A stretch of DNA of 63,566 nucleotides, counting the filler, from Asterionella formosa (taxonomy: Eukaryota): the NCBI GenBank assembly GCA_002256025.1. It is 12 parts of 12 records of this genome, joined end to end, with 100 filler letters (N's around TTAATTAATTAA, not from the genome) between each part and the next. Parts side by side here need not be neighbours in the genome. Positions count along the whole stretch, not along the records: positions 43,659 to 44,750 come from NKIB01004389.1; 11 more parts are not named here. One strand, 5' to 3'. Position numbers and translations under genes: made by a program. How positions within the stretch are numbered: position 1 is the stretch's first letter; every line of letters begins with the position of its first letter. Shown here piece after piece: positions 1-63,566 of this stretch. The notes beneath the pieces are model-generated. The model saw nothing but the letters and a program-made list of their open reading frames with translations, did no database searches and was not told the origin of the DNA.

Positions 1-2
1 AA

Positions 3-1847
3 GCACAAATTCATGTTCTTCAAAATCTTGTCCATGCATCGCTACTGGGTGGCGCTGGCTTCGTCGCTGCCTACCGGGGTGATATGGTGTGGCTCTTTTT
101 TGCTAGAAACTGTGCATTTTACTTTGGGCTAGCAGCAACGTCCTATTTAGTGGTGGATTTTATGTCACTGTTGAAGTATGGAGGAAGTTTTGACTTGATT
201 CTAAGATTGATCATATGTTTCTTCTTTACCCTGTCAACGGGGGTTGCCTTGTTTACGTTGGAGCACACGCGGCAAGTTGTCCGAAGGATACAGATTGCCC
301 ATTTTAATGGCCGCACGACAGATGGAACATTTCCGATGCCTCCGCATGTACCTGATACAGTGGGACAATATTCCAAGGCCAATTTCATGCATTTCATTTC
401 TTCTCTGGTTCAAGCAGTTTCTGTATTCTACACAATTTCAACCACTATGGAGTACCTATCATCGGAATACTGCCAACCGACAGAGGTTGCAGATATGCTG
501 AATTCGGTACGAATAGCTCCATTTGAAATGGCATACGGACTGGGAGCACATTTGTCGTTTCTATTGTCCTTGGTCTTCCTTGCGTCAACATTTCCCAAAT
601 GTAAATCAAGCGTTGGGGGAGCGATCATTGCATCTGGTTGGCGACTGCTTCTTGCGCTATCGTATATTTTGAACATTGTGTGTGTTCAATCATTCGATAA
701 AAACGACAGAAGGCAGATAACTGCCTTGCTATATTCTGTTGTGGACGCAATACTTATGCTTTCCATCCTTGTAACGGCAGGACTCCTCTTGCGCGAGATT
801 CAATCTAAATTTCCATCGTATACACTCGTTGATGTGACTGAGACCAATACAAAAGAATACTCCGGAAATATTGAAAGTTTTGCCGACAACGGATGTTTTG
901 AATGCGCATCACTCCTTCAAATCGCTGCTTTGCCGACAGTGTCCGACAGGCAACGGCAAGGTGCATATGCGCTATGGTTAAGTTCAATGTGCCTCTTTTG
1001 CACAATGACATTGGAATGCATCCTTCTCTTGGGCCAATTAGGGACATTTTCTGCTGAAATTGCATACGTTTGGGGTATGCATGTTTGTGCCATGTTTTTA
1101 TTCGTTTCACACATGAGTATATCTTGCTGTGATGTTTACCGACGGGCACGAATGTTATTATTTGTCGCATGTCCGTCTGGATCGATGATTGCACTCTGGC
1201 AATTGTGGAGGTTGAGCAGCTCACTTAGTTCTGATTGCTACACCGTCGGTAACGCTATTCTTTTGGTTTTGAGGGCATTGTTAGGATTGATACAAACATT
1301 TGGGCTGATACGCTTGGACAGTATTCCGTCCACGCTAGATATGATTGGGGCAAGGGAAGCGGTCCAATTTGAGGACCAATTGGTCCCATTTGTCAGGAAA
1401 TTGCTATACTTGGTTTATGTCCCATGCCTTGCTGTTTACGTCACTGTTGTTGCAAGTTTTTCTTCCTTTGCCCTACCATTAATATCGTTACCTGCCCCTT
1501 CTGAGTCTTGCCATGCTTCAAATGGGTTCATGCTTGCTCAGCACTGGCCAGGTTTGAGTCTTGCTTTCCACTTTGGAGGTTTGCTTGTTATTTTTGCAAG
1601 TGACGGGCTCTCTCCCAATAGATCATCGTACCCTCCCAGCTTAGTGATTGCCACATTATTTGCATTTCACATTGGTGTTCTTACCCTGGCAAGTAATGCC
1701 TGGGAATACGGACATTTGCTGTTTGTTGAGGGTGCAACACATCGTCACTGGGATGCCTATGCTGCACAAATTTCTCTGGCACTCTGGACTCTGTCCATTC
1801 TTTGGCTGTATCAAAATCTGCGAAAGATCTCAAAGATCTTGACTTGA
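3..1847 (+). CDS. Polytopic membrane protein of unknown function (5'-partial)
   Basis: Intronless ORF with many hydrophobic segments. The frame is open from position 3 (AQIHVLQNLVHASLLGGAGFVAAYRGDM...), so the true start probably lies left of the window. Confidence 0.75.
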   Translation, partial: AQIHVLQNLVHASLLGGAGFVAAYRGDMVWLFFARNCAFYFGLAATSYLVVDFMSLLKYGGSFDLILRLIICFFFTLSTGVALFTLEHTRQVVRRIQIAHFNGRTTDGTFPMPPHVPDTVGQYSKANFMHFISSLVQAVSVFYTISTTMEYLSSEYCQPTEVADMLNSVRIAPFEMAYGLGAHLSFLLSLVFLASTFPKCKSSVGGAIIASGWRLLLALSYILNIVCVQSFDKNDRRQITALLYSVVDAILMLSILVTAGLLLREIQSKFPSYTLVDVTETNTKEYSGNIESFADNGCFECASLLQIAALPTVSDRQRQGAYALWLSSMCLFCTMTLECILLLGQLGTFSAEIAYVWGMHVCAMFLFVSHMSISCCDVYRRARMLLFVACPSGSMIALWQLWRLSSSLSSDCYTVGNAILLVLRALLGLIQTFGLIRLDSIPSTLDMIGAREAVQFEDQLVPFVRKLLYLVYVPCLAVYVTVVASFSSFALPLISLPAPSESCHASNGFMLAQHWPGLSLAFHFGGLLVIFASDGLSPNRSSYPPSLVIATLFAFHIGVLTLASNAWEYGHLLFVEGATHRHWDAYAAQISLALWTLSILWLYQNLRKISKILT

Positions 1848-2380
1848 TGACAACAAATGTGGCCAAGAAACGTTTTCATGATTCCAAAGTAATCCATGTG
1901 TGTACTGCATTTTTGAGCCCCATAGCCCTATGATACCAGTACTCTCAAAGAAGGTTTGGTGGAAATTTTTTCACAGAAAGTCTTGCAAAAACCGTTTTTC
2001 ACTTTCACCATTGTATCATCATGTCTAGTAGGACACTAGATTGTCAATGAGCATCCAGCTAAGTCATTTGTTGGACAATAATATGACCGTTTGGGACATG
2101 CAACCTTCAAGACAGGTATTATGATTGTTTTTCTGTTTCATTGTACATGGTACCAGTAAGTTGCAGTCATTTTGATTGACTGGCCACATGGCAACTGTCA
2201 GATGTGTGTATGATTACCTATGTGAACAGATGAAATACTGAGTCTTAAAACTTTAATGCTTTTGAGTTGGCATGGTGCCATCACTTTTTCTATAAATAGG
2301 ATCACTTTGGCAGATGTAGAAAAATAATTTTGATTTGGCGGATAAAAAGGACTTTATTCAAATCAAGTAATGACCCAAAG

Positions 2381-2408
2381 TAAACTTTACTCAATTGAGT
2401 AAAGTTTA
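2381..2408. repeat. Perfect 28-nt palindrome at a gap edge
   Basis: TAAACTTTACTCAATTGAGTAAAGTTTA is its own reverse complement and ends 2 nt before the N gap. Confidence 0.85.
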
Positions 2409-3236
2409 TANNNNNNNNNNNNNNNNNNNNNNNNNNNNNNNNNNNNNNNNNNNNNNNNNNNNNNNNNNNNNNNNNNNNNNNNNNNNNNNNNNNNNNNNNN
2501 NNNNNNNNNNNNNNNNNNNNNNNNNNNNNNNNNNNNNNNNNNNNNNNNNNNNNNNNNNNNNNNNNNNNNNNNNNNNNNNNNNNNNNNNNNNNNNNNNNNN
2601 NNNNNNNNNNNNNNNNNNNNNNNNNNNNNNNNNNNNNNNNNNNNNNNNNNNNNNNNNNNNNNNNNNNNNNNNNNNNNNNNNNNNNNNNNNNNNNNNNNNN
2701 NNNNNNNNNNNNNNNNNNNNNNNNNNNNNNNNNNNNNNNNNNNNNNNNNNNNNNNNNNNNNNNNNNNNNNNNNNNNNNNNNNNNNNNNNNNNNNNNNNNN
2801 NNNNNNNNNNNNNNNNNNNNNNNNNNNNNNNNNNNNNNNNNNNNNNNNNNNNNNNNNNNNNNNNNNNNNNNNNNNNNNNNNNNNNNNNNNNNNNNNNNNN
2901 NNNNNNNNNNNNNNNNNNNNNNNNNNNNNNNNNNNNNNNNNNNNNNNNNNNNNNNNNNNNNNNNNNNNNNNNNNNNNNNNNNGCATGCATTCGCTTTGGG
3001 TTCACTCGTCGTGGTCGTCATATTTTCACTATACGGCGATTGTGGCCCTTGGCACTCCATTATTTCTGCTTCTGACACGGGTTTTCAGAGCGCTTTAGAC
3101 GAAGGACAAAACTAGACAGTGTAAAGATTGGTCAACTTACGAGGATTAGTCGACAAGATTCAGTCCTTGCAGCCTTTAAGAAGCAACATCCAGCAAGACT
3201 CCCTCCGCTCGATTTCCCTCTTTCGTCTCATTTATC

Positions 3237-5027
3237 ATGGACTCTGTTGCTCCAGTCACCTCGGTACCTCCTCCTATAAAGACTAAGAGGCGCATCAAAC
3301 GCATGTCGTCCGCCCACAATCCATTTGCTCCCTCCAAGAACGCCGGACCGACAGGTATTGAAATTGGACTCTTCATCAGTTTCGCAGTTGTCGCTCTCTA
3401 TATGTATGGTTTCTTTGCATCTATCCTATCTTTACCGAATACTCCATCGGGACTTGATGGGGTCCATCATATTGGAGGAAATCTCAATCTAGCTAAGGAA
3501 GAGTCTCCGGAGATCGATGCAACTCCTGAGCGCCTCGTGAAGAAGTTGCCTCCTGCTACTGAGGTAATCATTCCAAAAACAATTTGGCCCGCCTCTATCG
3601 CAAATGAGAACAACTTTGAGACGATTATTCATCCTGGTGACGGTAAAACCACAATGTCAGTCCCTCGACTCTGGTCTCTTCCTATTCATCAAGGAGGATT
3701 GATGTCAAGAGAGACAGCAATGAAAATCGGATCATGTGCGGAACCGGATGCAAAGGGAAGTCATGTGCGAGGAGAGGAGTGTCCGAATGATTTGCGTACC
3801 ATTTATTTGGCGATTGCTTCCTATCGAGACTTTCAATGCCGATTTACAGTAGAGTCAGCCTTTTTGCGAGCCAAGAACCCCAATCGTATCAGGGTTGGTG
3901 AGTTTGACGAAATCTTTGTTTAGTTCTTGATCAAGTCGTGATCTCACCCGCTGGTTGCATCACTCTTGATTTTTATGATAATGCGATTCTCCCCTCGCAT
4001 ATATACAGGCGTCGTTGATCAAATTATTGATGGTGACGACCCGCCGTGTAACGAGCCCATTGAACCCTGTAGCACGAACCCTACACAAGCCCTTTGTTTG
4101 TACCAGGATCAAATAGATGTTTACAAAATGGAAGCCCAGCTATCCATTGGACCGGTCTTTGCTCGACACCTTGGTCATCGAATCTACCGCGGTGAATATT
4201 ATTATACCCAATCCGACGCTCACGTCACATACACACAAGATTGGGATGCGGACATTATTTCCCAAATGGAATCAACTAAGAATGAAATGGCTGTCTTGAC
4301 CAGTTACTTGACAGATGTTCAAGGAAGCATTGACGAGAATGGAAAATCACTCCGAGATACACGCCCCATTATGTGCAATACGGATTATGAAGGTGGCAAT
4401 GAAGCACAACACTTGCGTCATGGGTCTCAACCAGAACGAAACCCAAGTATTAAAGGGTCCCCTCAGATGGAGCCGTATTGGGCGGCTGGTTATTCTTTTT
4501 CACGGGGCCACTTCGTTGTCAATGTCCCTTATGACGCATTTCAGCCAATGATTTTCCAAGGTGAAGAAATGAGCATTGGTATTCGAGGCTTTACGATTGG
4601 GTATGACTTTTACGCCCCAGAACGATCTGTCTGCTTTCACCATTATGCAGTGGGAAACAACGCCAAAGTACGCAACAAGGTACCGCACTATTGGGAAAAT
4701 GCTCGTACATATTCTGGTGTGGGAAAGAAAGCCATGGCTCGATTGCTGGGGATTGTTCACATGAATCCGGAAATAGATAGTGCTACATGGGATCACACGG
4801 ATGAAGAACTGTATGGCCTTGGTGGAGTTCGAACACCAGAAAAGTTTTATGAAACTTTTGGTATTGATGTTGTTAAGAAAAAAACAGAGCATCATCTGTG
4901 TCGATTTGTGGATTGGGGCGGTAAGATGCACACGGACTTCAACAAATTTCTTCGACCTGATGGTATGGGAATCGATTATAGTAAGATAACCTACAGGTTC
5001 AAAGATCCAGCTCCGGGTGAAAAGTAA
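3237..5027 (+). CDS. GT60-family polypeptide/hydroxyproline GlcNAc-transferase, type II membrane protein; 2 exons (intron 3898-4008)
   Basis: Motifs IASYRD, RIRVGVVDQ (formed by the GT-AG splice), GPVFARH, QSDAH, WAAGYSF and FQGEEM; N-terminal TM anchor IGLFISFAVVALYMYGFF. Confidence 0.85.
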
Positions 5028-5276
5028 GCGCGAGCCGTCAAAGATAAGAGATAGACTTTATTTCGCTTGTCCATATTTGCATTCAAATTTCGACTCGATT
5101 AGAGTTTAGGGACATCGCATACGAATTTATTTGATTGTCAATTGGAAGTCCTGCTTTTATATGGTGATCCTTGACTACCCGTACGATCTTGAGTTGGAGT
5201 TTACCGTTGACGTAGTATGAATCAATATGTGCTTTGTTGTTTATTAGAAGTGGCAAATAATAACTTTATTGGTCTG

Positions 5277-7263
5277 TTATGACACACATTCGTCAAATCC
5301 AAAGGAATCCTCCGAATTCATGGCTTGATTGGCAAGTTCGTCCGCACGTGCATTGAACTCTCTTCGAACATGTAGAATCTCAAAACTTTCAAATGCTTTT
5401 GATTCTTCTATGATTTCATCACGGATAATTTTCAATCGAGCCTCCTTCACTTTCCACTCTCCCTTGACTTGCTTTACAACCAGATTAGAATCACCTTCAG
5501 CAATCAGGTGATTCACTCCAAGGGATTTTGCACACTTAACACCAATTAGGAGCGCATTGTACTCGGCCTCGTTGTTTGTTCCTGCCTCCCCCAGGTACTT
5601 CCATCCACACCAGATTTCGTCATTTGTTTCGATGTCATACAAGACCATACCAGCACCACATTTTCCTGGATTTCCACGAGAACCACCGTCGAATTTCAAC
5701 AGGTAGGTTTTTTCGCCTTTAATTGGTGAATCAGTGGACAACTCGCGATCAGACGGCGGCAATGCAGTTTTTCGTGTGTCCTCGTTATGTCGCGATGCGT
5801 CAAGTTCCATGTTTTTGGTTGTTTCGCCTTTCATTCCCCATGATTCTTCCATGTCCATGGCGTGGTTGGCTAGTTCATCAGCTCGTTTGTTTTCTGCTTT
5901 GGGAATGTGTCGGCATTGAATGCTTTCAAAACCAGCCATTTCTTCCTTGCACTCCTGATAAACAAACTTGAGTTGCCTCGCATCGACTTGATACGTCTCT
6001 GAAATTTGTTGGATGATCATCTGCGAATCTCCTTCTACGATAAGTTTGGTAACACCAAATGATTTGGCGCACTGAAGCCCGATCAGCAGGCTTCTATATG
6101 ACGCAAAATCGTTGGTAACCATTTCTCCTTCATATTTCCAACCACACCAAACTTCATTCATAGTATTAAAATCATAAAGGACCATGCCAGCACCTAAGAC
6201 AGGAGAGAATAATCCAAACCACATGAGGTATGTGCCACCATAAAAAAAGGAAATGTTCCCTTTGTTTGTTTCAATAAACCGTAGGCTAGACAAAGCACGT
6301 ACCTGAAACTCCCTGATTTTCACGACTGCTGCTACCAAATTTAAGCAAATACGTTTGGCTAGGATCGATTGGATTGCTAGTAAATGCTCCATTATCCAAA
6401 TTTCTCAATATTGATTGAGGCTTGTTCAATATTTTGGTGCCGTCGCCCCCTTCCATTCCAAAAGAGCTTTTGGATGTCACGGCTCTTCGAGCTAATTCCA
6501 TCGATTTTGAGTTTTCCGTCGGTGAGAGCACAACGACGTCAACTGTCTTAAATTGTTCTTTCGCCGCCAAGGCCCTCACATAATAGGGTAGCAAAGTTTG
6601 ATTTGTGATTTCATGCTCCCCACTCAAATGTCCCAGCAGTACCGAATTGTCGGATGCCAGAATGAGCATGGTAACGCCATGTGCGTGAAGGAATTGTAGG
6701 CATGACGCAACGCCTCGAAACTCTGCCTCTAATCGGGTCGGGCTATTTCCGTTGTAATACTCGCGGGCACACCAGACTTCGGTTTGACTTTCCAAGTCAA
6801 AAAGAAGCAACCCACAGCCCGAAATCCCGGTCGGCTTGGTGGCGAATCCAGAAAAACGAAGTAGGTACGTTCGGTTCGAATCGAATTTGGAAGTTGAATG
6901 AGGGGCCGGCATCGTCGCTTTGCGTTTCGACAAGGTAATACTGTGCAGCAATCGACTAACGAGATCAGTTTTCAGGCCGCTCACATCCAATTCTCTTGCT
7001 TGCAGGTGTTCTCTTAGTTCTGCCACTCTCATTTTACGAACATCCGTGCTCGATAATAGCGGAAAATCTATCATATTCTTTGCGGATTGAAGAGTCGAGA
7101 AGCCCTGCTTTGAATACACTGTGCCCAATGGTTGCACAAGTCGCTTCCATTCCCCAACTTGTTGTCGCTTGCTCGATGAAAGGAAGAAAGCTCGACCAAT
7201 CGGCATCATGGTCAAACAAATAGTCAAACAGACATTAAGTCTCCTTATCGTGGAGTGAAGCAT
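5277..7263 (-). CDS. SAP domain + three tandem RNase HI-like domains, putative plastid presequence; 2 exons (intron 6194-6302)
   Basis: SAP motif MRVAELREHLQARELDVSGLKTDLVSRL. Splicing gives FGSSSRENQGVS|GAGMVLYD. The third domain has FDGGSRGNPG, NNEAEY, EGDS and NARADELAN. The N-terminus LNVCLTICLTMMPIGRA-FF resembles signal peptide + Phe; the start codon is inferred. Confidence 0.85.
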
Positions 7264-9635
7264 TGATCTGGGCGGAGCGTTGACGCTGGCCGCTATGGAT
7301 GATGACTTTTTCGGTTCCTGGTGTAGCAAATAATGCATATTCCGAGTTGATGGATAGTACTGGTACCTGGTAGACTCCACCGATGGTCTATAAATGATGC
7401 GAACCGTCGCCCGTCACAAACATCATGTACCGGCATCATGATAAATCACTTGCATTTCTGAAACTCGTCATCACCATCATTGCCACCAGGCAGCACCCGC
7501 CAAGCATTAGGTGACGGTTGCCTGATAATATAATTTTAGCTGAACATTTAGACAGATAGTTGCGGTTTATAGGAAATTTTGATNNNNNNNNNNNNNNNNN
7601 NNNNNNNNNNNNNNNNNNNNNNNNNNNNNNNNNNNNNNNNNNNNNNNNNNNNNNNNNNNNNNNNNNNNNNNNNNNNNNNNNNNNNNNNNNNNNNNNNNNN
7701 NNNNNNNNNNNNNNNNNNNNNNNNNNNNNNNNNNNNNNNNNNNNNNNNNNNNNNNNNNNNNNNNNNNNNNNNNNNNNNNNNNNNNNNNNNNNNNNNNNNN
7801 NNNNNNNNNNNNNNNNNNNNNNNNNNNNNNNNNNNNNNNNNNNNNNNNNNNNNNNNNNNNNNNNNNNNNNNNNNNNNNNNNNNNNNNNNNNNNNNNNNNN
7901 NNNNNNNNNNNNNNNNNNNNNNNNNNNNNNNNNNNNNNNNNNNNNNNNNNNNNNNNNNNNNNNNNNNNNNNNNNNNNNNNNNNNNNNNNNNNNNNNNNNN
8001 NNNNNNNNNNNNNNNNNNNNNNNNNNNNNNNNNNNNNNNNNNNNNNNNNNNNNNNNNNNNNNNNNNNNNNNNNNNNNNNNNNNNNNNNNNNNNNNNNNNN
8101 NNNNNNNNNNNNNNNNNNNNNNNNNNNNNNNNNNNNNNNNNNNNNNNNNNNNNNNNNNNNNNNNNNNNNNNNNNNNNNNNNNNNNNNNNNNNNNNNNNNN
8201 NNNNNNNNNNNNNNNNNNNNNNNNNNNNNNNNNNNNNNNNNNNNNNNNNNNNNNNNNNNNNNNNNNNNNNNNNNNNNNNNNNNNNNNNNNNNNNNNNNNN
8301 NNNNNNNNNNNNNNNNNNNNNNNNNNNNNNNNNNNNNNNNNNNNNNNNNNNNNNNNNNNNNNNNNNNNNNNNNNNNNNNNNNNNNNNNNNNNNNNNNNNN
8401 NNNNNNNNNNNNNNNNNNNNNNNNNNNNNNNNNTATTAGGGTAAATAACAGATCATCCAACTTTCTGGTTAAAAAAGATTGCCAAAAAATGATCATGGAA
8501 AGCAATAGCTATTTAGCTCTTTTGATCCTTCTTTTAGCATCAATATATCCTACTACTTAAAATTAATTTGATCATTCATTTTTCATCGTATTAATGATAT
8601 AGTTTATCATACTATGATTACCAATATACATTTATCGACCAAATAGGATTTAGACATCAAACTTTACAGATAAAACTTTGTGGTCTCGTAAATGATGCAT
8701 GAGTGCGTGCCTGTATAAAATATAGGTACTTATGGTGGGATGTTTCAACGTGACCGTGTTATTGCATACCCTCCATCACCTATAGATACCAATGTTAGGT
8801 TGTTTGTACGAAAACATGTTTTTGCATACTCTTCATCACCTAATGAATGTCAATTGATTGTGCGACTGTTGATTTTGTGGTGTGACGGTAAGCATTACAT
8901 AAATACATGTATGTATAAATTTTTACTAAACCATATTCTACGATTATAATTATTATACATATTAGATTCTTGCAAATCAATTATAAAACAGTTCGCCTGC
9001 CTGATCATTTGCTCCCCACTGAAATTAAATAGGCTAGTACAGTGGTTCCACGTACCGTATATCATTGAATTCTGTTTCCGGTACCTGGTACCACCTGCCT
9101 GGTTGACCACTTTGTCGTGCAGAAATGATCTGATGCACATTACGTACATATGGAATGTCATGAAGAGCGACTGACGTGGCTGGTGAAAAGAGATATTCTT
9201 GACGAGCTGGCCCACGTATGATGGTGGGCTTTGCTTTGTACTACAAGCATATAGAATGCAAGCATGATATTTACGTTGCAATACCAGGTACCAGGAATCA
9301 GATTGAGTACCAGGTACCAGGTGCTACCTGGTGGTACGGTATACCGGTCCGGTGCATATCGGTTTATAAGTTAATCGCTTCGTCGTCGAATATATAGAAT
9401 AATGAAGACTAAATCGAATATAGAATAATAACGACCAAAGTCGCCCTTTCCACGGCCTTCTCTTGTCACGCTGGGAGCGGAGCTATGTAGGGGGGAGGGG
9501 TTACTGCAGGTTATGACCCCTTCCTTGCCCGTTCTCTGTCGCTCCCGTGGAATTAACAACGGACGGTCATACCTCTCGAAAGAGAAGAATTTAAAGTCAG
9601 TCAGGGTATTTCACAAGGCGTTCATCATTGATTAA

Positions 9636-10403
9636 ATGAAGATGATTAGACCTTTGATTGCTTTGCTGGCAATTTTGCCAATTTCCGCTGCTTTCGCATC
9701 TAAGTTGAAAATCGCGAAGCCATTTGAGTTCTTCGCAACAACTCCTAGCAATGAGGAACGCCTCGATACCGAAAAATTCAACGAGGAGAAATGTATCTTT
9801 GGAACTTTCATAAACGCGGACGAACGTTTGGCTCAGTCGAAGTTTGCAATTTCTCCTCAAGAACTTGTGGAGCGAACCAAGGCGATTATGAGGAAACGAC
9901 CTTTGCTCGGTGAAGCTGAGACCCTAGCTGAAGATTTTGAGTTCTGTGCCCCGGTTGTTGGGCCTCTTAACAGGAAGCAATACCTCGATGCCTTGACGAG
10001 TTTCAAGCTGGAGGAAGCATTTGACATTGACAGTCAGGTATACAACATCCATGTGGATCCGTTTGACCAGAATAGAGTTTGGTTCCATGTCAGGCCCGTT
10101 GCTGTTCATGTTGGGGAATTCGTAGGTGCCAAGGCTACAGGCAAAACTCTCTTTCAACCTCCTCAAGTCAATTCTTTCACTTTCAATGAAAAAGGCCTGG
10201 TTACTCAGCTAACTGTTGGCTACGTCGTAGATAGAAGGATGGGTAACACAGGAGGGCTAGGTGCTGCCTTTGGTCTATTTTATGGCATTGGACGCCCTCT
10301 CCCCATCCCAGAATGCCAACCATTCAAACCCAGCTGGCAATTTCGACTCCTTAACTTTGTTGGCACTCTTTCAAACAAACTTAAGAAGTTGAAGGGGGAA
10401 TGA
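9636..10403 (+). CDS. Putative plastid-targeted SnoaL/NTF2-like fold protein
   Basis: Signal peptide ending ISAA-F; LAEDFEFCAPVVGPL and HVGEF..ATGK patterns resemble SnoaL-like folds; C-terminal GYVVDR..GNTGGLGA. Confidence 0.7.
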   Translation: MKMIRPLIALLAILPISAAFASKLKIAKPFEFFATTPSNEERLDTEKFNEEKCIFGTFINADERLAQSKFAISPQELVERTKAIMRKRPLLGEAETLAEDFEFCAPVVGPLNRKQYLDALTSFKLEEAFDIDSQVYNIHVDPFDQNRVWFHVRPVAVHVGEFVGAKATGKTLFQPPQVNSFTFNEKGLVTQLTVGYVVDRRMGNTGGLGAAFGLFYGIGRPLPIPECQPFKPSWQFRLLNFVGTLSNKLKKLKGE

Positions 10404-11095
10404 GGAACTGCATATCATTCCTTCAATTGAAACATAATAATTGGTTTTCCTGCAAATGAGCTGCGCAATTTAGGACTTCCTTTCAGATAAATTGATGTAA
10501 TGCAGGAAACCAGATTGATTGAAATACATACTAGTTTCTGAAATATCCATGAGGAGCACTAATCCTATGAATTAGCATGTTACTTCAAAAGTCTCATGTC
10601 ATGTGCTTCAAAATGCATATTGGATGTTGTGATGTATACAAATAAAACTGATTGTTTCCATTCATTCAGGGGCAGGAGTTCGATTATTGGATACATAGCT
10701 TTTTCGTACCAGGCACCAGTTACTGGGTTTCCCGGCTTGACAGGCTGATTTCAGTCTAGTCTCCCTTCGAGACCCAATATGAAAACATCGGCATACATTA
10801 GTTAGCTATTCATAAATCATGCTCCTACCTGACAATGTAACAGCGGTACATATGGCTTTAAATAGGGCAAGTCATAACAGAGATACAATTTAATTCTTAT
10901 TGTATCTTCAGAAAGAAAAATGAATCTTTACAGATATGTATTTCACAAATAGACGTCAGTAACGAAAAAAAGCTAGCCCTTTTTGTGTCTTGGCAAACAT
11001 GTGTATCAGCAAAATATAGCAGTGTGCACTTCAATTTTATAACCTGTCAGACAATCATCATTACTCAAAAAAGTGAGCAGTAACTATTTTGCAGA

Positions 11096-11430
11096 TGCGT
11101 TGGTGCTATAGATAGTTATTTACAGCAATTAAAAGAGATTATGATGACTTCCCTCAAGCATATTGGTCTGGGCATTATATGTCATATGGATTAAATGTTC
11201 AAGCTGTTTGTGACAGTAATTATTGTTTCCTATACTTTGGTCTTGTGGCACCAGGAAAATGTCCAGATCAGAAGTCATTTGAAAGGAAACAGCTCAAAGA
11301 GAATCAACAAACAAAGATGCATATAACCATTTTATTTCGCAACCACGAATTAGAATTGAGATGGCCTTCGGGATGCTCACCAATAAATGGAAGATCCTGA
11401 GGACATCCTTGTTCTTCAGCCTGAAGAAAT
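11096..11430 (+). pseudogene. Degenerate PIF/Harbinger DDE transposase fragment
   Basis: Broken frames give CVGAID, WSGHYMSYGLNVQAVCDSNYCFLY..APG and DAYNH..RIRIEMAFGMLTNKWKIL, which are DDE_Tnp_4 blocks. The middle is deleted and frameshifted. Confidence 0.8.
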
Positions 11431-11929
11431 CAGTTGGTATTCTTTCTGCTTTTTTGTTCACTCATGGATGATGATAAAAAGAAGGCACTTACTATTGGTT
11501 TTGAATTTCTGACTAAGTTGAAGTTTGTTGCAAAAACAAGCGCGAGTCAATTACAAGTGATGATTGCATAGTACATGAATGGGCTGATTGCTGTTGATCC
11601 CTCTTCCCAAAATTCTTTTCTGTTGTTGCCATTAGAGATAAAAATGGTGTCTTTGTTGATTAATTTAATTAGATGATGATGTACATTAAATTTTTAAAAT
11701 TAGTGTTGCTTAACGCTGTTTCTGCAGCGATACACACAGACACACATTTCAGAGCAACAAAAAATGTGAGCGTGGAAGCAAATGGCTGTGTGAGATACAA
11801 AAAATTGGGCTGAGCAACATATTTTTTATTTTTGTTTCTGCTCAGGCAAGACCTGCCCTTTTTATCCTTAGTGCATCCATTCACTGGGTCACCCATTGGG
11901 CATCAGTTCTCCTTCTTTTAGTGAAAAGC

Positions 11930-12655
11930 ACAAAACCAAGCTCTCAAACAAGCAGGCATACATGCCTGGCATGATAACAACTCCCCAGCTCTCTGGCCTT
12001 TTCCCCATCCTCTACTGATTCCCTCTCCACCTCTGTTCACACTGCTTTTTCTCAGCAAACCAAACAGGCTGGAACCACCTCTTCTGGGGTCATCTCCCTT
12101 ACATGTGGGGGTTATCTATGTATCTTTATCAGTCCCAATGGTTTCTGAATCATCACTATCTTCCCAACCAATGGATGTGACCAGATGTCTACTGCCTACA
12201 TTCATACTCCTCCGCTCAGTGGCTCGAGTGTAACAAGTTTGTACATGGAGCAACCATCCATGCCACTGCCATTAAAAGCACTCCGACCACCCTTATCTCT
12301 GCCATCACGAGCGACCCTAGCATACAATCACCCCAAGACCATCCCACATGATGAGCATGGCCACCTCATTGGCCTGCCTCTCTCCCAACATATCCAAAAA
12401 TCAGAATCACTCATGCGAGCCTGGCTGGCCCTGTATCACACTGGCCAGCATGGCCTCCACAGCGAACTCAAGCCTGACAAGCGCCGGCAAGGCACTATCA
12501 CTCAGTATCTCGTCTGTCGCACACAAAAACCTCGCACCCGTCCGAAGTTACCTACCAGGTACCAGAACTTGGTCACATCAATCGTATCCAGTGCTGCATC
12601 CCGCGCCCCATCAGTGCGACCCTTCGACCTCCACATTTTAGTCGAGTTTGCTTGA
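11930..12655 (+). mobile_element. Probable degenerate 3' end of a non-LTR retroelement ORF
   Basis: C/A-rich and frameshifted; fragments Q..GWNHLFWGHL..W and LPLSQHIQKS..LMRAWL resemble C-termini of diatom non-LTR RT proteins. No RT core is present. Confidence 0.4.
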
Positions 12656-12757
12656 AAGCGTACAATACAATTTTATTTTTCCCACTAATATATACCCACA
12701 ACAAGCGCACTGTGGAAGCCACAATCATTCTTACTGACACTCAGCAAGCAATCAATT

Positions 12758-13888
12758 ATGCCTGCACACTCTGACCTGAGTTCCTCCGATCCAATCGCAA
12801 TTCGCGAGTGGCTGCAATTCAACCATCCAAAACAATTAGCCATGATCGACACGTTTGAAAAGGACTTTTCGTTGGGCAAACTTTCGTCACCTGATCGACG
12901 ATTCATTACATCCAAAACAGTCGAGCTTCTCAAGTCTTTGATCGGAGCCACCCGATGGAAGACGCCTGCTGAATTATTGACCCTCTTGAGAGGAATTGGC
13001 CGCGAGTTGCAGGCAGTCACTGGGGCGCGAGAGCCCGCGGTGACAAATGTTGTCCGCCGCATCATGGCGGCCGTTCGGGAGGAACTCAACCAAGAAACGT
13101 TCGGCAAGAACCACAATGCTTCTCTAGAAACCCTACTCTATTCAGACGAGTCGTCCGCTACGAACAATGCCGCATGGCCACCATCCTATCATCACCCAAA
13201 ACCTGACCTTAAACAATGTATAATGGAAGCCATTCAGGACACTATGTTAGACTTGGAAGACTTGCACAAGAATATCAGTGACCAAGCCCTCAATCACATT
13301 CACGCCGGTGAAGTCATTCTCGTTTATGGTCACTCAAAGACAGTTGAACTTTTCTTAAAAGCAGCAGCTGTTAAGAAACGATCCTTTCAAGTCGTTGTTT
13401 CCGAGGGTGCTCCTCACTTTGGAGGACACGACATGGCCAAAGCACTCGCAGAAGCGGGTATTGACACCATCATTATTTCCGATGCCATGATCTTTGCCGT
13501 CATGGCACGAGTGAACAAAGTATTGCTTGGTGCGCACGCTGTATTGGCGAATGGTGGGTTGATTACACAGGCTGGCAGCAATGTGGTGGGCTTGGCGGCT
13601 CGTCAAAATGCTGTCCCTGTTGTGTGCATTTCAGGCATGTACAAGCTATGTCCAATGTACCCACATGAGGGTCAAGATACCTTGAATGATTTGGTGTCGC
13701 CAGCATCTGTGATGGACTACAGTGATTTGTTGTCAAGCAAAGTGGAGTTGATTAATCCCGTCCATGACTATGTGGCACCAGAACTCATCAGCTTGTATGT
13801 AACCAACGTTGGGGTGTTCCAGCCGTCGTATATTTACCGTCTTTTGGCGGAAAATTACCATAGTGACGATTGGGAATCGTTTGAATAG
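12758..13888 (+). CDS. EIF2B2: Translation initiation factor eIF2B beta subunit
   Basis: EPAVTNVVRRI, HIHAGEVILVYGHSKTVELFL, FAVMARVNKVLLGAHAVLANGGL, NPVHDYVAPELISLYVTN and PSYIYRLLAENYH. Confidence 0.93.
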   Translation: MPAHSDLSSSDPIAIREWLQFNHPKQLAMIDTFEKDFSLGKLSSPDRRFITSKTVELLKSLIGATRWKTPAELLTLLRGIGRELQAVTGAREPAVTNVVRRIMAAVREELNQETFGKNHNASLETLLYSDESSATNNAAWPPSYHHPKPDLKQCIMEAIQDTMLDLEDLHKNISDQALNHIHAGEVILVYGHSKTVELFLKAAAVKKRSFQVVVSEGAPHFGGHDMAKALAEAGIDTIIISDAMIFAVMARVNKVLLGAHAVLANGGLITQAGSNVVGLAARQNAVPVVCISGMYKLCPMYPHEGQDTLNDLVSPASVMDYSDLLSSKVELINPVHDYVAPELISLYVTNVGVFQPSYIYRLLAENYHSDDWESFE

Positions 13889-13980
13889 AAAAGTTGTGTA
13901 ATTGGTAATTGCCAAAACGGTATAGTCTAAACGTGCATTAGGCTAGCGGTAAAACATAACTTTTGTAGCATTCTTGTTCA

Positions 13981-15099
13981 TTAGCTTAATTTCAAACTTT
14001 CCTTGAGCTCCTCAAAGACTCTGTGCGCAGCAGACACGGCTCCTTCCATGACTCCTGGACTAAATCGATCAGTTTCAGTCCCAGCAAACAACAGTTGATT
14101 GTCCCATTCATTCGTCGAAAGACCTCGAATAGGTTGTGGATGAGGTTGTATTTTTCTAGGAGCAGCATCCTCACTAATATACTTGTTCATTTGCCACCTT
14201 TGTACGTATACTTGGTCATAATCTTTTGCTTGCTTTGCCAAGTGGGGCATACCGTGATACTTCCAGACTGATTCCAATTGTTTCGCCACTTGGTCTGCCA
14301 GGATTTTGTCGTCTGTAAGTGCCGATGATCCTGGTGGTACATGAGCAAAAAATGTGATGGCCGCCACGGACGCATCCAGAGTGGATGAATCGTACATTTG
14401 AAAGGCTGGACCGTTTCCAGGTAGTCCCATGTTGCTGACTTGTGGAGACCAAAACCGTGTTTTGTACACTACTGCAATTTTCGTTACTCCCGCCATCCAT
14501 GTATGCGACAGTTGCACAGCCTTTATCTTTTCGGCAGAGAGAGAGGGTGAAAATGCCATGGTTGTTTGCATGACACGGGGTGGAATTGCTACTACGACAC
14601 GTTTGGCCATGTAGCTTTCACCGGTCGTTGTGTCGACACGGATGAATCGATTGGTGGAACACACATCATTATCGTTTGAATTTTTTTCTAGTAGAGTACA
14701 GTTGGTGACTGCATTCTCCAGTTTAATCTGTTGTTGCGGCAGCGTTTCTGCAAGTTTGTGTATTAGGCGAAGTGCTCCACCGACAAATCGTGTCGACGAA
14801 GGGTCGTCAATTTGAGTAAATGTTTGAATTTCCAATTTCTTGACCAACCCTCTGATATGTGGCTGATGTTGCGGCCATATCCAAGCCCCTCCCATGTCAA
14901 TATACCCCTGGCTGTTGTCGGCATTCGCCAAGCGACCACCGAGAGCAGGTTGAGCCTCCAACAGGTTCCAGGAGACCCCAGGTAGCTGGTGTTCAAGTTG
15001 ATGCGCAACCATGAGACCGGAAAGCCCTCCTCCTATGATAAGGACATCAATGAGCTTTGGTGCCGATGATGCTTTGGCGCTTGATACAGAGGATAACAT
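13981..15099 (-). CDS. Flavin-containing amine oxidase (short MAO-like)
   Basis: GGGLSG Rossmann motif, LLEA..LGGR, DMGGAWIWP, TWMAGVTK and FAGTET..PGVMEGAV. Confidence 0.85.
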   Translation of the reverse strand: MLSSVSSAKASSAPKLIDVLIIGGGLSGLMVAHQLEHQLPGVSWNLLEAQPALGGRLANADNSQGYIDMGGAWIWPQHQPHIRGLVKKLEIQTFTQIDDPSSTRFVGGALRLIHKLAETLPQQQIKLENAVTNCTLLEKNSNDNDVCSTNRFIRVDTTTGESYMAKRVVVAIPPRVMQTTMAFSPSLSAEKIKAVQLSHTWMAGVTKIAVVYKTRFWSPQVSNMGLPGNGPAFQMYDSSTLDASVAAITFFAHVPPGSSALTDDKILADQVAKQLESVWKYHGMPHLAKQAKDYDQVYVQRWQMNKYISEDAAPRKIQPHPQPIRGLSTNEWDNQLLFAGTETDRFSPGVMEGAVSAAHRVFEELKESLKLS

Positions 15100-15634
15100 G
15101 GTGGTGCTAAAACATCTCGTTGTTCAGATTCTCCGTTCTTTGAATTGCTTGCTTATTCAGGATTATGAGCTCAGTATTAGTTAGACCTATGTACCGGTAC
15201 TGTACATATGAACAAACATAACGGTAGAGAAGATTTCAACCCGACAAGGAATTATTGCAAATACATATTCCGGTATGAATATATGAATGTACGGAATCGA
15301 ATAGCGGTATACATAGTGGTTAGCAGTTATAATGTGAGCATAAATAACAGCATAATATACCCTTTATATCATCCATGTATGAACAGTTTTTTATACATCA
15401 TACCGGTACTTCGCATTATCAACATTATGCTACAATATCGTATGTCCCTGTATATCTTTTTAGTTGATGAAAGGAAAAGGTGTGGACAGAGCAGCGCAAC
15501 CGGAAGGAGTACCAGGTACCAGCCACAGCAAATAATGTAAACATCGAAAACAATCTAACAAAATCAACTCAACTCGACTACCAGTCTGTTTACAAACCGG
15601 TGCTACCGATTATATACGGATTAATCTTGACAGA

Positions 15635-17536
15635 ATGAACAACTTTGGCATGCAACCGGGGATTATTCTCCTACGTGAGGGAACTGATACATCACAGGTG
15701 CGACCAATTCCAACTCGTAGTGGTAGATCAGATCAGATCTGATCTGAAGGAATACGTTCACAGAAAAATTGTCAACAACACAGTCTCACAACCTCGTTCT
15801 ATTTATGCTTCGTTCTCACGTACATACAGGGAAAGCCCCAACTAATATCCAACATCAATGCATGCCAAGCTGTGGCTGACGCAGTGCGGACCACTTTAGG
15901 TCCTTGTGGAATGGACAAACTAGTCGCCACCTCGAATGGGAAAGTTACAATTTCCAATGACGGCGCCACAATTATGAAGCTCCTTGAGATTGCTCATCCA
16001 GCTGCCAAGACGCTGGTAGATATCAGCATGTCTCAAGACGCGGAAGTTGGAGATGGAACCACTAGTGTCGTATTGCTGGCAGGAGAGATCCTCAAGCAAG
16101 TCAAGGGATTTGTCGAAGAAGGGTTGCATCCGCAAATCATCATGAGAAACTTGAAGGCGGCTGGACAGTTGGCTGTTCAGAAGGTAAACGACTTGGCAGT
16201 TCCTTATGATATTTCGACGCCGGAGGGACAGGAAATGTTGCTCAAGTGTGCCTCAACGGCTCTCAACTCGAAACTCATTGCGTCGCATCAAGATTTGTTC
16301 GCACCCATGGTCGTGGAAGCCGTACAGTGTCTCGGTGACAACCTTGATCAAATCATGGACCATATCGCCATCAAAAGGATCCCTGGAGGTCACGTCAGAC
16401 AGTCTTTTCTAGTTACCGGTGGCGTGGCATTTCAAAAGACATTCAGTTATGCTGGATTCGAACAAATGACGAAGCACTTTGTAAACCCAAAGATTCTACT
16501 CCTCAACGTTGAACTGGAACTCAAGTCGGAAAAGGAAAATGCTGAAGTACGCATTAGCAATCCAGAGGAATATCAGTCCATTGTTGATGCGGAATGGAAA
16601 GTCATTTATGATAAGCTTGATGCTTGTGTTGACTGTGGAGCAAACATTGTATTGAGCAAGTTACCCATTGGAGACTTGGCCACGCAGTACTTCGCAGACC
16701 GTGGGATGTTTTGCGCTGGACGTGTAGACGGGGGAGATCTGAAGCGCGTTGCCAAGGCGACTGGTGGCGCAGTACAAACCACGACAAATGGATTGTCTGA
16801 CAAGATTTTAGGGAATTGCGGTTTGTTCGAAGAACGGCAAGTAGGCGATGAACGCTTCAACATTTTTGAACAGTGCCCACTCAAGTTGACATCGACTATT
16901 CTCTTACGAGGAGGATCGGAACAGTTTATTGCGGAAAGTGAACGCTCGATTCATGATGCTTTGATGGTTGTCAAAAGATGCATGCAGACCAAGTCGGTCG
17001 TTGCTGGAGGCGGAGCCGTTGAGATGGAAGTGGCAAAATACTTGCGTGAGCATGCATTGACCATTGAAGGCAAGGGTCAATTAATTGTTTCGGCATATGC
17101 GAAGGCTCTTGAAATCATTCCTCGCCAGCTATGTGACAATGCTGGCTTTGACTCTACAGATGTTCTTGCTGCACTAAGGAAAAAGCACATGTTTGACGAA
17201 GATGGCAAGTGGTTTGGAGTTGACTTGGCCACTGGGGGCATTTGTGATACATTTGTTGCTGGGGTATGGGAGCCAAGCGATAACAAGAGAAACTCGTTGG
17301 CGGCTGCCACTGAAGCAGCCTGCGTCATCCTTTCAATTGACGAAACAATCATCAATCCTCGTTCGGGAGATCCTGGGGCTCCTGGAAGTGGCCAGCTACC
17401 AATGCAGGGAGGGCCACCGTCCATGGCAAATGCCATGGGGAACGCAATGGATGGACACAACGCAATGATGGGAGGAAGCAGGTCTGGAAACCTTGGTAAC
17501 GGTGTCTCTTGGATGAAGGGCCGTGGAGGGGGCTAA
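15635..17536 (+). CDS. CCT7: T-complex protein 1 subunit eta; 2 exons (intron 15698-15829)
   Basis: Spliced N-terminus ..[44 protein letters not shown] and [14 protein letters not shown]. Confidence 0.95.
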
Positions 17537-18584
17537 TCAGTGAATAAATGATCTAGCACACATGCATTAGAATCTAAAGATAGATAGANNNNNNNNNNNN
17601 NNNNNNNNNNNNNNNNNNNNNNNNNNNNNNNNTTAATTAATTAANNNNNNNNNNNNNNNNNNNNNNNNNNNNNNNNNNNNNNNNNNNNTTGTGATGGATG
17701 TTGAGTAGTCTTCCGACCGACTACCATTACCTATGGAATCATGTCGACACTAACATTTGTGACAAATATGCACCCCAGTTAAAGGTTGGGGATGTACGGG
17801 ATAGCAGAGTATTTAGACTAAGAGACTTCACTTCCCGTACGATCATAGCTACCGGGTATGCAATAAATACCGGTTGGTACAGTAGGCTTCATTGTATATC
17901 ACATGTAACTAGCAACACAGCCAAAAGGGTAAAAAATTGAGTTATCAGCACAAAAGCGGTCGTCAAATATGATACCGGGTACTGGTACCGGTGGTCATAC
18001 TATAGGACCACCGGTACTGGTACCAGGTACCGGTACTCCTAAAACGGCATGAGCGACGTCATATAAAAAGATAGTATACGATTTCGATTGACGCACACTG
18101 TCGTCACCATCGATGCAGCAACAAACAAACACTCTCCAGTTGGAATCTTTTCAAGCATGGTGATTGACCAGCTCTCAACGTACCTACGTACAGACGATCA
18201 CGTGTGTTGTCTTTCAAACACCCTGTCCTTCGCCTCAACTGTCCGGTAGACTTCACATACCCGGTACTGGTACCAGTACTCCTCCGCACAGTGTGGTATA
18301 TGATTCATGACTCACCTCCGGGTTTTCGAGAAATCTTTAAAGTACATAAGTTGAACTCTTGTGATGCCAGTAGAAAACTTACCAGATGCACGCCATGACC
18401 AGACGCCTGTTTCTGATTGGTTTCTTCCCTCCCAAACGACCTCAATTTGCTCCCAACATGCATGCATCATTTTCGTTGTCTGTATTGGTACCCTCATCCC
18501 GCTGCCCTGGTCAGGTCACTCCATTGGTCCCCTTCCCGTCGATTCAGCAGCGTTGATTAGCCACCACCCATCAAACTGGTGAAA

Positions 18585-18780
18585 ATGGTTCGATTCTTCT
18601 TTGTGGCTGCCGTCTTGGCATCATCTCTGGCCCTTTCTGGTGCCTTCACTCCCTTGATGAATAGAGCCGCTCGCGTTACTCCAGCGGCAGCTGGATCCGC
18701 CTTGTTCAAGGCGGCTTCATCTACCCCTAGCACATTAACGGCGCTAAGAGCATCTAGTTCATTTACACAAGCAGAACTCC
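18585..18780 (+). CDS. N-terminus of a plastid-targeted protein (3'-truncated by contig end)
   Basis: MVRFFFVAAVLASSLALSGA-FTP is an ASAFAP-type signal peptide, followed by an Ala/Ser/Arg-rich transit peptide. Confidence 0.75.
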
Positions 18781-18880
18781 NNNNNNNNNNNNNNNNNNNN
18801 NNNNNNNNNNNNNNNNNNNNNNNNTTAATTAATTAANNNNNNNNNNNNNNNNNNNNNNNNNNNNNNNNNNNNNNNNNNNN

Positions 18881-18887
18881 CCCCCCG

Positions 18888-18978
<91 letters not shown>

Positions 18979-18989
18979 CCCGCCCCCCG
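18881..18989. repeat. Poly-C tract at scaffold start
   Basis: About 100 nt of near-pure C; probably a sequencing or assembly artefact. Confidence 0.8.
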
Positions 18990-19321
18990 CACAGGACTCA
19001 CTGGGAGAATTTACGATCTGCAGGTGTATCTTTCTTAGCTAGACTACCGGTACCAGGGGTACCATGATACTGTATATACATTATCAAATTTGCGACCATC
19101 CTCGGCATGACATTCGTCACCTGTACAATTAGTATATATATTACACCATGGTACCCGTATATCCTTTCGCGTTGCTTGTATGCCCGACAAAACGTGATGA
19201 TGGCATCATTCTATTTAGATTTGGAATTCCTGCCATCAAGCATCGTCACTGTTTTGAATGCAATCGTGAGCTGTATAGACCTGCTTGCTGTTAGAGCATA
19301 TAAGAATAAGTCTAGGAGACC

Positions 19322-20965
19322 ATGTTCCAGAGATTGATTCGTTCCATCCTTCTAGTGAGCTGTTTGTTCATTCTTCAACGGACATGGTCGCTAATACCGA
19401 CAAAGTCGCCCATTCACGTTCATCAGCTTTGGCACAGACACAATGATCCTAGGAAAATGGATATTTTCATGGCAAAGAATAAGGTGATCAGAGATGTGGA
19501 AGATTCTCCATTGGAGAGTAGAGGTGGTGTCGGTGTTTTCTTCAACAAGGTCATGAGAGGTGACAGCAACAAAGAAATTGGCGATCAATCGGAAGGAAGC
19601 AGAGAAAAACAAAAAAAATCTGGGGTGAGTCGATTCTTCTCGAAAATATTTGACGGTGACAGCGAGAACAAGGAGGGAAACCGGAGCGGATCCGAGAAAC
19701 AGCGTGACAAAGACAAGGAACCTAGTTTCTTTCGGAGTGTTGTCAATCGATTGCCTGGAAGGAACGACGACGACGAAGCGCTGCCCAAACAACGAGCCTC
19801 AAGAAACGATATGAAAGAGACACAATGGGAAAAACGCACAATTTTCAATGATAATCCCAGATTTTTCGACACCACAAAGTTGGTTGGTGATGCCGTAGGA
19901 TCACTAGAAAACACGGTTTTGAGCATCCGGAAAAAGATCGAGGACGTACGATCGTCCGAAATATTGGAGGATCCTGAGGGCAACTTTCTGAGTCAAGAGG
20001 AGGAAAAGAAACGAATAAAAGGTGTTCGGGCACAACTAGAAGCCAAGCGAAAAAAGGATAAAGAGAACTTGATTGTCCGTCAGCTTGATGCCGAGCTTCA
20101 GACAAAAATAAAGGAGGAAAGGCAAAGAGAAGCACAAGTCAGAGCGGCTACAACCAGACTGGAAATAAAGGCAAAGGAACAGGTACGGAAAGAGCAATTA
20201 GAGTTAAACCGAAAGATTTTGGAAGCCTCTAGTAAAGCTCGTTCAGAGTTTACCTTTGGTCGAGCTTCTGTCGTCCCAGCGAACTCGCTACGCAACCAAA
20301 CAACCTCTGATCCCAGAGGCGAGAAACGAAAACAAAAGAACCCACAAAGTGTCCCTCAACAATTCTTTTCCAGGTCAGAATCCGAAACAAGCAACAACAC
20401 TTCTGTTAAAAGCAACACGTCATCATTCTCATTTCCCAATCCATTCGGTGCTGTACAACGTTTGGCCTATACCGTTTGGGACTCAACATTTGGAGGCGAA
20501 AAAGGCGGAGTCGAAGAATGGGTTGTTGTTTTTCCGAAGACAAGGCTGGATCCAGGTGAAGTTGTGCCAGTTAGCGTTGGCGGCATCGATCTTCTGGTTG
20601 TGGCATCGGTAGACGGGAAGAAGATATACAGCATCGCCAACTCTTGTCCACATCTTGGTACTCCACTCGAAACAGGTCCTTTGGTCCGGCGACCTGTCGA
20701 AGGTGCCACAAGAAGCGACAGCCCCGACGGCTGTGAGGACTGCATCGTGTGTCCACTTCATCAGACAGCATTTGCTCTGGAGAGTGGGGAAGTTCGAGGC
20801 GAGTGGTGTCCATATCCTCCCCTGCTTGGCGCTGTGATGGGTGCCGTGAAAAAGAAATCACCAGTCGCAGTATTCGATATCAGAACTCGAGGCAAGAATG
20901 TCGAAGTAAAGATTAACTCATCGCTGGAGGATTTGGAAAAGAAGGGAAAGAAAGAGAACAACTAG
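19322..20965 (+). CDS. Rieske [2Fe-2S] domain protein with long charged/coiled-coil N-terminal region, probable organellar presequence
   Basis: C-terminal NSCPHLGTPL...CIVCPLHQTAFAL Rieske motifs; hydrophobic N-terminal signal. Confidence 0.85.
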   Translation: MFQRLIRSILLVSCLFILQRTWSLIPTKSPIHVHQLWHRHNDPRKMDIFMAKNKVIRDVEDSPLESRGGVGVFFNKVMRGDSNKEIGDQSEGSREKQKKSGVSRFFSKIFDGDSENKEGNRSGSEKQRDKDKEPSFFRSVVNRLPGRNDDDEALPKQRASRNDMKETQWEKRTIFNDNPRFFDTTKLVGDAVGSLENTVLSIRKKIEDVRSSEILEDPEGNFLSQEEEKKRIKGVRAQLEAKRKKDKENLIVRQLDAELQTKIKEERQREAQVRAATTRLEIKAKEQVRKEQLELNRKILEASSKARSEFTFGRASVVPANSLRNQTTSDPRGEKRKQKNPQSVPQQFFSRSESETSNNTSVKSNTSSFSFPNPFGAVQRLAYTVWDSTFGGEKGGVEEWVVVFPKTRLDPGEVVPVSVGGIDLLVVASVDGKKIYSIANSCPHLGTPLETGPLVRRPVEGATRSDSPDGCEDCIVCPLHQTAFALESGEVRGEWCPYPPLLGAVMGAVKKKSPVAVFDIRTRGKNVEVKINSSLEDLEKKGKKENN

Positions 20966-21050
20966 TCGAAGGCAGAACGAGATTTACGTGAACAGACGTA
21001 GACACACATTGTAGACTTCACTTTCGTTGTAGGGCTGACTTCCTCTGCCG

Positions 21051-21869
21051 TCATATTTTCTGATCCGCAAACCCGTATAGTTTATTCATCAGGATGTAAT
21101 TTAATACCTGAGGTGTCACCAAGTTTTCCAGGTCCTTCACTTCACTTGTCGAGCGTATCGCGGTCGACGAGACGTCATGAAGATATGGTATTTTCAAGAG
21201 CCGTGCTTGACCTCCTTCATCTCGATTAAGTTTTTCAATACGTTCCAGTAGCACGTCTTCAGGAATATTTCCTTCTCTAAAAATAACTACAAAGCGCCCG
21301 TTGAGAATTTTCAGCACTTCTCGCGATCTTTGCCATTTAAAGTTTGTCAAATCCATGAATGTGTCTCCACCCAAAGCAAATGTGAAGTCACTGTCTGCCT
21401 CGTTTTTAAGTAACATTTCCAACAGATCAGCGGTTCCAATTTTAATTTCCTGAATCTCTTCATCGGTTCTAAAGAGTTGAAAATTCGGAATCGCAACCTG
21501 TTAGTACTTGGTCCCTGAAAAGCACGCCGTTTTAGGTGGACTTACTTGGTGCACCTTTACTTACTTTCCCTTCGCCATTTCTTGAAAACAAATAAGTTCA
21601 CTATCACTCACTACAACTCTAGGAATTCCCTCAAATGCCAACGCACACATGTTCATTCGATCGCCAAATGGCAGCAACCGATCTCGCTTTGTGACAAAAT
21701 TATGCCGATAGACCGGCAGAATTCGGATTTGATGAAATTCAGGAAGGGCTGAAAGAGCCTTCGCAATTCCAACATGACCACCTTCTCCAGTTGGAGGGTC
21801 TGCCGATGTCCCAAAGAGGATGACCTGTGTCCTATTCGAGTTAATACTAATGTGATCAGACATACTCAT
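21051..21869 (-). CDS. nadD: Nicotinate/nicotinamide-nucleotide adenylyltransferase (NadD-like); 2 exons (intron 21469-21564)
   Basis: FGTSADPPTGEGGH, F.DR..MC.LAF, GTADLLE, LGGDTF.DL..WQ and VSSTAIR; the splice restores the frame. Confidence 0.8.
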
Positions 21870-22944
21870 AAGGGTAATATGTGCACAGTTCAGGAAAGGA
21901 TGTAATGGCAGCCTACCGGAATATTATAAATATGTAAGAGGAATTTGTACTGCTGATTCATGATGACTGATGTCGATCATAAATTTACCAACGACACCAA
22001 TAAATGAATGCCATCAAATGTAAAAGTTTGCTTGTTGTACTCCCGCCGAAGCTATTTGCAAGGGAGTACCTGGTGCCCGGTACCAGGTACTCCGTACCGA
22101 TCGGTGGTTTGTAAAGGAGTACCGGTAAGGAGTAGGAGGACGTACATACCGTATCTGACCATCAGTTTGTAGTACCCTGGTACCTGGTACCTGGTAACAA
22201 TACTGTGATTACCTGGGACGGTACCCAGGAAGGTCCGTAATCGAGATATTTAGCTGAATGTTTCAGTAAGTTAAAAAGTGTTTTATCGGACCTTCTCGGA
22301 AACCGTGTTTGGCATCCTTGAGGTATCTGGTACCTTGTTGTATCAGTACAGGTAATCACTACTTACTACTTACTAACGGTACATTTCTGGTAGTCAACTT
22401 AAACTCTAGTATACCAAATTGTGGTCAAGCCATGGATGCATTTGATACAGTAGTTGCGGTCATTTTGCTTAAATCAACAATTTAATCTTAGATAAAGAGA
22501 GCTAAATCTTTACTTTAACAAAAGTGTAACGCAACTTGTTGGACGAGGTACCAGTGCCGCCAATTTTCATTGCTTACCGTACTTCGCGCACACCATGTAA
22601 CCTGATACCTATGTATTCATAGATATTTTATTCAATTACGAATCCTGTGAAATGACAATATGAAATCTGTGTCGTATGTACTTATCCATATCCACGCATA
22701 TGCAAAACTATTATATACAATAAAATTAAAAATGATCATGATGTAGATACCATACGACGAGCAAAAGAAATTTCAACGGATGCACGCCGGCATCGACTAC
22801 TCCATCCACAGTCATACCACGGTAGTAATGTTCAATTAGTATGTTTATGCACAATATCCATTTACGGCAGTCAAACCGCTATACCGGTATATTATTATGC
22901 ACATACCGCCATAATTCCCATTTCCAAAAGTAAATCTGTCGACA

Positions 22945-23637
22945 ATGGCGCTCCGCTGTCTCTTGTTTATGTCATTCTTCTCAGCTTCCATGGCTGCTTG
23001 TTCATACTGTGACCACGGAACGTGTTCAAATTCAGTATGTCAATGCCAATCGGGTTATACTGGCGTTGACTGTTCACTTCCAGTAGTCGTTTGCCCGGAT
23101 GGGAGGACTTGCATGAATGGGTCTGAATGTGTTCAGAACAACGAAAAAGATTCTGTCACGAATGTATACAAGTACCATTGTGACTGTAGCAAGTCATTTG
23201 GAGTAAGTAGTTATGCTGGTCTCCAGTGTGAATATTCAGCCACAGTTGTTTGTGAATATGGTAAATCTTCTTCCATTAGCGCCTTCTGCACCAATGGAGG
23301 TACATGCTTGCAAACCACTTTTAAAGGACAAGCGCACGCAGGGTGCAGTTGTCCAATTGAATTTGAAGGCACGCATTGTCAATATTTACTTGGCACAGCA
23401 CCGGCACAAGATTTGGCTGTGACCTATTCAGCGAGCGGAAACGGCGCTGGGTTGACGGGGCTGGCAATCTTTTTTATTTCAGCTATCACCGTTGGTGTTC
23501 TTGCCACTTTCTCTGTTGTGGTTTGGAGAAAGCATCAGCGAAAAATTCGAGAAGAAGAGGGGTTTCCCGAAGACGAAATTGAAAAAAAAGAATTTGATGA
23601 AGTGACTGAAGTCAAGAAGGTTCCTGACATCATATGA
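22945..23637 (+). CDS. EGF-like repeat type I membrane protein
   Basis: Signal peptide, three EGF-like Cys repeats (CQSGYTGVDC, YAGLQC, FEGTHC), one TM helix and an acidic tail. Confidence 0.85.
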   Translation: MALRCLLFMSFFSASMAACSYCDHGTCSNSVCQCQSGYTGVDCSLPVVVCPDGRTCMNGSECVQNNEKDSVTNVYKYHCDCSKSFGVSSYAGLQCEYSATVVCEYGKSSSISAFCTNGGTCLQTTFKGQAHAGCSCPIEFEGTHCQYLLGTAPAQDLAVTYSASGNGAGLTGLAIFFISAITVGVLATFSVVVWRKHQRKIREEEGFPEDEIEKKEFDEVTEVKKVPDII

Positions 23638-24295
23638 GCGATGGAATAAAAGTCAACAAAGTTTGATTTTGTGGCTGGACAGAGGTTAGGAAAAGGGCGT
23701 AGTCTGTGACCTTGTTACGGAGTTATAGAGCAGCCTAAAGGAGCTTGATGGTAGCCGCGTTACTTTCAAACATGGTGGATTATGGAACACCAGAGTACAT
23801 GTTAATAAATACATTTTGTCTTCCTGCTTCATGTACCTCACCTGGTACCAGGTAGACCCTTACTTGTACATACTCTTTGTAGATCGTTCACACTGATGCA
23901 CAGGAAGTGTATCATTTGCAGCGGCTGTACCCCATATTCTCAACCGCAGGCCGAGGATGCAAGAAAAACAATGCAACGCGCGCAACAAGGAAGCAACGGT
24001 ACAACTATAACGCTCCGAAACGCGATGATTATTGCCTTACCGTACCATCACTGCCGAGCACATCGTCAAGAATCTATTACCGGTATACCGGTAAGATAGG
24101 TGGGCTACTAAATCATATGTACTGGTACGTATCTTCTCCAAGTAGGAGGGTACAAGGTACCTGATACCTTGTACCTGGTACCAGCTGCGTGGTGCAGGAT
24201 TTTAGATGTATGTACCGGTGCTTTGGTATTAGGTATACGTACGTAGCGGACACCACAATATTTGATATCCGTCGTTCACCACACAAAACATCAAA

Positions 24296-27200
24296 ATGGG
24301 GGAACCTCACTCCGATGTCGTTCTTGTGGGTCCTGACCTCAATGCATCCAGGACTCCGCTAGATAAGAAGGTCTATCGTCAGATTCTTCTTCCCAATGGA
24401 CTTCGAGCTGTTCTAATCTCGGATACACTGGCCATGGGTCAAGACTTCGTTCTTGATGATTCGGACGACGACGGCGAGGAGAAGGAGGAGGAGGAGGCCA
24501 ACGAGGAAAAAGGAGAAGACAATGATGACGATTCCTGCATAGAGGAGGAAAGCGAAGACGAATCTGATGCGAAACCAAAGAATAGAGCATCGGATGATGG
24601 TCTTCGAGATGCTGCAGCCGCTATGGTTGTTGGCGTTGGTTCCATGTTTGATCCACCGGAAGCCCAAGGCCTTGCCCACTTCCTTGAGCACATGCTGTTC
24701 ATGGGAACTGAAAAGTACCCAACGGAGAATGCGTATGATGCTTTTCTTTCTAAGCACGGAGGTGCCGACAACGCCTTCACAGAACTAGAATCTACAGTGT
24801 ATCATTTGTGTATTCCTCAAGAACGACTGTTTGAGGCGCTTGGCATGTTTTCCCAGTTCTTCATCGCTCCCCTGTTATTAGAAGAAGCGGTAGAAAGGGA
24901 AATGAACAGCATTGAATCAGAGTTTCAACTATCGAAAAACAGCGATCAATGTAGATTGCAGCAGTTGATGTGTCATAGCTCAGGAGGATTGGAGAGTGGA
25001 CATCCCTTTACAAAGTTTTCTTGGGGCAACTTAAAGACATTAAAGAATATTCCCGTTGAAGCAGGCATTGATGTGATGGATATGCTATGGAATTTCTACA
25101 ATCAATACTATTTTGCAAGAAATATGAGACTCGTTGTTATCGGGGCCTATACATTAGATGAGTTACAGGATCGAGTTGTGAAGGAGTTCAGTAATATTCC
25201 AGAAGGCCCTCGTGCCGCATTTGGGGAGTTTCCAATCCAATACAATGGATTAGGTTGGGATGCAATGCTCGAGTCGCCTATGCGTCAACTAAGCATGCCA
25301 TTGCAGCCGTCGTCGCTTAACAAAATTTACAGATTAGTGCCTGTCAGTGACCGGCACACATTGTCTATTACTTGGCAAATACCTTCGCAGATATCACACT
25401 GGAAGTCAAAACCTTGTGATTACATTTCCCATTTGCTTGGACACGAGTCGCAGGGTAGCCTCCTATCCTACTTGAAGGAAAAGTCTTGGGTAACGGAATG
25501 TTACTGTGGTGTTGGTTCCGAGGGTTTAGAGTTCGCGTCGTCCCATGCTCTGTTCACCGCAACCTTTTCGTTATCTGAGGAAGGAATGGATCATTGGGAG
25601 GAAATCGCGGAAGCGGCATATATCTATCTTGGCATGTTGCGTCATTATTCATGCAATGGAGGGCTTCCTGAATGGATCCACGACGAGTTGCGGCTCGCTC
25701 ATGAAGTGGCCTATATGTACGGAGACGAAGAATCGCCTGACGACTTGGTGGAAACACTAGCTGATAGTTTGGCGCCGCATTTTTGTCGTCCCGCAGATCG
25801 CCTGTTAGATGGAGATGATTTGTTGTTCGAGTTCAATGGCGAAGCCATCGGAGACTTGTTGGACAATTATCTAACACCCACGAATAGTCGGTTAGACCTC
25901 ATGTCCTCGATGTTTGGGCGGGCGTCAGACTTTCCCGATGACGGTGAGATTGACAATGGAGTAGACGTTGTCGTGGAGAACGGCAAGTTTGTGGTCGCGA
26001 CAGCTGGTCCCCCCAAGTTGGAACCAATGTTTGGTGGGCGATATTGGTGCCGGTCGTTGCCAGATTCGACGGTGGAACGTTGGACTAAGGCGTTTATGCC
26101 TAATATACCCCCAAATGGCTCCATGTCGCTACCGCCGAAGAATCCATTTATACCGGAAAACCTGAATCTGAAAGCTCTCCCTCCAGACGACAGTAACCAT
26201 CCACTCTTACATGCCTCGCTCATGATTTGTATCGTGGTCGGGAAGCGTAGGTCGTGGTTCCCCGGATGTGTCACGAAGTACAATAGCCTCAATGACCAAA
26301 TACTAGTTTCATACGAGGATGAAGAAGAGAAATGGCATAAAATTGATCTACCAGTATGTGACCTGAGCCCCTCACTTCTTCTTCCTGGCTTTGAAAGCAG
26401 TTTGGACAACAAGTCGATAAAGTTCCGTCTTGTTGCATTGGCAAAGGTCGGCGAAGGAGCTATCTTGAAATATGGGGACGATAGTGACCATCAAGTTGAC
26501 GAGGGCTCGTCCTTCCCCGCTATTCCCCCTGCTGCTCCTGAGAGCCGTTTGCCCCGGCTGGTTCACAACACCCAGTTGTTGAAACTTTGGCATTTACAAG
26601 ATCGTAAATTCAAGCGCCCAATCGCAGAACTTCGTGTGCGCCTCATTTGCCAAGGAGCCAACAAGACGCCGCTGCACAAGGCGTGTTCTGATCTCGTTGT
26701 CAAGCTTTGCGCAGATGCAGTTACGGAACTTTCGTATCTGGCCAGTATGTGTGAACTCGGAAGCAGTGAATCATCTAATGACGTTGGATTTTCTCTTCGC
26801 GTGCATGGTTTTAATGACAAATTATTGAATCTTTTTGAATCCATTTTCAGGGTTTTCTTAAGTTTTCGTGGACAAACTACGCTTCCGAGTATTGTTCAAG
26901 ATGGTCGGTTTAAGGCTTGCTTGGAAGTCCTTCGTCGAAATTATGCCAACTCAGGACTGAAAGCATCAAAATTATCTTCTGACGTACGGCTTCGATGCCT
27001 TCGAGGGACGACATGGTCCGCCTTCGCAAAGTTGAAATCTCTAGACGGCCTCACAGTTGAATTATTTACAAAGACTATTAACGATGTCATGAGTAAGCTT
27101 GCCGTCGAGGCCTTTTATCATGGCAATGTCGACAAGTCCGACTCAGACGAAGCCCGAAGACTAATTGTGAAGATGGTCGAGGACAGTGGCGGCGGCGGAC

Positions 27201-27937
27201 TTCCGAACGGGAAGTATCCTCGTCAACCGGTTACTATGTTGCCCCAATCCATTGACGCGGTCGTTGTCAGTGTCCCTTCTAAAGACACTTCAGAACCAAA
27301 CTCCGCCGTTGAGATGTATTTTCAGGTTGGAAAGGATCAGATCAAGGATAGAGTCATGATAGATCTTATTTCCCATCTTATGCATGAACCACTTTTCGAC
27401 CAAGTGAGAACTAAGGATCAATTCGGATACTCAGTCTCTTGCGATGCAAGATGGACCTATGGAATTATTGGATTGTATTTTCATATAGTATCAGCAACAA
27501 AGAGTGCATCCGAGATTACCAACAGAATCGAAAAATTCCTGGTTGACTTTCGCAAAGAATTAGTTGAAATGAAAAGTGAAACCTTCATGGAATATCTCGT
27601 TGGGCTAGCAAAGAAGAAGCTTGATATGTTTTACTCTCTTTCTGATGAATGTGACTTTTTCTGGGGGGAAATCACTGACGGTCGCCTTGATTGGCAGGCT
27701 TGGCGCAATGAAACCATTGTGCTGCGATCGATTACTAAGGAGCAGACCCTAGAATCGTTTGACCAGTGGATTATGCCCGGGAATTGTTTGCAGCGACGCT
27801 TGGTTGTTCAAGTCCTTGGTGGAAAGGAACGTCCAAATGTACTGAATGAATCTGAATGCCTGCAGATTATGGAAGATGGTGTTTCGGCTTTCCACAGCAA
27901 GGTGACTTCTACTTGGGGCAAAGTCTCATACTATTAA
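24296..27937 (+). CDS. M16A metallopeptidase (nardilysin/insulysin-like)
   Basis: GLAHFLEHMLFMGTEKYP (HxxEH), an N-terminal acidic stretch as in nardilysin, and FDQVRTKDQFGY. Confidence 0.92.
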   Translation: MGEPHSDVVLVGPDLNASRTPLDKKVYRQILLPNGLRAVLISDTLAMGQDFVLDDSDDDGEEKEEEEANEEKGEDNDDDSCIEEESEDESDAKPKNRASDDGLRDAAAAMVVGVGSMFDPPEAQGLAHFLEHMLFMGTEKYPTENAYDAFLSKHGGADNAFTELESTVYHLCIPQERLFEALGMFSQFFIAPLLLEEAVEREMNSIESEFQLSKNSDQCRLQQLMCHSSGGLESGHPFTKFSWGNLKTLKNIPVEAGIDVMDMLWNFYNQYYFARNMRLVVIGAYTLDELQDRVVKEFSNIPEGPRAAFGEFPIQYNGLGWDAMLESPMRQLSMPLQPSSLNKIYRLVPVSDRHTLSITWQIPSQISHWKSKPCDYISHLLGHESQGSLLSYLKEKSWVTECYCGVGSEGLEFASSHALFTATFSLSEEGMDHWEEIAEAAYIYLGMLRHYSCNGGLPEWIHDELRLAHEVAYMYGDEESPDDLVETLADSLAPHFCRPADRLLDGDDLLFEFNGEAIGDLLDNYLTPTNSRLDLMSSMFGRASDFPDDGEIDNGVDVVVENGKFVVATAGPPKLEPMFGGRYWCRSLPDSTVERWTKAFMPNIPPNGSMSLPPKNPFIPENLNLKALPPDDSNHPLLHASLMICIVVGKRRSWFPGCVTKYNSLNDQILVSYEDEEEKWHKIDLPVCDLSPSLLLPGFESSLDNKSIKFRLVALAKVGEGAILKYGDDSDHQVDEGSSFPAIPPAAPESRLPRLVHNTQLLKLWHLQDRKFKRPIAELRVRLICQGANKTPLHKACSDLVVKLCADAVTELSYLASMCELGSSESSNDVGFSLRVHGFNDKLLNLFESIFRVFLSFRGQTTLPSIVQDGRFKACLEVLRRNYANSGLKASKLSSDVRLRCLRGTTWSAFAKLKSLDGLTVELFTKTINDVMSKLAVEAFYHGNVDKSDSDEARRLIVKMVEDSGGGGLPNGKYPRQPVTMLPQSIDAVVVSVPSKDTSEPNSAVEMYFQVGKDQIKDRVMIDLISHLMHEPLFDQVRTKDQFGYSVSCDARWTYGIIGLYFHIVSATKSASEITNRIEKFLVDFRKELVEMKSETFMEYLVGLAKKKLDMFYSLSDECDFFWGEITDGRLDWQAWRNETIVLRSITKEQTLESFDQWIMPGNCLQRRLVVQVLGGKERPNVLNESECLQIMEDGVSAFHSKVTSTWGKVSYY

Positions 27938-28888
27938 TGATCAAACAAAATCCCATTCTTTGCTAGTTGTCTGAATTTGTAGAGCGTTTCACCTCCTAGA
28001 ACAAGAAAAAAGTAAATTTCAATAAAGGGCAGGGCTCCCATTCACTCTCTAACATTTTGGCCCCAGCTTAGCCCTAGTTTGGAGCAAAACATTGCTAGGG
28101 TTGTAAAATTGGCATGGAACAGGGAAATCATTGCTGTGAATTTGCATGATTCAAGTGTCCGCTCGGATATTTAAATTGAATGGAAATTGGTACCAGATTG
28201 GTAGAATTCCATTTTAAAACAAACATGATTTTTATATGTTTATTATATATCTTTGTTGATGTATTCAGATATAATATTACTCCATGCCAAAACACAGAGA
28301 TAAAACAGTGGTCTGCTGGTTTGTAAAATCATGGGTCTTGTTCAGATGACAAAAGAAATGATATACAGATTTTTATATTGAATCTTTGTTGCTGTAGGTA
28401 GATTAAATTTTCTACTCCCAATGGCATCTACATATCAGACAATCAGTGCGTAGTACTGATATGTAATCTTGGTTCATGATGATGGGAAAATTGTTGGTAC
28501 CAGGTACCAGCAGTAAACAGTACATCAAATACATTTTGTTCAAGTGTGGCTAGCATGTGGTTACAAGATCAGGAAACTCCAGCCAATCTGGAGCAGGTGA
28601 GTAAATTCAATTTAACCAATCAGACTATTTGTAGGGATGCAGTAACTTACCCTGGATTCTTTTCGGACTGAGAATTATGCAGCAAAACATACCAACACAA
28701 GACCCCTAGGTCTAGAAGAACCGTTTTGCATGTACAAATTCCAATTCCAATGTTTTGGCAACTGTTGAAAAGGCCAATCAGGTCGACTTTTTGGAAGAGG
28801 ATTGCTCTACATCTACCAGTATGGGGTTTCATGAAGAATGAAATAGATGGGTAGCCATGTACCCTATAATGTCAGGAGTTAACTTCTG

Positions 28889-29000
28889 GAGAGAAGTGGC
28901 AGTTATCCCTCATAGATTTTTTAGAATGCTTTATAGCCCCCTGTCTGTATTATTTTTTTATATAGTTAAAATTCCTTGAGGGATAACTGCCACTTCTCTC
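28889..29000. repeat. 112-bp inverted-repeat element (perfect 24-bp arms)
   Basis: GAGAGAAGTGGCAGTTATCCCTCA (28889-28912) and its exact reverse complement (28977-29000) enclose an AT-rich spacer. Confidence 0.85.
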
Positions 29001-29270
29001 GAGAAAAGAGGTCCTTACCATATCTGAATATAGAACATGCCCCTAAATAAAGCAATGACTGAATCTTAGCTTATGCAAAGTGGTGCTAGCTATTGATGGA
29101 AGCTAACTTTTACTTTTAACTATTTTATTTTGTTCTATGTAATGTGTGGATTGAGGTACATCATAAAAATATTTTGGGAAAATACAGACCTTGCAATGTG
29201 TAACTGTGGGGCTGCAACCTTATTCCAAAATTGAAATCCTTTTCCATAAAACGATTTAATACATACTTTT

Positions 29271-32029
29271 CTACAGTTCTGAGTCATCAAGAAAAGGCAT
29301 AGACTCAGGATCAGAATCAATTGCTAAATACAATTCCGCAAACGACAGCGAATCCTTGTATGACTGTTGGATGAAAGGTCATAATAAAGGATTAGGAAAA
29401 AGAAAAGATATAGCAATCGAAAACAATGGAATGAGACAAAGCCTGATGGCTGCATAATGGTTCAATGGCAAAGCTTACCCTTAACGCTGGACGCTTCGAT
29501 TTTCTTCTTTGCGCATTTAAAGCCTTCTGAATAAAGAAACAAAACATGCTGAAACTTATAGTTCCCTTTTGTTGGCAATAAGCATCCGCCATGAACCCCT
29601 CGATCATAGTTGCAATCACTTGAGCTTCGGCTGCATCCCAAGAAGTGATAGCCTTCTTGGGCCCCTTTCTCAGCGCAGCAGTGAGCTTTTCAATGCTGAC
29701 CACTTCAAAGTGCCAGTGATCAGGAGGATAATTTGGTTTTGCTTGTTCAAAGAGCTCCCGAGCCTTGTAGGCGAGATACACATTCTTCAGAATTTCTGCT
29801 TGTCTTTGCTTGCTGGGTTTTGGCATATCTGACAGCGGAATTTCCCTCCCTGACTGGAAAACGCTGGTCCTAACAGATGGATCTAAAACATATAGTCGAT
29901 CGCCATTGAAGCACCCATTTACACAACCAGTCAATAACCGGTCAAATGCAAGGAGGATTCCATGAAGAACGAACAAGGCCACAACTATTGGAGCCAGGGC
30001 CAAGCCAAATAGACATCCAAGCGCCCCGTGGGACCTAGCATATGAATCCGGCAGTACCATCAATTGGAATGGGGCCTTGACCAACAGCGAAATAAAACCA
30101 CCAATTGCTGATCTAATACCCTGTATGAAGGTGTTCACTTGTCCAAGTGCATAGATAGTGACAGCGTGTCGCCGTTCCCGATACGCTGTCTTCCGGTCCA
30201 CTTGTCTCAAAAGGTCAAAGATGATACCAAGCACGTAAACGACAGCCTCAAAGGGTGAGTGTGGGTTTCCACGTTTCTTTGGCCGAAGCAGCGCAGCAAC
30301 TTCAGTGGAAACTTTTAAACCATTGAAAGTAAGCCGATACCGGGCTAGCTGCGTTTCTCCCATGAGGAGTGAAACATCACAGAGCATGTTATCTCGAGGG
30401 ATACAATCAAGAAAATGCTGAAGGCCGCCACGAACCCCATCTTCCCTACTCATCTTTTCTGAAAGTACAACTGCATTTTTTCTTGTTTCGTCGCTACGTA
30501 GCTCGAGTAGTTTTTCTGCCAGAATTTCAGAAGTCAGCATATTTACTGGGCAAGGCGATGGTCCGACTTTGGCTCGATGCACCATCTCGGCCCACATAAA
30601 TTGATCTGCAAAAAATGGGCAAACAAGTGTTGGTAGACCGTAACGTAATCCAGCTGCAGTTGTTCCGGCGCCACCGTGATGAACCACTGCGCAACAATGG
30701 GGTAGCAACCAATCATGAGGAGCTGGTCCAACATTGCGGCAAAGTGGTTCTGCCGACACATCAAGCTTGGACCAACTCGATTGAACAACAATTCGAGTGC
30801 CTGAGCTCCGTGCCGCTTTCATAATAATGTCGGACAATTTGATTGTATCTTGAATGACCATGCTGCCAAATCCTATGAAAACTGGTTTCTCTCCTTCAGA
30901 AAACCAACTAATCAAATCAGCGAACTGTTCTGTATCAACTGTCGCTTGACCCTTCTCGTTAGAGGTGAATGTACCAACTACCCTGCATTGTTCTGGCCAA
31001 TCATCTGGTTTCGGAACAAAGCTGGGCGACCACATGTAAGACATGGGAATATGTGAGCGAACAATACTCTCAGCTCCCCCTTGTCCCACAAAAATTGGTG
31101 GTAAACGCAAAGTAAGGCGCCTCCAAAAGTTAATAGATGGTCCAAAAGAGACCCAAGCAAGCGTATCAAACGCAGCGTAACTCTGCTTATTCACTTGTCG
31201 TTCTTTCTCATAATCCATGCCTGCCCTGTAAGATTGAATCAGTGTCGCGGATGAGAAACTACAGAGAAAGCACACGTCGCGTCGGGGTGTCTAAACTCAC
31301 ATGGGATGAGGGAACGATCTCGTCGGATAGTACCAAGGCTGAGGGAACATAATGTGAAGGGGGATGCCAAGGGCCTCACATACATGAATGTGACCCATGG
31401 TGGGTGGGTTGGAAATAACTGCATCAGCTACAAATGGCTTGGCATCGTCGTCGTACGGATCAGGCTCTGTCACGGCAGGCCAACAAGAACGCATGATGTC
31501 GTTGACCATGGCTGTCTTCTTCGGAAGTAGTTGGGGGTTCACCGCTTCGCCCCAAAGCGATCCTCCAGTTTGTACCTGTATCGAGAAATCGAGGTGAAGG
31601 CATGTTGAATGATGCATCCCTACCTTGGTATACATTGACTGCGACAATTAGAGCACCTGGAGTAGTACTCACCATCCATTGTGACAACTGCTTTGGGTCT
31701 CCAGCGAGTGGGTAGTACTCCACGAGGCTGCTCACAACACTCTTGCGATGAGCTTCATGAGTGGCGATTCTCACTCGATGGCCCAGAGCTTGAAGCTCGT
31801 GCGCCAAGCCAATAAAAGGAATGACGTCGCCGTGAGTTCCACAGATCATGATGCATATGTTTAAACTCGGTAGCGGCAACTGGTGCGGCTGGCAACTAAC
31901 TGAGTTATTCTGGGAGGAGGCAAGTGATGCCTCAAGATCATCGTCGAGGATCACTACGGGTTCTGAAGCAAAAGTGACACTGCATTTCACGGCCTCGACA
32001 GGAGTGGATATCTCGGAGAACGTTGTCAT
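29271..32029 (-). CDS. Sterol 3-beta-glucosyltransferase-like (UGT80/UGT51, GT1); 4 exons (introns 31576-31672, 31226-31300, 29364-29478)
   Basis: [59 protein letters not shown] and PFFADQ; all splices are GT-AG and in frame. Confidence 0.88.
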
Positions 32030-32221
32030 GGTGTAGATCTGGTTGTCGAGCTACAATTGAGGATCAAATTGCATGTCTGGACTAGATTGCAACGGATCAT
32101 CACATAGGGCAGGTATTTAATAATTAGATAAAATACCGGTATATATAATGTAGAATTGGGCGGTAGTAAAATTCCATGTCACATTACCGGTAGTACCGTT
32201 GACACAATAATGCCAGTACTA

Positions 32222-32869
32222 CCGTATACTTCATTGTCCTGGACCCCCCAATGTACACTGCCGTGACTGAATTTGACTGATTTTACTTAAGGGGGGCCCA
32301 GGACAATGAAGAGATTTCCCTTATAATGGACCTAAGTAAATTTCTTTAGTTCTAGAGGATAGCGCACATTTTTCTAAGATGTATTAATATGACAATTATT
32401 TCCGTCTTGTCAAAAATGAGAGAGTTCTTCACCTCGCAAGAAAAACGCGACTTCATGTTGTTATCGGGGATCTCAATTTTCGTTGTCATTATTAGTGTTA
32501 TTACTTTACTTCTTTTACGATTGTATTTTCCATGTCGTTCTTAATACAGGTAGCAAGTAGCAAAGCGTCGTTCTCTATTTTCGTGGAGATAATTCGTATT
32601 TTCGTCATGGTCAAGGTTGCGACAACATCATGAAGGATTCTCCAGCTGCTCACAGCCACTACCTGTCGTCTCTTGTGTTTTGTATGTACAAAAGAATCGC
32701 AAAATGGTAGCTAAATTATTACATACTAGTGCCTACGAGGACAAAAAGAATCATGGCACGTTACTTTGTCTATGACAAGAAAATTATTGGGTGTTTGGTT
32801 CCACCTCGAGAAAAATGTACAGGGGGGTCCAGCAACCATAGGGGGGGTCCAGGACAATGAAGTATACGG
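32222..32869. mobile_element. Non-autonomous Tc1/mariner-pogo-type MITE, 648 bp
   Basis: Perfect 28-bp TIRs CCGTATACTTCATTGTCCTGGACCCCCC (32222-32249 and 32842-32869), flanked by TA on both sides; no transposase ORF. Confidence 0.88.
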
Positions 32870-33451
32870 TATACTGGTAAATAGACCAGGGTATCTCCAT
32901 ACCGGAAGGTTTACATCTTCTTTGCATACCGGTAATCATCTACAGTACCAGGTACCCGGTATGTATTTACAGGAACGATAATAAGTGGTACCGGTAGGGA
33001 CAAAACCGCCGAAATTTCGTTTTCGACTCAACGCACCAGGAGCATGCAAAGTCAAACAGCTGACCAGGTCGTATGATGTGCATCATACGTATGCATGGCA
33101 AACCACGTTTCGTTTCATATCACATTTTGTACCGGGGTGGTGCCTGCCAGTAATATATACCGTCATCTATGATACCGGTATATATCTGGATGTCGCGGTA
33201 ATTTTGCTGAAGTAAGGATGGCTTTCTTTTTCCCATGTTAAATTGTTTATTTAAAGAAAAATGACCGAATCTTTTTTCTGGTTGTTTTACATGCGAGTTG
33301 CGGTCATTTTCCTGAAACGGACAACCTGACAGCAACATATTTTATCATATATAAAGAACATCTTCTATTCACCATAATAGCACAATTCAGCGAAATAAAT
33401 AGCGGAATTCTTCTAATTGCAAAAACGAGAACACACAGCATATGACTATGG

Positions 33452-33540
33452 CTTTCAGGAAATTCCAATGAATTTCAGGAAATGCCTATGACTTTCAGGA
33501 AATGTAAGGAAACACAAGGAAATGTATGGAATTTCCTGAA
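33452..33540. repeat. Cluster of (T)TCAGGAAAT-like short repeats
   Basis: Five direct AGGAAA(T) copies plus one inverted ATTTCCTGAA; possibly TE subterminal repeats. Confidence 0.55.
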
Positions 33541-34858
33541 TTCTCCAAAATTACTCTTTTCTTGCCAAAGTGAAAAACCGCATATCCTTCGTTCTGGATT
33601 TACAGTACCGTACAAGATTCCCTACCGGTAATAGTTAGGATCATTTGAAATACCAGTAGTGGTGTTACTAACTATTATATATATGTACCGGTAGATGTAT
33701 TTTTTTTAGGAATAAGAAGACCCAGCATGCAAAGGAACTCATATTACGGTATGACCTAGTTTGTGTTGAGCACTGCAAATATACACCTACATGACCAACC
33801 AATTCATTCACATGCAAAAGCTCTTGAGTTTGACAGTGGACTATCTGGAGTTGAAACTGTGCAGGAATTCCTCACTTACGGTCCTATAGGAGTTATAATT
33901 AAGCTACTACAACGCTTTCACAGCCATCGCTGTGCAATGGACTTCGATTTAAAATTCATCATGAATGAACTCAACCACGACAACAACGTGATTGGATGGG
34001 TGAAATTATTAAAATGTATACATAAAATCTAATCATATGTATGTTGTTTATGTACAAAATTGTACTTAAGCTAAAAACATTTGTTTGGGGACATACCGGT
34101 ACTAGATTCGAGTTTGTACCCTGGTACCAGGTACCAGATACCTGGTACAACATGTGAAGTGCTTCATGTGTGTACTGGGCGGAATTTTCTACCTGATTTT
34201 TAAATTGTTGAATTTCGGGTTTGGAGCGACGAATCGAAGTGGCTGTTTGAATGCAATTCGTCCGATTACCGGTATACCCTGTATGTGGTTAAATACTGGA
34301 GTAACAATTATACAAAGGTACGCACATTGAAATAATAATCACCCTATGTATGACGTGGTTTCTGGGGGTATGTAGCAACGGTTGTGAACTTGACGAATCA
34401 TGACCTTGCATGCATAAGCGAACTCGTCTACCGGTATATTTATCTTATTGTTTTCACAGTGGTCACATTTCATTGGTGATTGGGCATGTGCCTGTTACAA
34501 TTGAGAAGCATCCGTAAGCCTCAGTCGACCTATGATTTCTGACGCATGTCGTCTCAACATCGAGTTATACGTAGCTCGCTAATCAAGAATACCAGGTACC
34601 GGGTACGTAGTTTGGAAACTACGACCGGTAACTATATACAGGTACAATAGCACCCTGGCAGTCACATGTGTTCTTACCAGAAACCTGGTATTGTTTCTAT
34701 TAAACCTGGAATTATTTCTATTACGCGGTGAACTTCTTGAACACTTCTGTGGCACTCCGTGATGCACATCAGAGTGGTGCTCACTATTTGCAAAGCAACA
34801 TTGCATGAATACCAAAGCGAACGGTAGACTTTACACCTCCTGTGTTTCGATTGATATC

Positions 34859-35272
34859 ATGTCGTCACCTCTCCCTGATATTTCACCCTCCCTCCTATCA
34901 TCAATGGAGGAATCGTCGTTGTCATATCCGTCTAATTCACTGCGGGAGAAGAAAAAGAGAAAAGATCTAATTATCTTCATTCGAGTCCTACTTGACCACC
35001 TGGAGAAAGAAAACCCCATGCTGCGCGAAATTTTCAGGGATGCTATGAAAGAAATCATTCAAGAGAACCGAAAAGGTAACCCTGATTATCAGCCACTAGC
35101 ATTTTCCGTCCAGAGACGCGCTCGTTCCCTTGTCGGGGAATGGCACTGGAGTCGAGTTTCGCGCGCAATCAACCGCTGTAAATGCTTCTCCAGGATTTCA
35201 GAGAGTCACCGGATCTCTGAATCAGAACATGACATCCAGACTATTCCAATCGTTGATGAATGCAAGAAATGA
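34859..35272 (+). CDS. Small diatom-type helical protein of unknown function
   Basis: FIRVLLDHLEKENP...IIQENRKGNPDYQPL...RSLVGEWHW resembles a recurring uncharacterised diatom domain. The start may be 34805 or 34859. Confidence 0.6.
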   Translation: MSSPLPDISPSLLSSMEESSLSYPSNSLREKKKRKDLIIFIRVLLDHLEKENPMLREIFRDAMKEIIQENRKGNPDYQPLAFSVQRRARSLVGEWHWSRVSRAINRCKCFSRISESHRISESEHDIQTIPIVDECKK

Positions 35273-37148
35273 TGGTCCGAATGCTGCATAGGGTGAGGAG
35301 GATGGGGGGGGGGAAGTTGCTCGCTCCAGATAATGGGTCGATGAAAGGAACAAACGGTACTATCAATAGAGTTACTATACACTCCAGAATGTTCAATTTA
35401 CCTATCATCTTATATATTACGTTCCAATGTCCACTCTTAATGATAAGAAATGATTAAAATTTTTACTATTCGTCCGAGCGGATTTACCCCATAAAGGAAG
35501 TAACAATTTTACTAGTCAACGTCCTTAGAGACCCACATTCTTGCCATAATGCTGTTCCAAAGGTATGTATGGTGTATTAAAGGTAGGTTAGCTGGGATAA
35601 GCTAATGTTGTCTACGTACTACCTTATTAGCTACCGGTAGAATCGGCACCCACCGCCAAGAAATAGTTACCACAATCGTCAACAGAAAAACATTGGGAAG
35701 CAAAATAACATTACCTGATGGCTAAGAATGCTATGTACCGGCATGAACACCGGTAAGTACACCATGTCTAGCTACCGATATGTAACGGAAAGAATAGGCT
35801 TAACGACTAGTGAATACCAGTAGTTATTGGTCCTGTTGCCACCTGCTTCATCCTCTCTTGTAGTCTAGTAGCTGGTCTGATTCCCTGAAGTCCGGAGCTA
35901 GAACTACATGCCGGTTTTATGAAGTAACAGCCAATTATACTTCTTATATTTACACAAAAATGCACTAAAACAAAACGCATGTGGTATGAATGTTATGTTA
36001 TTTCTTTTTGGGTGCCCCTCCAGGGTCCTCATGACGAGGATTACCAAGTCGCTCCACTTTTTTTGGTGCAAGATTCCTCGTATGATAACGGCACGGTATA
36101 GGCTACAACGAAATCATAAGCGACATGACACCATGGATTTGTGAACGTTCTAGATACTTATCGTATGTAACATGATAACCCCGGTACGTGGTAAGAAATG
36201 TAGGCGGCGACCCGCTACATATACCGGTATATAGCTAGGTATGTGTAACCACCGATTAATACTGGTGTGGAGGAGAGATGTTGCGGAATTTTCGATTCCC
36301 GAACAGTTTATGGAGATCATGAGATGAGAAGCGTCGTTGGTGGGGGCCAAACGACTCTGGACGCTCGCAGGTCATAATTGCTGGGGCAGGGAGAAGCGCG
36401 GAAGCANNNNNNNNNNNNNNNNNNNNNNNNNNNNNNNNNNNNNNNNNNNNTTAATTAATTAANNNNNNNNNNNNNNNNNNNNNNNNNNNNNNNNNNNNNN
36501 NNNNNNAGGCGGTGGAGAGGCTCAAACTTCAATTGGAGCAGGATCAGGAAAAAATTAATAATGTAATGCCATATTGGTAAATACCAATATAGAATAGCTT
36601 GTACTGATGTACCATGCGTCGTACCATCCATACAAGCAAATGCAATTATACTGCTGCTGTGGCCGCTGCTGTTGCTTTCCCATCAGGCAACATACAGTAA
36701 ATTCTACACACGAGTGTACCACAGGACGGAATCCAGAATCCGTTCGTATGCCATCCTTGATGTCGAAATCGGCAGAACGGCGTGATAAATAAAATTTTTA
36801 ATTTTTATCATACACATACATATATATGCCGGTATTATGTTCAAGGAGCATGGTGATATGGCACACTACCTGTAACCTGGTACCCTGCAAGTTGCGGTCA
36901 TTTTGCCGAAAATGGAACGCGGCGCCGGCAAGCACTCATATTTTTACTCCCCGCTGATATTACTTTCGCGCTGGCCAATATATTTCATTATTATCAAAAT
37001 CTAATTTTTAAGAATAATTTTCCGAACTTGCTACGAATTTTCCGAACTTTCTACGATTAGGGGGGTTTCCCCCCAATCACAATTTTGAGTTTCAAGACTC
37101 CTTATTCCAGAAATCTCCTAGTTTATGTGCATTTCTATTTCGGTATAA

Positions 37149-37328
37149 GGCCCCGTCTTACGGCGCCCGAATTACGAAGATTCAGTCGCCCGGATACCTG
37201 TTGGGCGTTTAATCTTCGTATTTTCGTCCCTTGCGGACTAAATAACTCGCAAATCCCCCCCGATTACGAAGATTAATCTTCGTTTGCCCGAATATTTCGA
37301 GGGTCATCCCCGATATTGACCCAATCTT
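37149..37328. mobile_element. Probable DNA-transposon end with ATTACGAAGATT subterminal repeats
   Basis: Begins TAA|GGCCCCGT (PIF/Harbinger-like terminus). It has direct and inverted ACGAAGATT copies, including the palindrome ACGAAGATTAATCTTCGT. No matching second TIR is seen. Confidence 0.4.
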
Positions 37329-37508
37329 CGGCACTTGAGTTCCAGGTGGGTACACACGGAGCTGCGCTGAGGAAACACCTTGAAGATTGTCACCACATTC
37401 AATCTTCACAGCTTTCTTCAAGTCAGCAATGTCATCATTCTGATTCAAAGTAACTTTAAAGGGATCTAGGGCTGCGTTTCCAAGAAACAACTGGAACCAA
37501 ACCTTCAT
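37329..37508 (-). pseudogene. Crinkler/CR-type ubiquitin-like header domain, truncated after codon 60
   Basis: 49/60 aa identical to the gene at 43671. Similarity stops abruptly at 37329, where a repeat-rich segment begins. Confidence 0.7.
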
Positions 37509-37834
37509 TGTTTTCTAACTGATGGTGGTGGGTACCTGGTTGGGAGTACAAGACAATGGAAGTGAGAGGAGAGGAGAGGAGGAGAGGAGAACCTTCTGNN
37601 NNNNNNNNNNNNNNNNNNNNNNNNNNNNNNNNNNNNNNNNNNTTAATTAATTAANNNNNNNNNNNNNNNNNNNNNNNNNNNNNNNNNNNNNNNNNNNNTG
37701 TTTTTATATGTTTTTATGAATGTGTGATTGTATTGTATGTATGCGAATCATTACTTTTGTTAATTTTAGCCACCATGTATTGACCTTGACATCGTTCTTC
37801 CCATTTTTTCAGTTGTCGACTTTCATTATTTGCC

Positions 37835-38790
37835 ATGATTAACCTCTCCTTTTGCCTCCTGCTGTCGATTCTCACAAGAGGCGCTTGCTTTCTTTCTTCA
37901 CACCATTCCCGATTAAATAACTGCATTGCTCTTCAATCTTCAACGGATCGGAAAGACGATGGCGTTGTTTCCTCTGCCTCCATATTTGCTGGTACTGGTC
38001 AGGCTCAAGTAGATATGAACCGGTACAATCTGCCCCTGGATGAGATTGCAGATCAATGGTCCGCAAATATCATGGCCCAAACTGTATTGACAGAAAGTGG
38101 GGCGTTTCTTGGCGCAAAGAACAGTCGGGACAACTTTGCTGATACGGTCAAGATTAGCTTCCCTCGTAGACTCGACGCAGGACTTGGGATTGAATTGTTG
38201 GAGATTGCTGGTGGGCGCGACGATGGGTTAGGAATCACAGTTGTACAGGGACTGGTGGAGGGAGGATCTGCGGAAGGGTCGGGAATCATGAAGGGAGACT
38301 CCATAGTCGCAGTTGAAGTACAGAAACGAAATAGTGACAGCAATGGAGTGTCGATAGCAACCGAATGTTTGGGTTACGATGCCACTGTCGATGCCATATT
38401 GAGCCTTCCTCCTGCCAGCGCCGATGAAATTTTTCATTTGACGGTCAAACGTTTGCGGCGCAAGCCCAAAATTACGCTGAACCTTCAATTTCCCCCCTCC
38501 ACTGGCGAGCCAAATCAAACGTTAGAACTCTTCAGCGGCGAGAACTTACGTCGAGCTATGCTGACAAGGGGAGTCAAGCTTAATGACAAATTCAGCAAAC
38601 GATTTGATAGTGGAGGTACGGGAGATTGCGGTGCTGAAGGTACTTGTGCGACCTGTGTTGTAAGTGTTACAGATGGATTTGATTTGCTGAACAAAGCTGG
38701 CATCCAAGAACAGCAAATTTTGGTCAAGAATCCCCGATGGAGACTTGCCTGCAAGGCTATCGTAGGCTTTGGTATGAAAGAGGGTTCCGT
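37835..38790 (+). CDS. Plastid-targeted PDZ + [2Fe-2S] ferredoxin domain protein (3'-truncated)
   Basis: Signal peptide ..TRGAC-F; PDZ-like GLGIEL..VQGLVEGGSAEGSGIMKGDSI; ferredoxin Cys motif CGAEGTCATC...RLAC. Confidence 0.8.
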
Positions 38791-38891
38791 NNNNNNNNNN
38801 NNNNNNNNNNNNNNNNNNNNNNNNNNNNNNNNNNTTAATTAATTAANNNNNNNNNNNNNNNNNNNNNNNNNNNNNNNNNNNNNNNNNNNNG

Positions 38892-39902
38892 CAACGAGCG
38901 AATGCTTTGTTTTCTCAACTGTTTCAATTAAAAGGAGGGGATTCATACACATCTAATAGATCGAAATCTTCGGATCAGCACTATATGATGGATGAAGGAG
39001 CCACGATAACTATGCCTGGTTTACGAGCCGTTTGGAGTGACGACGACAAGGTAGCCTTTGCCGCTCTTGACCATGTTGGATATACAATTGAATCCGACAC
39101 AGTGACCCATACTGGAGGATGGAGCGCGCACAAGGCAGTCTACGTACCTGATGAGAATGATGCAATCAGGCCCTGCTGGATCAAGGAATCTGTTGAAGGA
39201 AAGATCACGCAATTTGACTACAGCACATTGCCAATTGGGCGAGGACCACGGATTCTTATATTGTACGGATCGTTGCGTCCTGAATCCTTCAGTCGCAAGT
39301 GTGCTTTTGAATTCGCCCGCATCTTGGATCTTTTGGGCTGCGATGTTCGCATCTACAATCCTCGTGGCCTTCCGGTCCGTGATCCCAGCCTCGAGAATGA
39401 CATAAAGGTCGTTGAGCTTCGTGCCTTGTCCATGTGGTCTGAAGGACATGTTTGGGTCTCGCCTGAAATGCATGGTACAATTACTGGAGTCTTTAAAAAT
39501 CAAATTGATTGGATCCCACTAAATACTGGATCAGTGCGACCAACTCAAGGTCGAACGTGCCAAGTGGCTCAAGTCAATGGAGGGTCCCAGTCGTTCAATG
39601 CTGTCAATGCACTCCGTTTATTGGCGCGTTGGATGCGCATGCCCTGCTCGACCAATCAATCATCTATTGCAAAGGCATGGCAGGAGTTCGATGGTGATGG
39701 TCGAATGAAGGAGTCTGACTTTCGTGATCGGTTGGTGGACTGTGCAGAAGAGTTTGCCAAGTTTACAGCTATCATGGTTCCGGTGGCAGATGAACTCACA
39801 AATCGTTATAGTGAACGCAAAGAAAAAGAAAAGGAAGGCCGTCTATTGACTCAAGCTGAGAAAGAAACCAAAACTATGGTTGCAGAATCCCGAAAAGGAT
39901 GA
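38892..39902 (+). CDS. arsH: Arsenical resistance protein ArsH (NADPH-dependent FMN reductase) with N-terminal extension; probably 5'-truncated
   Basis: [77 protein letters not shown] and RYSER; the frame is open to the contig edge. Confidence 0.92.
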
Positions 39903-41274
39903 GTTGAGTGTTTCAGCTCCGTTCTGTAACCCCTAGATTTTTTCAGGGGATGCGTTCGGGTTATGGAAAAGCCATACCACAGNNNNNNNNNNNNNNNNNN
40001 NNNNNNNNNNNNNNNNNNNNNNNNNNTTAATTAATTAANNNNNNNNNNNNNNNNNNNNNNNNNNNNNNNNNNNNNNNNNNNNTTTCTGATTGTCTGTAAG
40101 GACTGTTGCCTCCAAATGTAAGTGACTGGTATCCAGCTTGTCCTCATCGATTTAGGCGAAGTCTTTCAGAGTTGAAGAGTCCATGTTCATTGTCTTTGGT
40201 GTACCTGGAGGACTTTTTGGTCTTCTTTCTGTTTGTCTTGTTGAGGATGAGGGAGTGCTGTCTGCATCTCTGTGTGCCTTTTTTCTACCTTGCTTGCTCA
40301 TCGGGATTGAGATACAATTTACTAAGCTCATGCTTTGTCCAATGTCTTTCTTTTTCGTCAGTTTTTAATGAAATTTACTCTACTTGTACTAGTATGACCA
40401 GCATCAACCAGCATGTTCTCAGTGGTGGTAGTAACACCAGCACCTTTTGCTTCCCTTTCCACAATTGTGACCAGTGAATTTTATACTCCTATTGATCTTG
40501 CCCCTGCCATGGCAGTGGTGAGGGAACCACCCCAGCAATTGAATGATTCTATTTATTTCTATCACACCAGAAAACAAGCCTGAGCAGTCCATATATTATC
40601 AGTTACTGAGATCAAGATCCTTGTGCAATGGTTTTGAAGAAGTGGCCATTTGCAAGTACCACAAACAAAACAAGTTTTACTTACTTACTTGGGTGAGACC
40701 TCACCATGCCAAGGAGAGGCCACCAGTGAGAACCACAATGGCGGACCACAACTGTTGCGGCTTTCATCTCTATTCTCTATCTTCCTTTGGCTGGTGCCGA
40801 TGTGGCTGACACAAAAGGGAAAATTGATGTTCTATCAATGCCTTCAGATGCAGTGGGTACTGGCGAGGAAGAATAGAAAGAGTGAGAGGAGAGGAGAGGA
40901 CCGGGTGGAGGCAGAAGCCGAGCAACAAAAAATCTGATCATAAGAATGAACAAAAGGTTGGCTGACATCTGTCATACTATTACCAGAAGCCAGATGTATG
41001 CGCATTAGTTGTGATGAACGTAAACATTTCCTACATAAATCTATGTAGAGAAAGCAAAATCAAAATAAGCACTAATATGACTATTGACAGAAAAACTTAA
41101 ATAATATGAGAATTAAGAGGCAAACTGAATATTATGAAAGGGATAATGCATGAAAATGAATGATCATTGATTTANNNNNNNNNNNNNNNNNNNNNNNNNN
41201 NNNNNNNNNNNNNNNNNNTTAATTAATTAANNNNNNNNNNNNNNNNNNNNNNNNNNNNNNNNNNNNNNNNNNNN

Positions 41275-42366
41275 TCGTTTTGCAACCATGAAAGCCGAAA
41301 TTGAAGCAACAACGAGGAAGGTCTCGGTCACTCTGGTGAAGGAAGAGTTTAGATATTTTGTTGAACAACTGGTCAAACAGTTTTCGATTGGAATTACCCT
41401 TCACTGTTTTGGGGCGCCCGATCATATAAGAATATAGCTCCATGAGGTGATCCATTATTCCTTCTTGAATGGAATAGATTTTTCCGGAGGAACGTGCCCA
41501 TTAACACCAAGAGGATTGCCACCAAAACACAACTGATACCAAAAGGGATAGATGAATCTTTGGCTCACATTATCCAATAAATCTTTTATGCCCCGGATTA
41601 ATAGTTCCTCGTAATCAATCTGACCTACAGGACTGCATTCATGAGATGGATTGTCCGTTTGATCAAACGGACAATCACATTCACGACACATTCTGGCAGT
41701 CTTTAGATATGTTTTCTTTCGTCCGCATTGTCCATCTAAACCTTCAGCATCACCGAGAATTAGACCAACCGGAACTTTCACATTAAGTGTAAATTGATTG
41801 CCTCCGAAATTGAAAATGTGTTTGAATCCACCAGCTTGTTGGACATTCTTGACCCCCTCAAGAATCAAACCAAGGACAGCGTGATAATCGGATTCCTTTT
41901 GATCAGGGGTTAGGGACTGGATTTCAGATAGACTTGATGAGGTCAGCTTTGGGATCAATCCGATTGGATGCCATGCATTGACCTTATTTCTCACATTGGT
42001 AGTAAATATACCAAGTGACATTAGGACAGGCTCCATTGTGTACTTTCCTTTTTCAACCGTGTGTGTCTTGTCAATAAAGAACATGAGTGGAACAAGGAAG
42101 TCATTTGGCTGAGAACATAAATATTCATGGGCATCTATCCACCAGGTACCAGTATGAAATTCGGATCTGACACTGGTGGGTTGTGGTGCTTTACACGGAT
42201 TGACGAAATCAAATGACACATTTTGTGGTGACATTATTATGTCATTTGTCAAGAGATTCTTAACCTGAGCCATAAAATCAAAACATACAACATCAATCAG
42301 TTTTCCATCATGCAATATGGCCTGTTTCACCTGGGGAGTTAAATCATTCATGTTAAATCGGTTTTG
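41275..42366 (-). mobile_element. Plavaka-like transposase fragment with a frameshift near 41480
   Basis: EFHTGTWW, LVPLMFFIDKTH, EPVLMSLG, AWHPIGLIP, YHAVLGLIL, LILGDAEG..CG..CRECDC, then in a shifted frame QEGIMDH..QSDRDLPR. Confidence 0.7.
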
Positions 42367-42466
42367 NNNNNNNNNNNNNNNNNNNNNNNNNNNNNNNNNN
42401 NNNNNNNNNNTTAATTAATTAANNNNNNNNNNNNNNNNNNNNNNNNNNNNNNNNNNNNNNNNNNNN

Positions 42467-42690
42467 TCACAAGCGCACGATATCGCCTGTTTCCTGGATC
42501 TGATGTATGGATTAAGAAAGGTAACAGGTTAAGTACTAGAAATTCCAGAAATCTGTTCGAGGTACAAGGTTATTTTATTCTGCTGACGAAGATACTTACG
42601 ATGGTTGGTTCCTCCTCCTCGTCCATACAAGACATCATTTGCATGAGGCCTATTGATTCCTTGACTCGGCCAAGAACAAAGGGAATTCAT
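42467..42690 (-). CDS. DUF6824-domain protein N-terminus (intron 42500-42599; 3'-truncated; missed by the ORF track)
   Basis: The splice gives MNSLCSWPSQGINRPHANDVLYGRGGGTNH|HPGNRRYRALV, the DVLxGRG..H.GN..YR signature. Confidence 0.85.
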
Positions 42691-43670
42691 CTCGTCGCTG
42701 CTTTTCGTTATTGCTGGAAACGACGAGGAAGCCTTGCTTATTTGCTATGGTATTTCAAATGCCTATTTTGTTCCAGACACACTCTATTCGTTCTGAGATT
42801 TGATATTGTGGTCGATTTGATACCTTGTCGACGTTTCACAAAAGTATAGGTAAATAAGATTTGTTGTCGATATCTAATGTAGTGTTTCAGCAATGCATGA
42901 ATAATTTTTGGGACAAAAGCATTCACGTTGTTTCAGTAACGCACCAGCCAGTATCAGGTAAAAGACACATTTTACATATTAGGGAGTATTTTGTATATTA
43001 TATTAGTGCCGCAATGACGTACGTCGACAAGTTCTAGCATACCGGTACAATTTTCGATCCCAGCCAATGTTCTTGACACTTGTACACGTCAAAAGGTCTT
43101 GCTATACAACTATTTTTTTAGTTTCTTTTTTACTTAGAAGCTACCATATATTATTGCTTAACCCTCGGTCCGGAGAAATGGTATGTTGATCATCCGCATT
43201 TCGCTCATACCGGTGCATTCATCCACTGATATTGAGTCATGCAAAAGGCAGGCATTCCGCCCAACTCCCTGATGGTGTGATCGATGATTTTTTCGCTCAG
43301 CTATAAACAAGTATCCAATGCTACTGGTACTAAAACATGTACGTAGCTATATATTGATAGGTGGAACTGCTCCACCAACATCTAAGACGCCGTTTACGGT
43401 ACTTTTTCGAATTTATGTATAAAGTAGAGCACATCATTATGATAGCTAAATGTATTATTAATACCTGGTACTCGAAAATGACTGAGTAGAAAAGTGACTC
43501 ATCATGGTCTCGCTTGCGGATTCCATCATAGCATTTGGACTGCACACTGCTTGGGAGCNNNNNNNNNNNNNNNNNNNNNNNNNNNNNNNNNNNNNNNNNN
43601 NNTTAATTAATTAANNNNNNNNNNNNNNNNNNNNNNNNNNNNNNNNNNNNNNNNNNNNAGGTAGAAAACA

Positions 43671-44750
43671 ATGAAGGTTTGGTTCCAGTTGTTTCTTGGA
43701 AACGCAGGACTATTGCCAGTTTATGTCACGTTGAATCAGAATGATGTCATTGCTGACTTGATGGAAGCTGTGAAGATTAAATGTGGTGACGATCTTCAAG
43801 GTGTTTCCTCAGCGCGGCTCCGTGTGTGCCCACCTGGAACTCAAGTGCCGGTTCCTGAGGGAGCTGATGATCCAACCATGGATCCTGGAGGTCTGGTTGT
43901 TCATCTGAATTGGGGAACTAGCAGCAAGAATGCGTTCGTGATCGTGATCCTGATCGTGGTCATCCAACCTGATATTGGTACGTGTTTTGATCTCATGGAA
44001 TACCTTCTATTGTATTGTAGGTCACAGCTCCTAATACTCACGTATCATTTCGTATCATTTATCCCATACAAATACTCGCTACTGTTGAAAAGACCAAGGA
44101 ACGACGAAACGCCAGAAACAAAATGATGAGCAGGAGGAAGCCTCGACCTTAATATTGCTTATAAAGGAGAAGCTCAACGTTCATTTCAAGCGCTTGAAGG
44201 TGGATCAGGAAAAGCGAATCGTTCCACAGACAATGCATATCTACAAGATTGATCGAAACGAGCTTCCTTTTGAACCTACTTTATCTGATTCTGACGATTC
44301 TTTACCTCCTTCTGATCCCATTGTTCCCGTCTTTTCCCCCGAAGATAGTTACTGGATGAAAGGGCTCCGAAAAGTGCGGTTTAATGATTGCAAGAGACGG
44401 GGAATCTTATATCGGCCTGAAATTGTGAAGGATATGATGAAAGCGGTTGAAGATGCCTTCAATATAGGTGGTCCGGCTGGAATCATGATTAAGGGACCGC
44501 AGGGAATTGGCAAGTCGCACTCACTTGTTAACTTGATTCGTACGCTGCAATATGACAGTAGCTGCAAGTACCTCGTAACTGTCATTCCAGACTGTCAACA
44601 TTGGAACGACATTGACCATTTGTACACTGCGATCTGCAGTTCATTTGGTACTTCATTATCGGCTCTCTCATGGTCGAGCAGCCCAGGTTCGGTTTCGCAA
44701 GAGGAACACCTCAAAACCTTTGTCAATGCGATTGACTTGATTCTTCGACG
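43671..44750 (+). CDS. Crinkler/CR-type protein: Ubl header + P-loop NTPase; intron 43978-44092; 3'-truncated
   Basis: Header V.L..ND.IADL..AVK......L....A.L.V and terminal hydrophobic strand VIVILIVVIQP. The in-frame splice leads to KRQK and then the Walker A motif GIMIKGPQGIGKSHSL. Confidence 0.72.
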
Positions 44751-46551
44751 NNNNNNNNNNNNNNNNNNNNNNNNNNNNNNNNNNNNNNNNNNNNTTAATT
44801 AATTAANNNNNNNNNNNNNNNNNNNNNNNNNNNNNNNNNNNNNNNNNNNNGTCCGTTGATTCTTGCGAGCGCCATTGATGCGATCGGAGCGTTATTCCGC
44901 TTGCGCATGTTGGGTGGCAAGGGGTATGATTGTAGAAATCTCGGTAAGAGGATAGATGGGCAAGGGCGTCAATCGACTAGTAGAAGATGATAAAGGTAAG
45001 AGCGTGAGTTGAAGAAAACTGAGCTTAAGGACCCCTAGAGCACAATAGAACGATAAAACCACTAGCAATGGTGTTAAATCAATCAGCTGATCAACAATTG
45101 TGGTGCTTTTGATAGTATTGGGTGAGGACCTACAAACAAACCACATCGAGCACTTGACGTGTACAAATGGAATTTTTCCTCTGGTATGTCGTGTACTGAA
45201 ACGTGTAGTAGGAGTGAATAGTTAACGCGGATTGTTGTTCAATTTTTTTTTTCTTTAATTCATTTCATCACGGATTTGTCAAATTACCTAGGATTTAACA
45301 ATTGCCTATTTTATCAATCGTAACGTATGCAATTCGAGTCCTCAGAGCAGCCGATTTACGAACTTCCTCAATCTAACGATTTGCCGGTAAGCGTTTCCTG
45401 TGTGTTATTTTTGATATTGGACTAAGGCACCCTGAAAGTGCTTACCAGCAAGTCATTGGTTTGAGCGAGATCTCAGTCTGCTGCACCAAAAACGATACCC
45501 CAAATTTCTCTGAGCAGCCAAGTCACTCGAGAGAAGAATCAATGGATCAGTATACAAATTTTCAGTCTGGACGTCAAAAGAGCATGTCGTTGCTGGCTGT
45601 GGCATCTGAATTCTATTTGTACAGCATGTCAAGTGCTCCATGTGACAGAATAAATGATAACAAATTATAGGAATCAAGGATAAGATCATTCTGTTATATG
45701 TTTCGGGAGATTTGATGATCTGATGGATCTGTAGGCCATTTGCTAGGCAATTCCAATGCAGTGGCAATTCCAAAAATTGAGCTCCCAACAATCCATCAGA
45801 GGAGAATAGCATTTCACCACTCCACAATCATCACTACACATGTCAATAGCACCACCCGTTTGATGCTTCTTTTGCCCCTGCTGATCTGTTGATTTTAGCA
45901 ATGTTGAAACCTGCCAATTGGTTGCCATTCCTGAAACTATTGATGTATCAGTTTTGTGCTCATGGGTACATATAGGTACACCGTACCACTTATAATGGTC
46001 TAACTGCATACATACCACCATTATTACACGGCCGCACCGGGTTTCATCAAAATTTTATTTAAAAAATTATTAAAAAATTATTATTGAAAAGGTTATGGAT
46101 AAGACATAAAATGCAAGGAATTTATATTCATCGTTAAACACAGTATGAGATGAGAACTCCAAACTTGGGATAATCCGTGCTTTTCACTTTTTTCTCAATT
46201 GCCACTTTTGACCTAAATTAACAAAAGATTGACGTCTCCAATCGGTTGAGAACTAACAGTGTGACTCCAGAGATTACAGTAGCTAATTGCTACTATTGCA
46301 TGACACCACAGCAACAGCTTCTGTTCAAACAGCTGAGGGCATTCATGGGGCAGTACTGGTATGATTCCAAGAAAAATCTGATTGATTCAATTTAGGGTTG
46401 CATCCTGGTGGAATACATTTGCGATTGTGCGCAAGCAAAGATTTTGGATTTCAATGCTAGGGAGAAAAAGCAAGATGCATAGCTATGCATTACCATTATT
46501 TGGTATAGATAGTTCTTGTTGTGGTGCTTTCGAAGAAATGATAGTAGTTGT

Positions 46552-47124
46552 CTAGTAATAAGACTTGAGTAATACATTGTCAATCACATGAAGGATACCA
46601 TATACTGAGAAAATATCTTCTTGAACAATCCTTGCTTCTTCATTGATTATGACATCCAGGTCATTGTGGATTGTGAGATTAAATGCATTTCCAAAATTGG
46701 AGGTGAGTTTTAATTCAGTGGAACTAATCTTCTCACCACAAACTATATCCATTGTCCTCCAACAATTTCTTGCAAAATTACAAGGAAAAATGTGTTCGGA
46801 TAATAAAATTTCCAAAAATATGGAATTGTTGTTGGTCGCATGATAATTACTGTCATCCATCCATACACTGAATGCAGTATTATTGGGAACAAACACTGTA
46901 ATTCCATTATCATTATCATTTTGGAACATGCTGAAAACTGATTGTGTCCGGTTTACTAAATCAATAAAGATGGAAAGATCACCTTGAGGTTGACCATTGG
47001 TTTCTAGTAATATGTCCCATGTTGATTTATTTATCCATGGGACCAAGGGCACTGTAAATTCCATTGAATTGTGGATAACTCCATTCTTCAAAATAATATT
47101 TTGTTCTGTCAAAGACGAAGACAT
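46552..47124 (-). CDS. Fasciclin (FAS1) domain protein, possibly a pseudogene
   Basis: ITVFVPNNTAF, LLSEHI and EDIFSVYGILHVIDNVLL; in-frame stops upstream and no signal peptide found. Confidence 0.6.
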   Translation of the reverse strand: MSSSLTEQNIILKNGVIHNSMEFTVPLVPWINKSTWDILLETNGQPQGDLSIFIDLVNRTQSVFSMFQNDNDNGITVFVPNNTAFSVWMDDSNYHATNNNSIFLEILLSEHIFPCNFARNCWRTMDIVCGEKISSTELKLTSNFGNAFNLTIHNDLDVIINEEARIVQEDIFSVYGILHVIDNVLLKSYY

Positions 47125-48289
47125 TGAATTGTTATTGACACGATATGGGCTTGCTGGTACTCTCTCTGGGGGAAAACAATTGCGTCAAATCTCCGGCACC
47201 ACTCCTGTCTATATTGTTCACATCGAAAGAATTTCGTATCCAACATAACATCTTTCTACGTCCGGATCGACTTGCTCACAAAAATGCGTTACTAATGAGT
47301 TTTCATTGACCTGAAGCAACATATACCGGTACTCTGTTTCTGTAAGCATTAGTGCTAGGATTATACCGATACCGGTACATTCCATGCATGCACATATGGC
47401 CAAATGCTGTTTGACATGTCACTACCGGTATCATAATTATAATTTGAAATGGATTACTGTCGTTCTTTATATACCGGTAGTCTACGTTAGCTACATTTTC
47501 ATCGACCAAACTGCCAGCTATTGAAACGTTTTAAATCATCAAAACGAGCATACCATCGCCGCTTGATCTGTTTACCAGTAGCGCTGGCATGATCTGCAAA
47601 TAGAAAACATCTAATTCATGTGATGCACCATATGATGACGATCATATGATTGTTTAATTTCAATATATTATATCTAATATCTATGACAAAATAATAATTT
47701 AATTGAAACCTTTTTGGACTATGCTTATTGTACAATTATATGTATACTATTCTTTTTGTTCCTGAAGTTCAGTTTCCTCACAAGTTGATGCATGAGCTAA
47801 AATATTGTTGCTTGATATTTGTGATCATCATCACTTGCTCCACTACTACTATTTGCAGCTCCGTCTTCAACACTCAGACAACGACGACGATTTGAATGAT
47901 TGCATTGTTCCTCAAGCCTTTATGGTGTGAAGGTTATGTCATTATCATGTTTCCACAAGGGACACAACAACACACGCACCGGTGCGTGGAGACTCACTTG
48001 GTTCCGTCTTTTCGGATCTTTTTGTTTGTGGTGCTGCTGGTGCAGCGGCAATCGGCTGAATCGGATGAGCTTCCATCTTCCGTGATTTTATCGAGTTTCT
48101 AAAAGGATATGATATTGCTCCTTCGTGGAGCGATAGATGCGTTAAAAAAGCATCAACATTTACGCTCTTCCTAGAATGCCAAGTCCCTTCTTGCCATCTC
48201 TTTCATCATTGCAAAAATCATTGTCATCCCAATGGGCCTTCTTCCTACTGCAGAAAAAAATTTGGATCGAGGCCAAGAAGAAGGGAAGG

Positions 48290-48990
48290 TAAAGAAGCAT
48301 GTGTAAAAGATAGAATTGGTAGTCTTCAGAATCACATTCAATGTGTAGAAGCCTGAACCATATTTGTTTTACACGCGCTCTGTGTAAAGGCAACTCAAGC
48401 CTGGTCAAAAGTCTTCCTAAAGATGTTTTGTTTGTCTGGTTCATTGGCAAAAACATTTGGTCCTGGTGACGAAAATTTTCAGCATCACGGGAACATAGAC
48501 ACCAAAAAATCCCTAAATAGCCTGCTCACATGATGAACAAATATTCCTTGGGACGCAGTTAAGCCTTGAGCAAAATTATTTATTCGACTTCGAACTTCAC
48601 CAGTATTCCTAACATTGACTCCAGAGTGACAATGTTGCCAGTTGTCATTGAGACAACGAGATCTAAGTTATTGGTACCATGTAGATTGTCTGCTTGTACC
48701 ATTGCAACAACTTCCTCACCAATGGCTACCAATTGAATGCAACCCAAACCAGTTTCAACTATGAATAGGTTTGAGCCGACAGGCTGAACAATAGTATGTA
48801 AACCTTAAGTGCTCCCCCTGTGTGGAGTTCCCATTTCTTTCTTGTTCTTTTTCTTTGGTTGTTGCCATGCAGTACCATTATGGGAGATATAAGCTTTCCA
48901 ATGACTTTGATTGGCATGCAAATCCACAAGGAGAGGTTGCGGCAACATCTGATGAAGCAACACGTCCCCCATCCCGTTGTGTAAATAAAA
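48290..48990 (-). pseudogene. Degenerate fragment of a DEX1-like (FG-GAP/beta-propeller) gene
   Basis: PQPLLVDLH; GLHTIVQPVGSNLFIVETGLGCIQLVAIGEEVVAMVQADNLHGTNNLDLVVSMTTGNIVTLES; GFYTLNVILKT; interrupted by stops and frameshifts. Confidence 0.6.
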
Positions 48991-49716
48991 ATACAGCAAT
49001 AATCCAAATAATTGTTCTCATGCGTGTTAATTTAGAGTCCATATCGATGTTGTCAATGTGAAGGAGGGACTTATTGTTGCCGTGTTGGCTTGTTGTTCTC
49101 AGAGAGAACCCATTCTGTATAAGACCTCGTGAGTAGAATTACCGGTTCTCGATGACTGGATATTGCCATTCATGAACGAAATAAATTTTATCAAATACAA
49201 TCATCTGGATATAAATATTTGATGATATCTTATGCTCAAGTGATTGTCTATACATAAATGATATATAGCTTTTACTTTTGTTATGTCGCTCAAAACAGAT
49301 TGTAACATCAGTAATATCATATTATCTTATGCTTAGTACAACAATCAACTTATAATTCATTAATTCATTGTCACAATCACTGGTTTATAATCATATGATA
49401 CTTTGATCATACTTATATGATCAAATCAATGCACATCTTTTGAAAGTTTTCTAGGGAATGGCTTTGTGGCTTAGCAAGTTGCCTTTGATCTGAGTTTGTG
49501 AGGTGTTAAAATGTCTAGCTTTATTCGTTGAGAATGTCACAGATCTCACTTGCTGTAAGATCGCTAAAGCTGAAAACATATTTCCACTTTCCACTTTGTA
49601 ATATTGTGAGCTATCTGTTAATAGTCTGTCTAGTCTTGTTCTTGCCTGATTACTCATGTAATCCTTATCAAGACATTTCACAGTTTCCTTGATCTCGTCA
49701 ATATGATCTTCGTTGC

Positions 49717-49810
49717 TTTGACAATAAGTAAGCATATTGATTTAACGATAAGTAAACATTGCATATTCATTTGACAATAAGTAAGCATCTCAATTTATTT
49801 GTCAATAAGT
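49717..49810 (+). repeat. Short direct repeats TTTGACAATAAGTAAGCAT
   Basis: Exact copies at 49717 and 49770; degenerate copies at 49741 and 49798. Confidence 0.7.
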
Positions 49811-51851
49811 GTTGCATGTCTTGGTTTCTAATCACTAAAAATATTGATCCTCGACTCATTGGATTCCATATATCTTATCAGTCAGGTTCGATTCCTGCAA
49901 GTTTTTTTACTAGCAATTGTTGGGTTTGACTCCCACAATCCTTACTGTCCAGCACGGTCTTGCCTGGTGTGCAAAAAATAGTGGGTTTGACCGCCTACAA
50001 GCAAGCAGCTTGTGCCGCCTTTCTAGGTGGTCAGAGTTCCCCCTAACGCTGCGGCTACTACGACGATGACCTTTCGCGAAAGGTGATTGGGGACTCACAT
50101 GCTAACATTTTGTCGGCAGATCGCACAGCTATGAAAGACTTGCCTATAGAATAGGGGAGGAGTGTGAATGACCAACTCAATACATTTTGAATCTCTCTTG
50201 GCATCGTTACAGCAGCAAATGCAAAGAATGCAAAAATCACCAGAAATCGGCAAAGAAATGCATGGAGAAAACAGATATTAAAAAATGCAGAATGAACCAA
50301 TAAATTAGTTGATTGAAATTGAAATTGAAATTGACTCTGAGACATAGATTTGAACAGAAGTCTGATTTCTAATCATTCACTGAAAGGCATCTTTGATTGG
50401 CCTTCTTGAATCTCCTTATAGTTATTGGACATTGTAACAACAAAAGATTCTGTATTTCTATGCTGTATATATAGGTTCATTTACGTTGGCTCTTATTCTT
50501 GAGCCATTGCCACAGAAGTAAATACTGTAGAAAGTGTAATATATTTTTAAATCATATTGATCACCATAATGATTCTTGGGGCAGCCATGAGGCTTACTAG
50601 TTTGGTCACACTTGTTTTGTATCTCAGATTTACATGGATTTATAATAGCCCACAATAGAATGAGTGTTTGCAATTTTAATGTTAATTGTTTGACTGGTCT
50701 AACCATTTACCTTGGCATGTTTTTTAGGCAGGCAGTGGTTTGTAGTAGCATCAATAATTTCTACTAAGAATAATCTGTCCTTATATCATTCAGCAACCAA
50801 ACCTGGCAGTTCTTAGATACGAAATAAAGCAAGGGCTAGTTGAAACTCTTCATTTAGAGCTTTTTTCAGTGACTATCACGCAAAAGCCTTACAAATGAAT
50901 TGCTCCGCCCGATTGATTAAAGCTTCCCTTTTCTGCTCAATAAGCCCTTTGCAAAGATAAGATATTTGATGAAATCATCGTCAACCACACCCTTTTTGTG
51001 CTTCATGAGAAGTTGTTGATTGCAAATGATTTCTTCTCTTCTTTCACAACTCTGTGTTGCTTGTTTTCGCAAATGGTTAAGTTTTTGGATGAGTCATGAG
51101 CCATATTGCCCAGACTTACCTCACTGCCCTGTTCTATCTAGGTGATCAGCACTAGGCCTAAACAAGTTCAGAGGGTATAAACAAAGTAAGACGAGAATTA
51201 GATAAAGATTATTCAGTTCATGTTCGTTCGCTTGTTGGTTGCTGAGTTGGTCTTGGAAAGGTGATGATGTGAGCCCTGGAAGTTGATTGGGAAGCATTAT
51301 GGTCATTTAGCACATGAATACTCTTTTGTAAGACATTGGCGATTATAAATCTTAGTTGCTCTCTGTCAGGTTTAATTCTCACTTTTAGAGAATTAGTAAA
51401 TATTTTTAGGGATTACCGGCTACTACAGTATAATTATTAGTTCAGAATAAAAGTTAATTAAATTTTTAGTACCTTAAAGATAAGTTGAGCATAATTATAG
51501 CTATTTACATAGTCTTATGTATGAATTTACACAATGCTCCTGAGGTATTAAAAATCCATATTGAGCAGAGGGACTGCAACCACTTGGATGCTCCTATGCT
51601 CAAAGAGCCAATCAATGAAACAGGAACTCAGACCGAAGAAGCAGCCGTCTTTGTACCATCATTGTCACTGGACATGATGTACTAGCATGAATGTGATTGC
51701 TAGAAGCCCAGCCTATTCATCATGAAGCCACATCTAACCTTCAACTTGTTAAAGTATACTCCTGGACTACTGGTACGCTATTTAGTCATAGTCCATAAAT
51801 TTCATTTAATTAGATAAGCATTCCAGATATTCTCATATAAAATGTAACAAA

Positions 51852-53633
51852 TTAAAGATCCACAGTGTTGGGTGCATAATACTCTCGTGGGTTGTCCCTT
51901 GTCCGAACTGGACCTAAATCTCGTTGAATCTCCTCCTGCAAGAGTTCGGCCTTGATGAATGTGGGCTGCTGCAATCGAATGTCAAGACACTTTTGGCAGG
52001 TTGTACTGACGCAAGTTTTTGGATTGTGATCGTCCTCATGCCACACGTCAACAGCCGAATCAGCATCGTCACTATCATTCCAAACCACAGCATTCCGTTG
52101 TACGGACTCTTCCGTTGGTGCATCCAACGAATACACATCTTCCTCGCGATCCTGTTGTTTCAGATAAACCGAATGACGATCCTTGTTTTTTCTCCTCACA
52201 TAAATTGCCCCCAAAATCAAAGCTCCCATCACAGCCGCTACAGCAATGGCAACACTACCACCAATCAAAGCTGGACTTGGAGGCACTGAGGTTGTTGTTT
52301 GTTGTGCGGCAGCTGCTGGGTTCTCCGGTGTGACTCCATCGTTGACATTGGTAAACCCTAAAAACGAGATTCCAGTAACGCCCGATATATCACGTGGAAT
52401 GGGGGCTAAGGTCTGGTTGTTTCCTAAAAAGGCACCAACTGAAGAGTACAATTCGTCCTTGGTTGGTTGCGAGTCCAGAAAAGCAAAAGTCTCACCACCC
52501 GCAATGATGTAACAAGCACTTCCATTCTTTTGTTGTTCTGCGGTGCATGCTGTGCTCGCATCAACCGTGTCCTTGGCTAACGACGAAAGAGAACTTACTA
52601 TTGTTGAATTTTCCACCAAACGTCGTCGAGTAGCGCAGGTAATATACTCCCACGCCAAAATCTTGTGAAATTTTGACTCAACAATTGGCAACGCTTGCTC
52701 CACAGAGGTGCCCGTTGCAACAAGTAAAAGGTAGCGGTAGGTCAATGGCACAGTGTTATTTGCTGCGGTGGTGTTGCTTGATTTGCAAGTACTGACCTCT
52801 CCTCCATCGCTTGTAGTTGTCGTGTCGAACAATGTTTCGGAAGGCGCAAAGGATGCGGAGGGTGTCAATGAAGGTAATAAGGATGGTAGAGAGGATGGAA
52901 TTTTTGAAGGTGATGAGGATGGCAAAGTAGATGGAAATTGTGAAGGTTCTGATGAAGGAATGCCTGTCACTGGTGCTGGTGAGGGAATGGGAGCAAGGGT
53001 GGGGGATCCAGTGGTAGGAAATTGGGTAGGAGACAAGGTTGGGTCCGGTGATGTTGGTTTGGCCATCGCTGGTGCAGGAGTAGGTATTACTGGTGCAGGA
53101 GTAGGTACTACTGGAGCAGGAGTAGCTGGTACAATAGGCGCAGGGAAAGGTGCAAATGGTGCAGGAGTAGGCACTACTGGAGCAGGAGTAGCTGGTACAA
53201 ATGGTGCAGGAGTCACCACTACTGGAGCAGGAGTAGCTGGTACAATTGGTGCAGGAGTAAATGCAATTGGCGCAGGAATGGGAGGTACAACTATTGGGGG
53301 TGGGAGAATCGTTGGATGAGGTGACATTGTAGGAGCACAGGTGGGGACCAAAGGATCAAATACAAGGCCCTTCTGACATTTTCTGGTAATTAACTTGGGT
53401 GCCAACGTAGGAGCGTTTGTTTGTTTCTTATTGAGGGGTGGATTGACATAAAAGTTTCCATCCTTTTGCGGAACCAACAAAGGATCAAAGACTTGAGGGT
53501 TCAAGGCTTGGCCAGTATTCCACAGAGAACGACGTCGTTCACCTTTGATTTTGGAGGCAGTAGCTTGAGCACTATCGTTCAGCACCACCAGCAACAGCAG
53601 CGATGAACGAAAAAAAGGCAGAAGATCCTTCAT
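51852..53633 (-). CDS. Pro/Thr-rich (TPAP-repeat) mucin-like type I membrane glycoprotein
   Basis: Signal peptide, RRRSL/RRRL motifs, tandem xxPATPAP and PSxxPS repeats, one TM helix, and a cytosolic HNPKTCVSTTCQKC motif. Confidence 0.85.
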   Translation of the reverse strand: MKDLLPFFRSSLLLLVVLNDSAQATASKIKGERRRSLWNTGQALNPQVFDPLLVPQKDGNFYVNPPLNKKQTNAPTLAPKLITRKCQKGLVFDPLVPTCAPTMSPHPTILPPPIVVPPIPAPIAFTPAPIVPATPAPVVVTPAPFVPATPAPVVPTPAPFAPFPAPIVPATPAPVVPTPAPVIPTPAPAMAKPTSPDPTLSPTQFPTTGSPTLAPIPSPAPVTGIPSSEPSQFPSTLPSSSPSKIPSSLPSLLPSLTPSASFAPSETLFDTTTTSDGGEVSTCKSSNTTAANNTVPLTYRYLLLVATGTSVEQALPIVESKFHKILAWEYITCATRRRLVENSTIVSSLSSLAKDTVDASTACTAEQQKNGSACYIIAGGETFAFLDSQPTKDELYSSVGAFLGNNQTLAPIPRDISGVTGISFLGFTNVNDGVTPENPAAAAQQTTTSVPPSPALIGGSVAIAVAAVMGALILGAIYVRRKNKDRHSVYLKQQDREEDVYSLDAPTEESVQRNAVVWNDSDDADSAVDVWHEDDHNPKTCVSTTCQKCLDIRLQQPTFIKAELLQEEIQRDLGPVRTRDNPREYYAPNTVDL

Positions 53634-55667
53634 TCTGTTTGTTTGTTTGGAATAAATGCAACTGTTACTTGAAATAGTCCTGGATAAGGATCTTGATTAA
53701 ACTCTTAATGAACTTTGATGGGATAGGATCGGTGCGCAAGTGTATTATTGGTGGTGTCCTCACAAGATCAATCAAGTACCGGTGGCAGTGGGAGTCTAAT
53801 GGGCGGGATGAATTTATGAGGACGTATGTTCGTGTGAACCAAATTTTTCGGATGAGAAAATGGCGGTCCTGTGTGAACAACCCTCATCAGCGTTGCTTGT
53901 ATCAGCATCAGCAGGTGAGTTCGCTAGAAGTCCACGGATGGAACAACACCTGCAAAAAGGAACGATCAGAACGGCAGCTACTATCGGCAGTTGAAAACAT
54001 ATGAATGCATTCATGTATGTAGGCAAGCAGTTGACAACATTCGAAACCTAAATATATATATAGTCATGAATATATATAGTCGATTTCATAGCAGCACCTC
54101 CACTCCATAAATAGCTATACTCACCGCTTGTGTCGTTGGAAAACGGATCAGATACCGGTACGTATACTCCTGCGCTGGCCGACGCTATCGTTTGTCAGGT
54201 ACCGTACCAGGTACCATAATACATACATACATAGACATCGACATTCTATTAAAATACCAGTATGTACCACCGGTACGTGTACCAGTACTGGTCGTAGCTT
54301 ATAGTAGACTTTGCAATTCTTACATACCGGTAGATGGTATCACAGTTGCTTGGGAGAAGCAATTATGTACTGGTACCGGTACATAGGTAACAAGTACCGA
54401 TGAAAAACAACAGCCACAGTATGATAAGAGTATGTACGAACAGATCGACTACATATATATCAAGCAGGAGAAAACATCTAAATATAAATAAGATACCGTA
54501 CCCCCCCCAGTGGACTAGGTACACAATACGTAAGTAGGGTCTCGTCGACTGGCCCACTCCTGTGTCTACTGGTATACCGGTAATTACGAACTCATATGCA
54601 CAGTACTTGGTAATGCTCGCTTTTGTTGCTTGTCCTCCTCCTCCTTACGAGAGTACCAGGTACTCAAAGTGGAGTACGGTACCCTGGTACCCTGTTACCC
54701 TGGTATTACCTGGTACCTTTGCGATTATGGTGTGGTACCTGCTACTCAGTATCTACTGGGGTAGACTACCAGTAGTCTGAACAGTCCACTCGCATTCATA
54801 AAGAAGGAGCATAATGTTGGGCTGATTCTCTCCCTGTAGACTTGGCCATTCCTGTAACCTAGTACTTCCTCAGTTAGTAATGTCTGCTTTTCATGGCATT
54901 GATTTGTTTTCTCATTTCCTGCAGGAACTTCAAACTTTATGACCAGAGAACAATGTGTGGAAGTTCTTCAGATTAGAAGTACCTGTTACCTGACCCTCCC
55001 CCCCCTGTCAGGGGAGTTTCTTCAATGCTTCCTTTTCTAGACAACTAACAATCTGGCCTATTTTGAAGGTAGCTACATGTAGGTTGTACTCGAAACATTT
55101 GATTTCATTACGAGGATCACAATTGCTGCAGGTGTGAGTTCGCCATGACACAACTGCAATCCACAGGAGTACATGGTGCATCAGTAGTTCAGATGATGAA
55201 AATTTGATTGCGAGATGCATAAATGAAGGAAGAGACCGGGATGAGTACAGCAACTCGTATTTTGGATATGTAAGCATCGTTCAGTATACAGACAATATCG
55301 TTGCTTTGTGGTAACGCACAGGGGTAATCTCGTCTTGGTAATGTAGTCGTATCCTCCAAAAAAACGAACCTCGCGCAGACAGGGTGACGGGAATCATTTA
55401 TAGATTTTATTATTGACGAACAAGGCGGCAGACTAGAACTAGTTTAACCGTCAAAATTTCTGCAGCGAACTGGGCACACTGCACGGCAATGATGGCTTGT
55501 ACAGCAAGACATGTACTTCAATTCTCACTTTACATCGCTATGAAATAGTACCCCCCATTGATGGATACTGAATGATCATGACATGCACGTAAAAGAATGT
55601 AATAACCTTGTATTCTTTTAAATCTTGAGCATTGACAGTTGAATCCATACAAATGAGGAGACTCTCA

Positions 55668-57726
55668 TTACACAGCAATGGCTGCAATCTCCTCTATCCC
55701 TCGATCCAAGTCACGCCATCCTACAGGAAACTCTCTCGCCCATGTGGGCGGATAAATTGGTCGGTACTCTTGGACATCGAACTTGTGCCGTTTCGGTATA
55801 TAATAATAACTTGGTATAATGCCATCTTTCCAGCCCTCTCCTTTAGACAATTGGTGGTGATAGCCTCGCATACGATTAATGTACCCCGTAAACGTTGAAT
55901 AGTAACAGCCAATAAAAATTTCTCCCCTAGATGCAATGCGTTGATCCAGCATACCAAAAAAGTTGGTGTTAATTTCTTTGAGCTGCGGTTTAAAGTCGTC
56001 GAGGAAGTACACATTGTAGTTTTCTTTGAAGATGTTGAAAAAACTTTTGTCGCGTTCATCCGTGGCAATGTACACAGTTTCATTGTTCTTTAGTAAATCT
56101 TTGACATTGTTGTAAATGACGTTTGCTTCTACCCGCGTATCCTTGTACTGGAAGTCTCCACGACGTATATGAAAACTGGTGTACTTGCCGCTCGGGTCTC
56201 CATTTTCACGTGACTTTTGTCGGACAGCTGCCACGACACGAGCTGCTGCACATTGAATCTCGTCCACATACTGTATATATATTTATACATAGTATGCCAT
56301 TATTTTCATTTAGGAGCGGAGTGAGCATTAGGGTCCATGACGATAATTAACATCCAACAAAAGGGCAACAAACAAACCAATATCATATTATCAATCGAAC
56401 ATGGACGTACCCGAAGGTGATCTCTAACAAATCTCTTTGTCCAAAGATCTTGTTTCCAGTCTTCAAAGAATAGGAAAACATAGAAATGTACCAACAATCG
56501 TGCTCCACTTTTGTTGTCTCCCATCAAATGAAAGACCTTGGCCTCTTGTAATGTTTTGTCATAAATACAAAGATTATTCCGATGCGCCAAATTCTCTCTC
56601 AGTCTGTCTTGTGGGCTTGCATCAACTGGCACGGCATGACCATAGTACTCACCTTTCCTGGTTTCAAATTCGGTCGATTTTACATGTTGTAACCATTGCT
56701 GCATCTTTTGTTCACCCTCGTCTGTTGCAGGGAATGCTGCCATACACTCATCGTATGACCAAATAGGGTTTGTGGCGAATGTTCGTACCCACTTGTCTAA
56801 TTCTTTAATTTCTCTTCTATCACTGCCATTCCAATTGGTCCGATTGTTTTGAGGAGGAAAGGTAACCTTGTTTTCCTTGTCTAACATTTGCCCATCCATC
56901 ACTTCTCGTTTTAAAAATTCTTCAAAGGATATAATCTCCACCCCACTTTGCTCCAATGCCATGGAATCAAAATGAAAGAAATCAGTAAATGAAAATCTAT
57001 TCTTCTGATTCGACCCCTGTTCCTTGTGATGTAGTAAATACATGCCTTGCTCTGGTGGCATGACAAGTATCCGTCCCATGGCATGTGACAATGTGACTAC
57101 CGGGTACCATGAAAAATGATTTTGATTGAATGATTGAATGAATCAATGAATGAATGATTGAATGGGTAAACAAATAAATACATTGAGAGCGAGAGAATTG
57201 GCACAAGAGAGAAAATAAAAACACGCAACGTACCTGCTGTTTCCATACTCATACGAATATTATTCCATCCACCTTCATCGGCTTCAAAGGTAAGATATTT
57301 TGGTTCTTTTGTTGTATGTTTCTTCTTAAAGGGTGATACAAAGGTAGCATCTGAAGGAATATCTTGCCAATACACCATTTCCTTGGCAACATTTTGTGAT
57401 GGTCCACCATACTTGTCGCAATTCAACCCAGCAATCTTGTGATGACCATTTGTTTCTTCATCCTTCGACAAATGTTCCTTCTTTTGGAGTTTTGGTTCCT
57501 TGTCCTTTGGTTCTGCAGTAAAAGTATCTGTATCTGTAGTTTTCGTTGGAGTAGTTTTCGTTGTATTCAAAGTACGTGTGACGGTCCTTGTGGATGGACG
57601 ACGTGGCACCAACAACAAATCATCTGGAGGCTGATCCGTGATAAAGTCATCCTTTCGAAGGATCAGAAACACGTCGAGGACAACAAGCACTGACAATGCA
57701 ATGAGTACTTGGTTCCAAACGTTCAT
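55668..57726 (-). CDS. GDP-fucose protein O-fucosyltransferase-family protein; 3 exons (introns 57097-57233, 56271-56410)
   Basis: DEGGWNNIRMSMET, HLRYVDEIQCAAA (spliced), FHIRRGDFQY, YIATDE and STFTGYINRMRG; type II TM anchor. Confidence 0.87.
57123..57163. repeat. (GAAT/GATT)n microsatellite in an intron
   Basis: TTGATTGAATGATTGAATGAATCAATGAATGAATGATTGAAT. Confidence 0.7.
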
Positions 57727-58825
57727 AGCTAGAACCTGGTAGGTTGTTTCAATTGGTATGTAAGGGTGGAGGAATGGATGGATGGATGATATACCAATAG
57801 ATGGATGAATCACTTTATATAACAGTATTATGCCGGCAGAGGAGGGATGTGGTAGAGATTCAAATGATATCGCGCAGCAGGACCACTTGACAATGAAAAT
57901 ACGGTAAATACCGGTAACGCCATGTGGATTCTGATGATCATTAACGTTACTGTATGGATAGCTATCATTGAACCACAATTGAAGCAAACAAGCATTATAG
58001 CAGGTACATACTGGTAGTAAGTACCAGTAGTCCTACATACCCCTGTCTGGTAGTAGCTGTTGGCTGGGCAGCCTTGAGCGAACGGTAGTACCTGGTACCG
58101 GTGTTCATCCTCAATAGGAATGGTGCAAGAGCCGCAAAATGAGACATTACAAAACAGCCAGCCTTGCTTGCAGGCAGTATTTCGTTGAGGAGGCACTTGT
58201 ACCAAGGCACTACCGTATGTACCTTCCTCTAATACAAAAACGCCGACTATGTGTATACTTATATGTACTACATGTGCGTACCAGGTCCCGGTAGTGGTAC
58301 GATAGGTGGTCATGGGCAAAGAAAAACCCTTGGGAAAAAAAACTCCTTAGGAGTATATTAGTATATATTTATACCTGGTACCGTTCTGGTAGGCGACCGG
58401 TATGTGCTATCGGTCCGTCCATCACACACAGCAGCACACTACCTGGAAAACCAGGTAATAAATAGTATAGAAATTCGCTTGTACAAACAAAATACATGCT
58501 GTATTCGTACTTGAATGTGTGTGAGGGTGGATGCATGAAGATTTATATTCATATATGAATACTTCCATTTACCAACGGTACATACCGGCATGTAGTGCGT
58601 GCAATTCAAAAACTCTCAGGCAAGTCATTATTTTGAAATGGTGTTCTTCATACATACCGCAAGTACCTGGTACTACATACACAGCGAGAGACTATGTCAC
58701 ATATTTCATTGCCCAGATAATGTTGGATGGATGGATTCCTTGTCTCGTCATCTCTCTGTAATAACATCCACACACCAGTGATCTTCAACAAAACCTCCTT
58801 CCCCAATAAAGTAGCTTACGAAAGA

Positions 58826-59944
58826 ATGGCTCCAACAAACAAGAAAGCCAAGAGCAGTACGAAAAAGGCTTCTGCCAGTACCAACAGTACCGCTGCCACG
58901 TCCGATTCCACTGCCGCCTCCGCTCCGCCACCGCCAACAGAGCCGTTCTTCAGACCCTTCCTTACTTCTGGTCAATTGACAATTATCATTTTCATCTCCA
59001 TTGCGCTATCCTACATTTTGGACTATTACAAGGCCATGACTAATTCGGACAGTTCCAACACTTGTCAGTCCTACATTCGCATTGCTGCGGGGACCGCTTG
59101 CAGTCCTTTGGATGAACGCATGATTCGAGCCAAATACGTATCTTCCATTGCCACCACTGCCCTTGTGGCTGCGGCAGCATGGATCAGCCGACACGAGGAA
59201 CCACTATTGCTGCGTCTCATTAGTGCACTCCTACTGACACCCATTGTTACAACTGTCATGGCATTGCAAGCATGTCGATTATGGATCACACCCAACAAAA
59301 ATTTTGCTATTGGGATCATGTGCACCGTGTTGTTGATTGTAGGGATGGGAGCATTTGGAAATACACCCATTTTGGCACAATGGCAATCCCCAGCAACAAC
59401 CATGATGAACTTGACAGCCTTGACCATCGCATCCTTGATACTTGTGCATGGATATGATTTATTGAAATTGGGAATGGAACAAACAGATGGATATGTGATG
59501 GATGATACTTACGGAGAAGATGCTGCAGTTGTAACGCTACCTGCCAAGGCCTTGATTTTTTTCATCATGGTAGACAAGACAACGAACCTTGCCATGTTGT
59601 TTGTATCCTTGGCATTTTTTAATGATTTCAAACGAAGGGTACGCATATGTGTTTGTGTAAATGTTATTGGTTTGCTGGAACTTTCTTCATGGTCTCACTT
59701 TCTTTCTTTTTGTTGAACCACCAAAAAATAGTCCTTTTTGTTCTATTTTGCAATGATCCATGCCGCAATGAGATACTACTTTTATCCAACATTTCTAATG
59801 AACGTCATTTTAGATGCGGAATATCAAAAGCAATTTTACTTTGGATCTGCCATGTTTGCAATGACTGCGTCTATGGCTCCGGCTGTGACGTTTTTTACAA
59901 GTGATGCCATTTCCGCTACTGATGAGGACCAGAAGGAAAAGTAA
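58826..59944 (+). CDS. Multi-pass membrane protein of unknown function; 2 exons (intron 59639-59731)
   Basis: Lys/Ser/Thr-rich N-terminus and multiple TM segments; the GT-AG splice joins in frame to ORF 59738-59944. Confidence 0.7.
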
Positions 59945-60000
59945 AACAAAAAATGGTTGACCTGATATCTCAACTTTACTAAAATACATTGACAGTTACA

Positions 60001-61676
60001 TTAATCTATTTCTTTCCCAGCTGCTGGTATCGGTGGATCGGCGTCGCCGTCATCTTGAGTCGGTATTCTCATTGGTGACAATGAAGGTGCATAATAGCCC
60101 TCGTCCAAATCACCATCTACTTCTTCTATAGGAAAATCATCCACTTCTGATTGCTCCTTTCGTTCGTCTGTAATCGAATTCAAGGAATTCTCATCAATCT
60201 CCAATCCATATTGTGTTGTTGAAAAAATCAAATCTTGTGGTAGGCCTCCCTCCTTGGGATATCCCAAAACAACTTCAATGGCATTAGGATCTTGCAATTC
60301 CATTTCTTTGATTTCATATGATGTGGCCAGTACGATACAAATGTTTTCATCGGATGGAGCCTTGGTCCAACCAATTTTCCAACATGTGATACAATATATG
60401 GCCAACAAGACTGCTTCACAAATGCCATAAAACAATGGAACACCAACTGCCGTGGCCAAATCATCACCACTAAATATACTCAAGGCAACAGAAGTAGCAA
60501 TACCGGTATTTTGATAACAACATTCAACAGCAACAGCACTGTATATATAATTATAATGTGTGTGTGTGGGGGGGGTGGGGTCAATGAGTGGTAAGGTTAG
60601 ACTATAGTTTTGTATGGTATGCACATATATAGCAATTGTTGTTTCATATCATATCAAATCACAGAAAATATGTACACTTACACTCGTTCTGGTTTTTCCA
60701 ATTTAAAAAAAGATACCATACAAGTAGCAATGAGCAATCCAACGGCACATGGTATGGCAATTCCAATATAAAAAACGGATGGTTGATGCCATAGATCTGA
60801 ATGTGGATTCGAAGATGAGACAATTGCCGAATATGTTACAAGTGATATTCCAGCCAAGTTTCCAATCTATATATGTATATAGTTTTTCGTTTTGCGGTAA
60901 TTTTGGATGCGTTAGTTAATAACAAAAAAGCGCTCCCCCATGGGTACTATCAATGTCACTTTCTGAGATATGACATACCTTGTTGGCAAATAAATTGAAT
61001 TTTCGATTTTTGATTGTTGCACTACATATCAATCCTGAAAAGATCCCCCCAATGACCACAATTAAACTTAAAAACAATGCAAACCAATCCAGAGATTGTA
61101 CCACATCATTCGAATAGGATGTGGTTGCATACAAAATCAAATTGACAGGCAACATGACGACCGACAGCAATGTCGAAATGGTGGTCATGGTCACTGATAA
61201 TGCCAATTCGGCATTGAAAATACTGCACCACCTTGTTTTGTTGGAGTTTAGAAGAAAGAATGAAACCGAAGGGAGAACAAGAAGGAACAGAAAAGGTTCA
61301 TGAGTTGAGTAGAACAAGCATAGGTATATATAGATATATAGAAATAGGTATCCATGTTTCTACATTAGTGCAAGAGCTTGAGGGCGCGACCTATCAACCC
61401 CACCCACGCATTCCCCACGTACCAATTGCTGTACGACCCCCCAGGACTACTAGTGACAACAAGAAGTGTAATTCCCATGGGGGCATCCAATTTCAAAATG
61501 GTCACCACCAAGAATCCAATAAAAGGTAAAATAATAAACTGCAACACAATTCCTGTCAGGAGTGCATTTCGATTCCTCAGTTGTTTTCTCATTTTCTTAA
61601 TATCCACAGTCGCTGACATTCCAAAGACTAAAAAGTATAGCAGAATAGAGGATGTGATTTCTGCAAAGACTGCCAT
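60001..61676 (-). CDS. Bile acid:sodium symporter (BASS/SLC10) family transporter; 4 exons (introns 61232-61422, 60867-60978, 60539-60681)
   Basis: FGMSATV, LQFIILPFIGF, SPGGSYSNWWCSIFNAELALSVTMT and VECCYQNTGIA. Confidence 0.88.
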
Positions 61677-62476
61677 GGCTTCCAGTGACCGTTGTGTTGT
61701 GTGATGTCAATACAATGCGACAAGTCTCCCGCCTCTGTGAACTTGGCCGAGTATTTGGCAATGAATGCGGTTCGTTCTGATTGTGCTATTTTTCTTCTAA
61801 CAAATGAACCACTTGAAATTCTGGCTGCTATTCAAGGAGACTCAAGGAAACAACAATGTAGTATACTGGTTGAGCGATGCACGGCGAATGAGTGAGGGTT
61901 AACAAAATGAAAAATGGAGACACGAGTAAAAGAAAATGGCTCCCATCACTGCTGTGGCGGGGCGTCGTGATCATCGCCTTCAATATATATACCGGTATCA
62001 TGAGAAAAATCTGTTCATACATATTTATTTATCGTATAATTCAGAGTCCTGGCCTCCCCCCTGAGGTTGTGGTGCTGGCTTCCCCCATGTACATTTTTTT
62101 CGTGGTGGCACCAAACACCCAATTATTTTCTAGACATTGACAAAGTAACGTACTACCCTGGTACCAGTAAAAAACTGCTGTGACCCACTAAAAAATATTT
62201 GGAACCGCTGTGACCCACTGAACAGGAGAAAAACACGGTTTGACCCTCCCAAATGCAGATTTGTTAATTTTAAAACTTCGATCCCAATCTTGAGCATGTA
62301 CGCTTTAAGGCTATGTCATTAGATATAAGTTTATAGCAATTGGTTTCTCCTAAAATATTGGTTGAAAAGTGCAATNNNNNNNNNNNNNNNNNNNNNNNNN
62401 NNNNNNNNNNNNNNNNNNNTTAATTAATTAANNNNNNNNNNNNNNNNNNNNNNNNNNNNNNNNNNNNNNNNNNNNA

Positions 62477-63256
<780 letters not shown>

Positions 63257-63275
<19 letters not shown>

Positions 63276-63418
63276 CGCTCCTGCTGATGCTCGGGCAGCT
63301 TGTTGGACAGGATGGCGATGAAGATGAGGTTGTCGACCCCCAGCACCACTTCGAGCGCAATCAGGGTCAGCAACGCCAGCCAGGCGGCCGGATCGGAGAA
63401 CAGTGCGATAAGTTCCAT
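63257..63418 (-). CDS. terC: TerC-family membrane protein N-terminal fragment
   Basis: [38 protein letters not shown] ribosome-binding-like site upstream. Confidence 0.85.
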
Positions 63419-63494
63419 AACCCCATTCCTGCCGCAATCGGGCGCGTCCTGCAACGTCCGGTGCAGGGCAAGGGCAGGAGATGGCCGGAAAAAT

Positions 63495-63566
63495 TGGTGG
63501 ACCCGTCGGGGCTCGAACCCGAGACCTACAGATTAAAAGTCCGCCGCTCTACCAACTGAGCTACGG
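63495..63566 (-). tRNA. tRNA-Lys(UUU), bacterial type with encoded CCA, 5' ~4 nt missing
   Basis: Minus strand reads CCGTAGCTCAGTTGGTAGAGCGGCGGACTTTTAATCTGTAGGTCTCGGGTTCGAGCCCCGACGGGTCCACCA, with D-arm, TTT anticodon and T-arm. Confidence 0.93.

What the first reader, a model, noticed from the sequence alone, without database searches (positions are those of the whole stretch)
43671..44750. Crinkler/CR-type effector architecture (Ubl header + P-loop NTPase) in a diatom
Seen: after removing intron 43978-44092 the protein has a ~100-aa header ending in a hydrophobic strand, a KRQK basic patch and a Walker A domain (GPQGIGKS). Known: Crinkler-RHS (CR) proteins couple Ubl headers to NTPase + restriction-endonuclease-fold toxin modules; they are best studied in oomycete and chytrid pathogens but also occur in free-living eukaryotes. 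Inference: a polymorphic toxin or innate-defence family in an alga, possibly acting against parasites, viruses or competitors. The C-terminal module is lost at the contig end.
Basis: partly seen in the sequence, partly recalled or inferred. Interest (0 to 1): 0.8.

Follow-up and report, generated by a model that had tools for sequence, protein, structure and literature searches.

The report
Crinkler-type header-NTPase gene in a diatom
A short diatom contig carries the front half of an expressed, spliced gene that joins a ubiquitin-like "header" of the kind known from Crinkler effectors to an ATPase, and whose intact sister copies end in a restriction-enzyme-like domain.

Summary
The finding sits on its own 1092-bp contig (43659-44750). 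ATG is at 43671, and the GT..AG intron 43978-44092 is spliced out in RNA contigs of two runs and in none of the DNA run. KRQK lies at 44107-44118 and Walker A GPQGIGKS at 44494-44517. The frame runs off the contig end.

The 102-aa header models as a ubiquitin-like fold. Its nearest language-model neighbours are Crinkler (PF20147) clusters, but it fails Pfam's threshold. The body is an ORC/Cdc6/STAND-like NTPase. Intact relatives (for example locus L004) continue into a domain that models confidently as a restriction-endonuclease fold, with E..D..QxH in place of ExK. That domain's nearest neighbours are oomycete, trypanosomatid (RHS) and Mucoromycota clusters.

So the Crinkler/RHS-type architecture is supported. 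A toxin or defence role is not tested.

New points:
- The NTPase-nuclease body is a large diatom family that mostly lacks the header.
- The header is a symmetric cassette exon, repeated 2-3 times in tandem.
- The header also heads a neighbouring HECT ligase.
- The intron is more conserved than the header exon.
- The window's own copy may stop before the nuclease core.

The scan had not noted this family before.

The parts
43659..43670 (+). 5' leader with an in-frame TAG (43662-43664), so 43671 is the first possible start on this contig
   Evidence: the same leader type stands before the first header unit in L007 and before the second window copy
43671..43977 (+). Exon 1: 102-aa ubiquitin-like, Crinkler-like header (MKVWFQLFLG ... 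AFVIVILIVVIQPDI), phase-1 end
43978..44092 (+). 115-nt GT..AG intron, removed in RNA; 97.6% mean identity among 7 units, higher than the exon
   Evidence: no Rfam match and no unusual fold
44093..44750 (+). Exon 2, open at the contig end: charged linker, helical N-region, first half of the P-loop NTPase
   Evidence: 100% identical to P0003 over the overlap
44107..44118 (+). KRQK basic patch (a nuclear-localisation role is inferred, not tested)
   Evidence: several relatives have basic N-termini
44494..44517 (+). Walker A GPQGIGKS
   Evidence: G132, G137, K138 and S139 (P0035 numbering) are invariant in 68 relatives
37329..37520 (-). Second header copy on another 1092-bp contig: same leader and the first 60 codons, then a break after PPGTQVP into unrelated sequence
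   Evidence: 90.1% nucleotide identity over 192 nt; 81.7% over 60 aa

Best explanation
This is the 5' part of an expressed, spliced diatom gene of the Crinkler/RHS (CR) type. Exon 1 encodes a divergent Crinkler-like ubiquitin-fold header. Exon 2 encodes a short charged linker with a KRQK patch, then an ORC/Cdc6/STAND-like P-loop NTPase. Intact paralogues continue through a helical region into a C-terminal restriction-endonuclease-fold domain.

Shown here: the gene model and its splicing, the Ubl fold, the NTPase motifs, and the REase fold in relatives. Also shown: the header is a portable module. It is a symmetric phase-1/phase-1 cassette exon, it occurs 1 to 3 times in tandem before the NTPase body, and it also heads a neighbouring HECT ubiquitin ligase.

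Inferred: the protein works inside the diatom cell, probably in the nucleus, as an NTP-switched enzyme that binds or cuts nucleic acid. Its role would lie in genetic conflict, either defence against viruses and parasites or selfish spread. The NTPase would gate the nuclease domain, as proposed for CR proteins. The header would act as an exchangeable regulatory or trafficking tag, not as a conjugatable ubiquitin. The highly conserved intron plus linker would give the homology tract at which headers and bodies are reshuffled.
For: Gene model and expression: intron joint in RNA runs X15 and X18 and not in DNA run X1; spliced database forms P0016 and P0017.

Header: Ubl model and matches. 28 of 30 nearest Atlas clusters are of the PF20147 set, whose top clusters carry the family on 33-48% of members. 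8 of 22 relatives give PF20147 at E 0.0011-0.094. The family consensus ends in IVVAP, and the window has IVVIQP, at the place of the CRN HVLVxxP end motif.

Body: Walker A and Walker B residue D227 are invariant in 68 sequences. AAA_22 scores 27.8-28.7 bits against a cut-off of 27 on full-length P0035 and P0003.

Nuclease domain: model pLDDT 85, pTM 0.84. Best VIA Z is 7.1, to the R.BspD6I small subunit (rmsd 4.0, 126 aligned) and to Card1; about 18 of the top 19 rows are PD-(D/E)xK nucleases. Conserved residues sit at the canonical helix/strand-2/strand-3 places: E56 in 65 of 69, D124 in 69 of 69, Q137 in 65 of 69, H139 in 69 of 69. Atlas neighbours of this domain are Oomycota (0.96) and Euglenozoa clusters, one with RHSP on 14% of members. 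By structure the neighbours are Bacillariophyta, Euglenozoa and Mucoromycota clusters at TM 0.66-0.68.

Whole architecture in one intact frame: L004 492-2723.

Portability: header then NTPase in L003, L004, L005, L010 and L011; header then HECT in L006, L008, L009 and L012; tandem headers in L001 (3), L007 (2), L005 (2) and P0037. Back-joints 44144->43667 or 44135->43667 appear in three RNA runs. Cassette exon lengths are 375, 381, 375 and 393 nt, all multiples of 3.

Intron 97.6% against header exon 88.4% mean identity over 21 pairs.
Against: The header does not reach Pfam's PF20147 cut-off: P0001 gives no hit at E<=10, and the best relative scores 20.1 against 24.6 bits. The Atlas gives no alignment or E-value. 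The literal LxLFLAK motif is absent.

Of 118 stored relatives with the Walker A motif, only 3 (P0016, P0017, P0037) carry the header. The header HMM hits none of the other body relatives, so most of the diatom family is header-less.

The nuclease motif is QxH, not (D/E)xK, so activity is uncertain. Fold scores are middling: Z 5-7, and Foldseek finds no match at E<=1e-3.

P0003, the 100%-identical database form of the window's gene, ends at 419 aa (...VVTNHG), before the nuclease core. This copy may therefore be truncated.

Several copies in metagenome loci are broken across frames.

No PADLOC defence family matches. Nothing here shows localisation, secretion, a nucleic-acid target or an infection response. 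The contig, and L005, could be mis-joined through the conserved intron.
Confidence: 0.6

Rival explanations
1. Exported toxin or effector: the header carries the NTPase-nuclease out of the diatom and into competitors, grazers or parasites, as proposed for oomycete Crinklers.
For: The header is of the Crinkler type. CRN N-termini are reported as sufficient for secretion and translocation (section 11 read). Header variation is near-neutral to diversifying: mean dN 0.119 against dS 0.145, with 8 of 21 pairs above 1.
Against: No signal peptide or secretion evidence was obtained. Residues 2-9 model as strand 1 of the Ubl fold. Most diatom relatives have no header, and several start with basic patches. 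The same header sits on a HECT ligase, an intracellular enzyme.
Confidence: 0.12
2. RHS-like nuclear housekeeping factor: the body is a chromatin or transcription protein with a degenerate nuclease fold that is no longer catalytic, as trypanosome RHS proteins serve RNA polymerase II transcription.
For: The nuclease motif is QxH instead of ExK in nearly all of 69 sequences. Atlas neighbours include Euglenozoa clusters, one with RHSP. RHS proteins act in Pol II transcription (abstract of PMC6393297). The family is wide and conserved, with at least 120 clusters.
Against: E56, D124, H139 and H143 are still near-invariant at the active-site places, which suggests a retained metal site. The family is multi-copy with decayed members and tandem arrays, which is unlike a core factor.
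Confidence: 0.2
3. Selfish or transposon-derived multi-copy gene with no host function; the header cassette spreads by local duplication only.
For: Tandem copies and broken copies (L004 second copy; L006, L010 and L011 pieces in different frames). The second window copy is interrupted. CR C-terminal modules are linked to transposons in prokaryotes (section read). The contigs are short and repeat-like.
Against: No transposase, terminal repeats or target duplications were found around the copies examined. Motifs are kept across relatives only 29-44% identical to the reference sequence. The gene is expressed and correctly spliced.
Confidence: 0.2
4. The header is an ordinary ubiquitin-system Ubl domain that belongs to the neighbouring HECT ligase and was copied onto the NTPase gene. 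Its likeness to Crinkler headers is convergent or too weak to count.
For: The header-HECT gene lies directly downstream of an NTPase gene in L006, L008 and L009. PF20147 is never reached at threshold. HECT is not among the CR C-terminal domains listed in the section read.
Against: No relative hits ubiquitin or any other Ubl Pfam family at E<=0.1. 28 of 30 Atlas neighbours are of the Crinkler set. There is no C-terminal Gly-Gly. The family ends in the hydrophobic IVVAP-type strand, like the CRN HVLVxxP.
Confidence: 0.15
5. The contig comes from an oomycete or chytrid parasite, not from the alga.
For: Crinklers are typical of such parasites. The contig is short and unlinked.
Against: GC is 0.448, within 0.397-0.473 of 13 of the 14 contigs. 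Body relatives are named from Amphora coffeaeformis and Attheya sp., and an Atlas structural neighbour cluster is mostly Bacillariophyta. A second header copy lies on another contig. Runs labelled organism A hold 0.88-0.93 of its words.
Confidence: 0.03

Closest known systems
Oomycete Crinkler (CRN) effectors with NTPase + HTH + REase C-termini (Phytophthora), as reclassified by Zhang et al. 2016
   Same: A ubiquitin-fold N-terminal header ending in a hydrophobic V-V-x-x-P-type strand, followed by a P-loop NTPase and a restriction-endonuclease-fold domain. Modular exchange occurs at the header/body junction. A basic, nuclear-type patch is present.
   Different: No literal LxLFLAK (here L-x-V-Y/C-P-P-G-T). 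Below the Pfam PF20147 threshold. The junction is an intron, and the header is a cassette exon repeated in tandem. The host is a photosynthetic, free-living diatom. The nuclease motif is QxH. Zhang et al. 2016 itself could not be read here. Its content is taken from passages and section 11 of PMC5289972 and passages of PMC6131194.
CRN-like proteins of Rhizophagus and other Mucoromycota (PF20147 clusters)
   Same: They are the nearest clusters to the header by language-model features (0.93-0.94). A Mucoromycota cluster is among the nearest structural neighbours of the nuclease domain at TM 0.66.
   Different: No alignment or E-value links them.
Trypanosomatid retrotransposon hot spot (RHS) proteins
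   Same: The C-terminal domain's nearest neighbours include Euglenozoa clusters, one carrying PF07999 RHSP on 14% of members. Both are multi-copy families with decayed members.
   Different: RHS proteins have other N-termini and a reported role in Pol II transcription (abstract). No Pfam RHSP match to the diatom proteins was seen.
Prokaryotic STAND NTPase-nuclease defence proteins (e.g. Avs3)
   Same: The working logic of an NTPase switch joined to a PD-(D/E)xK effector. Avs3 appears in the fold list at Z 4.3. Weak nSTAND and NACHT Pfam matches are seen.
   Different: No PADLOC family matches. The domain order and the sensor parts differ. This is an analogy, not membership.
AACRN/AACRNL: Ubl header + ADP-ribosyltransferase Crinkler-like proteins of free-living animals (PMC12957317)
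   Same: A Crinkler-type Ubl header on a toxin-like enzyme in non-pathogenic eukaryotes (passages read).
   Different: The cargo differs (ART, not NTPase-nuclease), and the headers there are described as degenerate. Diatoms are not mentioned in that paper (0 occurrences).

Membership tests
CR (Crinkler/RHS-type) proteins | N-terminal header with a ubiquitin-like fold | tested here: met
   Model from 25 sequences, pLDDT 72.4, beta-beta-alpha-beta...beta order. All listed Foldseek rows are ubiquitin or Ubl proteins, best E 1.8e-3, target-normalised TM up to 0.75.
CR (Crinkler/RHS-type) proteins | Header matches Pfam PF20147 (Crinkler N-terminal domain) at the curated cut-off | tested here: not met
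   P0001 gives no family at E<=10. 8 of 22 relatives hit PF20147 only below the cut-off, best 20.1 against 24.6 bits. Supporting lead only: 28 of 30 Atlas neighbours are of the PF20147 set.
CR (Crinkler/RHS-type) proteins | LxLFLAK motif on strand 3 and HVLVxxP-type motif closing the header (motifs as given in PMC5289972) | tested here: inconclusive
   Strand 3 reads RLRVCPPGT (family consensus LxVYPPGT), so not LxLFLAK. The header ends LIVVIQP (family consensus IVVAP), which resembles HVLVxxP. The resemblance was judged by eye, with no statistic.
CR (Crinkler/RHS-type) proteins | C-terminal P-loop NTPase followed by a REase-superfamily domain | tested here: met
   In the window only the first half of the NTPase is present. 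In intact relatives (L004 492-2723, P0035) both domains are present. REase fold.
CR (Crinkler/RHS-type) proteins | C-terminal module homologous to those of oomycete CRN or trypanosomatid RHS proteins | tested here: inconclusive
   The nearest Atlas clusters of residues 440-634 of P0035 are Oomycota (0.96) and Euglenozoa (0.95, 0.93). Structural neighbours reach TM 0.66-0.68. No alignment or E-value is given, and no CRN or RHS sequences were on hand.
CR (Crinkler/RHS-type) proteins | One header type on different C-terminal cargo (modularity) | tested here: met
   The same header (70-97% identical) precedes the NTPase-nuclease body and a HECT ligase. Only two cargo types were seen. The cargo of the more distant header relatives is unknown.
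P-loop NTPase, AAA+/STAND-like (Pfam AAA_22, NACHT, nSTAND; orc1/cdc6) | Walker A and Walker B motifs and a family match at threshold | tested here: met
   GPQGIGKS is present, and the D of hhhhDQ is invariant in 68 sequences. AAA_22 scores 28.7 (P0003) and 27.8 (P0035) against a cut-off of 27. The window fragment alone scores 23.4, below the cut-off. The sub-class (STAND or ORC/Cdc6-like) is not resolved.
PD-(D/E)xK restriction-endonuclease superfamily | alpha-beta-beta-beta-alpha-beta core fold | tested here: met
   Model pLDDT 85. Best VIA Z is 7.1, with rmsd 4.0 over 126 residues for R.BspD6I and 3.6 over 130 for Card1. The top list is almost all REases. Z is middling, and Foldseek finds no match at E<=1e-3.
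PD-(D/E)xK restriction-endonuclease superfamily | Catalytic D ... (D/E)xK signature | tested here: not met
   D124 is invariant, but strand 3 carries Q137-x-H139 (65 of 69 and 69 of 69). E56 on the helix and H143 are also conserved. This is a variant site of unknown activity.
Ubiquitin and conjugatable Ubls | C-terminal Gly-Gly and a match to PF00240 | tested here: not met
   The header ends ...VIQPDID without GG. No ubiquitin-family hit was found in 22 relatives at E<=0.1. The profile finds no PDB sequence hit.

The most novel reading that the evidence does not exclude
Diatoms run an exon-shuffling version of the Crinkler system. A Crinkler-type ubiquitin-fold header is packaged as a symmetric cassette exon, flanked by a homogenised intron and linker. 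This unit is copied in tandem to give poly-header proteins and is moved between cargo genes (NTPase-nuclease, HECT ligase). The underlying, so far unannotated, diatom-wide NTPase-nuclease family is an innate immune or genome-conflict system of phytoplankton that answers to viruses or to oomycete and chytrid parasites.
Probability: 0.25. Interest if true: 0.75.

Novelty: new member of a known kind. Interest (0 to 1): 0.5.

Why it matters
Crinkler/RHS-type proteins are best known as pathogen effectors. An early CRN pipeline used the diatoms Phaeodactylum and Thalassiosira as negative controls and found none (PMC3607596, passage read). In my three literature searches and the passages I read, no paper describes Crinkler-type genes in diatoms. 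The primary survey (Zhang et al. 2016) and its supplements could not be seen, so diatoms may be listed there.

If the reading holds, a major phytoplankton group owns a large unannotated NTPase-nuclease family of this class. One freshwater lineage has coupled that family to a portable Crinkler-like header by way of a cassette exon. This gives a tractable, non-pathogen setting to ask what the header does, and a candidate immune or conflict system to test in diatom-virus and diatom-parasite work.

Tried and rejected
- Own-genome search: no genome is held, so genome-wide copy number and C-terminal diversity could not be counted.
- Zhang et al. 2016 is not held, by DOI or by PMC id.
A 9-sequence alignment worked.
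- Of the 15 loci returned, L013 and L014 have no header by HMM and L015 is marginal. These three were dropped as chance matches. Their ORFs, and the ORFs beside L002 and L010, gave nothing relevant in Pfam.
- Profile of the body against PDB sequences: best hit mS29 at E 0.013, nothing significant.
- Header profile against PDB sequences: nothing below E 1.4.
- PADLOC: no family for 6 proteins.
- NCBIfam: only weak orc1/cdc6 matches far below the cut-off.
- Intron as a functional RNA: no Rfam match at E<=1 and fold z-score +1.05.
- Depth in the DNA run cannot be read as copy number (the tool's own warning).
- Three phmmer hits (P0074, P0088, P0096) are long bacterial surface-repeat proteins with other Pfam families. 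I treated them as false positives.
- Earlier notes of this scan hold nothing on this family.
- A binding prediction between header and HECT or NTPase was not run, because no binding claim is made.
- The helical region between the NTPase and the nuclease (expected HTH) was not modelled.
Full report
WHAT THE WINDOW IS. The 63,566-base window is not one molecule. It is 14 contigs joined by N runs and TTAATTAATTAA linkers, and nine of them are 1091 or 1092 bp long. The finding occupies one such contig, 43659-44750, with GC 0.448. The other contigs have GC 0.397-0.473, except the last at 0.626. No whole genome is held for this window.

THE OBSERVATION. The sequence shows ATG at 43671 with an in-frame TAG nine bases upstream. 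An open frame runs to 43977, followed by GT at 43978 and AG at 44091-44092, and a second frame opens at 44093 and runs off the contig. Exon 1 is 307 nt, so the intron is phase 1 and the join gives ...VIQPDI-D-QGTTKRQKQNDEQEE.... KRQK is at 44107-44118 and GPQGIGKS at 44494-44517.

The splice is supported by data, not only by consensus. RNA contigs of two runs from two studies (X15, X18) carry a joint that skips exactly these 115 bases with GT..AG ends. RNA run X16 and DNA run X1 carry no such joint. The intron bins have depth 0 in X15 and 50.7 in X18, against 74-82 in X1. The caveat is one contig per run, with 26 letters on the shorter side.

Two database proteins, P0016 (99% identical in the header) and P0017, read ...VIQPDIDQGATKRQK... 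straight through into the NTPase. P0070 and P0077 are the unspliced read-through of the same intron in paralogues. The stretch is held by 20 listed runs of 11 studies, six of them RNA. Most are freshwater or lake metagenomes, plus runs labelled organism A.

THE HEADER. Pfam gives nothing for the 102-aa header, even at E<=10. A phmmer scan of 1.84 billion representatives gives 28 hits at E<=1e-3. Three of these are long bacterial surface-repeat proteins with unrelated Pfam families, which I discard. The other 25 are short proteins that align over the whole header, with the consensus VWFQLxxG..V.L...I.DL..AVK.KC..L..V....L.VYPPGT.VPVP.G...DPG..V....T..K...IVVAP. Many end a few residues later in ..GE or run into intron-like sequence, so they look like first exons read through.

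Of 22 hits scanned, 8 give PF20147 (Crinkler N-terminal domain) at E 0.0011-0.094, all below the 24.6-bit cut-off. None gives ubiquitin or any other Ubl family. In the ESM Atlas, 28 of the 30 nearest clusters belong to the PF20147 set. The top score is 0.94 with 211 of 256 features shared. The family is carried by 33-48% of the members of the top clusters, which are mostly Mucoromycota.

A model built on the 25-sequence alignment (pLDDT 72.4) has the beta-beta-alpha-beta...beta order. Every listed Foldseek row is ubiquitin, ISG15, NEDD8, Rub1 or another Ubl. The best E is 1.8e-3 and the target-normalised TM reaches 0.75. There is no C-terminal Gly-Gly.

I conclude that this is a divergent Crinkler-like Ubl header. 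The fold is shown, kinship to PF20147 is likely, and membership at Pfam's standard is not met. The CRN hallmark motifs, as given in PMC5289972, have positional counterparts here: LxVYPPGT on strand 3 in place of LxLFLAK, and LIVVIQP or IVVAP at the end in place of HVLVxxP. That is a resemblance, not a test.

THE BODY. The exon-2 product is 100% identical over its overlap to P0003 (419 aa). It is 32-90% identical to twelve longer proteins. A profile of 12 full-length members finds 120 clusters, all at E<=1e-67, among the 8000 candidates scored. Two are named by EukProt as Amphora coffeaeformis and Attheya sp., and several lie on contigs of 1-3 Mb. Typical members are about 570 aa.

The NTPase has Walker A GxxGxGKS and a Walker B of the form hhhhDQxN, invariant in 68 sequences. 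Pfam gives AAA_22 just at threshold on full-length members, with weaker AAA_16, NACHT, ATPase_2 and nSTAND1/3/5 matches. NCBIfam gives weak orc1/cdc6.

No library names the last 200 or so residues. I modelled them from the database fragment P0026 with 68 relatives, giving pLDDT 85 and pTM 0.84. The topology is helix 48-66, strands 87-92, 111-115, 125-129 and 132-138, helix 147-157, strand 165-172, helix 175-184 and strand 192-198. Foldseek finds nothing at E<=1e-3, but its weak list is dominated by Can2, Nt.BspD6I, EcoO109I, OkrAI, BamHI and similar nucleases. The exhaustive VIA search gives best Z 7.1, to the R.BspD6I small subunit (rmsd 4.0, 126 aligned) and to Card1. Then come N.BspD6I, McrC, LlaBIII, Can1, SgrAI, FokI, Bse634I, NgoMIV, NucS and Cfr10I. 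About 18 of the first 19 rows are PD-(D/E)xK nucleases. The Z values are middling; the consistency of the list is what carries the call.

The conserved polar residues fall where the superfamily puts its active site. E56 is on the helix (65 of 69), D124 is at the start of the second core strand (69 of 69), and Q137-x-H139 is on the third (65 and 69 of 69), followed by H143. The signature is therefore E..D..QxH, not ExK, and activity is open.

The Atlas neighbours of this domain are an Oomycota cluster (0.96) and Euglenozoa clusters (0.95, 0.93; one with RHSP on 14% of members). By structure they are Bacillariophyta, Euglenozoa and Mucoromycota clusters (TM 0.66-0.68), ahead of AlwI, DUF4143, PDDEXK_4, Mrr and HinfI clusters at TM 0.41-0.51. 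That is the phyletic pattern of the Crinkler/RHS class, but the Atlas offers no alignment. Locus L004 holds the whole architecture in one open frame: header, intron, NTPase and nuclease, 492-2723.

(1) Most of the diatom family is header-less. Of 118 stored proteins with the Walker A motif, only P0016, P0017 and P0037 carry the header. The header HMM hits no other body relative. Most start about 90 residues before Walker A, some with basic patches. The two transcriptome-derived named proteins are among the header-less ones. Missed upstream exons in genomic gene models cannot be excluded.

(2) The header is portable. Among 12 true header loci from metagenomes:
- five have header then NTPase (L003, L004, L005, L010, L011);
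- four have header fused directly to a HECT ligase (L006, L008, L009, L012);
- three hold headers only (L001, L002, L007).
In the 911-aa protein P0045, HECT scores 5.6e-85. In L006, L008 and L009 the header-HECT gene lies just downstream of an NTPase gene.

(3) Headers occur in tandem: three in L001, two in L007, two before the NTPase in L005, and two in the single frame of P0037. RNA contigs of three runs join the start of exon 2 (44144 or 44135) back to 43667 through 30-39 extra letters. The internal unit (linker + exonised leader + header) is 375, 381, 375 or 393 nt, always a multiple of three, and lies between phase-1 introns. It is a symmetric cassette exon. In L005 the internal header starts with Ile, not Met.

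(4) Across 7 complete units (21 pairs), the intron is 97.6% identical on average (94.8-100%) and the start of exon 2 is 94.3%. The header exon is only 88.4% (82.3-95.0%). For the header exon, dN is 0.119 and dS 0.145, and 8 of 21 pairs have dN/dS above 1. The intron has no Rfam match and no unusual fold. Variation in the header looks mosaic, for example GDDLQGVSSAR against ENSLSAIDSAQ. L005 has the window's NTPase (99% identical) behind a different header (77% identical). I read the conserved intron plus linker as a homogenised tract at which headers and bodies recombine, the counterpart of the HVLVVVP recombination site of oomycete CRNs. Mis-assembly through this repeat could mimic the swap.

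(5) Many copies are decayed, with pieces in different frames in L004 (second copy), L006, L010 and L011. The window's own gene, judged by P0003 and its 22-member cluster, ends at ...VVTNHG, before the nuclease core. The sister form P0035 (634 aa) is complete.

HOW IT PROBABLY WORKS. The architecture is shown. The mechanism is inferred, by analogy with what Zhang et al. proposed for CR proteins, as summarised in PMC5289972 section 11. There the nuclease-fold domain acts on nucleic acid, the NTPase regulates it, and the header is an exchangeable targeting or regulatory module.

Three facts favour an intracellular, probably nuclear, role in genetic conflict over export. Most diatom relatives lack a header. 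Several relatives and the window protein carry basic patches. The header is shared with an intracellular HECT ligase.

The rivals are an exported toxin, an RHS-like chromatin or transcription factor with a dead nuclease (RHS function: abstract of PMC6393297), a purely selfish repeat, and a borrowed HECT Ubl. They are listed with their tests. Contamination by a parasite is unlikely.

COMPARISON AND NOVELTY. The closest known class is the CR proteins with the common NTPase + REase C-terminus. CR proteins are already reported from free-living eukaryotes: chlorophytes, land plants, amoebozoans and animals, according to passages of PMC12957317 and PMC5289972. So this is a new member of a known kind. 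In the library I found no description of Crinkler-type genes in diatoms (searches; passages read). One study used two diatom genomes as CRN-negative controls. The primary survey and its supplements were not available, so prior listing of diatoms cannot be excluded. The cassette-exon, tandem-header organisation, the header-HECT fusion and the QxH site were not mentioned in anything I read.

VERDICT. The architectural interpretation is supported. The toxin or defence function is untested. Interest is moderate.

Noticed in passing
window 1-63566: The window is a chain of 14 contigs separated by N runs and TTAATTAATTAA linkers. Nine are 1091 or 1092 bp long, so neighbourhood across linkers means nothing.
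   Followed up: yes
window 36507-37598 (- strand): A second copy of the header leader and its first 60 codons (37520-37329) breaks off after PPGTQVP into unrelated sequence that is not repeated elsewhere in the window. This looks like an insertion, a rearrangement or an assembly break.
   Followed up: partly
window 43978-44092 and units in L001, L003, L004, L005, L007, L010: The 115-nt intron is more conserved among paralogous units (97.6%) than the header exon (88.4%) or the exon's synonymous sites (dS 0.145). No RNA family or stable fold explains this.
   Followed up: partly
L006 2560-4026, L008 1123-3006, L012; protein P0045: The HECT ligase that carries the same header also has several copies of a roughly 45-residue repeat (FRVTVPE..PGQEFQI..GG..VR..CP...PG..L.I.VP) that no Pfam family names.
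   Followed up: no
protein P0022 (186 aa): The first 27-30 residues of the header (of the second window copy's type) are joined to a Utp25 C-terminal domain. This is either a chimeric transcript assembly or a splice variant.
   Followed up: no
protein P0097 (870 aa): One family member carries two NTPase modules in tandem (AAA_22 and AAA_16 each in two stretches).
   Followed up: no
window 62476-63566: The last contig has GC 0.626, far above the rest. It holds a 370-aa open frame that looks bacterial and, by eye, like an amino-acid kinase. It may be a contaminant contig; no family search was run.
   Followed up: no
L004 3010-4530: Directly downstream of the intact header-NTPase-nuclease gene lies a second, header-less copy broken into at least four frames, with the conserved Q of the nuclease site changed to L.
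   Followed up: partly
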